A stretch of 64,000 nt of DNA from Promethearchaeota archaeon (GTDB lineage: Archaea; Asgardarchaeota; Lokiarchaeia; Sigyniarchaeales; SOKP01). The notes under the pieces were generated by a model. The model was not told the origin of the DNA and did no database searches. It saw nothing but the letters and a program-made list of their open reading frames with translations. Position numbers and translations under genes: made by a program. Location: NCBI GenBank assembly GCA_048939015.1, contig JBHLPW010000017.1:15584-79583 (forward strand), written 5' to 3'. Shown here piece after piece: positions 1 through 64,000 of this stretch (position 1 is the stretch's first letter; each line of letters opens with the position of its first letter).

Positions 1-1
1 A

Positions 2-1105
2 AGGTTTAAACGACGAAAATTCACTGAATTTCATACAACTTTCATGCAAAATGGTGAGTCACCCAAACCTGGGGAAATTCTTAAACTTCCAACTCTTGGA
101 AAAACTTTAAGGACAATAGCAGAAAGTGAGGGTGAAGCATTTTATAGTGGGATATTAGCTAAAAAGATCGTTGAATATGCTAAGAAAACAGGAGGATTAA
201 TTACTCTTGATGATCTAGAAAATCATAAAGCAACGTGGGAAAATACACTTAAAATAGAATTTAATGATGTATCCTTACATGAAATCCCTCCTAATGGACA
301 AGGATTATCAGCTTTAATTACTTTAGGAATTTTAAAGAATTTTAATCTAAGTAATTATGAAATCGATTCTCCAGATTGCTTACATTTACAAATTGAAGCA
401 ATGAAATTAGCCTTTGCTGATGCATATCGATATATATCTGATAAATCAACACTAGAATTTGACCCTTCTTCACTGCTTGAATCAAACTATTTAAGTAAAA
501 GAGCAGACTTGATTGACATTAATAATGCTAACCAATTTAATGCAGGGATCCCGGATTATGGAGATACTGTCTATTTAAGTACTGCAGATGCTGATGGAAT
601 AATGGTTTCATATATACAATCAAATTATATGGGATTTGGATCTGGAATAGTTGTACCTGAAACTGGTATATCACTTCAAAATCGAGCTAATGGATTTAAT
701 CTAATCGAAGGGCATCCAAATCAAATTGGACCAAATAAGAGACCTTATCATACAATAATTCCTGCATTTGTAACTAAAAATAGAGAACCTTTAATGTCAT
801 TCGGAGTAATGGGTGGTTCGATGCAACCACAAGGACACGTTCAAATGATGGTTAGGATATTTGAATATGCTCAAAATCCACAAACTGCTATAGATGCACC
901 TAGGTGGAGAGTATTGGACAATCTTAAAGTAATTTTTGAATCTGGTTTCAAAAAGAATGTATATGAAGAATTATCTAATCTAGGGCATCAAATCTCAAAA
1001 GAGTTTTTTTATAACTTTGGTGGGGCTCAAATAATATATAATCTTGAAGATGGTTATATTGGTGCATCAGATTGGCGTAAAGATGGGCAAGCAGTTGGAT
1101 TTTAA
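2..1105 (+). CDS. ggt: Gamma-glutamyltransferase (5'-truncated by window edge)
   Basis: Frame is open from position 2. HEIPPNGQG, nucleophile Thr in GDTVYLSTAD, GFGSG, KRPYHTIIP, GVMGG..QPQGH and C-terminal SDWRKDG are GGT motifs. Confidence 0.95.
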   Translation, partial: RFKRRKFTEFHTTFMQNGESPKPGEILKLPTLGKTLRTIAESEGEAFYSGILAKKIVEYAKKTGGLITLDDLENHKATWENTLKIEFNDVSLHEIPPNGQGLSALITLGILKNFNLSNYEIDSPDCLHLQIEAMKLAFADAYRYISDKSTLEFDPSSLLESNYLSKRADLIDINNANQFNAGIPDYGDTVYLSTADADGIMVSYIQSNYMGFGSGIVVPETGISLQNRANGFNLIEGHPNQIGPNKRPYHTIIPAFVTKNREPLMSFGVMGGSMQPQGHVQMMVRIFEYAQNPQTAIDAPRWRVLDNLKVIFESGFKKNVYEELSNLGHQISKEFFYNFGGAQIIYNLEDGYIGASDWRKDGQAVGF

Positions 1106-1263
1106 ATGAATTCTTATATGTAAGAGAATAATAACATTTTCCAGTTTTAAAATTCTTAATAAAATTAAAGAATTTATAGTGTTCAAGCAAATTTTTTAAA
1201 TTTGACTTAATTCTCTCAATTAAATCTGTTGAATAAATTAAGAATTAGAGAGATATTAGAAAT

Positions 1264-1860
1264 ATGAATTATGATCGAAAAGATATATTATACAGCTTTA
1301 AAATAGTGATTTGTGGTGCAAGTAGCGTAGGTAAGACATGTTTATTTAACAGATATTGTTTTAATTCATTCAATTTTGATACATCTCCGACAATTGGAAT
1401 AAATTTTCATTCAATTAATTTAGAAATAAATATGGAGAAAGAATTGAATGTAAAGAAAGAATATTATATCAATAATTCTATTTTTGATTTCGGAGGACAA
1501 GAGAGATTTGCTCCATTAATTCCTAAATTTATAGAAGGTGCCAATGGAGCTTTATTAGTCTTTGATTCTGTTAATTACAATTCATTTAATCAATTAGATT
1601 TTTGGTATGATAAAATAATAGAGAATGCAAGCCATCCACAGATTCCTATAATCTTAGTAGGCAGTAAGAGCGATTTAATAAATAAGACTTCTGATTCAGA
1701 AATCGTTAGTGATGATTTGATTTCTGATTTTTTAGAAAAACGAAATTTATCAAACTTTCATAGGACTTCAGCTTTAGAAAATTACAATGTTTTAGAGGTT
1801 TTCAAAAAGCTAAATAATTTAATGCTAAAACAAAAGCACTTATCCTATGTAGTAGTATAA
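1264..1860 (+). CDS. Ras-superfamily (Rab-like) small GTPase
   Basis: G1 GASSVGKT, G2 TIG, G3 DFGGQERF, G4 GSKSD, G5 TSAL; no C-terminal Cys. Confidence 0.93.
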   Translation: MNYDRKDILYSFKIVICGASSVGKTCLFNRYCFNSFNFDTSPTIGINFHSINLEINMEKELNVKKEYYINNSIFDFGGQERFAPLIPKFIEGANGALLVFDSVNYNSFNQLDFWYDKIIENASHPQIPIILVGSKSDLINKTSDSEIVSDDLISDFLEKRNLSNFHRTSALENYNVLEVFKKLNNLMLKQKHLSYVVV

Positions 1861-1878
1861 AAAGGAAACAGAAGAACT

Positions 1879-2952
1879 CTAATATTCTCTAAAATAAACA
1901 TAATCAGAGAAAATATTAAAAAATACCTTTTCTTTTCTATTCAAATCTGGATAAATATCTCTTAAGTGATTTCTAGATTGTTCTAAAAGGTTTTTCGCTA
2001 AATGTTCAGCAATCATCAGGGCATTAGTTTTCGTAAATATATCTTTCACTTCTTCTACATCATTTTTTGTCAATTTTTCCTTATGATAGATTTCATTTAA
2101 TCTCTTAGATTGTTCTTCATCTGTATTTTGCACAGCTAAGATATAAATAATTTTTTTTTGTTTTCCTTTAATATCATCCTCTAAATCAAGAATGTCATCT
2201 CGAATTGAATGAGCTTGACCAATTTGTAACATCGCTTCGCTCAAAGGTTTAATTTGGTAATGAAGGTTGCCTTTACCCAAAATAGCTCCAATTTTGGTGG
2301 ATTTCTCAAATATTCTTGCTTTTTGATATTCTGCAATGTTTAAATACTGCTCAAGTGACATAGTGATGTTATTATAGTTCATGTATTCTTCCATTAATTG
2401 TCCTTTCATAACGTAATCCATTGCTTCAGTATATTCATTTATCGCTAGCAATTTTAAATGTTCTGGGAATTTTGAAGATTTCAAAATATCTAGACCTAAA
2501 AGATAACCTTGAGATCCTCCTAGAATACTCATATCTCGCCCATATAATCCAATGACAGTATTTTTATTTTGTAAATTTATTCCTTTTAATACCTGATCTA
2601 ATTCGTTTTTTAATTGTTCATGAAAGGTAGGTTTATCTCTTCTAATTTTATCGTCATCCAATAGATCATCATGAATTAAATGTGCGCTGTGTAATAATTC
2701 AACAGCAATTGATACTCTATGGATTTGTTCAATTTGATCTTCTAAATACATGGGATTAACAATACCGGCAAAAGCAGCATTTAATAATACAGGATGAATT
2801 CTTTTTGCTTTATCATTTAAAATAAATTCTTTTAATTGAGTTATAAAATCTCTAAGAAGTAAATCTTTTTCCGTTTTTAATAATTGAGCAAAGTATTTCT
2901 TCAATTCATTGTTAACAACAGTAATTTCATTTTTAAAGAATTCTTCAATCAT
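1879..2952 (-). CDS. trans-Isoprenyl (polyprenyl) diphosphate synthase
   Basis: KRIHP, FARM LIHDDLLDDDKIRR, GQ, SARM RDDILD. Confidence 0.9.
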   Translation of the reverse strand: MIEEFFKNEITVVNNELKKYFAQLLKTEKDLLLRDFITQLKEFILNDKAKRIHPVLLNAAFAGIVNPMYLEDQIEQIHRVSIAVELLHSAHLIHDDLLDDDKIRRDKPTFHEQLKNELDQVLKGINLQNKNTVIGLYGRDMSILGGSQGYLLGLDILKSSKFPEHLKLLAINEYTEAMDYVMKGQLMEEYMNYNNITMSLEQYLNIAEYQKARIFEKSTKIGAILGKGNLHYQIKPLSEAMLQIGQAHSIRDDILDLEDDIKGKQKKIIYILAVQNTDEEQSKRLNEIYHKEKLTKNDVEEVKDIFTKTNALMIAEHLAKNLLEQSRNHLRDIYPDLNRKEKVFFNIFSDYVYFREY

Positions 2953-3055
2953 AAATAATTCACAAAAAGTTCATTTATAATATAAAACATTTATTAATGT
3001 AATTTAATTATATCTAAATTCGATCAATTTTTAACTACTAGGAGAATGTGAGAGA

Positions 3056-3568
3056 ATGAGAATAGCAGTATTAAGTGATACACATGATAATATTCAAAAT
3101 ATAACTAAAGCAGTGTCAATAATCAATAAGAGTAATATAGATGCACTTATTCACTGTGGAGATTATGTCGCTCCATTTGTAAAGCGTTGGTTTGATAAAT
3201 TAGATGATTCGATAAAAAAGAAATTTTATGGTGTTTTTGGAAATAACGATGGAGATAAACTATTTTTAACACAAAATTTAGGTCAAATATGTGAGTTTGC
3301 GGAGAATGGTAATGAAATGATTTTAGAACTGGCAGGAAAACGAATATTTGTATCCCATATGCCTAAACAAAAAACTATTGAAGCTTTAGCTAATTCTGGG
3401 AGTTTTGATATTATTTTAACCGGTCATACTCATAGTTTATCAAATAAAAAACTGGATAACGGTGTTTTAGTTGTGAATCCTGGTGAATTATGTGGGTATT
3501 TAACAGGAAAAGCTACTTTTGTGATTATAGATACTGATAAAATGGAATCTGAAATAATAGAATTGTAG
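3056..3568 (+). CDS. Metallophosphoesterase, YfcE/MJ0936 family
   Basis: SDTHDN, HCGD, GNND, SH, GHTH, NPG motifs. Confidence 0.92.
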   Translation: MRIAVLSDTHDNIQNITKAVSIINKSNIDALIHCGDYVAPFVKRWFDKLDDSIKKKFYGVFGNNDGDKLFLTQNLGQICEFAENGNEMILELAGKRIFVSHMPKQKTIEALANSGSFDIILTGHTHSLSNKKLDNGVLVVNPGELCGYLTGKATFVIIDTDKMESEIIEL

Positions 3569-3694
3569 CATGAAATACACATTTTTTCTTTTTCAATTAT
3601 AACAATAAATTTTATTTATTCATTCATTTATTTAAAGATGTAATAAAATTCATATTGAATCATCTCTTAAATTCACGATTCTAATTTTTCAAAT

Positions 3695-5113
3695 ATGGAT
3701 CTGTCACCTTATATTATATATAAAGACTTCAAAAATGGAAGAATAAATAAAAAAAGAGCTTTAGATCTATTAATTTCATTAATTGAAAACGATCTAGAAC
3801 ATCAAGAAAAAACAAGAATTTTAGCTATTAAATTTTTAGGGCTATTACATCCAAAAGAAAAGCGAATTTTTGATTTTATTGAGAATATATTAATTTCGGA
3901 TTTAAATGAATATATGCGTGAACAAGCCGCTAATATTTTAATTCGTTATTATCCAGATAGAGCTGCAAAACCAATTGCATGGGTGTTAAAAAATGAAAAA
4001 GAGAGTGATTTTACTTGTTCCTTAATAAAATCAATAGAAAAAACTGCAAGTGACTATTTAAAAAGTGTTTTAAAAATCAAGAAATATGTTAATTTCCATG
4101 GAAGTATTATATTTACTTCAGATTCTGAAAAACTCATTAATCTCAATTCTAAGAACATCAATAAAATAGATGAAATCAAAAATTTAGATGGTTTAACTGA
4201 TTTAAAAAAGATTTATCTTAACTATAATCAAATTTCGGAAATCAAAGGTTTGGAGAAAAATACTAACTTACGATCTTTACACTTACAAGGAAATAAAATT
4301 ATAAAAATAGGTGATCTATCTCATTTAAAAAAACTTGAATATTTGTATTTGAACAATAATGAGATCTCAAAAATAGAAGGAATTACTGATCTTAAAAACC
4401 TGAAATCTTTCATAATATATGATAATTATATCTCAAAAATTGAAAACTTAGAAAATCTGTCCAACTTAGAAGTTTTAAATCTAAGAAATAATCATATTTC
4501 TGAAATAAATGGCCTTGAAAGCTTATCCAATTTAAAAAGATTAGATCTTAGTAATAATAAATTATTAGAGATTAAAGGAGTAGAAAATCTAACTAAATTA
4601 GAATTTCTAGATTTAAGTCATAATGAAATAAATAAAGTAAAGGGATTAGAGAATCTACGAAAATTGAAATTTCTAGATCTTCGAAATAATAAAATCCAAA
4701 ATATAAAGGGATTGGAAGAATTAAAAAAATTACAGCACTTATACATTGGATTTAATCCAATTATCGATGATATAAATATAGATCTTTTGAACCATATTAA
4801 AGTACTTGATATCAAAAATACCGAAGGATTATTTATTCCAGAGAAAATATGGAATGTATATCCAGATGAGTCAAAATTGAGAGAAGAATTGTTTTTGAAT
4901 CAAAATAAGATAAGAGATATCAAATTTATATACGAAAAATTTGATTCTCAGTCTATTCTTAGAGAGATGAGTAAAAAGAGAAATCCATTAGAATTTTTTA
5001 CAAATTCTTCTTGGATGGTTATCTGGAAAAATAATGAATATGAATTATTTCGATTAAGCATTCTTGGAGACATTAAATGGATTCAAAGAAGTAAAAAAGT
5101 TCATATTCACTAA
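3695..5113 (+). CDS. HEAT-like N-terminus plus SDS22-type leucine-rich repeat protein
   Basis: About 9-10 repeats of 22 aa (LxxLxxLxLxxNxIxxIxGLE); N-terminal helical repeats (RILAIKFLG, REQAANIL). Confidence 0.88.
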   Translation: MDLSPYIIYKDFKNGRINKKRALDLLISLIENDLEHQEKTRILAIKFLGLLHPKEKRIFDFIENILISDLNEYMREQAANILIRYYPDRAAKPIAWVLKNEKESDFTCSLIKSIEKTASDYLKSVLKIKKYVNFHGSIIFTSDSEKLINLNSKNINKIDEIKNLDGLTDLKKIYLNYNQISEIKGLEKNTNLRSLHLQGNKIIKIGDLSHLKKLEYLYLNNNEISKIEGITDLKNLKSFIIYDNYISKIENLENLSNLEVLNLRNNHISEINGLESLSNLKRLDLSNNKLLEIKGVENLTKLEFLDLSHNEINKVKGLENLRKLKFLDLRNNKIQNIKGLEELKKLQHLYIGFNPIIDDINIDLLNHIKVLDIKNTEGLFIPEKIWNVYPDESKLREELFLNQNKIRDIKFIYEKFDSQSILREMSKKRNPLEFFTNSSWMVIWKNNEYELFRLSILGDIKWIQRSKKVHIH

Positions 5114-5194
5114 TTTTTATTAATTTAGGATTTAAATTTCAATAATGTCAAACTTTTCCTCTACACTTTTATTTTATCTTTATTTTTTAATATT

Positions 5195-6409
5195 ATGTCA
5201 TTACCATTAGAAGGGATAGTTGTATTAGATCTAACCAGAATGCTACCAGGACCATATTGTTCTATGATACTCTCTGATCTTGGGGCAACTGTTATTAAAG
5301 TTGAAGATCCATATTATCCTTATGGACATCCACCTCCTTTCTTTCAAAAAGGGAGATATCGTGAAAGTGCATTTAATTTTATCCTCAATAGAAATAAACA
5401 ATCAATAACATTAAACTTAAAAAAAGAAAAAGCAAGAGAAATTTTTTATCAATTAGTTAAAAAAGCTGATGTAGTTCTAGATACATTTCGACCCAAAGTA
5501 ACATCCAAATTGAAAATTGATTATAATACATTGGCCTCAATAAATCCATCAATAATTTGTTGTTCATTAACAGGATATGGCCAATATGGCCCATATGAAC
5601 AGATAGCAGGTCATGATCTTAATTATATTGGTATTTGTGGTATTCTAGAATTGAATAAAGAACGAGTAGTTTATGGTGATAATACTAAGGAGAGAAAACC
5701 TATAAATCCAGGTGTTCAAGTTGCTGATATTGGAGGCGGGTTAGTATCAGCCATAGGAATTTTAGGTGCAGTTATTGAAAGAGAAAAAAATCCTGAAAGA
5801 AAAGGTCAATTTATTGATATTTCTATGACAGATTGTGTATTTTCTTTCATGCCTCTTGTTGCAGCATATCATTTTTCTCAAAATTTAAATGAGGGTGTTG
5901 AAACACAAAATCCCTTACACGGTGATTTTCCTTTTTATAATGTATATAAAACAAAAGATAACAAGTTTTTATCTGTGGGGATAGTTGAAGTTAAATTTTG
6001 GCGAGAATTCTGCGAAGGTCTTAATCGTGAGGATTTAAAACCAGCTCAATTTGTTAAAGGACAAGAAAGAGAAGAATTGTTCAAAGAAATACAAACTGAA
6101 TTATTAAAGAAAACTCAAAATGAGTGGATGAGTATTTTTAAGAACTTAGATGCTTGTGTTATGCCCGTGAATACTTTTGCTGATGCATGTAAGGATCCTC
6201 AAATTAAAGCTCGAGATATGGTCATAGATATAGAACATCCCAAATTTGGTAATGTCAAAAATGTGGCTTCACCTATTAAATATTCACGAACTCCTTTAAA
6301 TATTCGAAGTCTTGCTCCTAAAATGGGACAAGAAACAGAAGATATACTAAAAAGCCTTGGGTATTTAGATGAGGATATTCGTGGGTTTAAAAAAAAAGGA
6401 GTTATTTAA
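5195..6409 (+). CDS. Family III CoA-transferase (CaiB/BaiF)
   Basis: LEGIVVLDLTRMLPGP, NRNKQS, GYGQYGP, GHDLNY, catalytic Asp in VADIGGG. Confidence 0.93.
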   Translation: MSLPLEGIVVLDLTRMLPGPYCSMILSDLGATVIKVEDPYYPYGHPPPFFQKGRYRESAFNFILNRNKQSITLNLKKEKAREIFYQLVKKADVVLDTFRPKVTSKLKIDYNTLASINPSIICCSLTGYGQYGPYEQIAGHDLNYIGICGILELNKERVVYGDNTKERKPINPGVQVADIGGGLVSAIGILGAVIEREKNPERKGQFIDISMTDCVFSFMPLVAAYHFSQNLNEGVETQNPLHGDFPFYNVYKTKDNKFLSVGIVEVKFWREFCEGLNREDLKPAQFVKGQEREELFKEIQTELLKKTQNEWMSIFKNLDACVMPVNTFADACKDPQIKARDMVIDIEHPKFGNVKNVASPIKYSRTPLNIRSLAPKMGQETEDILKSLGYLDEDIRGFKKKGVI

Positions 6410-6416
6410 AATATCA

Positions 6417-6809
6417 TCAAAATATTTGGAATTCAATTATTAATATCAACGCTGCGATTAAAAGAGAAAAAATACTAAACACCATTAATGTTATAAACAT
6501 AGGCCAATCTTTTAACTGCCCATAAAATCCTGCGGCATTTATAGTCGAATATATTGCCATTCCAATTGCTATGAAGAAAATTGCTAAACCCCATGGTTGA
6601 TTCATTAAAAATCCAATCCCACCGATTATTAAAACAACTGCTGTAATAAATTCAGCTGCTAAGTGAAAAAATATTTGAGTCGGTTTAGTTTTAAGTTCTG
6701 GTACTTCTCTTTTAAATAATAAAAGAAACCACATACCTAGCATTGTGATTCCTATTAATATTGTATAGACTGAAGCAATTAATTCAAGAACTATATTATT
6801 CACCTTCAA
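6417..6809 (-). CDS. Small 4-TM membrane protein, unknown function
   Basis: Four hydrophobic segments. Start uncertain (TTG 6809, GTG 6803 or ATA 6794 after an AAGGTGA SD-like motif). Confidence 0.75.
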   Translation of the reverse strand: MKVNNIVLELIASVYTILIGITMLGMWFLLLFKREVPELKTKPTQIFFHLAAEFITAVVLIIGGIGFLMNQPWGLAIFFIAIGMAIYSTINAAGFYGQLKDWPMFITLMVFSIFSLLIAALILIIEFQIF

Positions 6810-7053
6810 TGAGTTATTTGAATCAAATTTATTAATATTTATATTTACTTAAATTTTCTGTAAAAAAAATATGATTAATATTGTCTAGTAATGTATAAAT
6901 TATAATTTCGTTGAGTTTTAGAATTTAAACAAATCCTTTACAGCATGAGATTCAGGTTTATTAGTTTTTTATTTATAATTTTATTCTTAAGTTTTAAAGA
7001 TATTAGAAAATTAATGATAATAATATAATTTTACAAATTTTGCTATAATCTCT

Positions 7054-7548
7054 ATGAATGTTGATAATTACTTATATGAAACGATATTAGAATCAGGAAT
7101 AGATTTGATTTTATCATTACCATGTATCTTATTAAAGGGGCTTCTAGAAATAATTGATGAAAAAGGTGAAATTCAAAAAATCCCTATAACTCGCGAAGAA
7201 GAAGGAATAGGAATTGCAGCAGGTGCTTATTTAGGCGGAAGGACTCCTGCACTTTTGATACAAAATTCAGGTTTAGGCAATTCGGTAAACGCTATAAAAT
7301 CACTTCTTGAATTATATGAAATTCCCATTGTATTTATAATGAGTCATAGAGGTGTTGAAGGAGAGAAGATAATGGCACAAATACCAATGGGACAACTAAC
7401 TCCACGGTTATTAGACCTATTAAATATTAAAAAGTACATTATAGATTCATTAGAAAAGGTAATTGAAATTAAAAATGCTGTTGAATTTAGTAAGAGTTCT
7501 AATAAATCAGTTGGAATTCTTTTAAAAAGAGAATTATGGAGGAAATGA
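7054..7548 (+). CDS. comD: Sulfopyruvate decarboxylase alpha subunit
   Basis: LPC, TREEEGIGIAAGAYLGG, QNSGLGN, SHRG..GE; TPP-enzyme PYR domain. Confidence 0.85.
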   Translation: MNVDNYLYETILESGIDLILSLPCILLKGLLEIIDEKGEIQKIPITREEEGIGIAAGAYLGGRTPALLIQNSGLGNSVNAIKSLLELYEIPIVFIMSHRGVEGEKIMAQIPMGQLTPRLLDLLNIKKYIIDSLEKVIEIKNAVEFSKSSNKSVGILLKRELWRK

Positions 7549-7549
7549 G

Positions 7550-8110
7550 ATGAAAAGATTTGATGCTATTAAAAAAATTGTAGAATCATTGAACAATGAA
7601 TTGATTGTTTGTAATCTCGGTGCACCCTGCCGTGAATTATTTAGTATCTCAGATCGCCTCTCAAACTTTTATATGTTAGGATCTATGGGACTAGCTAGCT
7701 CGATAGCTCTAGGTGTTGCTCTCACTCAACCTAATAAAATAGTATGGTGTATAGATGGAGATGGTTCCATATTAATGAATCTTGGGAGTTTAAGTACAAT
7801 TGCTAATAATCAGCCAAATAATCTAACTCTGATAATTATTGATAATTCAACGTATGGATCTACTGGAAATCAGAGGACTTATACAAGTGGTAAGACAAAT
7901 TTAAAAATCATTGCTGAAGGTGCGGGATTTAAATCGATTACAATTATTAAAAAAGAAGGAGATATTGTTCATACACTTAAAAACTTAGGATTTGGATGTC
8001 ATTTTGTTCTTATTAAAACTCAACCAGGTAATGCTCTAGTAGATAATGTCCCATTACTCCCTAAAGACATAAAAGCACGATTTATGAGATTATTAACAAG
8101 AAAAGATTAA
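7550..8110 (+). CDS. comE: Sulfopyruvate decarboxylase beta subunit
   Basis: MKRFDAI, NFYMLGSMGLASSIALG, TPP motif DGDGS...IDN, YGSTGNQ; 1 nt after the comD stop. Confidence 0.85.
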   Translation: MKRFDAIKKIVESLNNELIVCNLGAPCRELFSISDRLSNFYMLGSMGLASSIALGVALTQPNKIVWCIDGDGSILMNLGSLSTIANNQPNNLTLIIIDNSTYGSTGNQRTYTSGKTNLKIIAEGAGFKSITIIKKEGDIVHTLKNLGFGCHFVLIKTQPGNALVDNVPLLPKDIKARFMRLLTRKD

Positions 8111-8225
8111 ATTGGAACCCTCGCAAGTTGCTAAATACCTTAATTAGAAAGTCTATACATAATTTTAATTAGGTATGCTATTATTATTTCTTTAGACCTA
8201 GTTTAAAAATTAGAGAAATATCAAT

Positions 8226-9836
8226 ATGTCAGAGAAATTCGAAAAATCCAATAATAATAGAAATTCAAATAATGAAAAAACGGATACTAATTTCGAGAAT
8301 AATAATATTAAAGAAGAGAAGCAAATTGAAAAAATAAGTAAGCCAGTAGTTATTAGAGCAGACGCTTATAAGACAATAATTCTGTATGCAAGCAGATATG
8401 CAAATAAATCAATACCTTCAGAACAATGGAAGGAAATTTATGGTATTTTAATTGGTAAATCTGATGAAGATTTAGTATATGTAGAACGAGCAGAGGCTTT
8501 AACGTTTGGTCATGCTACAGATGTGCAATTAGATGAAAGACATTACGGTTTCATTGAGAATATTCAAGAAACCCTTGATAAAGAAGGAAAAGGATATTAT
8601 ATGGTAGGATGGTTCCATAGTCATCCTGGATTAAACTTATTCTTCTCTTACATAGATTTAATTAATCAACTTGGTTTTCAGCAAAATAACGACGATTTTT
8701 GTGGGTTGGTATTCGATCACACATTATTAGGAAAGAAAAAACAAGATATTGTAAAAAATGAAGATGGTTCTGAATATACAATGACTAAATATGATACTGG
8801 TTTTGAAATTTATCGGATTACTGATGTTAATATGGATGTTAATGATGCCCAGTTTGATTCAAATTATTATAAAATAGATTATGTTGTAGATGGATTAAAT
8901 AAATTTTTCTTTGCGAATGTGCTATCAGAACTCTCGGCATTAGTTACTGAAGGAAAACCTTTACAATCTGCTTATGGAGAAAAAGCAACACCACCAATAA
9001 ATACCATAGCATCATCAGAACAAGAAACTAAGCAGCCTTCTTACTTTGATAATGAACTTAGTGGTATTGCAACTAAAGATTTATTAACTGAAATTCCCAT
9101 GACAGAAGATATTGCGTTCGATGTGGATGATTTTTTTTATGGTGAAATAGATGCGAAGAAAAAACAGAAAGATGTAAAAGTAAGAGAAATCGCAGAGCAA
9201 TTGATTTATGAAGGAAACCAGGCATTTGATCGTAAAGATTCTTTTACTGGAATTGAAAAATTTAGACAAGGTATAAATAAATATAAGGAGATCAAAGATT
9301 TTGATAGAGTTTTAGATTTATTGAGAATTGTTTCGCATAATTGCATTTCAAATGACCATCTGATTTTAGCTGATGAATTTACTGATGATCTATATAAACT
9401 CGCAAAGAAGCGAAATCACAATTTTTACTTAGGAATAGCAAATTATATTAAGGGATATTTGTTATTGAAGCGAGCAGATAATGAAGTTTTAGAGGAAGCG
9501 CTAAATAGAATTCAAGATGCTGCTATAATTTTTGAAAAAGAAGGAGATTTTGCAGGCGCAGGAATGTGCTTCAATAAAATTGGTACAATATATCAATCAA
9601 GACTTCATAAACTAGAAAATGCATGTCTATTTTATAGAGCTGCAATTGAGAATTTTAATAAAGCTATTGTAAAGATGCATCCATTACGAACATCCTTTTG
9701 GAATAAAGCAGAATTACTTATCCAAAAAGTAATGGAATTACGAGATATTGTGGATGAATTATTGCCAAATCTCGAAAATGTTGAATTGAAAAATAAAATT
9801 ATTAAAGACTTGAAAGATATTCAGTATAATTTTTAG
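8226..9836 (+). CDS. MPN+/JAMM metalloprotease domain fused to C-terminal TPR/SNAP-like helical repeats
   Basis: EIYGILIG...VGWFHSHPGLNLFFSYID gives the full E...HxH-x7-S-x2-D JAMM motif. C-terminal helical repeats such as AAIIFEKEGDFAGAGMCFNKIG. Confidence 0.85.
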   Translation: MSEKFEKSNNNRNSNNEKTDTNFENNNIKEEKQIEKISKPVVIRADAYKTIILYASRYANKSIPSEQWKEIYGILIGKSDEDLVYVERAEALTFGHATDVQLDERHYGFIENIQETLDKEGKGYYMVGWFHSHPGLNLFFSYIDLINQLGFQQNNDDFCGLVFDHTLLGKKKQDIVKNEDGSEYTMTKYDTGFEIYRITDVNMDVNDAQFDSNYYKIDYVVDGLNKFFFANVLSELSALVTEGKPLQSAYGEKATPPINTIASSEQETKQPSYFDNELSGIATKDLLTEIPMTEDIAFDVDDFFYGEIDAKKKQKDVKVREIAEQLIYEGNQAFDRKDSFTGIEKFRQGINKYKEIKDFDRVLDLLRIVSHNCISNDHLILADEFTDDLYKLAKKRNHNFYLGIANYIKGYLLLKRADNEVLEEALNRIQDAAIIFEKEGDFAGAGMCFNKIGTIYQSRLHKLENACLFYRAAIENFNKAIVKMHPLRTSFWNKAELLIQKVMELRDIVDELLPNLENVELKNKIIKDLKDIQYNF

Positions 9837-9940
9837 TATTAATCTTAGATTACATAATATCATTATCTTTTTTTTGAAAATACAAAAAAAATATATTTTA
9901 AGAATAATTATCTAATATACTCCTTTTAGTGAAATTTTTC

Positions 9941-10648
9941 ATGCCAAGACGTAAACAAAAAATTAAATATTCTAGGAAAATTGCCTGTAAACATTTAGAA
10001 CCAAAAGGTAATATAAGCACTAGTCTTCAAGCATTATGTTATTGTCCTGCGAGAGATTTAACTTTAGGGACTCGTGCATATGTTTGCCAAGTGTGTGCTA
10101 TATATGAGCCAGTCAAAAATAATAACCGATTTTCCGATATATATGAAGAAAGTAAAAAAATAGCAGAGAAGAAAATTAGAGAAAAGCAAATAAAATTGGA
10201 AGAACTTGAGCTCGAAGAAATAATGTCTGATGAGGAAATTGATTTATCAATTGATGAATTTGAAGAAGAGGAAGAAGAAGCTCCTTTAAAATTTGAAAAG
10301 AGAAAAGCTGGAAAAGCTGACATGGAAGATTCGGACATTTCTGATATAACAGAGTGCCCATTCTGCGGTGAATTCTTCGAAGACTTAGCTTCACATATAC
10401 AGAGCTGTGAATTTGCCCCAGATGACGCGAGTATTGAAGATATTATCCCTTCAAAACCAAAAAAGAAAAAGAAAAAAACAAGTACAAATACTGAAAAAAG
10501 TGATGGAAAGACTACAGAAAAACAGAAATGCCCATATTGTGGAAAGGAATTTGTTAGACTTGGACGTCACTTGAATTCATGTTCTAAAAAGCCTGCTGAT
10601 GCTGATGAAGAAGATGATGAAGACGAAGATGAAGAAGATGAGGAATAA
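9941..10648 (+). CDS. Cys/His zinc-finger protein with two C2HC fingers and acidic/basic low-complexity tracts
   Basis: CPFC-x9-H-x3-C and CPYC-x9-H-x3-C, an N-terminal Cys cluster, poly-E/D tracts and PKKKKKK. ATG at 9941 preferred over GTG 9929. Confidence 0.78.
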   Translation: MPRRKQKIKYSRKIACKHLEPKGNISTSLQALCYCPARDLTLGTRAYVCQVCAIYEPVKNNNRFSDIYEESKKIAEKKIREKQIKLEELELEEIMSDEEIDLSIDEFEEEEEEAPLKFEKRKAGKADMEDSDISDITECPFCGEFFEDLASHIQSCEFAPDDASIEDIIPSKPKKKKKKTSTNTEKSDGKTTEKQKCPYCGKEFVRLGRHLNSCSKKPADADEEDDEDEDEEDEE

Positions 10649-10689
10649 CTTGTAAAAAATATAAGAAAATATCCTTCTCAAAAGATAAT

Positions 10690-11613
10690 ATGCATCGCAA
10701 AGAAGAAATCTATTACTGTCAGCCCGTTTTTAGACCACCCAGTGAAGCATATTCTTTATTAATTCAATTGACAGAAGGTTGCACATATAAATGCGATTTT
10801 TGCATGTCAAATCTCCGTAAACAATTTCTAGTTAGAGAGGTAGATCTTATAAAAAAGGATTTAGACATTGCTAGAAAAAAATATGGTCCAAACGTTAGAA
10901 AAATTTTTTTTTTAAATGGGAATGCAATGGTTGCTCCTACTGAAAAATTACTAGATGTAACTCGATATGCATATAAACTTTTTCCAAATTTAGAAAGGTG
11001 TGGTGTATATGCTCACTCTAGGGATGTATTAAAAAAAACAGATGAGCAACTAAAATCACTAAGTGAGGCAGGTCTTAAAATTGCTTATGTTGGTTTTGAA
11101 TCTGGTTCTGACCATTTACTTGAATTAGTACATAAACATGTAAGTAAAGCAGAGCACATAAAAGCGTCTAAAAAGTTAATGAAAGCGGGGATAACTCTAT
11201 CAGCGACATTAATAAATGGTCTTGGAGGTGGTAATAACCCAGAAATGTCAAAAGAACATGCGATAGAATCAGCTGATTTGGTTAATAAAATCTGTCCCGA
11301 TGATGATAGAATTTGGTATATTGCATTCCTAACACTCATGATACCGTCAGGAACTGAAATATTTAGAAAAAAGATAAAGGGAGAATTCCTAGAAATGATT
11401 CCATCAGAAATATTGCAAGAATTAAAGTATTTCATTAATAAAATCGAATTCCATAATAAGAAAGCAAATTGCATATTCCGAAGTAATCACGCATCAAATT
11501 ATTTGCCAATAAAAGGTATTTTAGACAGAGAAAGAGAGGAAATTTTAAGTACCATAAATTATGGTTTGACTCATAAAAATATTTTACGACCAGAATTTTA
11601 TCGGGGGCTTTAA
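10690..11613 (+). CDS. Radical SAM protein
   Basis: RPPSEA...GCTYKCDFC (CxxxCxxC), GFESG, FRSNHASNY. Confidence 0.9.
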   Translation: MHRKEEIYYCQPVFRPPSEAYSLLIQLTEGCTYKCDFCMSNLRKQFLVREVDLIKKDLDIARKKYGPNVRKIFFLNGNAMVAPTEKLLDVTRYAYKLFPNLERCGVYAHSRDVLKKTDEQLKSLSEAGLKIAYVGFESGSDHLLELVHKHVSKAEHIKASKKLMKAGITLSATLINGLGGGNNPEMSKEHAIESADLVNKICPDDDRIWYIAFLTLMIPSGTEIFRKKIKGEFLEMIPSEILQELKYFINKIEFHNKKANCIFRSNHASNYLPIKGILDREREEILSTINYGLTHKNILRPEFYRGL

Positions 11614-11649
11614 AAAAGAAACACTACTAAGTTTCTTTCTTCAAAATCT

Positions 11650-12390
11650 TTATCTTTTAAAAATTATTTCTTGAGTTTTGGGTAGATAATCTTGTACGGG
11701 ACCTTTTGGTTGCTTTTTGATAATATTAATGAAATCACTTAGTTGTTCTTGATTCATAGCCATTTTTTTAGAAAGATTAGAAAGTGTAAGTTTGTTAAAA
11801 TCTTTTGAAAATTCATATAATTTATGACTTATTAGGTTTTGATAAGTTAAAGAGATTAACATTTTTAAATTTGGGAAATTCTCACCTCTTATATCTCTTA
11901 CAAATTCAAAAATTTTATCGGAGGCATCATAATAATTCAAAATTTTATAACAGCTTAATATTTCATACATTTTCTTAATATATTTGAAATATTTAGTGAT
12001 TTTAATACTAAGATCTTGGAGATGATAACGATCGAGATTGTGATCCACATCATTTTTTAGCATTGCGAGTAATTTTGAAAAGTTTTCCAAATTAGTTTCA
12101 TTAAGTTTTTCTCTTAAAAGATTATCAAAACGTCGCTTATAAATCATCCTATGTCCATTTAATTCCGATTGGATTTGTTCGCTTAAGTTATAAAAATCAA
12201 GAAGTTCTTTTTCAATATTAAAAGATTCTTTATGTTCTTGAAGCAATATTAATGCAGATCTTACCTTTTCTAAAGCCGAATTATAATCTCCATTCTTTAC
12301 CTTCTTTAGAATGATAGATTTATAATAATTCAATTCTTCTATAAGATTCTTTTTGTTTTTGAAATTTTCAACCTTAGAATTAAAACTCAT
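11650..12390 (-). CDS. Helical-repeat protein with probable C-terminal PCI (winged-helix) domain
   Basis: C-terminus LYEFSKDFNKLTLSNLSKKMAMNQEQLSDFI...KTQEIIF matches the PCI pattern by eye; alpha-helical N-terminus. Confidence 0.6.
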   Translation of the reverse strand: MSFNSKVENFKNKKNLIEELNYYKSIILKKVKNGDYNSALEKVRSALILLQEHKESFNIEKELLDFYNLSEQIQSELNGHRMIYKRRFDNLLREKLNETNLENFSKLLAMLKNDVDHNLDRYHLQDLSIKITKYFKYIKKMYEILSCYKILNYYDASDKIFEFVRDIRGENFPNLKMLISLTYQNLISHKLYEFSKDFNKLTLSNLSKKMAMNQEQLSDFINIIKKQPKGPVQDYLPKTQEIIFKR

Positions 12391-12569
12391 ACGCTCTCTA
12401 TAAAGTTTCTATTTTAATATATTCTTATTACATCTAAATAGAATAGATTCAAAATTTAAATTTAATATTATGCTTTTAATAAAACAAATTTCTCAAAATT
12501 CCTACAAGTATGTAGGGGCTAACACTACCGACGTTAATCGTGAATTTAATCTTTTAAATAGAAAAATAT

Positions 12570-12968
12570 CTAATTACGAGCTCCACACAAAGAGCAAACT
12601 TCTGCATCACCAATAGGGTTTCCACAGTCTTTACATCTTCTGACGGCATCAATAATATCCCTTTCTTCATCTAAACCTATTTTACCATCTAATTCTTCGA
12701 TCTTTCCAATTCCTTTTGAGAATAGGGAGCCGGGTCTATCACCTGGCCAAATAATATTAACAAAAATCCCAGAAACTACCAAAATTACACAAATTATAAT
12801 GAATATTGTTAAATTATTTCCGAGATTTTGTTGTAAAAAATCAATTGTAGCTGTAATCCAAGAGATCATCCAGGAACCAAGAGATGAGATTAATTGTTTA
12901 AAAAAAATTAGGATAATACCAAAAATGTCAGCTAGTGCTTCTAAAAATCCTATTGTTTGTACTATCAT
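12570..12968 (-). CDS. Membrane protein with C-terminal zinc ribbon
   Basis: Two hydrophobic segments; CKDC...CSLC at the C-terminus; GAGGTGA SD. Confidence 0.8.
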   Translation of the reverse strand: MIVQTIGFLEALADIFGIILIFFKQLISSLGSWMISWITATIDFLQQNLGNNLTIFIIICVILVVSGIFVNIIWPGDRPGSLFSKGIGKIEELDGKIGLDEERDIIDAVRRCKDCGNPIGDAEVCSLCGARN

Positions 12969-12978
12969 TTTTTCACCT

Positions 12979-13461
12979 CTATAATGCTTTCATACGATTT
13001 TCTCGAAGTTTTTTTCTATTTACTATAAAATCAACAATATCATACACTTTTAGAATAATTGAGAAAAAATATACTCCTAAATATATTAAGATCATCTGTT
13101 GAAGATTTAGAGAGAAATAACCAATATTAACAATTACAAAATTAATAGTAGTTGCCCCAGAGAATTTATAACTCCAAATATATAAACTGTTTACAAGAAC
13201 TTGAATCAGAGCCAACACTCCCCTTCTGATTGATTTTTTTGGTGATGAATAGTTAAAAAATGCACAACTACTAATAATCAATCCTAAAGCAGTTACCCAG
13301 AAAATAATATTTTGATATTGTTGTTGTTCTAATTGTATTGAAAAACCTTGAACATTCATATCACGGACCCATGTATATGTTAAGACGGGAATGACTATTG
13401 TGATAACTACATAAATAGAAGCATAAATAAAACCTCTTACCATATTTCTAACAGCACCCAT
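12979..13461 (-). CDS. 4-TM membrane protein, unknown function
   Basis: Four TM segments. ATG at 13461 follows an AAGGTGA SD; the ORF-track GTG is part of that SD. Confidence 0.8.
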   Translation of the reverse strand: MGAVRNMVRGFIYASIYVVITIVIPVLTYTWVRDMNVQGFSIQLEQQQYQNIIFWVTALGLIISSCAFFNYSSPKKSIRRGVLALIQVLVNSLYIWSYKFSGATTINFVIVNIGYFSLNLQQMILIYLGVYFFSIILKVYDIVDFIVNRKKLRENRMKAL

Positions 13462-13473
13462 TGATATCACCTT

Positions 13474-14055
13474 TTATGGTAATCCTCCGACGAGTAAATC
13501 AAGTATTCCTATTGTGATGGAATGTAATCCTAAGGTATAATCTAGATTAACCGTTAAATTTGCATAAAACAAAATAGCAGGAGGTCCTCTAAACCAATTT
13601 ACTTCTGTAGTGAAATTAGGAAAGTTTCCAATATTAAAATCACTAAAAAGTCCTGTTAAATTAAAATATCCTGTAGTACCCTTTTTAACTATACCAAAAG
13701 TTTGGGATTTCGAAAGAATGAGTACTTTTCTTGTTTGATTTATTCCTGGTGATGGATAATCAATATGACTATAATTTATTGCGAGATCAACATTTAAGTC
13801 AAGATTTTCCAAATCAAAATAACCAGCATTAGTGAAATTGAATGGTAATGTGAAGTTAATGTTATCAATTACATACGTAGCATTATTCATATCAATGTTT
13901 AACTCAACTTTATTAGGATCTACCCCTATATTTTTTGGACTGGCAAGGATAATGAATGCTGAAAATCCCCCTAGAAACGCTACAACAGTAACGGAGATAG
14001 TTAGAAATAAAATAAAAATTCGGAATATTAAGCGAACAATTCTGGCTGGTCTCAT
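13474..14055 (-). CDS. Membrane-anchored extracellular beta-sandwich (LEA_2/Ig-like) protein
   Basis: N-terminal basic plus TM segment, beta-rich ectodomain (FTLPFNFTNAGYFDL), several NxS/T sequons. Confidence 0.7.
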   Translation of the reverse strand: MRPARIVRLIFRIFILFLTISVTVVAFLGGFSAFIILASPKNIGVDPNKVELNIDMNNATYVIDNINFTLPFNFTNAGYFDLENLDLNVDLAINYSHIDYPSPGINQTRKVLILSKSQTFGIVKKGTTGYFNLTGLFSDFNIGNFPNFTTEVNWFRGPPAILFYANLTVNLDYTLGLHSITIGILDLLVGGLP

Positions 14056-14425
14056 AATATATATTAGAGTATCCTTTTATCGTAATTTATTATGTTTTAG
14101 TTAGATTTGAATAATTAACTATTATTAGATTTATTATTTATATATATTTTCTATTTATATTTTTTAACAATTAAATTCTTTATAATTCAGATAAATCTGA
14201 TTCAATATTAGAAGATTTTGTCAGATTTATAAAATATAAAAATTCAATTTTAATTTTTCCTAATAATTTAACTTGTAAGCTTTGAATTTCTTAAGGATAT
14301 TTTTATAGAATTACGATAGCCAATATCTATAAGTGAATTTAAATTTGTTAATTAAATAATTAGAATATATAGTCAATTTATTTATGAATTTTAAAAAAAA
14401 AAAACTATAACAGAATGAGTCTATC

Positions 14426-17269
14426 ATGATAGATTTAGAAAATGTTCACGCACATTCTGCTAACTATGAAGAAGTCGCTAAAAGAATGAACACCTCAATT
14501 GAATTTGGTTTAACAGAAAGTGAAGCGCAAAAAAGGCTTGATAACTATGGAAGAAATGAGCTTATTAAAGAAAAAGGAAAAACCGCATTACAAATCTTCA
14601 TAGGTCAATTCAAAGATTTTCTTATATATCTTTTAATGTTTGCGATCTTAATATCAATCGTAATTGGGATTTATGAATCGAATCGTACCAGTGAACCATG
14701 GCCTTCAGAATATATTGATGCTATTGTTATTGCCGCAATTTTGATTGTAAATGCAATTTTAGGATTTTACCAAGAATATCAAGCAGAGAGATCACTTGAA
14801 AGTTTAAAAAAGCTAGCACCCCATTTCGCTAAAGTTCGCAGAGATGGCAGAGTCATAGAAATAGCAGTAGAAGAGGTAGTACCAGGTGATATTGTCCTCT
14901 ATGAAGAAGGGGATAAATTTCCAGCTGATATTAGACTTTACAAAGAATTTTCTCTTTATGTTGATGAAGCGATCTTGACAGGAGAATCAAAACCAGTCAA
15001 AAAGCAATTAAAGCCTGTTGAGCAAAAGATGATCTTGGCTGATAGGACCAACCTTGGTTATATGAATACTATTATTACTCGTGGAAACGGAGAAGGAATA
15101 GTCATAGGAACAGGAATGGAAACTGAAATAGGGAAAATTGCTGAGAGTTTACAAGAAGAGGAAGTTGAGCTTAGTCCGTTTCAGAAAGAAGTGAATAGGT
15201 TTGGAAAACTTTTAGGAATAATAATAATAGTTATTTGTTTTACAGTTTTTGGTATAGATCTTATAATTTTGCTGGTAACGGAATTTAATTTAGAAGAACT
15301 CATTACGGCATTTGAAATATCAATTTCTTTAGCAGTATCTGCCGTTCCGGAAGGTTTAATTGTTGTTATCACAGTCGTTATGTCTATAGGTATGCGAAAG
15401 ATGGCAGATCGTAATGCTCTTGTCAGAAAGTTGACTGCTGTTGAAACTTTAGGAAGAGTTAATGTAATTTGTTCTGATAAAACTGGTACCCTAACAAAAA
15501 ACGAAATGACAGTTGTTAAAATTTTTCTTGGTGGAAATGAATATAATGTTGAAGGGGTAGGTTATGCTATTGAAGGTAAAATCATTGGAGAACACGGGAA
15601 GAAAGTTATAGTATCGGAAGAAAATTACATTAATAGATTTCTTGATGTCTGTATGTTTTGTAATAATTCAAACGTTACTCTGAAAAATAATGGTAGTAAT
15701 GACACTGATGTGGTGGGTGATCCTACAGAAATTTCCCTAAAAGTTTTAGCTATGAAAATGGAATTAGATACTACAGCTGAGAAGATTGATGAAATTCCTT
15801 TTGATTCGGATAGAAAGATGATGTCTGTTGTTTCAAAAATTGATAATCAAATTTTTGCTTTAATTAAAGGTGCTCCAGACGTATTACTGAAAAAAGCTGG
15901 TAAAGCAGTTTTTAATGGTCAAATAAAGCCCATTAATGAAGTTAGTGAAAAGATTCTTCAAAAAAATGAAGATTTTGCAAAAAATGCATTAAGAGTCTTA
16001 GGTATTGCTTATAAACCTTTAGATGAAGGATATAAAGAAGAAGAAATTGAGCAAGATTATATTTTTCTTGGTTTAGTGGGTATTATTGACCCTGCTAGAG
16101 ATGAGGTAAAAGATGCAATTGAAGAAGCTAGATTAGCAGGTATCAGGACCATAATGATTACTGGAGATCATAAAATTACTGCGATTGCAATTGCGCATGA
16201 GATTGGATTAACTGATTCTGATGATGCCATTACAGGATCAGAACTAGAAGAAATGAATGATGATGCGCTCCGAGAAAGAGTTAAAACTGTTGACATATTT
16301 GCAAGAGTCACATCAGAACATAAACTTAGAATTTTACGTAGATTGAAGGAATTAGATCTAATAGTTACAATGACGGGAGATGGAGTAAATGATGCTCCTG
16401 CAGTGAAGGGAGCTCATGTTGGTGTAGCAATGGGCTTAAAAGGGACTGAAGTAACTCAAGAAGCTTCAGAAATGATATTAATAGATGATAACTATGCAAC
16501 AATTGTAAATGCTATAGAAGAAGGACGTGGGATATTCGAAACAACTAAAGGATTCTTTCGATACATGTTAAGCACTAATTTTGATGAGATCTTTTTAATT
16601 CTTACTGCATATATAGTACTCAAATTATTTCCACTTATATTTCTAGCGATACCAGTCGCGCCAATTCAGATCTTATGGCTTAACATAGCAACTGACGGAA
16701 TTCCTGCTATGGTACTTGGTTTTACACCCACAGATCCAGATGTAATGAAGCAAGAACCTAGGAAAGGATTTACATTATTACCAGAAATAAAAGGTCCTGT
16801 TCTTTTATTAGGTATTTATACCTCTATTACAGACATATCGTTATATTTATTATTGTGGTCTGTATTAATCCCTGCATGGGCTCAAGCTGGAATAGATCCC
16901 AGATTAGGCACTGACTTCGTAATTGCTGGTACGGCATCCAACTTATATGCCATTGCATTAGCACAGACTATAGTATTCTCCAATTTAGTTATATGTGAAT
17001 TAATGTTTGTGTTTACATGTACATCTAACATCAAACCATTTTACTTATTTCCAAATAAGCATTTATTCTGGGCAACTGGACTTTCATTAGGTTTACAACT
17101 TCTTATTTTATTTACACCAATGGGAATAGCATTTCACGTCATACCAATATACCATCCTTACTATTGGATAACTCTTTTCCTTGGTGCTTTTAGTGTTTCA
17201 GTCATGGATGAGGTTCGGAAATGGCGATTACGCAGGAAGAAAGGGATGACAATTTGGAGAAAATCTTAA
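14426..17269 (+). CDS. P-type ATPase, type II (Ca2+-transporting, SERCA/PMR1-like)
   Basis: TGES, PEGL, DKTGTLT, KGAPD, TGD, GDGVNDAP, WLNIATDG. Confidence 0.95.
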   Translation: MIDLENVHAHSANYEEVAKRMNTSIEFGLTESEAQKRLDNYGRNELIKEKGKTALQIFIGQFKDFLIYLLMFAILISIVIGIYESNRTSEPWPSEYIDAIVIAAILIVNAILGFYQEYQAERSLESLKKLAPHFAKVRRDGRVIEIAVEEVVPGDIVLYEEGDKFPADIRLYKEFSLYVDEAILTGESKPVKKQLKPVEQKMILADRTNLGYMNTIITRGNGEGIVIGTGMETEIGKIAESLQEEEVELSPFQKEVNRFGKLLGIIIIVICFTVFGIDLIILLVTEFNLEELITAFEISISLAVSAVPEGLIVVITVVMSIGMRKMADRNALVRKLTAVETLGRVNVICSDKTGTLTKNEMTVVKIFLGGNEYNVEGVGYAIEGKIIGEHGKKVIVSEENYINRFLDVCMFCNNSNVTLKNNGSNDTDVVGDPTEISLKVLAMKMELDTTAEKIDEIPFDSDRKMMSVVSKIDNQIFALIKGAPDVLLKKAGKAVFNGQIKPINEVSEKILQKNEDFAKNALRVLGIAYKPLDEGYKEEEIEQDYIFLGLVGIIDPARDEVKDAIEEARLAGIRTIMITGDHKITAIAIAHEIGLTDSDDAITGSELEEMNDDALRERVKTVDIFARVTSEHKLRILRRLKELDLIVTMTGDGVNDAPAVKGAHVGVAMGLKGTEVTQEASEMILIDDNYATIVNAIEEGRGIFETTKGFFRYMLSTNFDEIFLILTAYIVLKLFPLIFLAIPVAPIQILWLNIATDGIPAMVLGFTPTDPDVMKQEPRKGFTLLPEIKGPVLLLGIYTSITDISLYLLLWSVLIPAWAQAGIDPRLGTDFVIAGTASNLYAIALAQTIVFSNLVICELMFVFTCTSNIKPFYLFPNKHLFWATGLSLGLQLLILFTPMGIAFHVIPIYHPYYWITLFLGAFSVSVMDEVRKWRLRRKKGMTIWRKS

Positions 17270-17371
17270 AACCTTTTTTTTAATTCTTTTTAATTAATTT
17301 TATATCTTTTTTAGAATTTTATTTAATAATTAGAACAGAATAGTTCTTTATCCTAAAATAGGAAATTTATA

Positions 17372-18061
17372 ATGAATGTGACTGAAGTATTAAAAACTAA
17401 AATTGAATCGGGTCAGACAGTTTTGACAGAATTTGAATCTAAAGAATTATTACAAGAGATTGGAATTTCTGTTCCAAATCAAAAATTAACTAGTTCAAAA
17501 CAAGAAACTATTTCCGCTGTTGAGGAAATTGGGTTCCCTGTCGTGTTAAAACTTATGGCAGAAGATGTTGTTCATAAATCAGATACTGGAGCTGTTAAGT
17601 TAAATCTTAATACAACAGAAGAAGTAGAGAAAGCTTATGATGAATTAATGCAAATTCCCTCCCAGAAAGAAAAAAAGATTTCTGTACAGAAAATGGCTGA
17701 TGAACCAATAACAGAACTTATTATTGGTATGACTACAGACCCTCAGTTTGGTCCTGCTTTAATGTTTGGTATAGGTGGAATTTTAGTGGAACTTTTAGAG
17801 GATGTCAGCTTTAGAATTGCTCCAATAACAGAATATGATGCTAAAGAAATGATTCACGAAATCAAAGGATTTCCCATCCTAGACGGATACCGTGGAAAAC
17901 CAAAAGCAGACGTCGGAGCTATTGTAGAAACATTAATGAAGGTATCTGATCTTGTTGTTAAACATGAAAATATCCACGAAATGGATTTAAATCCAGTATT
18001 TATTTACGAAAAAGGCCTAATCTGCGTGGATGCTAGAATAATTTTGAAAGAGAAAGATTAA
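17372..18061 (+). CDS. acdB: ADP-forming acetate/acyl-CoA synthetase, beta (ATP-grasp) subunit
   Basis: LTEFESKELL, GFPVVLK, HKSDTGAV, DPQFGP..MFGIGG, EMDLNP, VDARI. Confidence 0.9.
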   Translation: MNVTEVLKTKIESGQTVLTEFESKELLQEIGISVPNQKLTSSKQETISAVEEIGFPVVLKLMAEDVVHKSDTGAVKLNLNTTEEVEKAYDELMQIPSQKEKKISVQKMADEPITELIIGMTTDPQFGPALMFGIGGILVELLEDVSFRIAPITEYDAKEMIHEIKGFPILDGYRGKPKADVGAIVETLMKVSDLVVKHENIHEMDLNPVFIYEKGLICVDARIILKEKD

Positions 18062-18293
18062 GGAGCTCGAATATCTTCAGTATTTTCAAATATTTTATAA
18101 AATTTTTTACATTAAGTTCTATTTACTATCTCATAATATTTCTATATGAGATATATTTAAAGGAATAAATCGCGATATTACTTATAATATTTTATATTAT
18201 AATTCTCAAATTTTACCTACAAAATTATTAGTATAAATTGCTAATAGAATTATAAAAATATCAAATTAAATAGAAAAAAATTGATTATAGCTT

Positions 18294-21200
18294 ATGATAG
18301 ACTTTAACATTAAAAAAAAGAAACGGATTCTAATTCTTTTCATTATTACAGTTACAATGAGTTTCTTTAATGTGGGCATTTTTATAGGGAATTTTAGTAA
18401 TCAATCAGCGGATTCAAATATTCCTGATGAATTCGAAGTCTTTAATGAGTTAAAGACTTCAGATTACTCTTCTAGCCATAGTAATACTGGTGAGAATATG
18501 AATATAGCTTTACACCAATCCTATCTGAATTATTCATTTGATATTGCATTAAATGCTTCAGATCCGAATAATAGTACTTTTAATATTCCATGTCCAACAT
18601 ATCTTACATTTAATTCAAGTTATTCTCGATTTGATGTTATGAACATTGAAGCACCAAACAGAACAGTTATTGTTGAAGATCAATGCTACGACGACACCAA
18701 TGATAATTATTTATTAACAGATGCTATTGATACATATGCATCCTTTAACATAATAGGACGTGGATATTTACGGAGTTTAAGCATTAATATCTCTGTATCT
18801 GCTGGAGCACTAATTTATATTGAACTGTATAATTCCACATGGAATAGTGGTAGTGGTAGATCTGCTGTTGATACCTCCTCTAAAATTGATCTAATTGGAC
18901 CTCAATTTGTTGGAGCTCAGAGTGCAGGTTGGTATTTATTTGATTTTACGGATGTATTATTAGATCCTACAGAAACAGATAATAATACTTATTTCATTAA
19001 TGTATATGATACTTCTGACGATACTCTTTGGTATTATGAAGATGAAAGCGATGGATCTAATGATTCTTACACTTACTATTCTACATATCGGACTACAGAC
19101 CTTAATTTGAAATGTGACTTTGCACCGATAAATAATACTCCAAAACCTAGTGAGATTGGACTTAAAATAAATGGGAGTATTGTAACCGATGTTGACAGTA
19201 TGAATCAAGGCTATTGGGAATCATTTGCAGAGAATAGTAGTGAAAATGGTTACTTAAAATATCTGATCTCAGCAGAATGGTGGGACGTAACGTGTATTAT
19301 TTCTCAAGTTCTAATTAATTTTACAAAAACCGATTTAAAAGCGAGTTCTGAATTTAATATTGCGGGAAGTGGACAAGATGTTGAATGGAATGTTACTCGG
19401 AATGGAGGATTAAATTATTTTGATACAGATTTTAGAAATTATAGAATCAATTTTACAATACCAGCTACTTGGCTTGATAGCAGTATAAAAGTTTTTAATG
19501 GCACGGATGAATGGACTATTAAAAAAAGGTTACTAAGCAATGGATATAGAGATGTTGAAGTACTAAACGCTAGAAATGGAACATATTGGTTTTTAAATGC
19601 AACATCAGATAATTTATTATTGTCTATTGACACATATTCAGGTACTACTCCTACAACTTTTTACAATTTTTCCCAAATTGTACATTTCAATTCAACATTC
19701 TTAGAGAACATAAATGATAATGATGGTATAATTAATCTAAGTGTATATTCTCCACTTCTTATAAATAATGAATTAAATTATTCAATTGAAACAGGATCAT
19801 TTACTGGGGGTTTGGAAATATCTCTTACAGATTGGGATATTTCAGATAATGTAACCCAGTTTGGTGATTTTCGTGTTCAAGTATCTTGGAGTAATAGTAC
19901 AGCTGCCGGTTTTAGAGAAACCACAATTAGAATTTTCGGAGAGACAAGCCTGACACCCACCTTACCTTCATCTCCATTTGACTCTAGTGATACTTTTGAT
20001 ATAGAAGTATTTTTTAGAGACTCAGGTCTTATCCAAGGAATTGAAAGTGCAACTATAACATATCAAATAGAAAGTGGTCCGATTAGAACTGTATTGGATG
20101 GTACTATTACAGAAGTGGGAAATGGATATTATAATATTACAATTGATTGTAATCATACTGATTTCAATGGTTATGGACCCAAATCTATTACAATAAATGC
20201 TAGTAAGATTAATTATAATAATCAGAGTATACAAGTGGACATTACAATTTATGGAGAAACTGATTTAGTTTCCTTGATTCCCAGGTATTCATTTGATTCA
20301 ACAGAAAGTTTTGATGTCGCTTTGTTTTTCAATGATACTGTTAAAGACGTCGGTATTGACGGAGCAACAATAGAAGCATATATTAATCAAACTCTATATA
20401 ATGATGCAGTAATAACTCCCTTAGGCGGTGGAAATTATAATATTACTATAGATTGTGATGATGATATTTTTAGTACTCAAGGTTATGGAGATTTTAATTT
20501 AAGTTTAAACATAGAGAATTCATATTACTATAATAAAACAACACAAGATTTCATTATAGATATTACAGGAGCAACAGACTTATCAACAACTCAGTTCCCC
20601 GATCCTAGTATAGGTTATTACAATTCTGATGAAATGTTTAATATAACAGCATATTATAGAGATATTGGGAGGAATGAGGGAATTAATGGAGGTTTAGCAA
20701 AAATTTATATAAAAGAAGTCTCAGCAAGCACTTTTCAAGAATATACTCCAGTAGTACTTGATCCATATGATCCGGGATATTATAATTTCACTATAGATTG
20801 TAGCGATCCTATATTTTATCCTTATGGTAAATATGATATCAAGATTAACATTAGTAAGTCTAATTATTACACCGCGGAGGATATCTCGCTTGAAATCGTT
20901 ATAGGGAATACAACCCTTACTATTCTTGAACCAACTGGATTAATCTCTCATGTAGAAGATGAAATATTTGATATAAGAATAGAATATGAAGATCATACTC
21001 TATCTAGTAGAATAACTGGCGCAGATATTACTTATAGTATTGAAGGTAATACTTTTAGATCAGATAACATATCTCCTAATGTAGATGATACTTATAATAT
21101 TACTATTGATGCGGGAGATGCTGAATTTGGACTTAATTATGGCTATGTTGATATCGTTATTAGAGCAAATAAAACAAATTACATTAATTTAACAAGAACT

Positions 21201-24200
21201 TTTACGTTTGAACGCCAGATTACAACTCAAATTACACCATATAATAATCCTCCTTTGTTTGAAGTAAAAGGGGGTTTGAACGTAACTTATACATTTAACT
21301 ATTCTGATACTTCGGGAAACCCTATAGTAAAATATGATAATTTTGAATTATTACCACCATCTTATGGATTTATTTATCATATTCGGAATGATGGTGATAG
21401 TAATTATACACTCAATATTGACACTTCAGGTGTTACAGTTAAAGTTGATCCTTATACAATTAATTTTACTATTTCAGTTTTTGGAAATCAATCCCAACAA
21501 ATCTCTTTAACTGTACTATTGACCATAATTCAAACGAGAGTTGAAATTCAATCATGGAATGATAATGCCGAATTTAATCGAATTACTTGGACTAATGTTT
21601 CAATAAATTTTTACTATAATGACACAACAAACATTAAACCAATTGCTACATTATCTGATAGTGATGTTATAGTGAAGGATTATTATGCAGGTACTACTTG
21701 GGGTCCTGGATTTGATCTCTACAATCTAGGAGGTGGAGATTATAAAATGAATATTAGCATAGTGGGAAAGAATTCTGGATGGTATACATTACAAATAAAT
21801 GTCTCAAAATATCCAGATTACAATTGGAGTTTAGCTTACGTTCAATTCTACTTAAGAGGAAATTACACTCAAATAAATATGGTTTCAGTTGAAGATCCCG
21901 AAGAATTATTAATTCCAACTGGTATTGGAAATAATTATACTACCTTTTTGGGCAGTGATTTAACTGTTGATTTTACTATAAATGATACAGAATGGAATGA
22001 TAAAGTAGTTGTTGATTTCGCAGATAATTATTTTGTAACCTTCAAAAATCTTAAAACAGGAATAACTGGAACAATATCAGAGAGCTTAGTTTTTAATCTT
22101 ATTAACCCATTTTATGGGGAACATACAGGGACTATTGAAACTTCAGTATTCACTGATACAGGATTTTATTTAATTAATATAACCGTTGTTATGTTAAATT
22201 ATGAAAACACTACGTTCAGTTTTAATTTAACTCTAGTAAATTCACAAATTAATATTATATCTATATCTAACATAGGAGGTCAATTAGAACCATCTGGGGT
22301 CGGAAACTATTATAATTCTTCTATAGCTCTTGATATCAATTTAGAATTTAATATAACAGATGATAAGGGCTTGAATAAAATAATCGCGAGAACTGCTGAT
22401 TCCTATTTAGTAAGATTTATAAATTTGGGAACATTACAGAGCGGAACTATTTCAGAAAATTTCGCTTTCAATTCGCCAAATTCATATAATGGAACCATAA
22501 TTACTTCAGGCTTATCTGTTGGAAATTATTTGATAAATATATCAGCTGTAATTCTGGACTACAAAATAATACCATTATTATTTAATTTGACAATAGTTTC
22601 CGCAGAAAGTACTCTTATATCTATGACGAATGTAGGAGGGCAATTATTGCCTATTGGTATTGAAGAATTTTTTGAACCTACTATAGCTACTGATATTGAC
22701 ATTGAATTTAACACAACTGACGCTCATTTTGGAAATATCATACAAATTGGTTCAGGGTTATCTTATACTATCTATTACCTCAATATCGACACCAGTGCCA
22801 GTGGCACAATAGTTCACTCTCTTTCTGAAGGACTCGCAAATCATTCTGGAAGTTTGGACATCTCATCACTAGCAATTGGAAATTACTCGATTACAATTTT
22901 TATCAATAAATCATCTAATTTAGTTTCTATCCTTAATTTTAAATTAAGAATAATCTATGCTAATAGTAGTCTTATTTCTATTACTAATCCAGGAGGTACA
23001 TTATCACCAGAGGATAATTTTTATGAAACATTCGAAGGAAGTAATATTGGTATTGAATTTAATACTACAGATGCTAATTTTGGAAATCTTATTCAGATAG
23101 CACCGGGTGTATCTTACATTATTTATTATACTAATATTGATACGTTAGGAAGTGGAACCTTACAACATGCAATCTCTGAAATAGCTCTTACACATTCTGG
23201 TATTTTGAATATTTCACAGTTGGCCATTGGTAATTACTCATTTTCTATTCAAGTGTTAAAAAGTGGAAATAATATTACTAGTGTGGACTTCCAATTACGA
23301 ATAATTGAAAAATATGAAACAAGAATTACAATTAATAATCCTGAGGAGGTTGATGCTGGTCTTCGATTTACAATCATAATAAAGGCGGAATATTTTAATG
23401 GTTCTACATGGTTACCAGCTGTTGGATCAAATATAACTCTAATTCTATATTATAATAGCGAAAATGGTGTCTCTGATAATCATATAACTAATACTACTGG
23501 AGAAATAGCTGTTTTAATATCTACCTATAGTGATACTAGAACATTGAATATAACCATTGAATTAATTAGTGCTTATTATCATCAAGGATATATCACTGAA
23601 GTTTCTGATATTGAAATTATTCCAATCTCTACAGGTTTTACTTTTGCAGATATTTTACCTTACTTAATTATTGCAGGGATTGCAGTGGCTGCTATAGGAG
23701 CATCTGTAGGAATATATCGAGGTGTCATTGTTCCAAAAAAGCGTGAAAAGGCACGTATTCTTACTGAGGTTAAAACTATATTCGATGATGCCATTAATTT
23801 AGAACATATTTTAGTACTCTATAAGGGAACAGGTACTTGTATTTATTTCAAGTCATTTGGTTCTGAGGAAATTGATCCTGAGTTAATTTCAGGTTTTATA
23901 TCTGCAATTAGTAGTTTTGGAAAGGATTTAGTAAGCCAAGAAGAGCTGAATGAAATTTCTTATGGTGATAAAATGCTTCTTCTTTCAGACGGAGAACATA
24001 TCAGAGTTGCCTTAGTTTTAGGTAAAAAGGCATCACTTATTCTACGTAGAAATTTAATGGAATTCATACATGTATTTGAGAAATCTTATGCTAATGAGCT
24101 CCCTAAATGGAGAGGTCAATTAAATATATTCAGAGATGCTGGAATTCTTATTGATGATGTATTAAATACATCAATTATTTTACCTCACGAAATTTCATCT

Positions 24201-25013
24201 GATACTTCAATTATTAAGACTCTCAAGAAACCTCAATCTAGAGAAGTATTAAAGATTGCTAATAACTTAACGAAAGATACAGAGAGGAATTTTTTCTTTA
24301 TTGCTACTTTGTTGAAAGAAGCTACAGAAAAGACAGGGAAAGAAACAGCAGAAATCTTTATGGGAATCAAAGAGTTAAGAGATGTGAAAGTGTTGATGCC
24401 GATTGAAATTGCTGCAATAGAAACTCCACCAATTTCTCAGCAAGAAATAAATCTTATTAATCAGAAGGTCTCAGGATTAGTTAATCTATCAACCGAAGAA
24501 AGACAAAAACTTGTAAATGATCTTTCTCAAATGGGACCTGCTGAAAGAGAAGCATATTTTGTAAGTTTAAGCGAGCAACATGAAATTGTTTCTGCACCCG
24601 TCGAAACCGTCGCAGAGGTCGCTGAAATTAAAAATATGAAAGGAGCTAAAAAGGAAATTAAAAGCTTAAAAAACAAAGCTTCAAAAGCAAGAAAAGAGAA
24701 AGATTATGATACTTCTATGAAAATTCTCCACAATGCGGTAAAAGTTGCAACAACATGGGAATTATCAAATGATGTTCTACTAATAGATGATCTAATACGT
24801 TTAACTAAAATCGAGGATCTTAGTATTAAACTAAAAAATCTTGAAAAAGAAGCAAAATCAGCTGCTAAAGATAAAAAGTATAACGAAGCTGCTCAGAAAT
24901 ATAAAGTCTCATCTAAGATAGCATCAGAGATTTTTAAGCTAGGTGTAACGGAAATGACAAAGGAAGTCAAGAGATTAACAAATAAAGCTAAAGAATTTGA
25001 AAAATTAATATGA
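18294..25013 (+). CDS. Giant single-pass surface protein: Ig-like repeat ectodomain, TM helix, cytoplasmic longin-like, wHTH-like and helical domains
   Basis: N-terminal signal/TM segment; repeated GxT.L...GI.GATI...G.YNITID modules; TM near aa 1787-1810 followed by KKREK; then LEHILVLYKGTGTCIY...DPELISGFISAISSF (longin-like). Confidence 0.82.
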   Translation: MIDFNIKKKKRILILFIITVTMSFFNVGIFIGNFSNQSADSNIPDEFEVFNELKTSDYSSSHSNTGENMNIALHQSYLNYSFDIALNASDPNNSTFNIPCPTYLTFNSSYSRFDVMNIEAPNRTVIVEDQCYDDTNDNYLLTDAIDTYASFNIIGRGYLRSLSINISVSAGALIYIELYNSTWNSGSGRSAVDTSSKIDLIGPQFVGAQSAGWYLFDFTDVLLDPTETDNNTYFINVYDTSDDTLWYYEDESDGSNDSYTYYSTYRTTDLNLKCDFAPINNTPKPSEIGLKINGSIVTDVDSMNQGYWESFAENSSENGYLKYLISAEWWDVTCIISQVLINFTKTDLKASSEFNIAGSGQDVEWNVTRNGGLNYFDTDFRNYRINFTIPATWLDSSIKVFNGTDEWTIKKRLLSNGYRDVEVLNARNGTYWFLNATSDNLLLSIDTYSGTTPTTFYNFSQIVHFNSTFLENINDNDGIINLSVYSPLLINNELNYSIETGSFTGGLEISLTDWDISDNVTQFGDFRVQVSWSNSTAAGFRETTIRIFGETSLTPTLPSSPFDSSDTFDIEVFFRDSGLIQGIESATITYQIESGPIRTVLDGTITEVGNGYYNITIDCNHTDFNGYGPKSITINASKINYNNQSIQVDITIYGETDLVSLIPRYSFDSTESFDVALFFNDTVKDVGIDGATIEAYINQTLYNDAVITPLGGGNYNITIDCDDDIFSTQGYGDFNLSLNIENSYYYNKTTQDFIIDITGATDLSTTQFPDPSIGYYNSDEMFNITAYYRDIGRNEGINGGLAKIYIKEVSASTFQEYTPVVLDPYDPGYYNFTIDCSDPIFYPYGKYDIKINISKSNYYTAEDISLEIVIGNTTLTILEPTGLISHVEDEIFDIRIEYEDHTLSSRITGADITYSIEGNTFRSDNISPNVDDTYNITIDAGDAEFGLNYGYVDIVIRANKTNYINLTRTFTFERQITTQITPYNNPPLFEVKGGLNVTYTFNYSDTSGNPIVKYDNFELLPPSYGFIYHIRNDGDSNYTLNIDTSGVTVKVDPYTINFTISVFGNQSQQISLTVLLTIIQTRVEIQSWNDNAEFNRITWTNVSINFYYNDTTNIKPIATLSDSDVIVKDYYAGTTWGPGFDLYNLGGGDYKMNISIVGKNSGWYTLQINVSKYPDYNWSLAYVQFYLRGNYTQINMVSVEDPEELLIPTGIGNNYTTFLGSDLTVDFTINDTEWNDKVVVDFADNYFVTFKNLKTGITGTISESLVFNLINPFYGEHTGTIETSVFTDTGFYLINITVVMLNYENTTFSFNLTLVNSQINIISISNIGGQLEPSGVGNYYNSSIALDINLEFNITDDKGLNKIIARTADSYLVRFINLGTLQSGTISENFAFNSPNSYNGTIITSGLSVGNYLINISAVILDYKIIPLLFNLTIVSAESTLISMTNVGGQLLPIGIEEFFEPTIATDIDIEFNTTDAHFGNIIQIGSGLSYTIYYLNIDTSASGTIVHSLSEGLANHSGSLDISSLAIGNYSITIFINKSSNLVSILNFKLRIIYANSSLISITNPGGTLSPEDNFYETFEGSNIGIEFNTTDANFGNLIQIAPGVSYIIYYTNIDTLGSGTLQHAISEIALTHSGILNISQLAIGNYSFSIQVLKSGNNITSVDFQLRIIEKYETRITINNPEEVDAGLRFTIIIKAEYFNGSTWLPAVGSNITLILYYNSENGVSDNHITNTTGEIAVLISTYSDTRTLNITIELISAYYHQGYITEVSDIEIIPISTGFTFADILPYLIIAGIAVAAIGASVGIYRGVIVPKKREKARILTEVKTIFDDAINLEHILVLYKGTGTCIYFKSFGSEEIDPELISGFISAISSFGKDLVSQEELNEISYGDKMLLLSDGEHIRVALVLGKKASLILRRNLMEFIHVFEKSYANELPKWRGQLNIFRDAGILIDDVLNTSIILPHEISSDTSIIKTLKKPQSREVLKIANNLTKDTERNFFFIATLLKEATEKTGKETAEIFMGIKELRDVKVLMPIEIAAIETPPISQQEINLINQKVSGLVNLSTEERQKLVNDLSQMGPAEREAYFVSLSEQHEIVSAPVETVAEVAEIKNMKGAKKEIKSLKNKASKARKEKDYDTSMKILHNAVKVATTWELSNDVLLIDDLIRLTKIEDLSIKLKNLEKEAKSAAKDKKYNEAAQKYKVSSKIASEIFKLGVTEMTKEVKRLTNKAKEFEKLI
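19938..23310 (+). repeat. Degenerate protein-level tandem repeats in the giant protein (about 105-aa GxYNITID type followed by about four 120-aa ISxxNxGGQLxP type)
   Basis: Recurring GNGYYNITIDC / GGGNYNITIDC / PGYYNFTIDC / DDTYNITIDA, and SISNIGGQLEP / SMTNVGGQLLP / SITNPGGTLSP. Boundaries approximate. Confidence 0.75.
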
Positions 25014-25177
25014 TTTTTTAATTTTTTTTTTTCTATTTTTATTTTATTAATATATTTTTAATTTGATAAGATTCAAACTGATTCCAATAATTTAGGATAG
25101 ATATTAAAAATAGAGATTACATTTATTACCATAATACAAATTAACAATATAAAGACAAATCCTTTTGTGTATTTTTT

Positions 25178-25525
25178 ATGATGTTTATGGGTTTCATCAA
25201 GAAAGGAAATAAAAAGGAAGAAAAGAAAGAAAAAGAGATTAAACAAGCACAAGGAATTAGTATCCCATCTCCCAAAGAAAGTAGTGATGAATCCCTTATA
25301 GTTTCAATAGATATTAAAGAAAAAATTGAGACTTTTATTTTTAAAATTTTATATGACCAAAAGTCAGTCAAATCTTTAAAGGAATTAACTGAAATGGCAT
25401 TAGAGAAAGCAGCTCAAGAAAGAATTACAATTTCTGAAAAACCCATAAATTTAATAATTAACCAAATGAATAAAGACGAGAAGATACAATTCACTCAAAA
25501 GGATGGATGGAAAATTAGGATTTAA
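25178..25525 (+). CDS. Small probable winged-helix protein
   Basis: C-terminal IFKILYDQKSVKSLKEL...INLIINQMNKDEKIQFTQKDGWKI fits a wHTH pattern; exact start uncertain. Confidence 0.6.
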   Translation: MMFMGFIKKGNKKEEKKEKEIKQAQGISIPSPKESSDESLIVSIDIKEKIETFIFKILYDQKSVKSLKELTEMALEKAAQERITISEKPINLIINQMNKDEKIQFTQKDGWKIRI

Positions 25526-25556
25526 TATGAATTAGAGATTTTTTTTATTACTTATA

Positions 25557-26858
25557 TTAATCTGAAATTCCATTTTCAGTTATAGAAAATACAGCTTCTC
25601 CTTCTGGTAAATGGGGAGCATCAACAATTTTGGCAATTCTCTGTTCTCCTTTACCTTTTCTTAAATAAATTCTAATTGTGGATCCATGAGCCACAACATT
25701 TCCTCCTGCAGCTTGTAAAGGATTTCCATAAAAAACATCAGGTTTAGCTTGAACTTGATTTGTTACAACTATTGCCAAATCTGGATATATATCGCATAAT
25801 CTTAATAAATCATGCAAATGGGAGTTAATTGTTTGTTGACGGGTTGCTAACGTGCCACGACCTATATATTCACTTCGAAAGTGTCCAATAAGTGAATCTA
25901 CTACGATCAATTTAACATCTTTTTCTTTAATTAAATTAGCAGCTTCTTTTATAAGAAGAACTTGATGATCACTATTATATGCGCGACCAAAAATTATGTT
26001 TTTTAGTACCTTCTTATGATCTAAATCTAGCCCTTCAGCCATTTGGATGATTCTTTCTGGTCTAAATGTACCCTCAGTATCAATATATAAAGCTTTTCCT
26101 TCAAGACCTCCATTTTCTTTGGGCAATTGAACATTAACACATAACTGATGCATTATTTGAGTTTTACCTGTCCTAAATTCGCCAAAAAATTCAATCAAAC
26201 TCCCAGTTTCGACACCTCCACCTAATGAATCATCTAATTCTTGACTGCCTGTTGTAATCCGTGCAATGTTTTTTCTATGTTCCCAAACATCCTCCGCAGA
26301 TTTAAACCCTATATTTAATTTTTCCATACTTGATTTTATTAATTTCTCAGTTGTTTTTTCTCCTAAACCACTTGCTTCTTGTATAATTTTTGGAGGTGTA
26401 AATGCAATTGATTCTAGAGTGGAAAATCCTGCTTTTATTAATTTGTTTAATGTAGCTTCACCTACACCAGGAAGTTTTTTTACTGCATTGATACATTCTT
26501 GCAAAGTCTCCTCATGATTCGAGTTCTCCTCATCTAAATCTTCCTCATCTAAATCTATCTCATCTAATTCTACTTCATCTAAATCATCTACTAATTGATC
26601 TTCTATTTTAGTATTATTCTCTCTATTCTCAATTTCATTGAAGGCTTCAATTAATTCTGCTTCTTCATCATATTCATCATTATTTAATTCTATTTTTTCA
26701 TCCAAATTATGTTCTCCATCTTTATTTTCAAATGAGGCAAAATTTAAATGTTCTTTGTAGATTTTTCCTTTTGTATGATTACGCTTACATTCTTTACAGT
26801 AATATGGTTCTCCTATTTTAAAACCATTACTTTTTTCAATTTCACTTGCTTTAGCCAT
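25557..26858 (-). CDS. radA: DNA repair and recombination protein RadA with N-terminal extension
   Basis: HhH LPGVG, FKSA polymerisation motif, Walker [42 protein letters not shown]. Confidence 0.95.
26528..26590 (-). repeat. Imperfect 15-bp tandem repeat encoding four xx-LDE units in the RadA extension
   Basis: Plus strand shows recurring TCATCTAA(A/T)TC; protein [21 protein letters not shown]. Confidence 0.7.
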
Positions 26859-27120
26859 AAATGTTCATCAAAATAAGTGCAATTTTTATAGATACTTTAT
26901 ATTATGCATAGTTAGATGCAACCTTATTTTAATAAAAATAGAGTTCTAATTTTCAAATTTTCTTTAGTCATTACAAAGTCAGAGAACGACAATATTCAAT
27001 AATTTCTAGTTAATATATGTTGGTTCTATCTCTTTAAAAATAATTGATAAAATAATATAAACACGAGTAGATTATATAATGATATTGTTAAAAACATCAA
27101 TTTAAACGAGTTGAAATCTT

Positions 27121-28356
27121 ATGAAACAAAATGTAAAACTCGAATGTTATCCAGAAATTAGTAATACATTAATAAATGAATCCATTGATTTAATTAAAAA
27201 AAATAAAGAAAATTGGGACCAACCTTTTTTCTTTGACACGAAAACTCATATAGATTTAATTAAGATTCAAAATACTACTAAACAATTTATTACTGATACT
27301 CTCAAAAATATCATTGTTTTAGGTACAGGAGGATCTATACAAACTTTACTTACTTTAAAACATTTAGCGAAAAGAAAAATATTTCCAGTTACTAGTTCTC
27401 GAGCTGTTGAATTAAAAGGATGCTTGGATAAAACAACGCCGGAAGATTCGATCGTAATTCCAATATCAAGAGGAGGAGAAACCTTAGATATTAATTCTAC
27501 TATTGGAACTTTTTTAAAGTTAGGATATAAATTACTGGGTCTCTCCTCAAGTGGGACAATGAATACGATTTTAAAACAAATTGATTGTCCTATATTGGAT
27601 GTACCTAATCTATCTGGACGATATGCGGGATCTGTTACGAATGTTGGAATTGTTCCAGCATATATGGCCGGTATTGATGTCAAAGAATTCATAAATGGAT
27701 TAGAAATAGGTTATGAAATATATGCAAAATGTGAAAATCACCCTTCTATTAAACTTGCAGCCTTTTTATACAACTTATATAAAAAAGGTTACAATGTCGT
27801 CTTCTCAATGCCATATTCAAAGAACTTGGAGGGGAGTGTTGGATTATGGGTTCAAGGAATATCAGAAAGTACAGGAAAAGATGAAAAAGGAATGATAGGT
27901 ACTTATCAATCTGCCCCAATTTGTCAACATTCTGTTTTAGAATACCTTTTGGGGGGAACTAAAGGAATTGTTATACCGATCTTATGGACAATCAATAAGG
28001 AAGAGCCTGATTTCTCCTTAACTTCCTCTATTCCATATGTGGAAGGCCAGAGTGCTCAAACTATAGTTAATTATCAAGCGAATGCGACTTTTCAAGCTTT
28101 AATTCAACAAAAAGTACCTTCAGCAAAAGTTTTAATTGATAATCCATCAGAAAGTAATATTGGACAGCTTATTGCATTTATTTTATCGTCTATATATTAC
28201 CTTTGTTTATTGATTGACGTAAATTGGGCAAACAATCCGAAAGTAATTATTGGTAAAAAAATATGCAACGACGCTCTTGATACAAAAATTACTCTTGAAC
28301 AAGGAGAAAAAAGAAGAAGGGAAATTGCACAAGAAAAATTCATAGATTTTTTCTAA
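27121..28356 (+). CDS. pgi: Divergent glucose-6-phosphate isomerase (PGI/SIS superfamily)
   Basis: GTGGS, SRGGET, SGRY, W.Q..SESTGK, QHS and NPKVIIGK correspond to PGI motifs in degenerate form. Confidence 0.75.
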   Translation: MKQNVKLECYPEISNTLINESIDLIKKNKENWDQPFFFDTKTHIDLIKIQNTTKQFITDTLKNIIVLGTGGSIQTLLTLKHLAKRKIFPVTSSRAVELKGCLDKTTPEDSIVIPISRGGETLDINSTIGTFLKLGYKLLGLSSSGTMNTILKQIDCPILDVPNLSGRYAGSVTNVGIVPAYMAGIDVKEFINGLEIGYEIYAKCENHPSIKLAAFLYNLYKKGYNVVFSMPYSKNLEGSVGLWVQGISESTGKDEKGMIGTYQSAPICQHSVLEYLLGGTKGIVIPILWTINKEEPDFSLTSSIPYVEGQSAQTIVNYQANATFQALIQQKVPSAKVLIDNPSESNIGQLIAFILSSIYYLCLLIDVNWANNPKVIIGKKICNDALDTKITLEQGEKRRREIAQEKFIDFF

Positions 28357-28386
28357 TCTAATTAATAATAGTTTGTTGCAGTCAAA

Positions 28387-29442
28387 TTAGAGTAGAAAAA
28401 TTATGATTAAATATGCTATTCCTACTAGAATGAATGATGTGTAAAATACTAATAAATGATTATTAAACTCAATTTTTCTTTTAATAAATCCAAGATTTAG
28501 TGTGAAAGTAAAAAAAACATAAGGCGTCAATATTCCATATAATAATAAGGGTTGGAAGTATCTAATAAATGGTTTACTAAAGAATAATAACACAGCCATA
28601 ACTAGAATAGAAAAGAAAGTTATCTCAATAAGCCCTGCTTTTTTGATTCTGAAGAATACATAAGACAAACATAAAATTCCAATAACTATTAATCTAATAT
28701 ACAACGGTAGTATATCTTCACCAAGTTCATTCCAAAGAATATAAACAAAAAAATAATCTTTTATAAAAAAAACAGGTGAAATTAGGAGAACAAAAACAAT
28801 TGAAATTGAGCAAATTAAAAATATTTTCATTTCTTCCCAATCCTTTTCTATTAAAAATTTAAGAAAGAAAAATCCAAGAAAGGGTAAAGTGTAAAATTTT
28901 TGGACAGCAGAGAGTGTAAGGAAAATGTAAAATAGATATTTGCTCCATTTTTCATCTCTTGGATAAAAATATAAGGCTACAAAGAAAAAAATAAAAAAAA
29001 ATGAATCTGTTATATGGTAACCACAATTCTCTAAACTAAATACATTATTTAAGAAGAAAAAAGGATTTACTAAGAACAATCCATAAATATACTTCAAATT
29101 GGAAATATTAAAGCTTTTTAATACAAAGTAAAACAGTAAGATAGTAACAATTTCTAAAATAAAAGCCCATAAGGCAAAAATTTCAACACTTCCAAATGAT
29201 ATAATTTTAAAGAAATCTAACAATACTAGAGTAAATGGAGGATAAACATAACCACCCATAAAATTAATACCAACATCTCCCCAACTTTTAAGTGGATCTA
29301 TTATATGAGTGTAATAATAAAAGGCAAGCATAAAAAGTCTAATTAGAATTCCACCAAGAATTAGAATTATTGCTTTATGATCTAAGATTTTTTCTATAAA
29401 ACTGGGATTCTCTGAATTGTTTTCATTTTTCATTTTATTCAA
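28387..29442 (-). CDS. Polytopic GT-C-fold glycosyltransferase (GT87/PIG-M-like)
   Basis: About 9-10 TM; D in the first loop (WGDV) followed by YVYPP; NPFF; QKFY; last gene of the sugar cluster. Confidence 0.6.
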   Translation of the reverse strand: MNKMKNENNSENPSFIEKILDHKAIILILGGILIRLFMLAFYYYTHIIDPLKSWGDVGINFMGGYVYPPFTLVLLDFFKIISFGSVEIFALWAFILEIVTILLFYFVLKSFNISNLKYIYGLFLVNPFFFLNNVFSLENCGYHITDSFFFIFFFVALYFYPRDEKWSKYLFYIFLTLSAVQKFYTLPFLGFFFLKFLIEKDWEEMKIFLICSISIVFVLLISPVFFIKDYFFVYILWNELGEDILPLYIRLIVIGILCLSYVFFRIKKAGLIEITFFSILVMAVLLFFSKPFIRYFQPLLLYGILTPYVFFTFTLNLGFIKRKIEFNNHLLVFYTSFILVGIAYLIIIFLL

Positions 29443-29454
29443 ATCTTTTATCTG

Positions 29455-30573
29455 TTATTTAAAAAAAGCATTAATTTTAGATGTTATGTATTCAATTTCC
29501 TCATCAGTCAGAAATGGATGCATAGGGAGACTGATCATCTCGTTTGCATATTGTTTAGTTCTTTTATTGTCAAAATGCTCTAGATGTATAAAAGGCTTGG
29601 TTTTTTCAATAGGGATTGGATAATGAATAATATTTGGAATGTTATTTTCTTTTAAATAAGTTTGAAGTTTATCTCGTTCTTTAACCCTAATAGCATAAAT
29701 ATGATAAATTTGCTTATCGATATAAGGTGCTGTTTTTGGTGTTATAATATTATTATTTTTAAGCAAATCATCATATATTCTTGCTTTTTCAATCCTCATA
29801 TCATTCCAAATATCTAGGTGCTTTAACTTTTCATCTACTACTATTGCTTGAATAGTATCTAATCTGTTATTCCATCCTTTAAAATCATAATAATATTTCA
29901 TAGAAGATCCATAGTTTCTTAGGGATCTAATCTTTTTATATAATTCCTCATTATTTGTGGTTATCACTCCAGCATCTCCTGCAGCACCCAAATTCTTTCC
30001 AGGATATAAGGAAAAGGCGGAGACATCGCCAAATCCCCCCACTTTTTTATTCAAGACCATTGCTCCATGAGCTTGAGAAGAATCTTCTAAAATAATACAT
30101 TCAAATTCTTCTGCGATTTCAAGTACACGCTTCATATTTGCTGGATGACCAAAAAGATGAACTGGAATAAGCACACATGATTTCCATTTCTTTCTATTTT
30201 TCTTAAGGTATGACTCCAGAAGCTCTACATCGATTTGATAATATTCATCGCAGTCAATCAAAACTAGTTCAAATTTAATATCACTAAGGTACATTATAGG
30301 CAATGCAGTAGCTATAAAAGTGTTTGCAGGGATAATTACACCACAGGGTGATTCAAGATTAAACGCTGCTAATGATAATTTTAATGCATCTGTTCCATTT
30401 GAAACCCCAATAGCAAACTTTGTTCCGCAATATCGAGCAAAATTTTCTTCAAATTCTCCTACAGCTTTTCCACCAATGAAATCAGATTTTTTAAAAAGAG
30501 CGTCTAGCCTTGGAGTAATATCTTCCCTTATAACATCCCATTGTTTCTCTAAATTATTAAACATTATATTCAT
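29455..30573 (-). CDS. DegT/DnrJ/EryC1/StrS sugar aminotransferase
   Basis: SNGTDAL, EDSSQAHG, SLYPGKNLGAAGDAG (PLP Lys), NNRLDTIQA. Confidence 0.93.
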   Translation of the reverse strand: MNIMFNNLEKQWDVIREDITPRLDALFKKSDFIGGKAVGEFEENFARYCGTKFAIGVSNGTDALKLSLAAFNLESPCGVIIPANTFIATALPIMYLSDIKFELVLIDCDEYYQIDVELLESYLKKNRKKWKSCVLIPVHLFGHPANMKRVLEIAEEFECIILEDSSQAHGAMVLNKKVGGFGDVSAFSLYPGKNLGAAGDAGVITTNNEELYKKIRSLRNYGSSMKYYYDFKGWNNRLDTIQAIVVDEKLKHLDIWNDMRIEKARIYDDLLKNNNIITPKTAPYIDKQIYHIYAIRVKERDKLQTYLKENNIPNIIHYPIPIEKTKPFIHLEHFDNKRTKQYANEMISLPMHPFLTDEEIEYITSKINAFFK

Positions 30574-30577
30574 ATAG

Positions 30578-31468
30578 TTATCCCTCTAATATTTTTAAAG
30601 TATCTATTGTTAATTTCTTTTGTTTAATTAAATCTTCCTTGCCAAATGAAAAGAAAGCTTCTATCGAATTTTTTAATGGCTCTTTATATGAGCTACAGGG
30701 ATAACTTAAGTTTCCTGAATAAATAGGATAACTAATGTTAGCAGAATCTTCATATTGCAGAAATCTTTTATAATCATCCCAAACGATAAAATAATTATCA
30801 AATTCAAAAATACATTCTCTTACTTTTTTCCTATATTGCCAACTAGCATTTATACTTACAATAAAATCACTATATTCTATTAATCCTAATGAGCTATCAT
30901 CTTGCTGACTACTTTTGTTTCTTTTATAATCTGTCCATCTAATATTAACAGGTTCTTTCGAAAAGAGAAATTGGATGATTGAAATATCATGAGATGCTAA
31001 ATCCCAACGTGCATTTACATCAAATCTCTCAGGACCTAAATTTAATCTATTCATTGAAACACTTCTGATATTTCCTAATTTACCATTTTCATAATCTTTC
31101 TTAATTGTTTGAATATGAGAATTATATGTAAAAATCCAATCTGTGAATAAAATTGTATTGTTTTCAAATGCAATTTTAAATAATTCTTCTGCTTCTGAAG
31201 CTGATGTGGTTAGGGGTTTTTCGCAGAAGACTCTAACATTTTTTTCTAAAAAGTATTTACATATATTATAATGCGTGCTTGTCGGAGTTGTTATGAATAC
31301 TGCATCACAATCTAATTTTTGATAATTATTAAAAGCTTCATAATTTTGATATTCATTCTTTGCCGGAAATGATTTATCACATATGATTATATTTTCTTTT
31401 CCCATACTTTCTAAATTTCTGAGAATAATTTTTCCCCAATATCCGATCCCTATTAAACCTATTTTCAT
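30578..31468 (-). CDS. Gfo/Idh/MocA NAD-dependent oxidoreductase (sugar 3-dehydrogenase-like)
   Basis: GLIGIGYWG, TPTSTH, CEKP, WDLASHD. Confidence 0.9.
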   Translation of the reverse strand: MKIGLIGIGYWGKIILRNLESMGKENIIICDKSFPAKNEYQNYEAFNNYQKLDCDAVFITTPTSTHYNICKYFLEKNVRVFCEKPLTTSASEAEELFKIAFENNTILFTDWIFTYNSHIQTIKKDYENGKLGNIRSVSMNRLNLGPERFDVNARWDLASHDISIIQFLFSKEPVNIRWTDYKRNKSSQQDDSSLGLIEYSDFIVSINASWQYRKKVRECIFEFDNYFIVWDDYKRFLQYEDSANISYPIYSGNLSYPCSSYKEPLKNSIEAFFSFGKEDLIKQKKLTIDTLKILEG

Positions 31469-31475
31469 TTCAATC

Positions 31476-31916
31476 CTAATCCGCTAATTTTCTTAATATT
31501 TTTGCTGGATTTCCAGCTATCACGCAGTTTCCAGGAAAATCTTTAGTAACAACTGCTCCAGCTCCAATAATAGATTTATCTCCAATTTTAACTGGTAATA
31601 TTGTGGCATTCGAACCAATACGAACATCATTTCCTATTACTGTCTCTTTTCTTATCCAATTTTCAAAATTTGGCGAATCCACAAAAAGATCATTGGTAAA
31701 CATAGTCCCATGGCTAATAAAGCAGTGTTTTCCTATAGTTACTCCATCACATATGAAGGAATGACTTTGTACTCTTGTATTTTCATTAATAACTACATTT
31801 TTTTGAATTTCAACAAATGGACCAATAAAACAATTATTACCTATTGTACACCCATATAAATTTACAGGGTCAATTATTTTTACATTTTCTCCGATTTGGC
31901 AATCTTTTATTGGCAA
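31476..31916 (-). CDS. Hexapeptide-repeat sugar N-acetyltransferase (WbpD/FdtC-like)
   Basis: NLYGCTIG..CFIGPFVEIQ, FTND, IGAGAVVTKD, GNPA; TTG start. Confidence 0.9.
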   Translation of the reverse strand: MPIKDCQIGENVKIIDPVNLYGCTIGNNCFIGPFVEIQKNVVINENTRVQSHSFICDGVTIGKHCFISHGTMFTNDLFVDSPNFENWIRKETVIGNDVRIGSNATILPVKIGDKSIIGAGAVVTKDFPGNCVIAGNPAKILRKLAD

Positions 31917-32031
31917 AATTTATCTTTATTCTTTATTGTTTTAATTTTTCAATTGTTTATACATTAAATTAAAAATGTAATTTGAAGTTTACCACATATA
32001 AAAGTATAAATTAAAGTTTAATTAATTCCGT

Positions 32032-32739
32032 TTACGTTATCAATTTATACTTAATTAATTCAATGAAATTCTTAAAAATTGACCGAATTATGTAAAAAGG
32101 ATGTCTCGCAATTACTTTCTCAATGTGGTTTACTGGAATTTCACAATATTTTATTCCCATCATTTTTATTAGGCTAACTAATTCGATTTCTATAAATGGT
32201 CCTTTTGCAACAGTATATTTGACTAATTTTTTACCAATTTCGGTTCTAAAAGCTTTCAAACAATCTACATCATTAAAGTGGGTTTTAAAAAGAATATTAA
32301 CAAGTATAGTATGAACTCTAGAAATTAATATCCGAATAAAAGGGCGATCAAGATTACTTTCTGGGTGAAATCGGACTCCAAGAAGGATTGGATACTTATC
32401 AATCAGATTAAAAGCACGTCCAATAAAGTTCAAACTAAAAGCTAAATCTACCGGATAAAGAGTAACCATTCCATAATTAGCTTGGAGTATGCCATATCGA
32501 TAAGCTTCTCCATAGGAAGGATCTGGTAAACAAAAAGATTTTATATTTGAATATTCTTCTTCCAATTTTTTCGCAATATTAGCAGTATGGTCAGTGCTAC
32601 CATTTTCAATTATAAGAATCTCAAAATTTTTTGAAACTAAATCTGATAAATATTTATGAATTATAGCTATACTAGAACGCAGATTACTTTCTTCATTGTA
32701 GGCGGGAACGACGACACTTATACTCCGTATTTTTGACAT
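32032..32739 (-). CDS. GT2 glycosyltransferase, polyprenol-phosphate glycosyltransferase (DPM1/ALG5-like)
   Basis: SVVVPAYNEE, ENGSTDHT, D..CLKAFR, EIPV; DxD motif degenerate (PVD). Confidence 0.85.
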   Translation of the reverse strand: MSKIRSISVVVPAYNEESNLRSSIAIIHKYLSDLVSKNFEILIIENGSTDHTANIAKKLEEEYSNIKSFCLPDPSYGEAYRYGILQANYGMVTLYPVDLAFSLNFIGRAFNLIDKYPILLGVRFHPESNLDRPFIRILISRVHTILVNILFKTHFNDVDCLKAFRTEIGKKLVKYTVAKGPFIEIELVSLIKMMGIKYCEIPVNHIEKVIARHPFYIIRSIFKNFIELIKYKLIT

Positions 32740-32755
32740 ATTCTTCTTACGCTAA

Positions 32756-33805
32756 CTATTCTTTAATTAGTTCTAATTGCTTTAATCTGAAATTATAGTG
32801 AAAAATTGAATATCCTCCAAAAAATAAAACATAGGCGCTTCTGAACAAATGATCTATAAAAAATAAAGGTAAAATCTCATATTGAAAATCCAATATAGGA
32901 TAAAAGAAATACAAAAAGAAAGCACCTATATTTTCTGAGATAACCCATCCTCCTGGAGTTATAGGGAATGCTTTACTAAAAAAGGACAACAATTTTGCTA
33001 AAATTAGTATTACAATATTTAACTGATAACCTGCGACATAAAAAAAGATTACAACGATAAATCCATCAATAATCCATACGGGGAATCCTAATAAGATAAC
33101 ATATATTAAATTTTTTTTATTCTCTTTTAATCTTTTAATGCCATTCTTAAAATTTCTTATAAATCTTCCAATATAATTTGCTATCTTTGGAGAAATTTTT
33201 GTAATAATTCGTATTATAGTTTCAGTTTTATATAACAGTAGTATTATACCAATCAAGATCCCAATTATTAAAACTGCTCCGATAATCAAATAAAATTGTA
33301 TGTTTAATCCTAAAATTTCTCTCGAACTGACTTCACCAATATTACTAATATATAGATATATTAAAGCAAAACAACTAATTAGAAACAATAAAATTAGATC
33401 TAATACTCTTTCTAAGGCAATCCCTGCCGTTGATTCACCCAATCCTATTTCCTCTTCATCTCTTATGATAAAAATCTTAGCGAAATCTCCTAATTTTCCA
33501 GGAGTCACATCATTTATCACGAATGAGGCACCAGTAGAAAATAAGCAGTTAGTATACTTAACATTATGATTAAGACCATTGAAGATTAATTTCAATTTAT
33601 AAGCTCTCAAAATGAAAGCAATAGTATAGGTTAGTATAAAAATAAGTAAGCCAATATATCCTACTGAGATAATGTTTTGAATCAAATTTCTAAAATCAAC
33701 AAAAAAAGCCATTAAAATAATTAATATTATTGTTGCAATTCCAATGAGAATTCTTTTCCTTCTCTTTAACCAATTAAAAAATCCTTTTGTTTTATCTTCA
33801 TTCAT
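32756..33805 (-). CDS. Lysylphosphatidylglycerol-synthase-TM / UPF0104 flippase-like membrane protein
   Basis: LRAYK, NDVTPGKLGD, ERVLD, PITPGGW..E motifs; multi-TM. Confidence 0.85.
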   Translation of the reverse strand: MNEDKTKGFFNWLKRRKRILIGIATIILIILMAFFVDFRNLIQNIISVGYIGLLIFILTYTIAFILRAYKLKLIFNGLNHNVKYTNCLFSTGASFVINDVTPGKLGDFAKIFIIRDEEEIGLGESTAGIALERVLDLILLFLISCFALIYLYISNIGEVSSREILGLNIQFYLIIGAVLIIGILIGIILLLYKTETIIRIITKISPKIANYIGRFIRNFKNGIKRLKENKKNLIYVILLGFPVWIIDGFIVVIFFYVAGYQLNIVILILAKLLSFFSKAFPITPGGWVISENIGAFFLYFFYPILDFQYEILPLFFIDHLFRSAYVLFFGGYSIFHYNFRLKQLELIKE

Positions 33806-33919
33806 GAATTGTAAATCTAAATTTACTTTTCATCTTAAATTTTTTTAATTTTTTTAAGGCATGTTATTATTCTTTTATTATATTGAGAATGTAAATAAAA
33901 AATGAAAAAAGGGAGATTC

Positions 33920-35182
33920 ATGAAAAAAGTGGAATTATTAGCACCAGCAAAAAACTTTAAGGCAATAAAAGCAGCATCAAATTACGCAGATTCTATTTAT
34001 TTTGGAGTAGAAAATTTTAATATGCGTATGAGGTCTGAAAATATTGCTATAGATGACTTATATAGAATTATTGATTATTGCCATAGTAATAATTTAAAAG
34101 CGTATTTAGCAACTAATATTCTCGTTTACGATAATGAAATAAAGGATATTCGAAATATTGTTTTGAGGGGAAAAGAAGCGGGAATTGACGCATTAATCGT
34201 ACATGATTTAGCAGTAATTCAAATTGCTAAAGAAGTTGGAATCCCTTTTCATATTTCTACTCAGTGTAATGTATCTAATTCTTTATCAGCAAGATTTTAT
34301 GAAGAACTTGGTGCTGAACGAATTATATTAGCAAGGGAATTATCTCTAGAAAAGATAAAAGAGATAAAGCGAAATCTTACCAAAACTGAAGTTGAGGTAT
34401 TTATTCATGGAGCAATGTGTACTTCCGTAAGCGGAAGATGTTATTTTTCTCAGGATATATGTGGAACTCCTGAAAAATCAGCAAATAGAGGGAGTTGTGA
34501 ACAACCATGTAGAAGAAAATGGTGGGTTCGAGATGAATTTGACAATGAATACATTTATGATGGGGTGAGATTCATGAATTCAAGAGATTTATGCACCATA
34601 GCATATATACCTCAATTAATTGAAGCGGGAATTGATGCCTTTAAAATAGAGGGTAGAATGCGTCATCCCCACTATGTAGAGATTGTATCAAAAATATATC
34701 GAGAAGCTATAGAAGCATATTATAATAATTCCTTTAATGACAAAAAAGTAGGAAAATGGGTTACAGAATTAAAGAAAGTCTATAATAGGGGATTTACTCC
34801 TGGATTTTATTTTAATAGAATGACTGAGAAAGATCACCAACATAAATCACCTTCAAATTTATCTCATTACAGATATATAAAAGTTGGAGTAATTGAGGAT
34901 TATAATGAAAATTCAAAACTCTCAAATGTTTCACTTAATAATGGATATTTGTCGAAAAATGATGATATTATCATCATGGCAAAAGATACTGACACTTACA
35001 TTCACCAGAAAGTCCAAAAAATAGTATATAAGGGAAGAGAAGTAAATAAAACCCCAAGAGGTTCAAAAGATAAGAAAGTTGTAATTCAATTGAGAGTAAA
35101 TGATAAAGTTACTGGGGATGGTATGGACAAAGTTTATGTATTTACTGATAAGACATACTATAAAAAGAAATATTCATTATGA
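33920..35182 (+). CDS. Peptidase U32 family Fe-S protein (TrhP-like RNA hydroxylation)
   Basis: ELLAPA, HISTQ, LARELS, HGAMC..SGRC, NRGSCEQPCR, KIEGR; ATG 33920 follows GGGAG. Confidence 0.88.
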   Translation: MKKVELLAPAKNFKAIKAASNYADSIYFGVENFNMRMRSENIAIDDLYRIIDYCHSNNLKAYLATNILVYDNEIKDIRNIVLRGKEAGIDALIVHDLAVIQIAKEVGIPFHISTQCNVSNSLSARFYEELGAERIILARELSLEKIKEIKRNLTKTEVEVFIHGAMCTSVSGRCYFSQDICGTPEKSANRGSCEQPCRRKWWVRDEFDNEYIYDGVRFMNSRDLCTIAYIPQLIEAGIDAFKIEGRMRHPHYVEIVSKIYREAIEAYYNNSFNDKKVGKWVTELKKVYNRGFTPGFYFNRMTEKDHQHKSPSNLSHYRYIKVGVIEDYNENSKLSNVSLNNGYLSKNDDIIIMAKDTDTYIHQKVQKIVYKGREVNKTPRGSKDKKVVIQLRVNDKVTGDGMDKVYVFTDKTYYKKKYSL

Positions 35183-35231
35183 ACTGTTCATTTTATTTTA
35201 ACTAAGAACTCATTCAATATAGGTTTTTTAT

Positions 35232-36149
35232 ATGGAAAAAGATAATAAAAAGATAGTGGAGTCTGTACCTAATTATTCTGAAGGAATAGACAACCAAAAG
35301 ATTGAGTCAATAGTAGATGAGATCAGAAAGACTCCTAATACTCGAATTGTAGATGTTCAATATGATTCTGATTATAATAGAGCTGTGATTACATTTGTAG
35401 GAACACCTGAAGCAGTATTAGAAGCAAACATAAATGCTGCCAAAAAAGCCATCAATTTAATCGATATGAATTCTCATAAAGGTCAACATCCCCGAATTGG
35501 AGCTGTTGATGTTGTTCCATTTGTGCCAGCACAAAATGTAACTATGGAAGAATGTATTGAATTATCAGTTAAATTTGCTGAAGCAATGGCAAATGAAGGA
35601 GTCCCTGTATATCTGTACGAAGAATCTGCTCGAAAATTAGATAGAAAAAATATTGATAATATTCGAAAGGGAGAATATGAAAAGCTTAAAGAACTAATTA
35701 AAACAGATCCAGAGCGGAAACCTGATTTTGGCCCATCTGAATTCCATCCTACTGCAGGAGCAATAATAACGGGAGCAAGAAATCCTTTAATTAGTTTTAA
35801 TATTAATCTAGGCACGAAGGATGTCAAAATTGCTAGGAAAGTTGCCAAGTCAATTCATTTGCGTTCTGGTGGACTTGTAAATATAAAGGCAATGGGAACT
35901 GAACTGAAAAATCGCGATTATGTACAAGTTGGTATTTCAAACATAAATTATAAAAAAACACCATTATATAGAGAAATGGAGTTAGTAAGAATGGAAGCCG
36001 CTCGATATGGCGTGTCTGTAATAGGAACTGAGTTAATTGGTGTATTGCCTCTAGGGGCAGTACTGAATTCACTAGAATATTACTTACAACTTGATAATCC
36101 AGAAAAATTAGAAGATAAACACTTACTAGAATTTTATTTTGATTTCTAA
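35232..36149 (+). CDS. ftcD: Glutamate formiminotransferase (stand-alone FT domain)
   Basis: ESVPNYSEG, D.DYNRAV, HKGQHPRIGAVDVVPF, PDFGP..FHPTAGA. Confidence 0.92.
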   Translation: MEKDNKKIVESVPNYSEGIDNQKIESIVDEIRKTPNTRIVDVQYDSDYNRAVITFVGTPEAVLEANINAAKKAINLIDMNSHKGQHPRIGAVDVVPFVPAQNVTMEECIELSVKFAEAMANEGVPVYLYEESARKLDRKNIDNIRKGEYEKLKELIKTDPERKPDFGPSEFHPTAGAIITGARNPLISFNINLGTKDVKIARKVAKSIHLRSGGLVNIKAMGTELKNRDYVQVGISNINYKKTPLYREMELVRMEAARYGVSVIGTELIGVLPLGAVLNSLEYYLQLDNPEKLEDKHLLEFYFDF

Positions 36150-36153
36150 AAAT

Positions 36154-37479
36154 TCAATTTGGTAATTCCTTATCAACAACTATTTTACCATTTTTTATTA
36201 CTTTTAAGGCCAAATTTACACCAAAATGATAAGGCAAGAAATCATGATTAGGAACATCAAACACGACAAGATCTGCTTTTTTTCCAACTTCAAGACTTCC
36301 AACTTCATCTTGTCTTTGAATTGCACATGCGCTATTAATTGTTGCTGCTGTGAGGGCCTCGGCTGGTGAAAGCCTCATATTATAACAGGCTAAAGCAATT
36401 ATCATTTGCATTGATTCTGTCCAACAGTTTGGATTAAGATCCGTGGCTAGGGCGATGGGTACTCCTAAATCGATCATTTTTCTTGCAGGTGCATAATCCT
36501 TTAACATTAAACAAAATGGTGTTCCTGGAAGGAGCGTTGCGATAACACCTGCTTCTGCCATAGCTTTTAAACCATCATCATTTGACTTTAGTAAATGCCC
36601 TGATTGAATTGCCCTTATCTCAGAAGCTAATGATGCTCCATTAGTATCCACAATCTCGTCAATATGGATTTGAGGTTTTAAGCCGTATCTAATAGCTGCT
36701 TTCAAAATCTTACTTGTCTGTTTTCTTGTAAAAATTCCTTCTTCACAAAATACATCACAATATTCTGCTAGATTTTCTTCTGCAATTTTAGGAATCATAT
36801 CTGAAATAATTAATTTAACATAATCGTTAGGGTTATTCTGATATTCTGGAGGTATTGTGTGCGCTCCCAGAAAGGTTGGAATTATATCTATTGGATGTTC
36901 TTCATTTAAGATTTGAATAGCATTTAGCTGTTTAATTTCACTTTCTGTGTTTAAACCGTAACCCGATTTTGTTTCAATGGTTGTCGTCCCGCATTCCATC
37001 ATTTTATCCAAGATTTTCTTACCATTTTCAACCAATTTTTCTAAAGATGCTTTTCTTGTTTCACGAACTGTTTTTAAAATTCCTCCTCCTGTTTTTAAAA
37101 TCTCAAGATAAGTCTTTCCTTTAAGTTTCATCGACAATTCATTTTCTCGTGTACCATCAAAAATAATATGTGTATGTGGATCGATAAATCCAGGAGTAAC
37201 TAACTTATTAGATGCATCTATTTTTGTAAGAACCTTCCCAAATTCATATTTTGAAATGAATTCATCAGTAGTTCCAATAAAGACAATTCTATCATCTTTA
37301 GTAGCTATGGCTCCATCATTAATAATTGCTAATTCTAACATTTCTTCACCTATTCTTGGAGCTCCATATTTTGTATTCATAGTGACAAGTTCATTACAGT
37401 GGTACACAACTAAATCTGGTTCAATACTAGAAAACACTTCTTTTTTTGAATACGTTGATGCTACAAACAATTCGATCAA
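36154..37479 (-). CDS. hutI: Imidazolonepropionase
   Basis: PGFIDPHTH, GGGILKTV, KSGYGL, FLGAH, DVFCE, LATDLNP. Confidence 0.94.
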   Translation of the reverse strand: MIELFVASTYSKKEVFSSIEPDLVVYHCNELVTMNTKYGAPRIGEEMLELAIINDGAIATKDDRIVFIGTTDEFISKYEFGKVLTKIDASNKLVTPGFIDPHTHIIFDGTRENELSMKLKGKTYLEILKTGGGILKTVRETRKASLEKLVENGKKILDKMMECGTTTIETKSGYGLNTESEIKQLNAIQILNEEHPIDIIPTFLGAHTIPPEYQNNPNDYVKLIISDMIPKIAEENLAEYCDVFCEEGIFTRKQTSKILKAAIRYGLKPQIHIDEIVDTNGASLASEIRAIQSGHLLKSNDDGLKAMAEAGVIATLLPGTPFCLMLKDYAPARKMIDLGVPIALATDLNPNCWTESMQMIIALACYNMRLSPAEALTAATINSACAIQRQDEVGSLEVGKKADLVVFDVPNHDFLPYHFGVNLALKVIKNGKIVVDKELPN

Positions 37480-37483
37480 ACTC

Positions 37484-38998
37484 TTAATTATTTTGCGAGA
37501 TTTTTAATAATTCATTACTTTTGATAATATTTAATGCGGAGTTAATATATTCGGATAAAATTGTATCTTCCTTGATATGAGGTATTTGTGTTCGAATATA
37601 TTTATGACATTTTTCTAATATTATACTAGATTTCAAAGGTCTCCTAAAGTCAAATGCTTGAGCAGCACATAAAAGTTCAATTGCCAGAATTTTTTCAAGA
37701 TTTTTCAAGACTTTAAGAGTTTTTCTTGCACTAATTGGGCCCATACTTACATGATCTTCTTGCCCTCCTCCGGTAGGTATACTGTCTGCACTTGCAGGAA
37801 AGCAAAGTGATTTATTTTCACTAACTAAAGCAGCTGATGTATATTGTGTTATCATAAATCCTGAGTTTAAACCCGCTCCTTCGATTAAATTTGAAGGTAA
37901 ACCCCATTTTCCTTCAAGTAATAAGAAAATCCGTCGATCAGATATATTACCAAGTTCTGATGCTGCAAAACAAATATAATCTAAAGGAAGAGCAAGAGGT
38001 TGACCATGAAAATTTCCTCCACTATATGATTCTTCTTTACTAAAAATTATTGGATTATCTGTAACTGAATTGAGCTCACATTCTAATTTTTCATTAAAAT
38101 GGATTAAAGCATCTCTAGAAGCCCCATGGACTTGGGGGATACATCTAATGGAATAAGGATCCTGAACACGTTTACAATCCTTATGTGATTCTACAAATTT
38201 GGAATCTTCTAGAAAGCTTCTAATTCTTTTGGCGACTATTATTGCTCCGTTATGCGGTCTTAATTGTATCAGTTTTTCTGTGAAAGGTTGAGGTGACCCT
38301 AAATAACCCTCAATAGTTAAAGCACTAATAAGATCAGCATGATCTAAACATTTGTTAAATTTTTCAGATATTTTCACTCCAAATGCAGAAATGAATTGTG
38401 TACCGTTAATTAAAGCTAATCCTTCTTTCGCTTGAAGCTTTAGGGGTTTCATTTTATGTTCATTTAATATTTTCTCAGTCGATATATAATTTTTACCATC
38501 TTTGGTTATATATCCTAAGCCTATTATGGGTAAAAATAAATGAGCTAAAGGTGCTAAATCTCCAGATGCACCAACTGAACCTTTCTTAGGAACATAAGGG
38601 ATGAAATTATTATTTATATGCCAGCAAATTCTTTCTACAACTTCAAGAGATATTCCCGAATAGCCCATAGACAAGGCATGAACCTTTAGAATTAGCATTA
38701 ATTTAGCTATTTCAAATTCAATTGGTGATCCAACGCCTACACTATGACTTTTAAGAAGATTTTCCTGCAATTTTCCTGTTTCATCTTTTGAAATACGAGT
38801 AGTACATAAAGGACCAAATCCAGTATTTATACTATAAATTAATTTTTCCCCGTTCGCTATCGATTGAACAGTTTCAAAATTTTGAATTAGTCGTTCTTTT
38901 ACGTCATCAGTTAGGATTCCTTTGATTATTCCTCTAGATATTTCTAAAGCTTTTTCTACAGTTAATTTATCTTTTCCATATCTAAAATTGTCACTCAG
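37484..38998 (-). CDS. hutH: Histidine ammonia-lyase (start extended to near-cognate CTG at 38998)
   Basis: MIO motif GSVGASGDLAPL, QDPYSIRC, GGNFHG, QEDHVSM. The frame stays open 76 codons upstream of the track start and contains YSINTGFG. Confidence 0.93.
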   Translation of the reverse strand: MSDNFRYGKDKLTVEKALEISRGIIKGILTDDVKERLIQNFETVQSIANGEKLIYSINTGFGPLCTTRISKDETGKLQENLLKSHSVGVGSPIEFEIAKLMLILKVHALSMGYSGISLEVVERICWHINNNFIPYVPKKGSVGASGDLAPLAHLFLPIIGLGYITKDGKNYISTEKILNEHKMKPLKLQAKEGLALINGTQFISAFGVKISEKFNKCLDHADLISALTIEGYLGSPQPFTEKLIQLRPHNGAIIVAKRIRSFLEDSKFVESHKDCKRVQDPYSIRCIPQVHGASRDALIHFNEKLECELNSVTDNPIIFSKEESYSGGNFHGQPLALPLDYICFAASELGNISDRRIFLLLEGKWGLPSNLIEGAGLNSGFMITQYTSAALVSENKSLCFPASADSIPTGGGQEDHVSMGPISARKTLKVLKNLEKILAIELLCAAQAFDFRRPLKSSIILEKCHKYIRTQIPHIKEDTILSEYINSALNIIKSNELLKISQNN

Positions 38999-39029
38999 AA
39001 TGATTCACTCTCTAAATATAATATTCAAT

Positions 39030-41075
39030 TCATTTCTTTTTTGAGTTTTTCAAATAATTATCAATAATATTGTCTAAATACTTATCATCTGCCATAAAAG
39101 GTAGAGTCAAATGCCCCCTATTTTCATTTTCAATATTCCATTTATATGCAGTCTCAAATGCGTTGGTATTTCTAGCCCAACTTCTTCGGGCAATTCCTCC
39201 CATAACATCCCATTCGATTGCTGTTTTGATAATATGATCAACTCTTTCAGAACCGTCTAAAACCAATCCAAATCCTCCATTAAAGCATTTTCCAATCCCA
39301 ACTCCACCTCCATTTGATAAAACCACATAAGTCATACCTCGAATTGCATTTCCTGTAAAACAATGAACAGCCATCTCCGCCATTACATTACTTCCATCTC
39401 TAATATTCGATGTTTCTCTGAAAGGAGAATCTGTTCCAGAAACATCATGATGATCTCTTCCTAACATAATTGGTCCAATTTCACCTTTCCTAACGAGTTG
39501 ATTAAATTTTAAAGCAATATCTATTCTTTCTTTAGCATCAGCATATAATATTCTAGCTTTAGTTCCTACCACTAATTTATTCTTTTTCGCATCTTTTATC
39601 CAAGTATAATTATCCCTATCTTGAGCTCTTCTTTCTGGATTAATTGAATTCATTGCAGCTTGATCAGTTTTATCTAAATCTTCATCTTTTCCAGAAAGAC
39701 ATACCCATCTAAATGGTCCATAACCATAATCAAAACATATAGGTCCCATTATATCTTCAACATATGATGGAAAAATAAAGCCCTCAGCAGGATTATCCTT
39801 TACTTTTACAATTTCTTCTACTCCTGCATCAAAAACAGCTTTCATAAAAGAATTACCGTAGTCCCAAAAATATGTGCCTCTGTTTGTCATGATTTTAATG
39901 AGTTCAAATTGTTCTTTCAATGACGCATCAACTAATTCCTTAAATCTTTGAGGGTTAGTTTTAATCAATTCTCTACCTTCCTTAAAACTAATTTGATATG
40001 GAGTATATCCTCCATCATAAACGGCATGACATGATGTCTGATCCGAAGCTAATTCTACCTTAATATCGTTCTCGACAACGTATTTCCATAAATCAACAAT
40101 ATTTCCTGAGTATGCTATAGATAAGGGTCTTTTCTCATTCCTAGCATTATTAACCCATTCAAAAATTTCTCCTAAATCATCAGAAATACGTGAAACCCAA
40201 CCTTGTTCATATCTAGTCTTTATTCTTGATTCATCCACTTCAGCAATAACTCCAATTCCTCCAGCTATTTCAATAGCTTTTGCTTGTGCTCCACTCATAC
40301 CTCCTAATCCTGAAGATAAATATAATACACCACCCAGATCCTTATCTTGAGGAATATTCAGATATAATCTCCCTGCATTTAATAATGTGATATAAGTTCC
40401 GTGTACAATTCCTTGAGGTCCAATATACATCCATCCTCCCGCTGTCATTTGACCATAATTTGCGACACCCAAAGCTGCAGCTGCTGCAAAATCGTCCTGA
40501 TTATCGAACATACCTACCATTAATCCATTTGTTGATACCACTCTTGGAGCATTCGGAAAGGTTGGATAAAGCCCAACTGGATGACCTGATGCTATAATTA
40601 GGGTTTGATTTTCAGTTAATTGCTCTAAATAAAATTTTACTAATCGATATTGCATCCAATTTTGAAAGACTTGTCCACTTTCTCCATAGGTTACCAATTC
40701 ATAAGGATAAAGTGCCACATCAAAATCTAAATTATTATCAATCATTACTTGTAAAGCCTTTCCTTCAAGTGTATTACCCTTATATTCATTTACAGATTTT
40801 GCTTTTATTTGCCCTTCTGGTCGATATCTATATCCATATATTCTCCCTCTTGTTACTAATTCCTCAAAAAATTCAGGTATCAATTTTTCATGTAAGGAAT
40901 GAGGTATATATCTTAATGCATTTTTAAGGGCTAGCTTTGTTTGCGCAGGAGTCAAATTATATCCTCTAGAGGGTGCTCTTCTTATACCATCAATAAATTT
41001 AGGATATGAAGGTAGCTCATCTGGTAATCTAATTTTCATAGCTTTAGTAATATCCATAGTTTTATCTAACTCCAT
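39030..41075 (-). CDS. hutU: Urocanate hydratase, long (about 680 aa) type
   Basis: YPYELVTYG, YGQMTAGGWMYIGPQGIVHGT, GLGGMSGAQ, SDQTSCH, GRDHHD..GTDSPFRET. Confidence 0.95.
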   Translation of the reverse strand: MELDKTMDITKAMKIRLPDELPSYPKFIDGIRRAPSRGYNLTPAQTKLALKNALRYIPHSLHEKLIPEFFEELVTRGRIYGYRYRPEGQIKAKSVNEYKGNTLEGKALQVMIDNNLDFDVALYPYELVTYGESGQVFQNWMQYRLVKFYLEQLTENQTLIIASGHPVGLYPTFPNAPRVVSTNGLMVGMFDNQDDFAAAAALGVANYGQMTAGGWMYIGPQGIVHGTYITLLNAGRLYLNIPQDKDLGGVLYLSSGLGGMSGAQAKAIEIAGGIGVIAEVDESRIKTRYEQGWVSRISDDLGEIFEWVNNARNEKRPLSIAYSGNIVDLWKYVVENDIKVELASDQTSCHAVYDGGYTPYQISFKEGRELIKTNPQRFKELVDASLKEQFELIKIMTNRGTYFWDYGNSFMKAVFDAGVEEIVKVKDNPAEGFIFPSYVEDIMGPICFDYGYGPFRWVCLSGKDEDLDKTDQAAMNSINPERRAQDRDNYTWIKDAKKNKLVVGTKARILYADAKERIDIALKFNQLVRKGEIGPIMLGRDHHDVSGTDSPFRETSNIRDGSNVMAEMAVHCFTGNAIRGMTYVVLSNGGGVGIGKCFNGGFGLVLDGSERVDHIIKTAIEWDVMGGIARRSWARNTNAFETAYKWNIENENRGHLTLPFMADDKYLDNIIDNYLKNSKKK

Positions 41076-41195
41076 TTAATATATAAATCATATTATTTTA
41101 TGGTTACTACTTGTTAAAACTAATTTCATGAGTTAAATCTTTAATGCTAGAGGATGTTCTTTACTAATATAAGTAAGGTATTTTGTAAGAATTGA

Positions 41196-42929
41196 TTACT
41201 TTAAAATTTTAATCCCTTTGATTTCTAATTTATGCAAGTAATCTAAATATCCTTTCAGATTATTTTTTTCTATATTTAAATATTGAAGAGAAGGTAATAA
41301 TTCTAGCGATTCTGGTAATTCAGTTAAATAGTTAGATCGAAGAAAAAGATACTTTAACTTTTTAAGCCTTCCTATTGACTCAGGAAGTATTGATAATCGA
41401 TTATTGCCTAAATATAAATATTTTAAAGATTGTAAAGAACCAACAGATTCTGGTATCCTATCTAAATCGTTATAATACAAATATAAATGTTTAAGAGAAG
41501 TAAGTGACCCAATAGTTTCTGGAATTGAGATTAATTTATTTTTTCCTAAGTCTAATATTTCTAGGGTTGTAAGGAATCCTAAGGATTTTGGAATTTCTAT
41601 TAACTTATTAAATCCAATTATTAGGGTTTTTAGCATAGGAAGTGAGCCAATTGTTTGTGGTAAGTTTTTTAGCTTATTCGTTGAGATATCTAATTCCAAT
41701 AATGATCTTAAGGAACCAATTGATGGAGGAAGTTGTTTTAATAAATTTTTACTTAGATCCAATATTTCTAGAGATGAAAGGGATCCAATACTTTCAGGAA
41801 GATTCTCTAATTGATTATCATATAAGTTTAATTCTTTTAAAGATTTTAAGAATCCTATTGAAGTGGGTAATTCTTTAATCTTATTAATATTAAGTTGCAG
41901 TATTTCAAGTGTACTGAGATTTTTTACAGAATATGGAATATCTTGTAAATTATTACGCTCACATCTCAAAATTTTCATTGATGAAAGTTCTCCAATTGAT
42001 TCGGGGATCATATTTAGATTATTATCTGAAATCTCAAGCCTTAATAAAGATTTAAGCGATCCTATTGATTCAGGAAGTTTTACTAACCGATTAGATGAAA
42101 CACTAAGATTTTCTAAAGAAAGAAGCGAACCTATATCTTCAGGTAGATGTGTTAGATTATTCGAAGTTAGACCTAAATAAATTAAACCCTTTATTTCGCC
42201 TATAGATTTCGGTAATTTTTCTAAATTATTTCCTTTTAAAAATAGAGATGTTAAAGATGATAAATTCCCTAGTGCTTCGGGTAGATTTATTAAATTATTA
42301 TTTCTTAAATTGAGTCTTTTTAAAGAAGTTAATTTTGTTATCGAATCTGGGAGTTTAGATAATTTATTATTTCCTAAAAACAAAATTTCTAAAGAATTTA
42401 ACATTCCAATGGTTGGGGGTAATTGTTCAATTTTATTACCACTTAAATCCAAAGTTTTCAAACTTTGTATCTGACCAATTGTATTTGGGATATGCTTTAA
42501 CTTATTCTCACTTAAATCTAAAAGTTCTAATGATGTAAGAGATCCAATATTATTTGGTACTGTTGTTAATTGATTCGTTTCTAAATGCAATTCCTTAAGT
42601 GAAGAGAGTGACCCAATTAAGTCTGGTAATTCTACCAAATGATTTTCGCTTAAGTCTAAAATTTCAAGATTGGAAAGAGAAAATAATTCTTTAGTCACTG
42701 AGCTTAAATTATTTCCTCTGAAATATAACACTTTAAGTGAAGAAAATAATTTAATTTCTTTTGGAATTTCAGATAAACCACAAGAATATAAACTTAAACC
42801 AATTACATGCCCATTTTCAGCATGGAATCCTAGCGAATAACGTTCTATTTTAGAGATCTCTAATATTGATTCGCCTATTTGATTTTTCAATATTTCCAAT
42901 GCTTCTAATTCATTTTCTGAAATTGTCAT
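41196..42929 (-). CDS. Leucine-rich repeat protein (about 22 repeats of 23 aa)
   Basis: Highly regular LxxLxxLxLxxNxLxxLPxSIGx repeats with a short N-cap (VIGLSL). Confidence 0.93.
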   Translation of the reverse strand: MTISENELEALEILKNQIGESILEISKIERYSLGFHAENGHVIGLSLYSCGLSEIPKEIKLFSSLKVLYFRGNNLSSVTKELFSLSNLEILDLSENHLVELPDLIGSLSSLKELHLETNQLTTVPNNIGSLTSLELLDLSENKLKHIPNTIGQIQSLKTLDLSGNKIEQLPPTIGMLNSLEILFLGNNKLSKLPDSITKLTSLKRLNLRNNNLINLPEALGNLSSLTSLFLKGNNLEKLPKSIGEIKGLIYLGLTSNNLTHLPEDIGSLLSLENLSVSSNRLVKLPESIGSLKSLLRLEISDNNLNMIPESIGELSSMKILRCERNNLQDIPYSVKNLSTLEILQLNINKIKELPTSIGFLKSLKELNLYDNQLENLPESIGSLSSLEILDLSKNLLKQLPPSIGSLRSLLELDISTNKLKNLPQTIGSLPMLKTLIIGFNKLIEIPKSLGFLTTLEILDLGKNKLISIPETIGSLTSLKHLYLYYNDLDRIPESVGSLQSLKYLYLGNNRLSILPESIGRLKKLKYLFLRSNYLTELPESLELLPSLQYLNIEKNNLKGYLDYLHKLEIKGIKILK

Positions 42930-43058
42930 TTTTTCTAATTATAGTTTTAATATTGATCTAGAAATATTTTCAAAAACACTTTAAAAAATAATAAAATCTG
43001 GTTATATTTATGTTTAATATATTTGAAATCTACCAATATTAAGATTTTTTATATAATT

Positions 43059-43079
43059 AAAAAAAAAAAAAAAAAAAAA
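43059..43079 (-). terminator. 21-nt homopolymer (oligo-U on the minus strand), probable archaeal terminator of the Fe-ADH gene
   Basis: A21 on the plus strand, 10 nt past the stop codon at 43090. Confidence 0.5.
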
Positions 43080-43089
43080 TAAAAGTGGG

Positions 43090-44289
43090 TCAGAAATCTA
43101 CATCCTTTCCCTCAAAAGCATATTGATAAAGCCGTACTATTTCTGATTTGCCTGGAATTCTAGGAGCCATTACTCCAGAGGGATCTTGGAAAAATAAACT
43201 CACTAAAGTTTCTAAATTTTTATCGAAATCTTCTTTAGAGATTCCTAAATCTTTAAGACTTGATTTGAAATTAACCGATTTTTGCAGCTCTTTTAACTTG
43301 GAAACTACAGAGAAAGCAGCGCTTTTATCATCATCATTCCAATTTGCCCAACCTAATTTTTTTGCTAGCTCAGAATATAGTAAAATTGATTCATTATTAT
43401 CACCAGGAGCATTTAAACAAAATTGGATTATATAGGGAAGGTAAAGCCCTACAGATTGACCATGATGAGTATGAAAAATGGATGAACTACTGTGCCCAAG
43501 AGCATGAGCTAGATGAGCCTGTGAATTACCAAATGATAATCCCGCCATGGTTGCTGCTTGATGTAAGTAATCTCTCGCTTCTTTGTTACTGCCATCTTTA
43601 TACGCAATAGGTAAATATTTGAAAACAAGTTCAATTGCTTTTAAACCCATAGCATTGCTAAACTCATTTTTCCACATTGATATATATGCTTCAAGAGAAT
43701 GTGCTAACGCATCAAAAGCAGTAGCAACTGTTAATTGTGGTGGCATTCCCATAGTAAAAACTGGATCTACGATGGCATAAGTTGGAACCAATACCATGTG
43801 AGACATTGACATTTTTCTCCACACATTGTTTTGTAATCTAGAAATAACTGTTGCCCATGTTACTTCTGACCCAGTTCCTGACGTGGTCGGTATAGCAACC
43901 ATTTTCGCTTTATTAGCAAAATTGTACATTTCATCAGAAAGAGGATCTATATTATTAATGGTGTATTCAGGATATTCATACATTGCCCAAATTGCCTTTG
44001 CTGAATCAATAACGGAACCTCCACCTAAAGCGACAATTAATTCAGGTTTGTATTGATTACACTGCTTTTTACCTTTTAATACATCATCTTCATGAGGATC
44101 TGGAACCACATCTGTGAAAATTTCGTATTCCTTTCCAAATTTCTCAAGTCTGTCTGTTAGAATCTTTAACAAACCTAATTTTTCAATAGTTTTGTCAGAA
44201 ACAATAAAACATTTTGTTCCTTTAAGTTTCTCTAAAAAATTTAAAGCATCTTCGCCATATAATATATTTTGGCAATAAAAGTGCCACAT
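43090..44289 (-). CDS. Iron-containing alcohol dehydrogenase
   Basis: GGGSVID.AK, PTTSGTGSEVT, DALAHSLE, HALGH, HG. Confidence 0.93.
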   Translation of the reverse strand: MWHFYCQNILYGEDALNFLEKLKGTKCFIVSDKTIEKLGLLKILTDRLEKFGKEYEIFTDVVPDPHEDDVLKGKKQCNQYKPELIVALGGGSVIDSAKAIWAMYEYPEYTINNIDPLSDEMYNFANKAKMVAIPTTSGTGSEVTWATVISRLQNNVWRKMSMSHMVLVPTYAIVDPVFTMGMPPQLTVATAFDALAHSLEAYISMWKNEFSNAMGLKAIELVFKYLPIAYKDGSNKEARDYLHQAATMAGLSFGNSQAHLAHALGHSSSSIFHTHHGQSVGLYLPYIIQFCLNAPGDNNESILLYSELAKKLGWANWNDDDKSAAFSVVSKLKELQKSVNFKSSLKDLGISKEDFDKNLETLVSLFFQDPSGVMAPRIPGKSEIVRLYQYAFEGKDVDF

Positions 44290-44454
44290 ATTGATTTTTT
44301 CACCTTTAAATATTACAATTTTATTTGTAATTTTTTTATATTTTGATATTAATGTTTATGATTTTATTAAATTTAATATTTGAAAAAAAATTGAATTATA
44401 ATAATCTACTATACCTGGATAAACAATTAGGATATTAGGTAGGATGACTAAAAA

Positions 44455-44862
44455 ATGGAAAAAGTAGAACAAGATAATTTATTTATTACATTTCAACAAA
44501 CTATAGATAGTATAATAAGAGAAAAGAAACAAAATCCGAAAAATGAAAAGCTATTAAACAAATTTAATGCAAGAGTATTAATAGGCTTACAAATTGAAGA
44601 AGACTATTATTTTTGGGTTAACCTGATTGGAAAAGACGGAGAGTATTCTCTAGGAAAGGGGAAACTCGATGAATATGACTTAGAATTAAAAGCTGCCCCG
44701 GAAGATTTATTATTTTTTGTTAATGGAGAGAATTCAGTAATTAATATGGTTATTAAGAATAATAGCTTTGGATACAAAAAATTAAGATTTTCAAAGGGAT
44801 CAACAGGAAAACACAACTTTGGAATATTGTTAAAACTTTCGAAAATTCTTGTTTTAGATTGA
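44455..44862 (+). CDS. SCP2-like sterol/lipid carrier-fold protein
   Basis: C-terminal YDLELKAAPEDLLFFVNGE...KKLRF resembles the SCP2 pattern. Confidence 0.5.
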   Translation: MEKVEQDNLFITFQQTIDSIIREKKQNPKNEKLLNKFNARVLIGLQIEEDYYFWVNLIGKDGEYSLGKGKLDEYDLELKAAPEDLLFFVNGENSVINMVIKNNSFGYKKLRFSKGSTGKHNFGILLKLSKILVLD

Positions 44863-44881
44863 TTTAATCTTATTAACCTAT

Positions 44882-45511
44882 TCAATATTTTTTATAAATC
44901 TTGTTATTTTTTAAGGTAAAAAAGAATTCTGAGACATTTAATTTTCCTGATTTTTTATTAAGTTGGTATAATTTTATAATAATATCTTTTTTCCTTTTAT
45001 CAACATATATTTCAATAAAAGAAGGTATACCACTCGCAACAAATGACCATGCACCGGTAACACTCCCAGGATTTATTAATAGAATTCCCTCTTTTGTTAG
45101 AAAAATTTCCTCTTTATGAGTATGCCCTGAAACTAGAATATTATAGCCTTTTTCTTGAGCGAGTAACTCAAGTTGATCTTGGTCTCCTCTTGGTCTTATT
45201 TGAGCTCCATGTGTTAATCCTAATATAATTGATTTGTCATCTTCAAAAGAAATTTCTATTTTTTGATGAGTAGGCGAATCTCGATTACCATAGTAATAAT
45301 CCATATTACCTATTACTTTAAATAAAGCTCTTTTTGTTTTTTGATTCAGATAGTCAATAAATTCGGGGAAATTTATTAGATCGCCTGTGAAAAAAATATA
45401 ATCAAAAAGCTCTGATACGGTTATTTCATTGATTTTATCATAAATCTGCATCGGAAGGTCATTAGCACGAACAGGTATATGTGAATCTCCTATACATAAA
45501 ATCCTATACAT
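44882..45511 (-). CDS. Vps29-like metallophosphoesterase
   Basis: IGDSHIP.RA..LP, TGDL, GNMD, THG.QI.PRGD, SGHTH, INPGSVTGA, IPSF. Confidence 0.85.
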   Translation of the reverse strand: MYRILCIGDSHIPVRANDLPMQIYDKINEITVSELFDYIFFTGDLINFPEFIDYLNQKTKRALFKVIGNMDYYYGNRDSPTHQKIEISFEDDKSIILGLTHGAQIRPRGDQDQLELLAQEKGYNILVSGHTHKEEIFLTKEGILLINPGSVTGAWSFVASGIPSFIEIYVDKRKKDIIIKLYQLNKKSGKLNVSEFFFTLKNNKIYKKY

Positions 45512-45519
45512 AATTTCTC

Positions 45520-47001
45520 CTATACATAAGATTTATTCTTGTTCTTTGATTCTTGGACTAATACCCAAAAATTTTTAATCATATCTTCTAGACTTGGAAA
45601 ATTTGGGATATTATTTTCACCCATCAACCGAGAAACCCGTTTTACTTCTTTAATATCACCAATTAACCAAAAGAAAACTGGTTTAGAACCTTTATTGAGG
45701 GTTTTCGCAAGTTGTTTATAATTAGTTGAATACCAGCGTTTCGAACAAAACATCATTTGAAGAATACCCTCTATCTTGTCGTCATTCATCAGAATTTCAT
45801 AAACAGTTTTCATAATTTCTTCAGGATTTATATTATTCATCATAGCCTTCTCCATAGCAGGCCAAAAATCTATAAGTGCAAATCTATTAGGGGGCATCCA
45901 CTCTGGGAATATTTCTGATAATCTACTATATGCTGTATCACTAAAATTTGGGAATTTTAAACCGTATTCCGATGTAATATCGGCAACTATTGTACCCGCA
46001 CCTCCAGATCCTGTAATTAAAGAAACATTTCCTTCTTTTGGTAAATTTTTGCTTTCATTATACATCATTGAAAAAGTTCGGGCAAATTGAAATAGTTCAT
46101 GAAAATTTTTTGCTTGAATTACACCAGCTTGTTTAAAGATCGCATTAATTAATTGTGAGTTCTCAGCTAATGCTCCTGTATGACTTGAAGTAGCTTTTTG
46201 ACCTTGATGTGTTATACCCCCTTTCAATAGAATAATCGTTTTATCTGATTTTTCTTTTGCTTTCCTGCACAATTCAATAAACTTTCTTGGATTTTTAAAA
46301 GATTCAAGATATATAGCTATTACATTTACAGTTGGATCTTCTAAAAAGTACTCCAAAAATTCATTTTCAGTTAAATCCATCTTGTTCCCAATTGAGCATG
46401 AATATCTTATACCTAAATCTGGATATTTTTCCATCAAATACATCAAAAATCCACCATTCAACATGCCTGATTGTGATAGTACAGCAATATTACCTCGTTT
46501 ATATGTATAAAAAACAGCAAAGCTCGTAAAAAAGCCTCCTCTTTCATTATCTTCTGCATCGCTGTCTCCATCAATTCGGGTAAGACCCATGCAATTTGGA
46601 CCCATAATACGTATTTTAGAAAAATTATCTGTAATTTTTAGAATATAATCTTTTAATTCAAGACCTTTTTCACCTACTTCTTCAAATCCAGAAGCCTCAA
46701 TAACTGCACCTTTAATCCCCTTTTGAATACATTCCTCTAGGATATTTGGTATTTTACGATTTGGAATATAAAACACTGCAAGGTCCACATTTTCTTCAAT
46801 ATCAAGAACAGATTTCTTAAATTCTAATCCAAATAATTCTCCATCTGAATTGGGATTTATTGGATAAATTTTTCCTTTGAATTTATTTGTAACAAGATTA
46901 TCTACAATTCGATGACCGCCTTTCAATGGATTTTTTGACGCACCAATTACAGCAACAGATTTAGGATTTAAAAATATATCGATAATATTATTTGTTGACA
47001 A
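45520..47001 (-). CDS. acdA: ADP-forming acyl-CoA synthetase, alpha (CoA-binding) subunit
   Basis: PKSVAVIGAS, YPINP, GPNCMG, SQSG, GNKMD, phospho-His SHTGALA, GSGGAG. Confidence 0.88.
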   Translation of the reverse strand: MSTNNIIDIFLNPKSVAVIGASKNPLKGGHRIVDNLVTNKFKGKIYPINPNSDGELFGLEFKKSVLDIEENVDLAVFYIPNRKIPNILEECIQKGIKGAVIEASGFEEVGEKGLELKDYILKITDNFSKIRIMGPNCMGLTRIDGDSDAEDNERGGFFTSFAVFYTYKRGNIAVLSQSGMLNGGFLMYLMEKYPDLGIRYSCSIGNKMDLTENEFLEYFLEDPTVNVIAIYLESFKNPRKFIELCRKAKEKSDKTIILLKGGITHQGQKATSSHTGALAENSQLINAIFKQAGVIQAKNFHELFQFARTFSMMYNESKNLPKEGNVSLITGSGGAGTIVADITSEYGLKFPNFSDTAYSRLSEIFPEWMPPNRFALIDFWPAMEKAMMNNINPEEIMKTVYEILMNDDKIEGILQMMFCSKRWYSTNYKQLAKTLNKGSKPVFFWLIGDIKEVKRVSRLMGENNIPNFPSLEDMIKNFWVLVQESKNKNKSYV

Positions 47002-47029
47002 CTTTATATCGCGTGTCTTTTATTTTTGA

Positions 47030-48139
47030 TTAAATTTCATTAGCTTTATATTTCCTATATTCTTCTTGGACAAATCGATAAAGATTTTTAGCATTTTCAT
47101 CTTTTTCAAAATGTTCTCTAATAGGAGCTAAAAATTGATTAAGATAATTAACTACAGCAGGTTTTAAATCTGGTGGATTTAACTTACCATTTGCATAATC
47201 TTTCTCTAGCTCATCATAAGAATTATATTCAACATTTCCACCATATTTCTCTGGTCGTTTGATTTTAAAAACTTCAACTAGTTCAAATATGATATATTTA
47301 CAATATTCTAATATAGGATTTTCTTTAATCTGCTTAGGGGGACAATATGCTTTATTAATCTTACGTTTTACTTCGTCAGGAGAATTTAACATAAATATCG
47401 ATGAATCAGGGTCAGATTTTGACATTTTAATTTCTATTGTTCTATCGACACCATTTAGATCCGTCGAAGGTGGTTTATTTAAACCCATTAACATATGATG
47501 ATGGATAGCTACGGGTTTTGATTTATCTAACTTTTTAGCAATCTCTCTCGCTAACATATTTACTTTTCTTTGATCCATACCCAGTTGACAAATATCTGCT
47601 GGAAGATAAAAAATATCTGCAGCTTGCATTAAAGGATATAATATTTGAGACGCATAGAGCTTATCAGATTCACTTCTTCCCATTATTTGTGTACATCTTT
47701 TGACTCTTTTGAGAGTTGTATCAATACCAATTTTTAAAACTAATTCCCAATAATCAGAGTTCTTTACTAAATCTGACGCATATATAAACTCTACTTTACT
47801 TAGATCCATACCACATACTTTCCATAACTCAATGAAAAAATCTCCAACCTTTTTAATTACATCTAAGTCCCCTCCGAATTTTTTATTAGCGGCAGCATGC
47901 CAATCAGCTACTAGAAATTTAAATTTGACGCCAGCTTTTGTCATTTTATTTACATTAATTGCCCTCAAAAGGCCTTGAGCAATATGGATATTACCAGAAG
48001 GTTCAAAACCATCATAAGCATATATTTCTTTTTTATGTTCAGTTTTCCATTGAATCATTTCTCGTAATTCATCTAATGTGATAATTTCTTCTCCAACTTC
48101 TTCTAATAAAGCAATTTTCTCATCTAAAGTTAAAGACAT
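47030..48139 (-). CDS. tyrS: Tyrosyl-tRNA synthetase (archaeal/eukaryotic type)
   Basis: YDGFEPSG.IHIAQG, ADWHA, YPLMQAADI, GMDQRK, KMSKS. Confidence 0.95.
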   Translation of the reverse strand: MSLTLDEKIALLEEVGEEIITLDELREMIQWKTEHKKEIYAYDGFEPSGNIHIAQGLLRAINVNKMTKAGVKFKFLVADWHAAANKKFGGDLDVIKKVGDFFIELWKVCGMDLSKVEFIYASDLVKNSDYWELVLKIGIDTTLKRVKRCTQIMGRSESDKLYASQILYPLMQAADIFYLPADICQLGMDQRKVNMLAREIAKKLDKSKPVAIHHHMLMGLNKPPSTDLNGVDRTIEIKMSKSDPDSSIFMLNSPDEVKRKINKAYCPPKQIKENPILEYCKYIIFELVEVFKIKRPEKYGGNVEYNSYDELEKDYANGKLNPPDLKPAVVNYLNQFLAPIREHFEKDENAKNLYRFVQEEYRKYKANEI

Positions 48140-48251
48140 ATCCTCACTTACTAAGCATTTAATAGGTTAGTAAATTCTTTGATTGATAAAACTTTTACGA
48201 ATAATAAGAATTTAATAAAAAATTGAAGAAGTAGAATAGTATCAAAGAAAT

Positions 48252-50945
48252 TTATTTATTGCTCTGTTCTATTGCAGCTTGAGCTGCAGCGATCCTTGCC
48301 ACAGGGATTCTAAATGGAGAACAAGATACATAGTCTAATCCTATGGAATGAGCAAATTTGATTGATCTTGGTTCTCCTCCATGTTCACCGCATATCCCTG
48401 TTTTTAAATCAGGTCTAGTCTTTTTCCCAAGCTCAATCGCCATTTTCATCAATTTTCCCACACCATCTTGATCAAGAATTTCAAATGGGTTGTTTTCGAG
48501 AATTTCTTTATTTAAATAAATTGGAAGGAATTTTCCCTCAGCATCGTCTCTTGAAAATCCATAGGTCATTTGGGTTAAATCATTTGTTCCAAAAGAAAAA
48601 AACTCTGCTTCAATAGCAATTTCATCCGCTGTTAAAGCAGCTCTAGGGATTTCTATCATTGTTCCAAATTTATAATCTAAGTCTACGCCATAACTTTCAA
48701 TTGTTTCCAAAGCAACCTCCATTAATTGAGCTTTAACTAATTGTAATTCCGAGATCATCCCAACAAGTGGAATCATAACTTCTGGGATAACATCAATACC
48801 TTTGAGTTTAAGTTCACATGCAGCTTGAAAAATTGCTTTTACTTGCATTTCATTAATCTCAGGCCAAACAATACCCAAACGGCAGCCCCTAAGTCCCATC
48901 ATGGGATTTTCTTCGGATAGAGACCTAATTAAAGCAATGACCTTTTTCTTTTTTTTAATTTCTCCATCTAAAGGACTTGTATCTAATAATGATCTTGATA
49001 GTGCATTTGTCATTTTGAGTTCTTGATTTTCCAGTAAAACGGTTGATAAATCAGGTAAAAACTCATGTAAAGGAGGATCAAGTAATCTTATTGTAACTGG
49101 TTTTCCTTCCATAATTCTAAAAATTTCAATAAAATCTCCTTTTTGCATGGGTAATATTTTATCAAGAGCATCTTGTCGATCTTCTTTTGTCCTCGCTATT
49201 ATCATATTCTGTACAACTGGTAATCGTTCTTGTGCCATAAACATATGCTCAGTCCTACAAAGACCTATTCCTTGAGCTCCAAATTCTATTGCTTTTTTTG
49301 CATCTGTAGGTGTATCAGCATTTGCTCTGACTCCCAATGTTTTAATGTCATCAGCAATTTCTAACAATTCAAGGAATTCTCCTTTTATTTCCGGTTCGAC
49401 TAAAGGAACTCTTCCCTCAATAATTCTTCCCGTTGTACCATCAATGGTTATCCAATCACCTTCACTTACTACCATTTCAGCAACTCTAAATTCTCTATTT
49501 TCTTCATCAATTTCAACATCCTGAGCCCCTACTACAGCAGGTTTACCCATTCCTCTAGCAACTACTGCAGCATGGGATGTTTTTCCTCCAAATTGAGTTA
49601 ATACCCCACTTGCGGCATAAAGTCCATGTACATCTTCTGGTTTTGTTTGTGGACGTACTAGGATTATATCTTGTTGCCCTTGATTCGCTAATTCTTCAGC
49701 TCTATCTGAGTCAAAAATCGCTTTTCCAGATACTGCTCCAGGAGATGCATTAATTCCGTGAGCTAAAACATGTACAATCGAATTTTCATCAATACTCTTA
49801 AATAGTAGTTTTGCTACTTTATTAGGATCAATACTCATTATTGCTTCTTCTTTTGAGATTAGTCCTTCTTTAACCATATCGACAGCAATTTTAACCGCAG
49901 CGGATGGTGTTCTTTTCCCATTTCGGGTTTGTAAAAGATTTAACTTCCCATCTTCAATTGTAAATTCGATATCTTGCATATCTCTATAATGTTTTTCTAA
50001 TTTTTCCATTGTATTCAGTAATTGTTCGTAAATCTTAGGAAATTCATCCCTTAATTCTATTAGTTTTTTTGGTGTTCTTATCCCCGCAACAACATCCTCT
50101 CCTTGAGCATTTGTTAAGTATTCACCAAATTTTCTATTTTCACCTGTTGATGGATCTCTAGTAAACGCGACTCCTGTGGCTGAATTCCATCCTTTATTTC
50201 CAAAAACCATTGCTTGTATATTAACAGCTGTCCCAAAATTAGGAATATTATTAATTTTTCTATATGTAATAGCTCTTCTATTATTCCACGATTTAAAAAC
50301 CGCTTCAATTGCTAGAAATAGCTGTTTAATTGGATCTTGAGGAAAGGGAGAACCAATTTCTTTTTCATATAATGCTTTATAGTCAGCAATAACTTTTTGT
50401 AGATCTGTTACCTCCAAATCTGTATCCTGGGCATTTCGTCCAATAGCCCATTTATATTTATTTAATATTCGTTCGAATTTTTCATCTCCGATTCCCATAA
50501 CTACATCTCCAAACATCTGAATGAATCGTCTATAACTATCATAAGCGAATCGTGGATTATCAGTTTGTTCTGCTAAACCTAAAACGCTCTCATCATTTAA
50601 ACCTAAGTTAAGAACTGTATCCATCATGCCTGGCATGCTCATGGGAGCTCCCGAACGAACACTTACCAATAGAGGGTTTTTAATATCTCCAAATTTCTTT
50701 CTAGTGTTTTGTTCTAAGGCTTTTAAATATTCCATGACGCTTGGAGTTAATTTTTTCATTACTTTTTCAGGATTTCCAAAATATTGAAGGCATGCTTCAG
50801 TAGTTATTGTAAAACCAGGAGGAATATTAAGTCCTAATTTAGTCATTTCAGCTAAATTGGCACCTTTTCCGCCAAGAAGGTCCTTTAAATCCTTATTACC
50901 TTCACTAAAATCATAGACATATTTCTTATCTTCAGTGGTTGTCAT
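48252..50945 (-). CDS. ppdK: Pyruvate, phosphate dikinase
   Basis: LLGGKGANL, SVRSGA..SMPGMMDT, TSHAAVVARG, GLCRTEHM, FSFGTNDL, CGEHGG. Confidence 0.96.
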   Translation of the reverse strand: MTTTEDKKYVYDFSEGNKDLKDLLGGKGANLAEMTKLGLNIPPGFTITTEACLQYFGNPEKVMKKLTPSVMEYLKALEQNTRKKFGDIKNPLLVSVRSGAPMSMPGMMDTVLNLGLNDESVLGLAEQTDNPRFAYDSYRRFIQMFGDVVMGIGDEKFERILNKYKWAIGRNAQDTDLEVTDLQKVIADYKALYEKEIGSPFPQDPIKQLFLAIEAVFKSWNNRRAITYRKINNIPNFGTAVNIQAMVFGNKGWNSATGVAFTRDPSTGENRKFGEYLTNAQGEDVVAGIRTPKKLIELRDEFPKIYEQLLNTMEKLEKHYRDMQDIEFTIEDGKLNLLQTRNGKRTPSAAVKIAVDMVKEGLISKEEAIMSIDPNKVAKLLFKSIDENSIVHVLAHGINASPGAVSGKAIFDSDRAEELANQGQQDIILVRPQTKPEDVHGLYAASGVLTQFGGKTSHAAVVARGMGKPAVVGAQDVEIDEENREFRVAEMVVSEGDWITIDGTTGRIIEGRVPLVEPEIKGEFLELLEIADDIKTLGVRANADTPTDAKKAIEFGAQGIGLCRTEHMFMAQERLPVVQNMIIARTKEDRQDALDKILPMQKGDFIEIFRIMEGKPVTIRLLDPPLHEFLPDLSTVLLENQELKMTNALSRSLLDTSPLDGEIKKKKKVIALIRSLSEENPMMGLRGCRLGIVWPEINEMQVKAIFQAACELKLKGIDVIPEVMIPLVGMISELQLVKAQLMEVALETIESYGVDLDYKFGTMIEIPRAALTADEIAIEAEFFSFGTNDLTQMTYGFSRDDAEGKFLPIYLNKEILENNPFEILDQDGVGKLMKMAIELGKKTRPDLKTGICGEHGGEPRSIKFAHSIGLDYVSCSPFRIPVARIAAAQAAIEQSNK

Positions 50946-51111
50946 GTTATTCTACCAATATCTCAATGTTCAACAAATCTAGATATGATTTAAACAACAG
51001 TTTTAATTTTTATACTTTACCTTGATAACATGTAAAATATTTATTATTATAGTAATTTCATAAAGGAAATAAAATTTTCTGATAAAGGAAATCTATAGTC
51101 GCAGAATCTTT

Positions 51112-51921
51112 TCATTTTTTATTGAATTCGGTTAAAAGTTCCCAAATTCCATTTATTATAAAATCAGGTTTAATTTCACTACTTCTAATTAAATCCAGGG
51201 TTATTTCACCAGATAATACACAGCATGTTAATACTCCTGCTTCTTTTCCCATCTTGATATCAGTATAAAGACGATCTCCAAACATTATTGCATTTTTTGG
51301 AGATATACCTAATTGATTTAGTTTAAAAAGAAGCATTTCTTTATTTGGCTTTCCAAATACTTGGGGCATTCTCTCTGTAGCTTTATAGAGAAGTGCTGCA
51401 ATTCCTCCTGCATCTGGTATATAACCATGTTCAGTAGGACATCTGTTATCAAGATGTGTAGCTATATAGGGAAAATCTTCTTTTTGAAGGATAAACGCTG
51501 CTTTTGTTAATCGGTCATAAGTTAATTCTTGATCAAACGCAAGCACTAATATTTCGGGATCTTCCTCTGTTAGATCAAATCCTTCATTAATGAATTCTTT
51601 TTTGAGAGATTTTGTACCTAAAAGAAATATTTTTTTAAACTTATTTTTTTTAAGATAATCTATTGTTGGGTGCTGAGAGAGAATAAGATTTTCACGAGAA
51701 ATATCTATGTTGAAATGATGTAGTTTCTTAAGATAATCTTCAGTTGATTTACTTGAATTATTTGAAAGGAAGAAAAATTTTTTCTCCTTTTTTCTTAAAA
51801 TATCAATTAATTGAGGAACTCCTTTAAAAAGCTTATCTCCTAGGTAAATAGTACCATCTAAATCAAAAAAGTACACTTGTTTATTGGTTAATTCGATTAT
51901 ATTACCCAAGTTAAGAGTCAT
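51112..51921 (-). CDS. HAD-IIA (NagD-like) phosphatase
   Basis: FDLDGTIY, SNNS, GKP, GDRLYTDI. Confidence 0.92.
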   Translation of the reverse strand: MTLNLGNIIELTNKQVYFFDLDGTIYLGDKLFKGVPQLIDILRKKEKKFFFLSNNSSKSTEDYLKKLHHFNIDISRENLILSQHPTIDYLKKNKFKKIFLLGTKSLKKEFINEGFDLTEEDPEILVLAFDQELTYDRLTKAAFILQKEDFPYIATHLDNRCPTEHGYIPDAGGIAALLYKATERMPQVFGKPNKEMLLFKLNQLGISPKNAIMFGDRLYTDIKMGKEAGVLTCCVLSGEITLDLIRSSEIKPDFIINGIWELLTEFNKK

Positions 51922-51986
51922 TTAAGGTTTCAACTAATAATTCCAATTAATTAAAAAAGAAAAAAATTGATTAAATTTACAAAAAT

Positions 51987-52409
51987 TTAATAAAATTCTG
52001 TCTCTACCATCGTACTAGACACTACAAGTTCTTGTGCTGCCCTAGTAGCTCGTAATACTTTAGCCATATCTCCTTTTAGCCTTGTTTTGCCAGCAAGTAA
52101 TGCACGAATAGGATCTAATTCTTTCTTAGTGATTGCTACCCAAGCATCATAAGGTCCTGCATACTCATATTCTACTTCTTTTTCTTCTCCTTCTTCTAAT
52201 ACTTTGCATCCGGTACATTCTCCATGATAAAGTCCAACAAATACACGGATTCCATGATCTAAATTCCCAGAAGGTTCAATTACAAAAAGAAAATCCCCTT
52301 CCCATCCATCGGGAGGGAAACCATCTGGTCCCGCAGCATCTCTATAATTTTCGTTTTCATTAATTGCTTTACAAAAAGCATCAGCCCATTCTTGTGTTCC
52401 AAATAACAT
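51987..52409 (-). CDS. SCP2 sterol/acyl-carrier family protein
   Basis: FGTQEW, W..I....LDPIRALLAGK..LKGDM; ATG 52409 follows GAGTGA. Confidence 0.85.
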   Translation of the reverse strand: MLFGTQEWADAFCKAINENENYRDAAGPDGFPPDGWEGDFLFVIEPSGNLDHGIRVFVGLYHGECTGCKVLEEGEEKEVEYEYAGPYDAWVAITKKELDPIRALLAGKTRLKGDMAKVLRATRAAQELVVSSTMVETEFY

Positions 52410-52520
52410 AAGATTCACTCTAAATTTTTTTAATAAAACTATGAATATTTCATTTATTTTAAATTTTAATTGGTAATTTATTTTTAAGTCAATTAAGTAA
52501 AATAAAATTTGTAATTTAGC

Positions 52521-54242
52521 TTATTTGATTTCTCCTCTTTCTTTCATTTTAGCAATTTCTTCGTCTCTAAGTTTCTTCTTAAAAAGTTTCATCACCATGG
52601 TTAAAGGCATATCCTTCCGAAATTCTACATATTTTGGTACAGCATATGGTTTTACTTTATCTTTTAGATAGTCAATAATATCTTGTTCTGAAACTTTGCC
52701 TTCGTACTCTTTCTTCAATGAGATAAATGCTTTAATCCTCTCACTACCGGGCCGTTCTGGGTCTGGAACGCCAATCACTCCTGCAATACTAATAGCGGGA
52801 TGCTCATGAAGAATGTCATCAATAACTCTTGAATATACTTTATTTCCTGACACATTAATCATATCTTTAATGCGATCAACAATATAAAAATAACCGTCCT
52901 CATCCATCTTACCGACATCTCCCATTGGAAGCCAGCCCCCTTCTTTTAATCCTTTACCCGGCGTTGGCCAATAGCCTTTCATTATCTGTGGACCACGAAC
53001 CCATAATTCACCAGTTTCTCCAAATGGAACCTCCTCTCCTGTCTCTAAATCAACTACTTTAACATCTGTATCCGCTATGGGTGTTCCAATCCCTCTTTTT
53101 ATATTTGCCATAAAACCAGTTACTTTTGAAAGTGGTGAAAGATTAAAGGTAGACGCAGCAGTTGTTTCTGTTGCTCCCCAACCTTCAGCCATAGGTACAC
53201 CGCATTTTTCTTCAAATTTATCAGCAAGTTCTGGAGGTAAAGGTGCAGCTCCAGAGATATAAAATATGGGAGCTTTTGGTATGTCCATTTCTACTAGTCT
53301 TGTATAATGTGTAGGAACTGCCGTGACCATGAAAGGACGATCTTTTTTAATTGTTTCAGCAATTCTTACAAGATCTCTTGGATCTATTAATAAGATTTTC
53401 ATTCCCCAAGAAATGGCAGCATTGACACTAAAATGACCATATTGATGAAATAAAGGAACACATATAGCTATTGCCGCCTTACCAGCGATTCCGGGTTTTA
53501 AAGGTGTCATCATCCAATGATAAAATTGAATTACATTGGAAGTCATGTTATAATGAGTTAACATTGTCCCCTTAGGAACACCTGTGGTACCACCAGTAAA
53601 AGGAAGAAGAGCTATATCCTCCATTGCATCTACTTGGACTGTTTCTTCTAAAGGTTCATATTTTTCTAATAATTCATCTAAAAGAAAATATCCTTCTTCG
53701 GAAATGGTATCCATATCTGGCAAATTATAATCAGGAAACAATTTAATTGGAGTATAGATAATTTTATCTATATCTATTTCAGCTTTTACTTCATTAACAC
53801 GTTCTATCCTTCTATAAGAGCAAAAAACTAGTTTAGCGCCACTTTCTTTAAGTTCATACAAAAGATCTGGAGTTTTATGTAGTATACTCAAAGGAACATG
53901 AACTGCACCAACTTTCATTGCAGCATAATCAAATAAAATGAATTCTGGACAAGAAGGTAACACTGATGCTATTCTATCGCCTTTCATTACACCAAAATCT
54001 TTCAATGCATTTGCTAATTTATCTACCTTAATTTTCAGGTCCTTGTATGTGATTTCATCGCCAACATAGACAGAGGCAATATTATCAGGATAATTAGTTG
54101 CACTGTCCTCAAGAAACTGATAAACATTCATTTTAGGATAAGGTTCCATTGTTTGCTTAAGTTTAAACGGACCAACAAACCATGATTTCATCCAAGGTTT
54201 ATCTGCATAACTATTTTTTTGAGACTCTCCCATATTTCTCAC
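52521..54242 (-). CDS. Long-chain fatty-acid--CoA ligase (AMP-forming)
   Basis: FTGGTTGVPKG, EGWGATET, GPQIMKGYW, GD, DRIKDMI. The usual terminal GK motif reads VMK. Confidence 0.9.
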   Translation of the reverse strand: MRNMGESQKNSYADKPWMKSWFVGPFKLKQTMEPYPKMNVYQFLEDSATNYPDNIASVYVGDEITYKDLKIKVDKLANALKDFGVMKGDRIASVLPSCPEFILFDYAAMKVGAVHVPLSILHKTPDLLYELKESGAKLVFCSYRRIERVNEVKAEIDIDKIIYTPIKLFPDYNLPDMDTISEEGYFLLDELLEKYEPLEETVQVDAMEDIALLPFTGGTTGVPKGTMLTHYNMTSNVIQFYHWMMTPLKPGIAGKAAIAICVPLFHQYGHFSVNAAISWGMKILLIDPRDLVRIAETIKKDRPFMVTAVPTHYTRLVEMDIPKAPIFYISGAAPLPPELADKFEEKCGVPMAEGWGATETTAASTFNLSPLSKVTGFMANIKRGIGTPIADTDVKVVDLETGEEVPFGETGELWVRGPQIMKGYWPTPGKGLKEGGWLPMGDVGKMDEDGYFYIVDRIKDMINVSGNKVYSRVIDDILHEHPAISIAGVIGVPDPERPGSERIKAFISLKKEYEGKVSEQDIIDYLKDKVKPYAVPKYVEFRKDMPLTMVMKLFKKKLRDEEIAKMKERGEIK

Positions 54243-54272
54243 GCATTTATCATTATAACTGAAAATTTAGTT

Positions 54273-56144
54273 TTAATAAATCTCTTTTATAGCCCATTCC
54301 AATCCGAGTTCCTTTAGTTTCTCCTTGGTAGGTTTTCCTGTTGTTTTATCCCATCCTCTGCGATCATAGTATGCATCTAATAGTGGATCTAGATGTACCA
54401 CTGCTCCCTTTGCTGGTCCTTCAGGCATTGGATCTTCTAGTAAACGTGCAGGAAGTGTATCATCAGCTCTTGTTATTCCTTCCCTTACGCAATAAATTCT
54501 TGCAAGATTATAAAGTCTTTCTCCCGTTTTAACAAAATCTTTTTGCGTAAACTCATACCCTAAAAGTTTCTGTATTAATGAGGCCCAGTCTTCTGAAGAT
54601 AAGACCATTCCCATAAATTTACACCCACCTATAGCATCAAAAATCCCAAATGCATCCTCAAACTCTTTAACAACCTGTGTATCTTCAACATTTTCTTTTA
54701 ATGGATCGCCAACCATAGCATTTTCTACAATCATGAAAGGCATAGCTAAAAATGCTGGTCCTTCAATATATCCAGTAATATGGCACCCTCCTCGGTTAGC
54801 TGTCGCATATGCTAAACCAGTGATTTTAGCGGCTCTACTATCATATGCAGGAAGTTCTAAACCTTTAACTTGCATAGCAAACTTTATAGAATCCTTACCT
54901 AGTTTATTTGCCATATTTCTTGTACCTTCCGCTAATAAATCACCAATACCATCTCTATTACCGATTTTGGGGACAAGGCCAACAATTAAATCCTCATCTC
55001 CAAAATTAAATTCAATGCCTCCTGTATCTTCATTAGTCAATATCCCTTTTTCATAACATTCCATCGCAAAACCAATAGTATTACCAGCAGAAATTACATC
55101 AAGACCATATTCATTACAAAGAAAATGAGCTAATGTAATTGCTTCCAAATTATCAACGCCACACATGGTTCCGAAAGCACCTATTGTCTCATACTCTGGA
55201 CCTTCTCCTTCACTTTTAAACTTTCCTTCTTTTATCTCTGCGAGTCTACCACATGCAATAGGACATGCAAAACATGGTTTTCTTCCAGTAAGAATTGTTT
55301 CATTAAGTGCTGTACCATTTATTTTGTCAGCTCCAGGAAACACTCCAGTTTGCCAATTGTTTGTGGGTAAACCACCTTTAATATTTACTAAATCAACCAT
55401 AGTAGCAGTTCCAAAAACCTCAAGTGTCATTTTAAGCATGCTTTGATTCACCCAATCATATCTTTGTTTTGCCTCTTCCTTATATTCGTCTGGCTTTGCG
55501 ACTTCAATTTTAGCATTACCTTTAGAAGCAATCGCTTTTACTTTTTTAGATCCCATCACCGTGCCCATACCACATCTCCCAGCAGCTCTCCCATAATTCG
55601 GTTTATCACAATCATTCATTACTGCAGCATATTTAACTAATTTCTCTCCAGCAATCCCAATACATGCAACATTGAACTTTTCTCCTAATTCTTCTCTAAT
55701 TATTTTTGTAGTTTCTGATGTATTTTTTCCCCATAAATGTGATGCATCTTTAAGTTCGGCTTTTCCATCCTCAGTTACAAGATAAACTGGTTTTGGTGAT
55801 ATTCCTTCGAAAATCACTCCATCAAAGCCAGATCTCTTAAGATCACGACCCCAAAATCCAGCAGAATTTGCTTCACCCCAAATATCCGTAAGTGGAGATT
55901 TAGCCACTACACTATATCTTCCAGTGCTAGGTGAAGGAGTCCCTGTTAAAGGACCTGTCATAAAAATTAGTTTATTTTCAGGTCCTAATGGATCAGTTCC
56001 TTTTGGCACCTCTTCTATTAAATATTTTGTCGCTAATCCAGCTCCCCCTAAGTATAGTTTTAATGTTTCTTCATCTGGAAATTCTTCAGTAATTTTACCA
56101 TTTGTTAAATCAACTCTTAATATCTTTCCCATATAACCGTAAAT
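54273..56144 (-). CDS. aor: Tungsten aldehyde:ferredoxin oxidoreductase (start ATT 56144 or ATG 56132)
   Basis: YGYMGKILRVDL, KSPLT, GRAAGR.GMG.VMGSK, C..CPIACG, EYET, D..GLD, RGGCH. Confidence 0.93.
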   Translation of the reverse strand: MYGYMGKILRVDLTNGKITEEFPDEETLKLYLGGAGLATKYLIEEVPKGTDPLGPENKLIFMTGPLTGTPSPSTGRYSVVAKSPLTDIWGEANSAGFWGRDLKRSGFDGVIFEGISPKPVYLVTEDGKAELKDASHLWGKNTSETTKIIREELGEKFNVACIGIAGEKLVKYAAVMNDCDKPNYGRAAGRCGMGTVMGSKKVKAIASKGNAKIEVAKPDEYKEEAKQRYDWVNQSMLKMTLEVFGTATMVDLVNIKGGLPTNNWQTGVFPGADKINGTALNETILTGRKPCFACPIACGRLAEIKEGKFKSEGEGPEYETIGAFGTMCGVDNLEAITLAHFLCNEYGLDVISAGNTIGFAMECYEKGILTNEDTGGIEFNFGDEDLIVGLVPKIGNRDGIGDLLAEGTRNMANKLGKDSIKFAMQVKGLELPAYDSRAAKITGLAYATANRGGCHITGYIEGPAFLAMPFMIVENAMVGDPLKENVEDTQVVKEFEDAFGIFDAIGGCKFMGMVLSSEDWASLIQKLLGYEFTQKDFVKTGERLYNLARIYCVREGITRADDTLPARLLEDPMPEGPAKGAVVHLDPLLDAYYDRRGWDKTTGKPTKEKLKELGLEWAIKEIY

Positions 56145-56364
56145 TTTCCATACACCTCAATTTCAAATTTGACTTAATTAAATTATATTGTTTTGAGTTA
56201 AATTAAAATTCAATTAATTAATCTTATTCCTTTAATTATAAAATGATTTCTATTTTTCTTATGTACAAATTATCATAATTTACTTTTAATGATTAGAAGT
56301 TAATTTATAAAAAAAACATAAAAACTTGAAAAAAAGATAGTTCCATTAAAAAAATATGGATCTA

Positions 56365-57504
56365 TTATACTCCAACTCCAATAGTGTTACCGATACCTGC
56401 AATAATTATTTTACTTCCTTTTTCTGTTCGATTTCTGATAGATGTTTTAATTTTATCGACAAAACCAGCTACCGATTGAGTAATTGGTCTTTTCATTGTT
56501 GTGATAGCATCTTCTAATGATTGTTTACAAATGAGAGCATCGATTGGAATTGATTTATCAGTTGAAGCCTCTTCAATAAAATGCTTTTCAATACCAATAC
56601 CTCCAATTGCTGCACCAACTCCAACTGCTACTGAACCTGTTTTATCCCCTGTAAGCTTCAAACCTGCATCAATCATTATTATTCTTGAAATATTATCTCC
56701 ATGTTGCTGGATTATTTTCTTGATTGCTTTTCCTGGTTTCCCGACAGTCCCCCCTGGACCTTTAGCACGTACTACAAAAATAGTTCTGTCTTCGAAGGTC
56801 AATTCTTGGACTATTGTGTCTCTTGAAATTTCCTCAGCTTCAATATCATAATCGGATACATCTCTTATAAAGCTAGCAGCGACTAATGGACCAAGTCCAT
56901 CACCAATTGGACTCCCTTCTGAAAAAGCTTTAGCAGCATGATAATAAGCTTTAGCCATAGTCATAATTAATCCTAATTGATAAGAAATCTGAAGTAATAA
57001 TATCATTGATTTAGATTTCTTCCCTAAAATAAGATAATGTCGAATCAATCTATAGATATAATCTATAGCCATAGTGGCTTCTAATAAATTTTCCAAATTG
57101 GCTCTTTGTACTGTATCAGCATTCGGAGCTAATACTTCTACTTCTTCTTTAAACCTATTATCTCGTACATCAACAACATGGTCAAATTTAGGGATAATTC
57201 CATAAGGATCAAGAGATACAGGTCCAATGGTAACAAATGTAATAAAATCCTCGAGCTCTAGCGTTAAATCTTTCTGAGTTTTCTTTTTATCTGCAAATTC
57301 TTTAAAATTTGTTATTAAGATTTCTTTGCATTCATCATTCCACTTTTTTAGTTTTTCTAATGCAGTTTGAATGTCTTTTGATGCTTTCCATGCCTGAATT
57401 TTTTGGCCATAAAACATGGAAACAAAAATTAATACTAACCATAATAATGATATGATAAGTGAAACTGGATCTGTGCTCTGAGTCGTTTGATAAATATTAT
57501 TCAT
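56365..57504 (-). CDS. Conserved archaeal membrane-anchored protein (DUF1512-like)
   Basis: N-terminal TM; P.SLDPYGI, PIGDGLGPLVA, GPGGTVG, IDAGLKL.G, G.AIGG.G.EK, GIGNTIGV. Confidence 0.8.
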   Translation of the reverse strand: MNNIYQTTQSTDPVSLIISLLWLVLIFVSMFYGQKIQAWKASKDIQTALEKLKKWNDECKEILITNFKEFADKKKTQKDLTLELEDFITFVTIGPVSLDPYGIIPKFDHVVDVRDNRFKEEVEVLAPNADTVQRANLENLLEATMAIDYIYRLIRHYLILGKKSKSMILLLQISYQLGLIMTMAKAYYHAAKAFSEGSPIGDGLGPLVAASFIRDVSDYDIEAEEISRDTIVQELTFEDRTIFVVRAKGPGGTVGKPGKAIKKIIQQHGDNISRIIMIDAGLKLTGDKTGSVAVGVGAAIGGIGIEKHFIEEASTDKSIPIDALICKQSLEDAITTMKRPITQSVAGFVDKIKTSIRNRTEKGSKIIIAGIGNTIGVGV

Positions 57505-57622
57505 CTCTTTTTTAAATTGGTTGATTTTTGAAAACTTTATTCTATTTAATTTTAATAATAAAAAAATTTATTTATTCTTTTCTATTATAAAGCATAGGAA
57601 AGAAGATATTAGGACTATTTCT

Positions 57623-58057
57623 ATGATTGAAGACGAAGACGATGAGGACGTACTTAAAAAAGGTATCTCCTTAAAAAGTGTTTTGAAGAACATTTTGTTA
57701 ATAATATTTATTGTAGCAGGTTTTTTATTTATCTATATTGATTTTGGTTTAGATCCAGTCACAAGTTGGTCAATAGGCTTTATGTTAATCTGTTTTGGAG
57801 CTACTCTAATACAATTCCAAAAAACTCCTGGTGAACCTATTAGACAAACATTGTCAATTCTAATATGTAAATTATGCGGCCTTACAAAAGTTAGAAATTA
57901 TGAGAAAGGAGATTTTGTTTTTAAACGGAAGGATAAATGTGAAAAATGTAATAACTTAATGGAGATTAAACAAATATACTCCGTAAGATTAAAAAGTCCT
58001 ACCGAAAAGAATAAGGAACAAGAAACTAATGCGAAAGCTTTAAAAATCAAAGAATAA
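57623..58057 (+). CDS. Two-TM protein with C-terminal zinc ribbon
   Basis: CKLC...RNYEKGDFVF...CEKC; ATG 57623 follows AGGA. Confidence 0.78.
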   Translation: MIEDEDDEDVLKKGISLKSVLKNILLIIFIVAGFLFIYIDFGLDPVTSWSIGFMLICFGATLIQFQKTPGEPIRQTLSILICKLCGLTKVRNYEKGDFVFKRKDKCEKCNNLMEIKQIYSVRLKSPTEKNKEQETNAKALKIKE

Positions 58058-58099
58058 ATATTTTTATTATCAGTTTTTACTAGTTAAGGTGTTCTTCAG

Positions 58100-58546
58100 A
58101 TTCTAAAAAAGGTTGGACTAGGTGGTACCTTCGATCATCTTCACGATGGTCATAAATTTTTATTGAAAATTGCCTTATCTGTTTCTGAACTTGTAGAGAT
58201 TGGATTAACATCTCAAGACTTACTAAAGAATAAAAGATTTTCATCAAAATTAGAAGATTACCAAACTAGAAAAAAGAACTTGATTATGTTTATCAAGTCC
58301 ATTGCTGATTTAAAGCGAATAAATATAGTTGAAATACAAAATTGGGCTGATATGGATAAATATGCACAAGATCCTGAATATGAAGGATTAATAATCAGTC
58401 AAGAAACTTATGAAAATGCTTTAAAGTTAAATGAAAATAGAGAGAAAAAAGGATTAAAACCGCTTGTTTTAATTGTTATTCCCCTACTCAAAGATATAAA
58501 CCAAGATAAAATTAGTTCAACATCAATTCGGGAAAATCTTCATTAG
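58100..58546 (+). CDS. coaD: Archaeal-type phosphopantetheine adenylyltransferase (start extended to ATT 58100)
   Basis: In-frame GGTFDHLHDGH lies upstream of the track start; ISQET, N..R...GLKPL, KISSTSIR. Confidence 0.88.
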   Translation: MLKKVGLGGTFDHLHDGHKFLLKIALSVSELVEIGLTSQDLLKNKRFSSKLEDYQTRKKNLIMFIKSIADLKRINIVEIQNWADMDKYAQDPEYEGLIISQETYENALKLNENREKKGLKPLVLIVIPLLKDINQDKISSTSIRENLH

Positions 58547-58611
58547 AAAGATTTTTTACAGTATATTCATATATTAATTTATACTTAAAGTGAATTCTTG
58601 ATTGAATAATT

Positions 58612-58701
58612 ATGGTTATAAAAAGTAGAAAAGTCCTATTGAATAAATATAGGTATCAAGATTCATTAATTTTTAATTTCTTTAATTTGCCAAGGGAATA
58701 A
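58612..58701 (+). other. Candidate 29-codon upstream ORF (MVIKSRKVLLNKYRYQDSLIFNFFNLPRE) before pheST
   Basis: ATG 58612 to TAA 58701; three Phe codons in FNFF directly before a hairpin. Translation is not shown. Confidence 0.3.
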
Positions 58702-58730
58702 ATTTAAAAAAAGGAAATTATACCCTTGGC
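58689..58730 (+). promoter_or_regulatory. GC-rich inverted repeat/hairpin GCCAAGGG...CCCTTGGC upstream of pheS
   Basis: Perfect 8-bp arms, extendable inwards by AU pairs, within very AT-rich intergenic DNA. Confidence 0.55.
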
Positions 58731-58905
58731 TGCGGAAATATTTGGTTTTACTTTCATTGAATTCCAATAATTTTACATATAAAATTAAAATAAACCTTCT
58801 AATTCGAGATCGGGCTATATACAATGATTAAATCCACAAAAGATTTAAATACATTAGAGATTTTAAAAGATATATAAAAAAGTAAAAAAAAATTTGCAAA
58901 GAAAT

Positions 58906-60441
58906 ATGACAATTAGACTTAAAAAGCAAGTAATTAATATTTTGAAGATACTACAGAAGAAGGGTTCAGAAGTTCATGCTATAGAAATGGCAAATGAATT
59001 GAACATTGACTATATAGTTCTAATGTCTGCGATTAATGATTTAATTGAGTATGATTTAGCAGGGTTTAGGGAAGAAGAGGTAAATGAAATTTCCTTAAAT
59101 AATGAAGGTATTGATTATATGAAAAATGGACTTCCGGAACGTCAATTATTGAATATATTGTTAGAAAATAATATTAAAGAGATAAGTTTAGGAGAATTTT
59201 TAAAAGATTCAAAGTTGGATAGAAGTATCTTTTATATAGGTATTTCAAATTTAAAAAAAAATAGATGGGTTTCCCAAAGTAAAGCTTCTGGAGAAAATAG
59301 AATTTATCTTACGATTGAAAAGTTTCCAGAAACGGACTTAGAAAAATTTCTTCTCAAATTTAAAGAAAATTCTGTTATTGATTACTCAAAATTATCTAAA
59401 CATGAATTAGAACAACTTGATCTACTAAATAAAAGAAAATTGGTTAAGAGAAATCGAAGAACTGAAAGGATTATAAGTTTAACTGATAAGGGAAAGAAAA
59501 TTGAAATTTCAAAAATAAAAGAATTAGAACAAATTAGTAAAATTACTCCAGAGATGTTAATCTCAGGATCTTGGAAAAATTATGAATTGAAACCATTCGA
59601 TATCACTAAACCAGGACCGCTTTTAAAAGCGGGGAAGTTTCATCCAATGATCAATTTAATTAACGAAATTAGAGAAATTTTCTTGTCAATGGGTTTTACT
59701 GAAATAAGAGGTCCAATTATCGAGAGTGCATTTTATAATTTCGATGCATTATTTCAACCTCAAGATCATCCTGCAAGAGAATTGGCAGACACATTTTATC
59801 TGTCCAATCCAAAAAGCGCAAGATTACCAGAAAAAGATAGGGTATTAGCTGTGAAAGCAACACATGAAAATGGGGGAGATACTGGATCATTGGGGTGGGG
59901 TTATGAATGGGATGAAGACATTGCTAAGAAAACGTTATTGCGCCCTCATACTACTGCTACAACTATGAGAAGATTAGCCCAATTTTATAGAAGCAATGAA
60001 AAAGCACCAGTAAAAGTATTTTGTGTAGATAGAGTTTTTAGAAATGAGAAGGTTGATAAATCTCATTTAGCAGAATTCACTCAAGTAGAAGGAATTGTTA
60101 TTGATGAGAATGCAACTTTATGTGATCTTATTGGTCTTTTATCGGAATTCTACAGAAAATTAGGATTTAAAAAAATTATTACAAGACCCGGTTTTTTTCC
60201 ATATACTGAACCAAGCATGGAAGTTGCAGTATTTTATGATAAATTGGGTGAGTGGCTAGAAATGGGAGGATCAGGAATTTTTAGGCCAGAAGTGACATAC
60301 CCCTGGGGAATTAAAAATCCAACTCGAGTTTTAGCATGGGGTCAAGGACTTGAAAGAATTGCAATGCTATATTTTGGCCGGAAAGATATTAGAGATTTAT
60401 ATATTAATCCAATAAAATGGTTAAGGAGTCAATCATATTAA
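58906..60441 (+). CDS. pheS: Phenylalanyl-tRNA synthetase alpha subunit (archaeal/eukaryotic long form)
   Basis: GLPE, FYNFDALFQPQDHPARE..DTF, LRPHTT, FRNE..D.SHL.EF.Q, FPYTEPS, WGQGLER. Confidence 0.96.
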   Translation: MTIRLKKQVINILKILQKKGSEVHAIEMANELNIDYIVLMSAINDLIEYDLAGFREEEVNEISLNNEGIDYMKNGLPERQLLNILLENNIKEISLGEFLKDSKLDRSIFYIGISNLKKNRWVSQSKASGENRIYLTIEKFPETDLEKFLLKFKENSVIDYSKLSKHELEQLDLLNKRKLVKRNRRTERIISLTDKGKKIEISKIKELEQISKITPEMLISGSWKNYELKPFDITKPGPLLKAGKFHPMINLINEIREIFLSMGFTEIRGPIIESAFYNFDALFQPQDHPARELADTFYLSNPKSARLPEKDRVLAVKATHENGGDTGSLGWGYEWDEDIAKKTLLRPHTTATTMRRLAQFYRSNEKAPVKVFCVDRVFRNEKVDKSHLAEFTQVEGIVIDENATLCDLIGLLSEFYRKLGFKKIITRPGFFPYTEPSMEVAVFYDKLGEWLEMGGSGIFRPEVTYPWGIKNPTRVLAWGQGLERIAMLYFGRKDIRDLYINPIKWLRSQSY

Positions 60442-60459
60442 TATGGAGGTTGCAAAGAG

Positions 60460-62136
60460 TTGCCAACATTAGAACTTACACTTGAACGCTTAGAAAGGTT
60501 AGTTGGAAAAAAATTAGATCTTAAAGAATTAGAATACGATTTACAATGGATTGGTTTGGATTTAGAAGAAATAAATGAAGAAGAACAAAAAATTAAAGTT
60601 GAATATAATCCGAATAGACCAGACTATTCTAGTCCAGAAGGTATTGCCAGAACTCTTCAGGGATACTATGAAACTAATTTGGGAATGCCATCATTTGAAA
60701 TCAAACCCGGAGAAATTGAATTAACTGTTGATCCGAGTGTTAAGAAAGTCCGACCATATATAGTCTGTGGAGTAATTAGAAATATTGATTTAGACGAGGA
60801 TGAAGTTGCTACTTTAATGAACATTCAAGAACAATTACATTGGGCAGTGGGAAGGGATAGGAAAAAGGTAGCAATAGGCGTTCACGATCTTGATAAAATT
60901 ACACCACCTTACCGATATACAGCAGTCAAACCAGATTCCGTGAGTTTTATTCCATTACATGGTGATGGATATCCTATGAATTTAGAAGAAATTTTGCTAT
61001 TGCATGAAAAGGGGATTGAATATGCTCATATTTTAGAAGGTAAAGAAGTATATCCTATTATTTTTGATAGTAATGATGAAGTTTTATCGTTTCCTCCAGT
61101 AATAAACGGAGTTTTAACAACTGTAACTGATGATACAAAAAATCTATTTTTAGATTTGACTGGAACAGATTTTAAAGCTGTTAATTTGGCTTTAAATATT
61201 TTGTCAACAACATTAGCCGATATGGGTGCCACAATTGAAAGTGTTAAAGTAAATTATGAAAACGAGAGAGAAATTGTAACCCCAAATCTAAATCCTGAGA
61301 AATGGGAGGTTGAAATTGATTATATAAACGAGTATATTGGAATTAATCTATCATCAAAAGAGATGATAAAATGTTTTAACAAAGTTAGACTCGAAGCTAA
61401 ATCATCAAGAAAGAAAGGATTCTTAGATGTTTGGGTGCCAGCTTTTAGGGGTGATATTATGCATGTTGTTGATTTTACAGAGGAGTGTGCAATCGGATAT
61501 GGGTATGATAAATTACCTACAACCATTATAGAGGGATGTATGGGAGAATATCACCCAATTCAATCTTTTTCAAATAAAATAAGGACAATAATGATTGGAG
61601 CTGGATATTTGGAAGTCATGAATTTTATATTATCAAACTCTGAGAAGCAGTATAGTTTTATGAGACAAGAATTTGAAGAAAAAACTCATGTGCAGATTTT
61701 AAATCCAGTTTCAAAAGAATATAATACAACTAGAACTCGTTTATTACCAAAACTGTTAGAAACATTATTAAATAACCGTTCTGAAGAAAAACCTATAAGG
61801 ATTTTTGAAGTTGGAGACATACTTTTAGTTGATGATAAAGAAGAAACTGGAGCAAAACGGGAGGTACATCTCTCAGCGGTTACTTATCACGAACATTCTG
61901 ACTTTACAGAAATAAGATCTACCTTAGATTTCATCATGACTTCTCTTGGAGTAGATAATGATTATGAGATTAAAGCTGAGAAAAATCTTACATACCTTGA
62001 GGGTAGATATGGTGATATATATCTTAAAGGAAAGAAAATTGGAGAGATTGGGGAAATTCATCCTGAAGTTTTGTTAAATTTTAAATTAGAATTCCCTGTT
62101 GCTGCATTAGAACTAAATTTAGAATGTTTTTTTTAA
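60460..62136 (+). CDS. pheT: Phenylalanyl-tRNA synthetase beta subunit (archaeal type)
   Basis: MPT, NRPD..S.EG.AR, QEQLH...GRDRKKVAIGVHD, FPPVIN, GEIHPEVL; TTG start with GGAGGT SD. Confidence 0.95.
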   Translation: MPTLELTLERLERLVGKKLDLKELEYDLQWIGLDLEEINEEEQKIKVEYNPNRPDYSSPEGIARTLQGYYETNLGMPSFEIKPGEIELTVDPSVKKVRPYIVCGVIRNIDLDEDEVATLMNIQEQLHWAVGRDRKKVAIGVHDLDKITPPYRYTAVKPDSVSFIPLHGDGYPMNLEEILLLHEKGIEYAHILEGKEVYPIIFDSNDEVLSFPPVINGVLTTVTDDTKNLFLDLTGTDFKAVNLALNILSTTLADMGATIESVKVNYENEREIVTPNLNPEKWEVEIDYINEYIGINLSSKEMIKCFNKVRLEAKSSRKKGFLDVWVPAFRGDIMHVVDFTEECAIGYGYDKLPTTIIEGCMGEYHPIQSFSNKIRTIMIGAGYLEVMNFILSNSEKQYSFMRQEFEEKTHVQILNPVSKEYNTTRTRLLPKLLETLLNNRSEEKPIRIFEVGDILLVDDKEETGAKREVHLSAVTYHEHSDFTEIRSTLDFIMTSLGVDNDYEIKAEKNLTYLEGRYGDIYLKGKKIGEIGEIHPEVLLNFKLEFPVAALELNLECFF

Positions 62137-62183
62137 AAACTTATTTTTATTTTTATTGATATCTAATTTTGGAAGGTTTATAT

Positions 62184-62462
62184 ATGAAAAAAGCCAATAA
62201 TGTAATAAAGGAATTAGAAGGACTTAGAGAAGAAATTAATAAGATAGATGACCAAATAATTGAACTCTTAAATATCAGAGGAAAATTATCACAAAAAATT
62301 GGAATCCTTAAGAAACAAATTAGTTTAGACACTTTTCAACCACAAAGAGAAAAAGAAATAATTAATAGAATAAAAGCTAAGTCTAAAGTTTTAGATGAAA
62401 CAAGTATTAAAGCTATTTGGAAGGAGATAATGGATGCTTGTAAAATAATACAAGAGAATTAG
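62184..62462 (+). CDS. Chorismate mutase (AroQ type)
   Basis: LEGLREEINKIDDQIIELLNIR...IG.LK...QREKEII. Confidence 0.88.
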   Translation: MKKANNVIKELEGLREEINKIDDQIIELLNIRGKLSQKIGILKKQISLDTFQPQREKEIINRIKAKSKVLDETSIKAIWKEIMDACKIIQEN

Positions 62463-62639
62463 TGTTTAAATTAAATTTCATCGAATTTTTAGTTAAATAT
62501 TAGACATCGATCTTAATTTATACATTTTACTTTAAAGTATAATATTAAAACTTAATTTTAGAAACTTTTTTACAATAATAAAAATATTCTAATATACTCT
62601 TTATCTTCTTATATTATTTACAGAATATTTGACTCAGAA

Positions 62640-63356
62640 ATGCTTGGAAATACAAGATTTGATGGAAGAAAATTTGATGAATTGAGGAAAATTACGATAA
62701 AAAGGAATTTCCTCAAATATCCAGAAGGTTCTGTTTTAATAACTCAAGGAAGCACAAAAATAATCGTGACTGCCTCAGTTATAGAATCTGTTCCACGATT
62801 TTTGGTCGATACTGGAACAGGATGGATTACAGCAGAATATTCGATGTTACCAAGAGCTACGCAAGTTAGAAATAATAGAGATATTAGTCGAGGAAGATCA
62901 GTTGAGATCCAAAGATTGATTGGTAGAAGTATACGTGCAGGTTTTAATTATGAGAAACTTGGAGAACGTACAATTAAAGTTGATTGTGATGTTATACAAG
63001 CGGATGGAGGTACACGGTGTGCTTCTATAACTGGAGCTTTCATCGCAGTTTTTGATGCAATTAATTATCTCTACAATCAACAACTAATTTATGAATTTCC
63101 TGATTATAAGGTAACAGCAGCAATCTCTCTTGGAATAAAAAACAACCAAATTTTATTAGATTTAGATTATAGTGAGGATTCTAAAGTAGATGTTGATTTT
63201 AATTTGGTTATGAATGAAAATTCAGAAATTATTGAACTACAAGGAACTGCCGAGGGAGCAACTTTTACTAAAGAAAATTTAAGAGAAATTATAGAATTAG
63301 GAGAAAAGGGAATATTAGAATTAATAAAAATTCAAAAACAGGAATTAAATCTATAA
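62640..63356 (+). CDS. rph: Ribonuclease PH (bacterial type)
   Basis: EGSVLI..G.TK, GWITAEYSMLPRAT, GRSVEIQRLIGRS.RA, LGERTI.VDCDVIQADGGTRCASITG, LDLDYSEDS, ELQGTAEG. Confidence 0.92.
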   Translation: MLGNTRFDGRKFDELRKITIKRNFLKYPEGSVLITQGSTKIIVTASVIESVPRFLVDTGTGWITAEYSMLPRATQVRNNRDISRGRSVEIQRLIGRSIRAGFNYEKLGERTIKVDCDVIQADGGTRCASITGAFIAVFDAINYLYNQQLIYEFPDYKVTAAISLGIKNNQILLDLDYSEDSKVDVDFNLVMNENSEIIELQGTAEGATFTKENLREIIELGEKGILELIKIQKQELNL

Positions 63357-63378
63357 CTTTTATATCCCTTTGTAGTAC

Positions 63379-63999
63379 TTATTTTAATCTATTTAACTTT
63401 AATCTATTAATAGACTTAGTGATGTTTAATTTCTCTTCATAAGATTCAGTAATTCTATTAATATGATAATTCTTAATTAGCCTAAATTCTGATAATTTTT
63501 CGGTATTTTCTTTAATTAGGTTATTTTTCTCGCAAGGATCTAATTTCAAGTTAAATAAAAATTCAGTATTCTTTTCTTCATCGAAAATATATTTCCAATT
63601 TTCAGAACTAATTGATAATAAAATAAATCCCTCATTTTGATTTCTTTTCATCCATCTGTTTTTTTGATAACACTCTGTAATTACATATTTAGGGTTTTTT
63701 ATTGGTTTACCTTCTAATGAAGGTAAAAGACTCTGTCCTTGAAAATCTTCTGGGATTTTAATTCCAAAATAATCTAGAATGGTTGGAGCGATATCGAGTA
63801 ATTGAACTGTTTCATTCACGGTTTTTTTATTAGTTTTTTTACCAAGATTTATTATAAAAAGAGGTATTTTTAGAAGTTCTTCAAAAACACTACCCTGATG
63901 ATCAAATAGGCCATGTTCGTAAAAGCTTTCTCCATGATCAGCAGTTATTATTATTAGACAGTCCTTTTTAAATTTCTGATTTATAAACTTCAAAAATTT
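63379..63999 (-). CDS. Sulfatase/alkaline-phosphatase superfamily protein, C-terminal part (5' end outside the window)
   Basis: ITADHGE...EHG..DH, IPLFI, DIAPTILD, LFNLKLDP.E; frame open to the window edge. Confidence 0.88.
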   Translation of the reverse strand, partial: KFLKFINQKFKKDCLIIITADHGESFYEHGLFDHQGSVFEELLKIPLFIINLGKKTNKKTVNETVQLLDIAPTILDYFGIKIPEDFQGQSLLPSLEGKPIKNPKYVITECYQKNRWMKRNQNEGFILLSISSENWKYIFDEEKNTEFLFNLKLDPCEKNNLIKENTEKLSEFRLIKNYHINRITESYEEKLNITKSINRLKLNRLK

Positions 64000-64000
64000 T

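Follow-up and report, generated by a model that had tools for sequence, protein, structure and literature searches.

Organization of the locus

The window, i.e., the whole stretch of 64,000 nucleotides that was analyzed, contains a block of genes with the following features (residues of the zinc-finger protein are counted from the GTG at 9929).

8226 to 9836, plus strand: MPN+-TPR gene, 536 aa (assigned from ORF, Pfam, orthologue alignment and predicted structure)
8337 to 8960, plus strand: catalytic MPN+/JAMM domain, residues about 38-245, with E70, H131, H133, S141 and D144
8985 to 9158, plus strand: disordered acidic linker, residues 254-311, pLDDT <50
9159 to 9833, plus strand: TPR solenoid, residues 312-536, ten helices, pLDDT about 90-96
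9941 to 10648, plus strand: zinc-finger protein; the ORF opens with GTG at 9929, likely start ATG at 9941
9986 to 10096, plus strand: N-terminal Cys cluster (C20, C37, C39, C53, C56), invariant alignment columns
10355 to 10408, plus strand: C2HC finger 1 (C143, C146, H156, C160), family f1 only
10529 to 10582, plus strand: C2HC finger 2 (C201, C204, H214, C218), invariant in all aligned orthologues
10690 to 11613, plus strand: radical SAM enzyme, 307 aa, core domain only (PF04055, E 5e-16)
11650 to 12390, minus strand: PCI-fold protein, 246 aa; N-terminal three-helix unit (residues 11-78), then PCI-type module (79-246)
11653 to 12156, minus strand: PCI-type module, residues 79-246, four helices plus winged helix (177-246)
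12570 to 14055, minus strand: three genes for membrane proteins, co-directional with the PCI-fold gene
12570 to 12968, minus strand: membrane gene 1, TM plus C-terminal zinc ribbon
12979 to 13470, minus strand: membrane gene 2, multi-TM
13474 to 14055, minus strand: membrane gene 3, TM plus beta-rich domain, many N-x-S/T

The three ORFs singled out by an earlier note on this DNA, for a JAMM protein, a protein with two zinc fingers and a PCI-like protein, are all present at the coordinates it gave, with the radical SAM gene between them and the PCI-like gene convergent, as it had described.

An MPN+ domain joined to a TPR arm

The MPN+ domain is intact, belongs to the eukaryote-like Rpn11/CSN5/BRCC36 type, and has a complete and invariant zinc site. 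Its JAMM motif reads E70 ... H131-S-H133-P-x6-S141-x2-D144, exactly as the earlier note had given it (E...HSHP-x6-S-x2-D), and contains the pattern E-x(n)-H-x-H-x7-S-x2-D that binds the catalytic zinc; in the alignment, all five residues are unchanged across 16 orthologues, down to 26% identity. Pfam JAB (PF01398; curated cut-off, 22.5 bits) matches residues 39-153 with 49 bits (E 6.2e-13). A phmmer search of the PDB found CsRpn11 (6fjv) as the best match (1.1e-11), with CSN5 at 1.7e-9 and Rpn11 at 6.7e-7, and Foldseek with the domain returned CSN5, Rpn11 and BRCC36 at E about 6e-9 to 1e-8. The fold is nearest to these three; the VIA comparison with Rpn11 (4o8x_B) gave Z 17.5 and rmsd 3.7 over 161 aligned residues. 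The gene appears to encode an active ubiquitin-type protease.

The N-terminal tail (residues 1-37) is disordered, as is the acidic linker, in which the orthologue alignment shows a conserved short motif around residues 287-291 (L287 and I290 nearly invariant, P291 invariant). The nearest structures to the following solenoid in VIA were the TPRs of Pins (4a1s_A, Z 19.4) and LGN (3ro3_A, Z 18.0, rmsd 2.9, 159 aligned), besides Sec17 (9cru_G, Z 16.4) and KLC TPRs (Z 15.2-15.5). The repeats had been described as TPR/SNAP-like, and of the two labels the first holds, with Z 18-19.4 to LGN and Pins. The second does not: the SNAP family PF14938 stays below threshold (21.4 bits versus a cut-off of 25, E 1.9e-4, residues 421-480 only), and Sec17 scores no higher than other TPRs. 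The model thus indicates an ordinary TPR domain that is not specifically SNAP. No deubiquitinase of this MPN+-TPR build is described in the papers searched.

The genome encodes seven JAB paralogues. A separate contig, C5, carries a ubiquitin, E2 and JAB operon, and an E2-like gene is paired with JAB a second time on contig C32. The surroundings of the MPN+-TPR locus lack an MPN- partner as well as genes for ubiquitin, E1 and E2; these sit with other JAB paralogues. The locus itself has one MPN gene and one PCI-fold gene, the further MPN paralogues being on other contigs.

The zinc-finger and radical SAM genes

The start of the zinc-finger gene at ATG 9941 agrees with orthologues and with the ESM Atlas record. 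From the Cys cluster at its N-terminus, the protein runs through an acidic, low-complexity middle and a Lys patch to the two C2HC fingers, and its tail is acidic. Both of the predicted C-x2-C-x9-H-x3-C fingers are indeed there (C143-C160 and C201-C218). Finger 1 is missing from the aligned f2 and f3 orthologues, and outside family f1 conservation is limited to finger 2 and the Cys cluster (C20, C37, C39, C53, C56), the latter being the portion best conserved between families. Among the 301 genomes of the phylum surveyed, this cluster is single-copy and present in 65/68 f1 and 7/7 f2 genomes only.

In the protein's ESM Atlas cluster, 91% of the members carry PF28519 (MTNAP1_ZnF), and this annotation makes MTNAP1/C17orf80 the nearest curated family, which suggests a C2HC protein of that type. 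UBZ4 fingers of Rad18/WRNIP1 are C2HC as well; they presumably space C and H further apart and use an Asp for ubiquitin contact, which is not conserved here. Among 23 weak Pfam matches (E up to 1), no UBZ family was found. Of the proposed UBZ-like ubiquitin reader, the C2HC type is borne out, and the UBZ assignment finds no support among these matches. The MTNAP1/C17orf80 finger has the same spacing as the fingers here, C-x2-C-x9-H-x3-C (PMC10445727), although C17orf80 itself is a vertebrate mitochondrial nucleoid protein with one finger of unknown ligand and the protein here has two.

Among NCBIfam models, those nearest to the radical SAM enzyme are of the lipid or phosphonate type (PhpK, HpnJ, Tes), all matched far under their cut-offs.

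The PCI-fold protein

The AF2 model of the convergent gene product (mean pLDDT 91.3) is helical with a winged helix at its end, spanning residues 200-244 in this model. Foldseek returned PCI proteins throughout, among the matches listed, and VIA aligned the PCI-type module with Rpn6 (5mpb_Q, chain residues 211-401; Z 10.9, rmsd 4.1, 162 aligned), PSMD11 (Z 10.1), CSN2 (Z 9.8) and eIF3c (Z 8.5). The suggestion of a PCI-like winged-helix protein at 11650-12390 is borne out by these comparisons, and, going by the predicted structure, the gene carries a real PCI-type fold. Sequence profiles give less: PF01399 reached 13.5 bits (E 0.33) at best in one comparison, under the curated cut-off of 22, the Pfam search found no PF01399 match for the window protein, and 5/22 orthologues had sub-threshold Pfam PCI matches (best E 0.003). 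With the family profile against the PDB, the PCI winged helix of eIF3c came top at E 0.008 (176-246 against 777-846); the profile search gave no link of significant E to eukaryotic PCI families. The protein stops 2 residues past the last strand (about 5 in orthologues), and in the AF2 model no C-terminal helix for a lid-type bundle follows the winged helix.

Distribution of the genes among relatives

The survey covered 301 genomes of the phylum, in which f1, f2 and f3 denote families and g1-g20 genera. Of these, 64/68 f1 genomes and some of f2 and f3 have the MPN+-TPR fusion, which is found in no other genome of the set. In every f1 locus read, and in the f2 genera g5 and g10, the zinc-finger gene directly neighbours MPN-TPR and points the same way; in f3, the two are separated by one ORF and lie on opposite strands. 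The three membrane-protein genes remain beside the block in f1 and g5. A gene for an FMN-reductase/flavodoxin-like protein also accompanies the block.

The PCI-fold gene occurs solely within family f1, and there only in some genera (g1, g13, g14 and g18-20). None of the genomes of g15 (0/7) or g16 (0/8) yielded it, and g12 and g17 gave only weak partial winged-helix matches; the loci read in g12, g15 and g16 are otherwise intact, with MPN-TPR, zinc-finger, radical SAM and the three TM genes. In the MPN-TPR tree, the PCI-positive g13 is sister to all other f1 genera, and those without the PCI-fold gene stand in at least two separate places, and therefore the gene was lost at least twice. Comparison of synteny across Asgard genomes, which had been named as a check, yields a conserved block from which the PCI-fold gene is missing in some genera.

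In its distribution, the zinc-finger gene follows radical SAM more than it follows the protease. MPN-TPR was not found in the f2 genus g2 (three genomes searched, one a single contig), and in g2 and g8 the zinc-finger and radical SAM genes are divergent neighbours with no MPN-TPR beside them. Since the pair persists there, the tie of the zinc-finger gene to radical SAM is the tighter one.

Interpretation of the locus

On balance, we lean toward a stand-alone, TPR-targeted isopeptidase within a syntenic block conserved in a Lokiarchaeia order, with optional neighbours, and not a lid-like machine. In this model, the MPN+ domain would act on its own as a ubiquitin or ubiquitin-like isopeptidase, tied by the disordered linker of roughly 60 residues to the TPR solenoid, which may bind an extended peptide of a substrate or an adaptor and deliver it to the active site. 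The PCI-fold protein would be a family-specific addition. Neither it nor the zinc-finger protein would be an obligate subunit of the protease; at most, they would serve it as optional adaptors.

A different relation of protease and PCI-fold protein, which we regard as unlikely and still take seriously, is a facultative MPN-PCI pair, in which the TPR arm would be the docking site of the PCI-fold protein (perhaps with an acidic motif of the zinc-finger protein), and the latter protein would thereby regulate the protease or target it; such a pair would be lineage-specific and analogous to lid and COP9 signalosome (CSN), not ancestral. The PCI-type fold is real, TPR arms bind partners, and the structural neighbours of this one include the peptide-binding TPRs of LGN and KLC. 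Furthermore, wherever the PCI-fold gene is present it is at this locus, solely in MPN-TPR genomes and down to 27% identity, and such confinement is also the pattern expected of a facultative partner. However, the two genes converge, a 180-nt A/T-rich gap of its own lies upstream of the PCI-fold gene, its family is very small, with 37 representatives in 1.84 billion proteins, and its losses left no visible shift in MPN-TPR branch lengths.

Somewhat less probable still is that the zinc-finger and radical SAM proteins are the true functional pair, the former as regulator, partner or substrate of the latter, possibly in isoprenoid-lipid or membrane biology, with MPN-TPR and PCI-fold genes as mere neighbours. 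The two genes are adjacent in f1, f3 and the f2 genera g5, g10, g2 and g8, in three different orientations and also in genomes with no MPN-TPR beside them; in g2 a polyprenyl synthetase gene comes after the radical SAM gene; the nearest models of the enzyme include lipid-type enzymes; and the flavodoxin-like and membrane-protein genes accompany the block. On the other hand, the radical SAM family is far wider than the zinc-finger family (154/301 versus 73/301 genomes), and every one of those model matches lies far under its cut-off.

That the TPR arm of the MPN+ protease in one Lokiarchaeia family binds the small PCI-fold protein, and perhaps the C2HC protein too, we rate a little lower again, as rather doubtful. 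If true, TPR-PCI binding would be an archaeal MPN-PCI pairing, the partnership could arise or exist outside eukaryotes, and two or three proteins would serve as a model for how PCI scaffolds gained control of MPN+ enzymes. An active-looking Rpn11/CSN5-type enzyme with a TPR arm, adjoining a PCI-fold protein, is a small system bearing on the origin of MPN-PCI contacts, which may be older than eukaryotes or have evolved in parallel. Even without the PCI link, the MPN+-TPR fusion would add to the picture of a diversified Lokiarchaeia ubiquitin system.

The eukaryotic proteasome lid, the COP9 signalosome and eIF3 are all assembled from MPN and PCI subunits, and the locus had been proposed as a minimal lid/signalosome-like module. 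Its parts (MPN+, TPR, C2HC and PCI fold) are in place; the ancestral unit is not supported, given independent gain and loss, no bundle helix and no MPN-. A mini proteasome lid is unsupported because the genes of the locus were gained and lost independently in relatives: the PCI-fold gene, always in the block if present, was lost while MPN-TPR was kept. The make-up of lid and CSN, several PCI subunits plus an MPN+/MPN- dimer, was not seen at the locus, and no bundle helices follow the PCI and MPN domains, the latter being succeeded by the disordered linker and then the TPRs. An ancestral isopeptidase, ubiquitin reader and PCI scaffold as homologous precursors of the eukaryotic PCI complexes is therefore very improbable: an Rpn11/CSN5-type MPN+ and a PCI-type fold do lie within 4 kb in an Asgard genome, but the PCI protein is a single one without bundle helix or significant profile link to eukaryotic PCI families and is seen in some genera of one family only, no UBZ model matches the fingers, and the block has no adjacent MPN- and no Ub, E1 or E2 gene. 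According to a 2018 paper, MPN-PCI complexes are not known in archaea (PMC6043591).

Comparison with known systems

Rpn6/PSMD11, CSN2, CSN4 and eIF3c have a helical-repeat subdomain and then a winged helix, as does the PCI-fold protein; for Rpn6, PSMD11, CSN2 and CSN4, VIA gave Z 9.8-10.9 against the PCI-type module with 149-162 aligned residues and rmsd 4.1-5.2 (CSN4, 6.5). In contrast to these eukaryotic subunits, the protein here is far shorter (246 aa), falls under the Pfam PCI threshold, has neither a C-terminal helix nor sister PCI subunits in the locus, and occurs in one Lokiarchaeia family.

CsRpn11 of Candidatus Caldiarchaeum subterraneum (PDB 6fjv/6fju; PMC6043591) has the MPN+ fold and the complete JAMM site found here (VIA with 6fju_B: Z 16.5, rmsd 2.9, 150 aligned). 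It is a short stand-alone protein adjoining a Ub/E1/E2/E3 operon, whereas the MPN+ domain here is fused to TPRs, with no genes of the ubiquitin system beside it. Rpn11 and CSN5 work within PCI complexes with an MPN- partner, which is not at this locus.

The AMSH group of MPN+ deubiquitinases (AMSH, AMSH-LP, Sst2) differs in that its targeting domain is a helical N-terminal MIT domain, as opposed to the C-terminal TPR here; sequence similarity is weak (E 0.2-0.3), and no ESCRT genes are near the locus. The structural match of Sst2 to the MPN+ domain reaches Z 13.6 in VIA. By analogy, the MPN+-TPR protein may follow the logic of AMSH, an active MPN+ domain plus a helical targeting domain on one chain, and not that of Rpn11 embedded in the lid.

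Results

The window (G+C of ~29%) sits on contig C87 of an assembly of 4.86 Mb in 125 contigs, and the nearest proteins carry the source labels Promethearchaeota or Lokiarchaeia archaeon. The MPN, zinc-finger (ZnF), radical SAM, and PCI-like genes are present as ORFs just as the earlier note had described them; with three membrane-protein genes, they form what is called the block here.

ORFs of the block (window coordinates, strand), with regions of the MPN-TPR product in the AlphaFold2 model
8226-9836, +: MPN-TPR gene, 536 aa
MPN-TPR residues 38-245: MPN domain
MPN-TPR residues 254-311: disordered linker with a short conserved motif inside
MPN-TPR residues 312-536: ten-helix solenoid, pLDDT about 90-96
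9929/9941-10648, +: ZnF gene, 239/235 aa by start
10690-11613, +: radical SAM gene, 307 aa
11650-12390, -: PCI-fold gene, 246 aa
12570-14055, -: three membrane-protein genes

Transcription units were read from sequence only, and the runs containing the stretch are sediment metagenome DNA. Between the MPN-TPR and ZnF genes there is a T-run, together with a TATA-like stretch rich in A/T; the radical SAM and PCI-fold genes are convergent with their ends 36 nt apart, and the latter has its own A/T-rich upstream region of 180 nt. Of the membrane proteins, one carries a zinc ribbon of four Cys at its C terminus, another is multi-pass, and the third combines a single transmembrane segment with a beta-rich domain rich in N-x-S/T sequons; none has a significant Pfam family match. 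PADLOC gave no defense-system signal except generic JAB and weak pVip matches.

The MPN domain of MPN-TPR is of the Rpn11/CSN5 kind. Pfam JAB (PF01398) covers residues 39-153 over its cut-off (E = 6.2e-13), and in the PDB the best sequence relative is 6fjv, the Caldiarchaeum Rpn11-like protein (1.1e-11), followed by CSN5, Rpn11, and BRCC36, with AMSH marginal. E70, H131, H133, S141, and D144 are invariant in an alignment of 16 orthologues reaching down to 26% identity; the zinc site is therefore under selection. With the AlphaFold2 model (mean pLDDT of 74) as the query, Foldseek placed CSN5, Rpn11, and BRCC36 on top (about 6e-9 to 1e-8), and VIA re-alignment of the MPN part to Rpn11 gave Z = 17.5. 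The C-terminal part aligned with the TPRs of Pins and LGN (Z of 18-19.4), and kinesin light chain, NASP, Rap/PlcR, and Sec17 scored in the same range, indicating an ordinary peptide-binding TPR domain. An alpha-SNAP identity was rejected, since the Pfam SNAP match is sub-threshold and Sec17 does no better than other TPRs; of the "TPR/SNAP-like repeats" proposed before, the TPR half therefore stands. The linker, otherwise disordered and variable, carries a motif at residues 287-291 (window 9084-9098) with an invariant P291 and a nearly invariant L287 and I290 among the 16 orthologues, and this peptide may serve in docking or autoinhibition. The literature searched yielded no account of an Asgard MPN-TPR fusion.

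The ZnF protein has two C-x2-C-x9-H-x3-C fingers (C143-C160 and C201-C218), of which the first is specific to the family of the window (f1); only finger 2 and a cluster of Cys near the N terminus (C20, C37, C39, C53, and C56) are invariant across families. No Pfam or NCBIfam model scored above its cut-off, and no UBZ model appeared in these scans even at E up to 1. The label of ubiquitin reader given before was a guess from the C2HC class, and the sequence itself does not reveal such a role. In the ESM Atlas cluster of the protein, 91% of members carry PF28519 (MTNAP1_ZnF); the C17orf80/MTNAP1 finger has exactly this spacing, and whether its ligand is DNA or protein was left undecided (PMC10445727). 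The protein also has a run of Lys (window 10454-10477, residues 175-183) and a conserved acidic stretch with a single Phe (window 10243-10270, residues about 106-114). As speculation only, the acidic Phe motif recalls the aromatic-acidic peptides that TPRs of the kinesin-light-chain type bind, and such TPRs count among the structural neighbors of the TPR arm of the protease. For the radical SAM protein, the PDB yielded no relative at E up to 0.01. In G017, a genome of the same genus, its gene is split between contigs C71 and C78, with the first 60 codons beside the ZnF gene (L032 3916-4107) and the last 68 beside the PCI-fold gene (L050 2264-2482); the split stems either from the assembly or from a rearrangement or insertion at this point.

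For the PCI-fold protein, AlphaFold2 (22-orthologue alignment) predicted with a mean pLDDT of 91.3 seven helices ahead of a winged helix (strand 200-202, helices 203-210 and 214-225, strands 232-236 and 241-244), and residue 246 is the last of the chain. Foldseek found no match under E = 1e-3, and all matches listed (about 45 rows, ranks 1-49) are PCI proteins, among them CSN1-4, lid subunits, eIF3a/c/e, Rpn12, and PCID2, at E = 2.9e-3 to 9e-2 and with probabilities up to 1.0. VIA re-alignment to residues 211-401 of yeast Rpn6 gave Z = 10.9 (rmsd of 4.1, 162 aligned), followed by PSMD11 (10.1), CSN2 and CSN4 (9.8), and eIF3c (8.5), all alignments spanning residues 79-246, where a Z of about 10 is attainable by chance for helical repeats. 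The family profile against PDB sequences ranked the PCI winged helix of eIF3c first (E = 0.008; 176-246 versus 777-846), and Pfam PCI was sub-threshold in 5 of the 22 orthologues, with 13.5 bits in the copy of the window. No single score is significant; because these four independent views agree, a PCI-type architecture is the clear best reading of the modeled product of 11650-12390, as the earlier note had supposed, and its likeness to the eukaryotic families may reflect either homology or convergence. Asgard proteins with PCI-like winged helices were noted earlier (PMC10936438), and PCI complexes were stated as not known in archaea (PMC6043591). Kinship of the N-terminal three-helix unit (11-78) with MIT (Z of about 8-9.4) was discounted, since designed three-helix bundles score equally; TPR units match no better than these either. 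A Pfam ParD_antitoxin match to residues 21-60 in 21/22 orthologues (best E = 2.5e-6) was deemed spurious, the region being helical and the protein having a different fold. Most other "PCI" matches in the genome are generic winged-helix proteins, for example, Lrp/AsnC-like.

The genes of the block differ in reach. Searched against 1.84 billion representative proteins, the PCI-fold profile returned 37 matches, all family members. Among 151 genomes of the order, whose families and genera are labelled f and g here, the gene is confined to f1 (g1, 50/52; g13, 5/5; g14, 35/42; also g18, g19, and g20) and was not found in g15 (0/7), g16 (0/8), f3, or f4; g12, g17, and f2 gave weak partial winged-helix matches only, inside longer ORFs. 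Among 301 genomes of the phylum, the TPR part of the protease occurs in 64/68 of f1 and 2/7 of f2, with only four weak partial matches in longer ORFs elsewhere; whole-protein matches add g10 (f2) and g3 (f3). The N-terminal domain of the ZnF protein is single-copy and was found in 65/68 of f1 and 7/7 of f2 and in no others, and the radical SAM family is much wider (154/301). Between the PCI-fold (or radical SAM) gene and the membrane-protein genes, most genera have a gene for an FMN-reductase/flavodoxin-like protein with a Cys motif (PF03358, scanned copies scoring E of about 1e-19 to 1e-23), which could plausibly supply the radical SAM enzyme with electrons. The window has lost this gene, and a 180-nt gap remains there (12391-12569).

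The genome of the window has seven JAB matches, and its ubiquitin-like proteins are encoded on contigs C5, C35, C116, and C46. One on contig C5 adjoins ubiquitin-like and E2 genes, and one on C32 adjoins an E2-like gene. On C85, a cluster (L100, G000:C85:26000-40000) holds three JAB/MPN paralogues of 318, 232, and 457 aa together with a zinc-ribbon protein, a coiled-coil protein, and an AAA+ (ChlI/MoxR-like) protein that bears a VWA domain. None of these JAB/ubiquitin-system genes is close to the block.

Features of loci outside the window (locus coordinates)
Flavoprotein gene copies: L084 9492-10145; L089 9158-9790; L062 3736-4365; L094 7153-7776
ZnF-radical SAM pairs without adjoining MPN-TPR gene: L104 8288-10383; L105 200-2110; L106 242-2162; L107 427-2330
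ORFs of L100, -: 2568-4772; 4897-5853
ORFs of L100, +: 6094-6780; 6998-7696; 7762-8547; 8548-9921

Discussion

On balance, we lean toward MPN-TPR being a stand-alone, TPR-targeted isopeptidase of the Rpn11/CSN5 type within a conserved Lokiarchaeia block, in which the C2HC protein, mainly tied to the radical SAM gene, and a family-specific PCI-fold protein would be optional neighbors. The MPN+-TPR fusion and its PCI-fold neighbor are variants, not met before, of known kinds, and they are directly testable.

A facultative pairing of the MPN and PCI-fold proteins is possible, if doubtful. Co-occurrence is conserved in that the order MPN-TPR, ZnF, radical SAM, convergent PCI-fold, and three membrane-protein genes is kept in g1, g13, g14, g18, g19, and g20, even at 27% PCI-fold identity, but not throughout: the PCI-fold position is occupied by the flavoprotein gene alone in g15 and g16 and by nothing or another gene in g12, with the remainder of the block intact. 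In a maximum-likelihood tree of MPN-TPR rooted on f2, PCI-positive g13 is sister to the remaining f1 (92/88), and genera without the gene occupy no fewer than two positions, g12 with g15 (99/99) and g16 beside PCI-positive g19 (97/95). The starred branches require at least two changes. The simplest history is a single gain at the base of f1, then repeated loss, without visible effect on MPN-TPR branch lengths. The f1 flanks (CoA-transferase, TPP-enzyme pair, and P-type ATPase) are likewise conserved, and therefore, family-level synteny alone tells little about function. When a complex of the PCI-fold protein and MPN-TPR residues 36-536 was predicted, both scores were 0.00, the mark being 0.32, which counts neither way.

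That the locus serves a ZnF-radical SAM function unrelated to the protease is unlikely in our view. In g5 and g10 (f2), the MPN-TPR, ZnF, and radical SAM genes stay together with the last inverted, and the membrane-protein genes, which travel with the block in f1, do so in g5 as well; g3 keeps the three genes with both ZnF and radical SAM inverted. In g2 and g8 (f2), ZnF and radical SAM are divergent neighbors with no adjoining MPN-TPR, which makes them the most persistent pair; in g2, a polyprenyl synthetase gene lies on one side of them and a Metallophos_2 phosphoesterase gene on the other, and a search for MPN-TPR in three g2 genomes (one a single contig) found short JAB paralogues only. 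The block can dispense with MPN-TPR and, likewise, with the PCI-fold gene.

The idea that the MPN, C2HC, and PCI genes make up a minimal lid/signalosome-like module is partly supported, in its components and not in their assembly. In the lid and the COP9 signalosome, the subunits are joined by a winged-helix horseshoe of six PCI subunits and by a common bundle to which every subunit contributes C-terminal helices, and an MPN- subunit pairs with the active MPN+ one. In contrast, the locus has a single PCI-fold protein without a C-terminal helix and one MPN+ protein that ends in a TPR arm and has no MPN- neighbor; it therefore lacks what defines a lid-type complex, and an ancestral mini-lid is highly improbable. 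For seeking MPN-MPN pairs or a proteasome-cap-like assembly, the C85 cluster looks better than the locus of the window, and paired matches suggest that at least two of its JAB paralogues remain adjacent in relatives. At the MPN-TPR locus itself, a simpler TPR-PCI contact, short of a lid-type complex, may exist.
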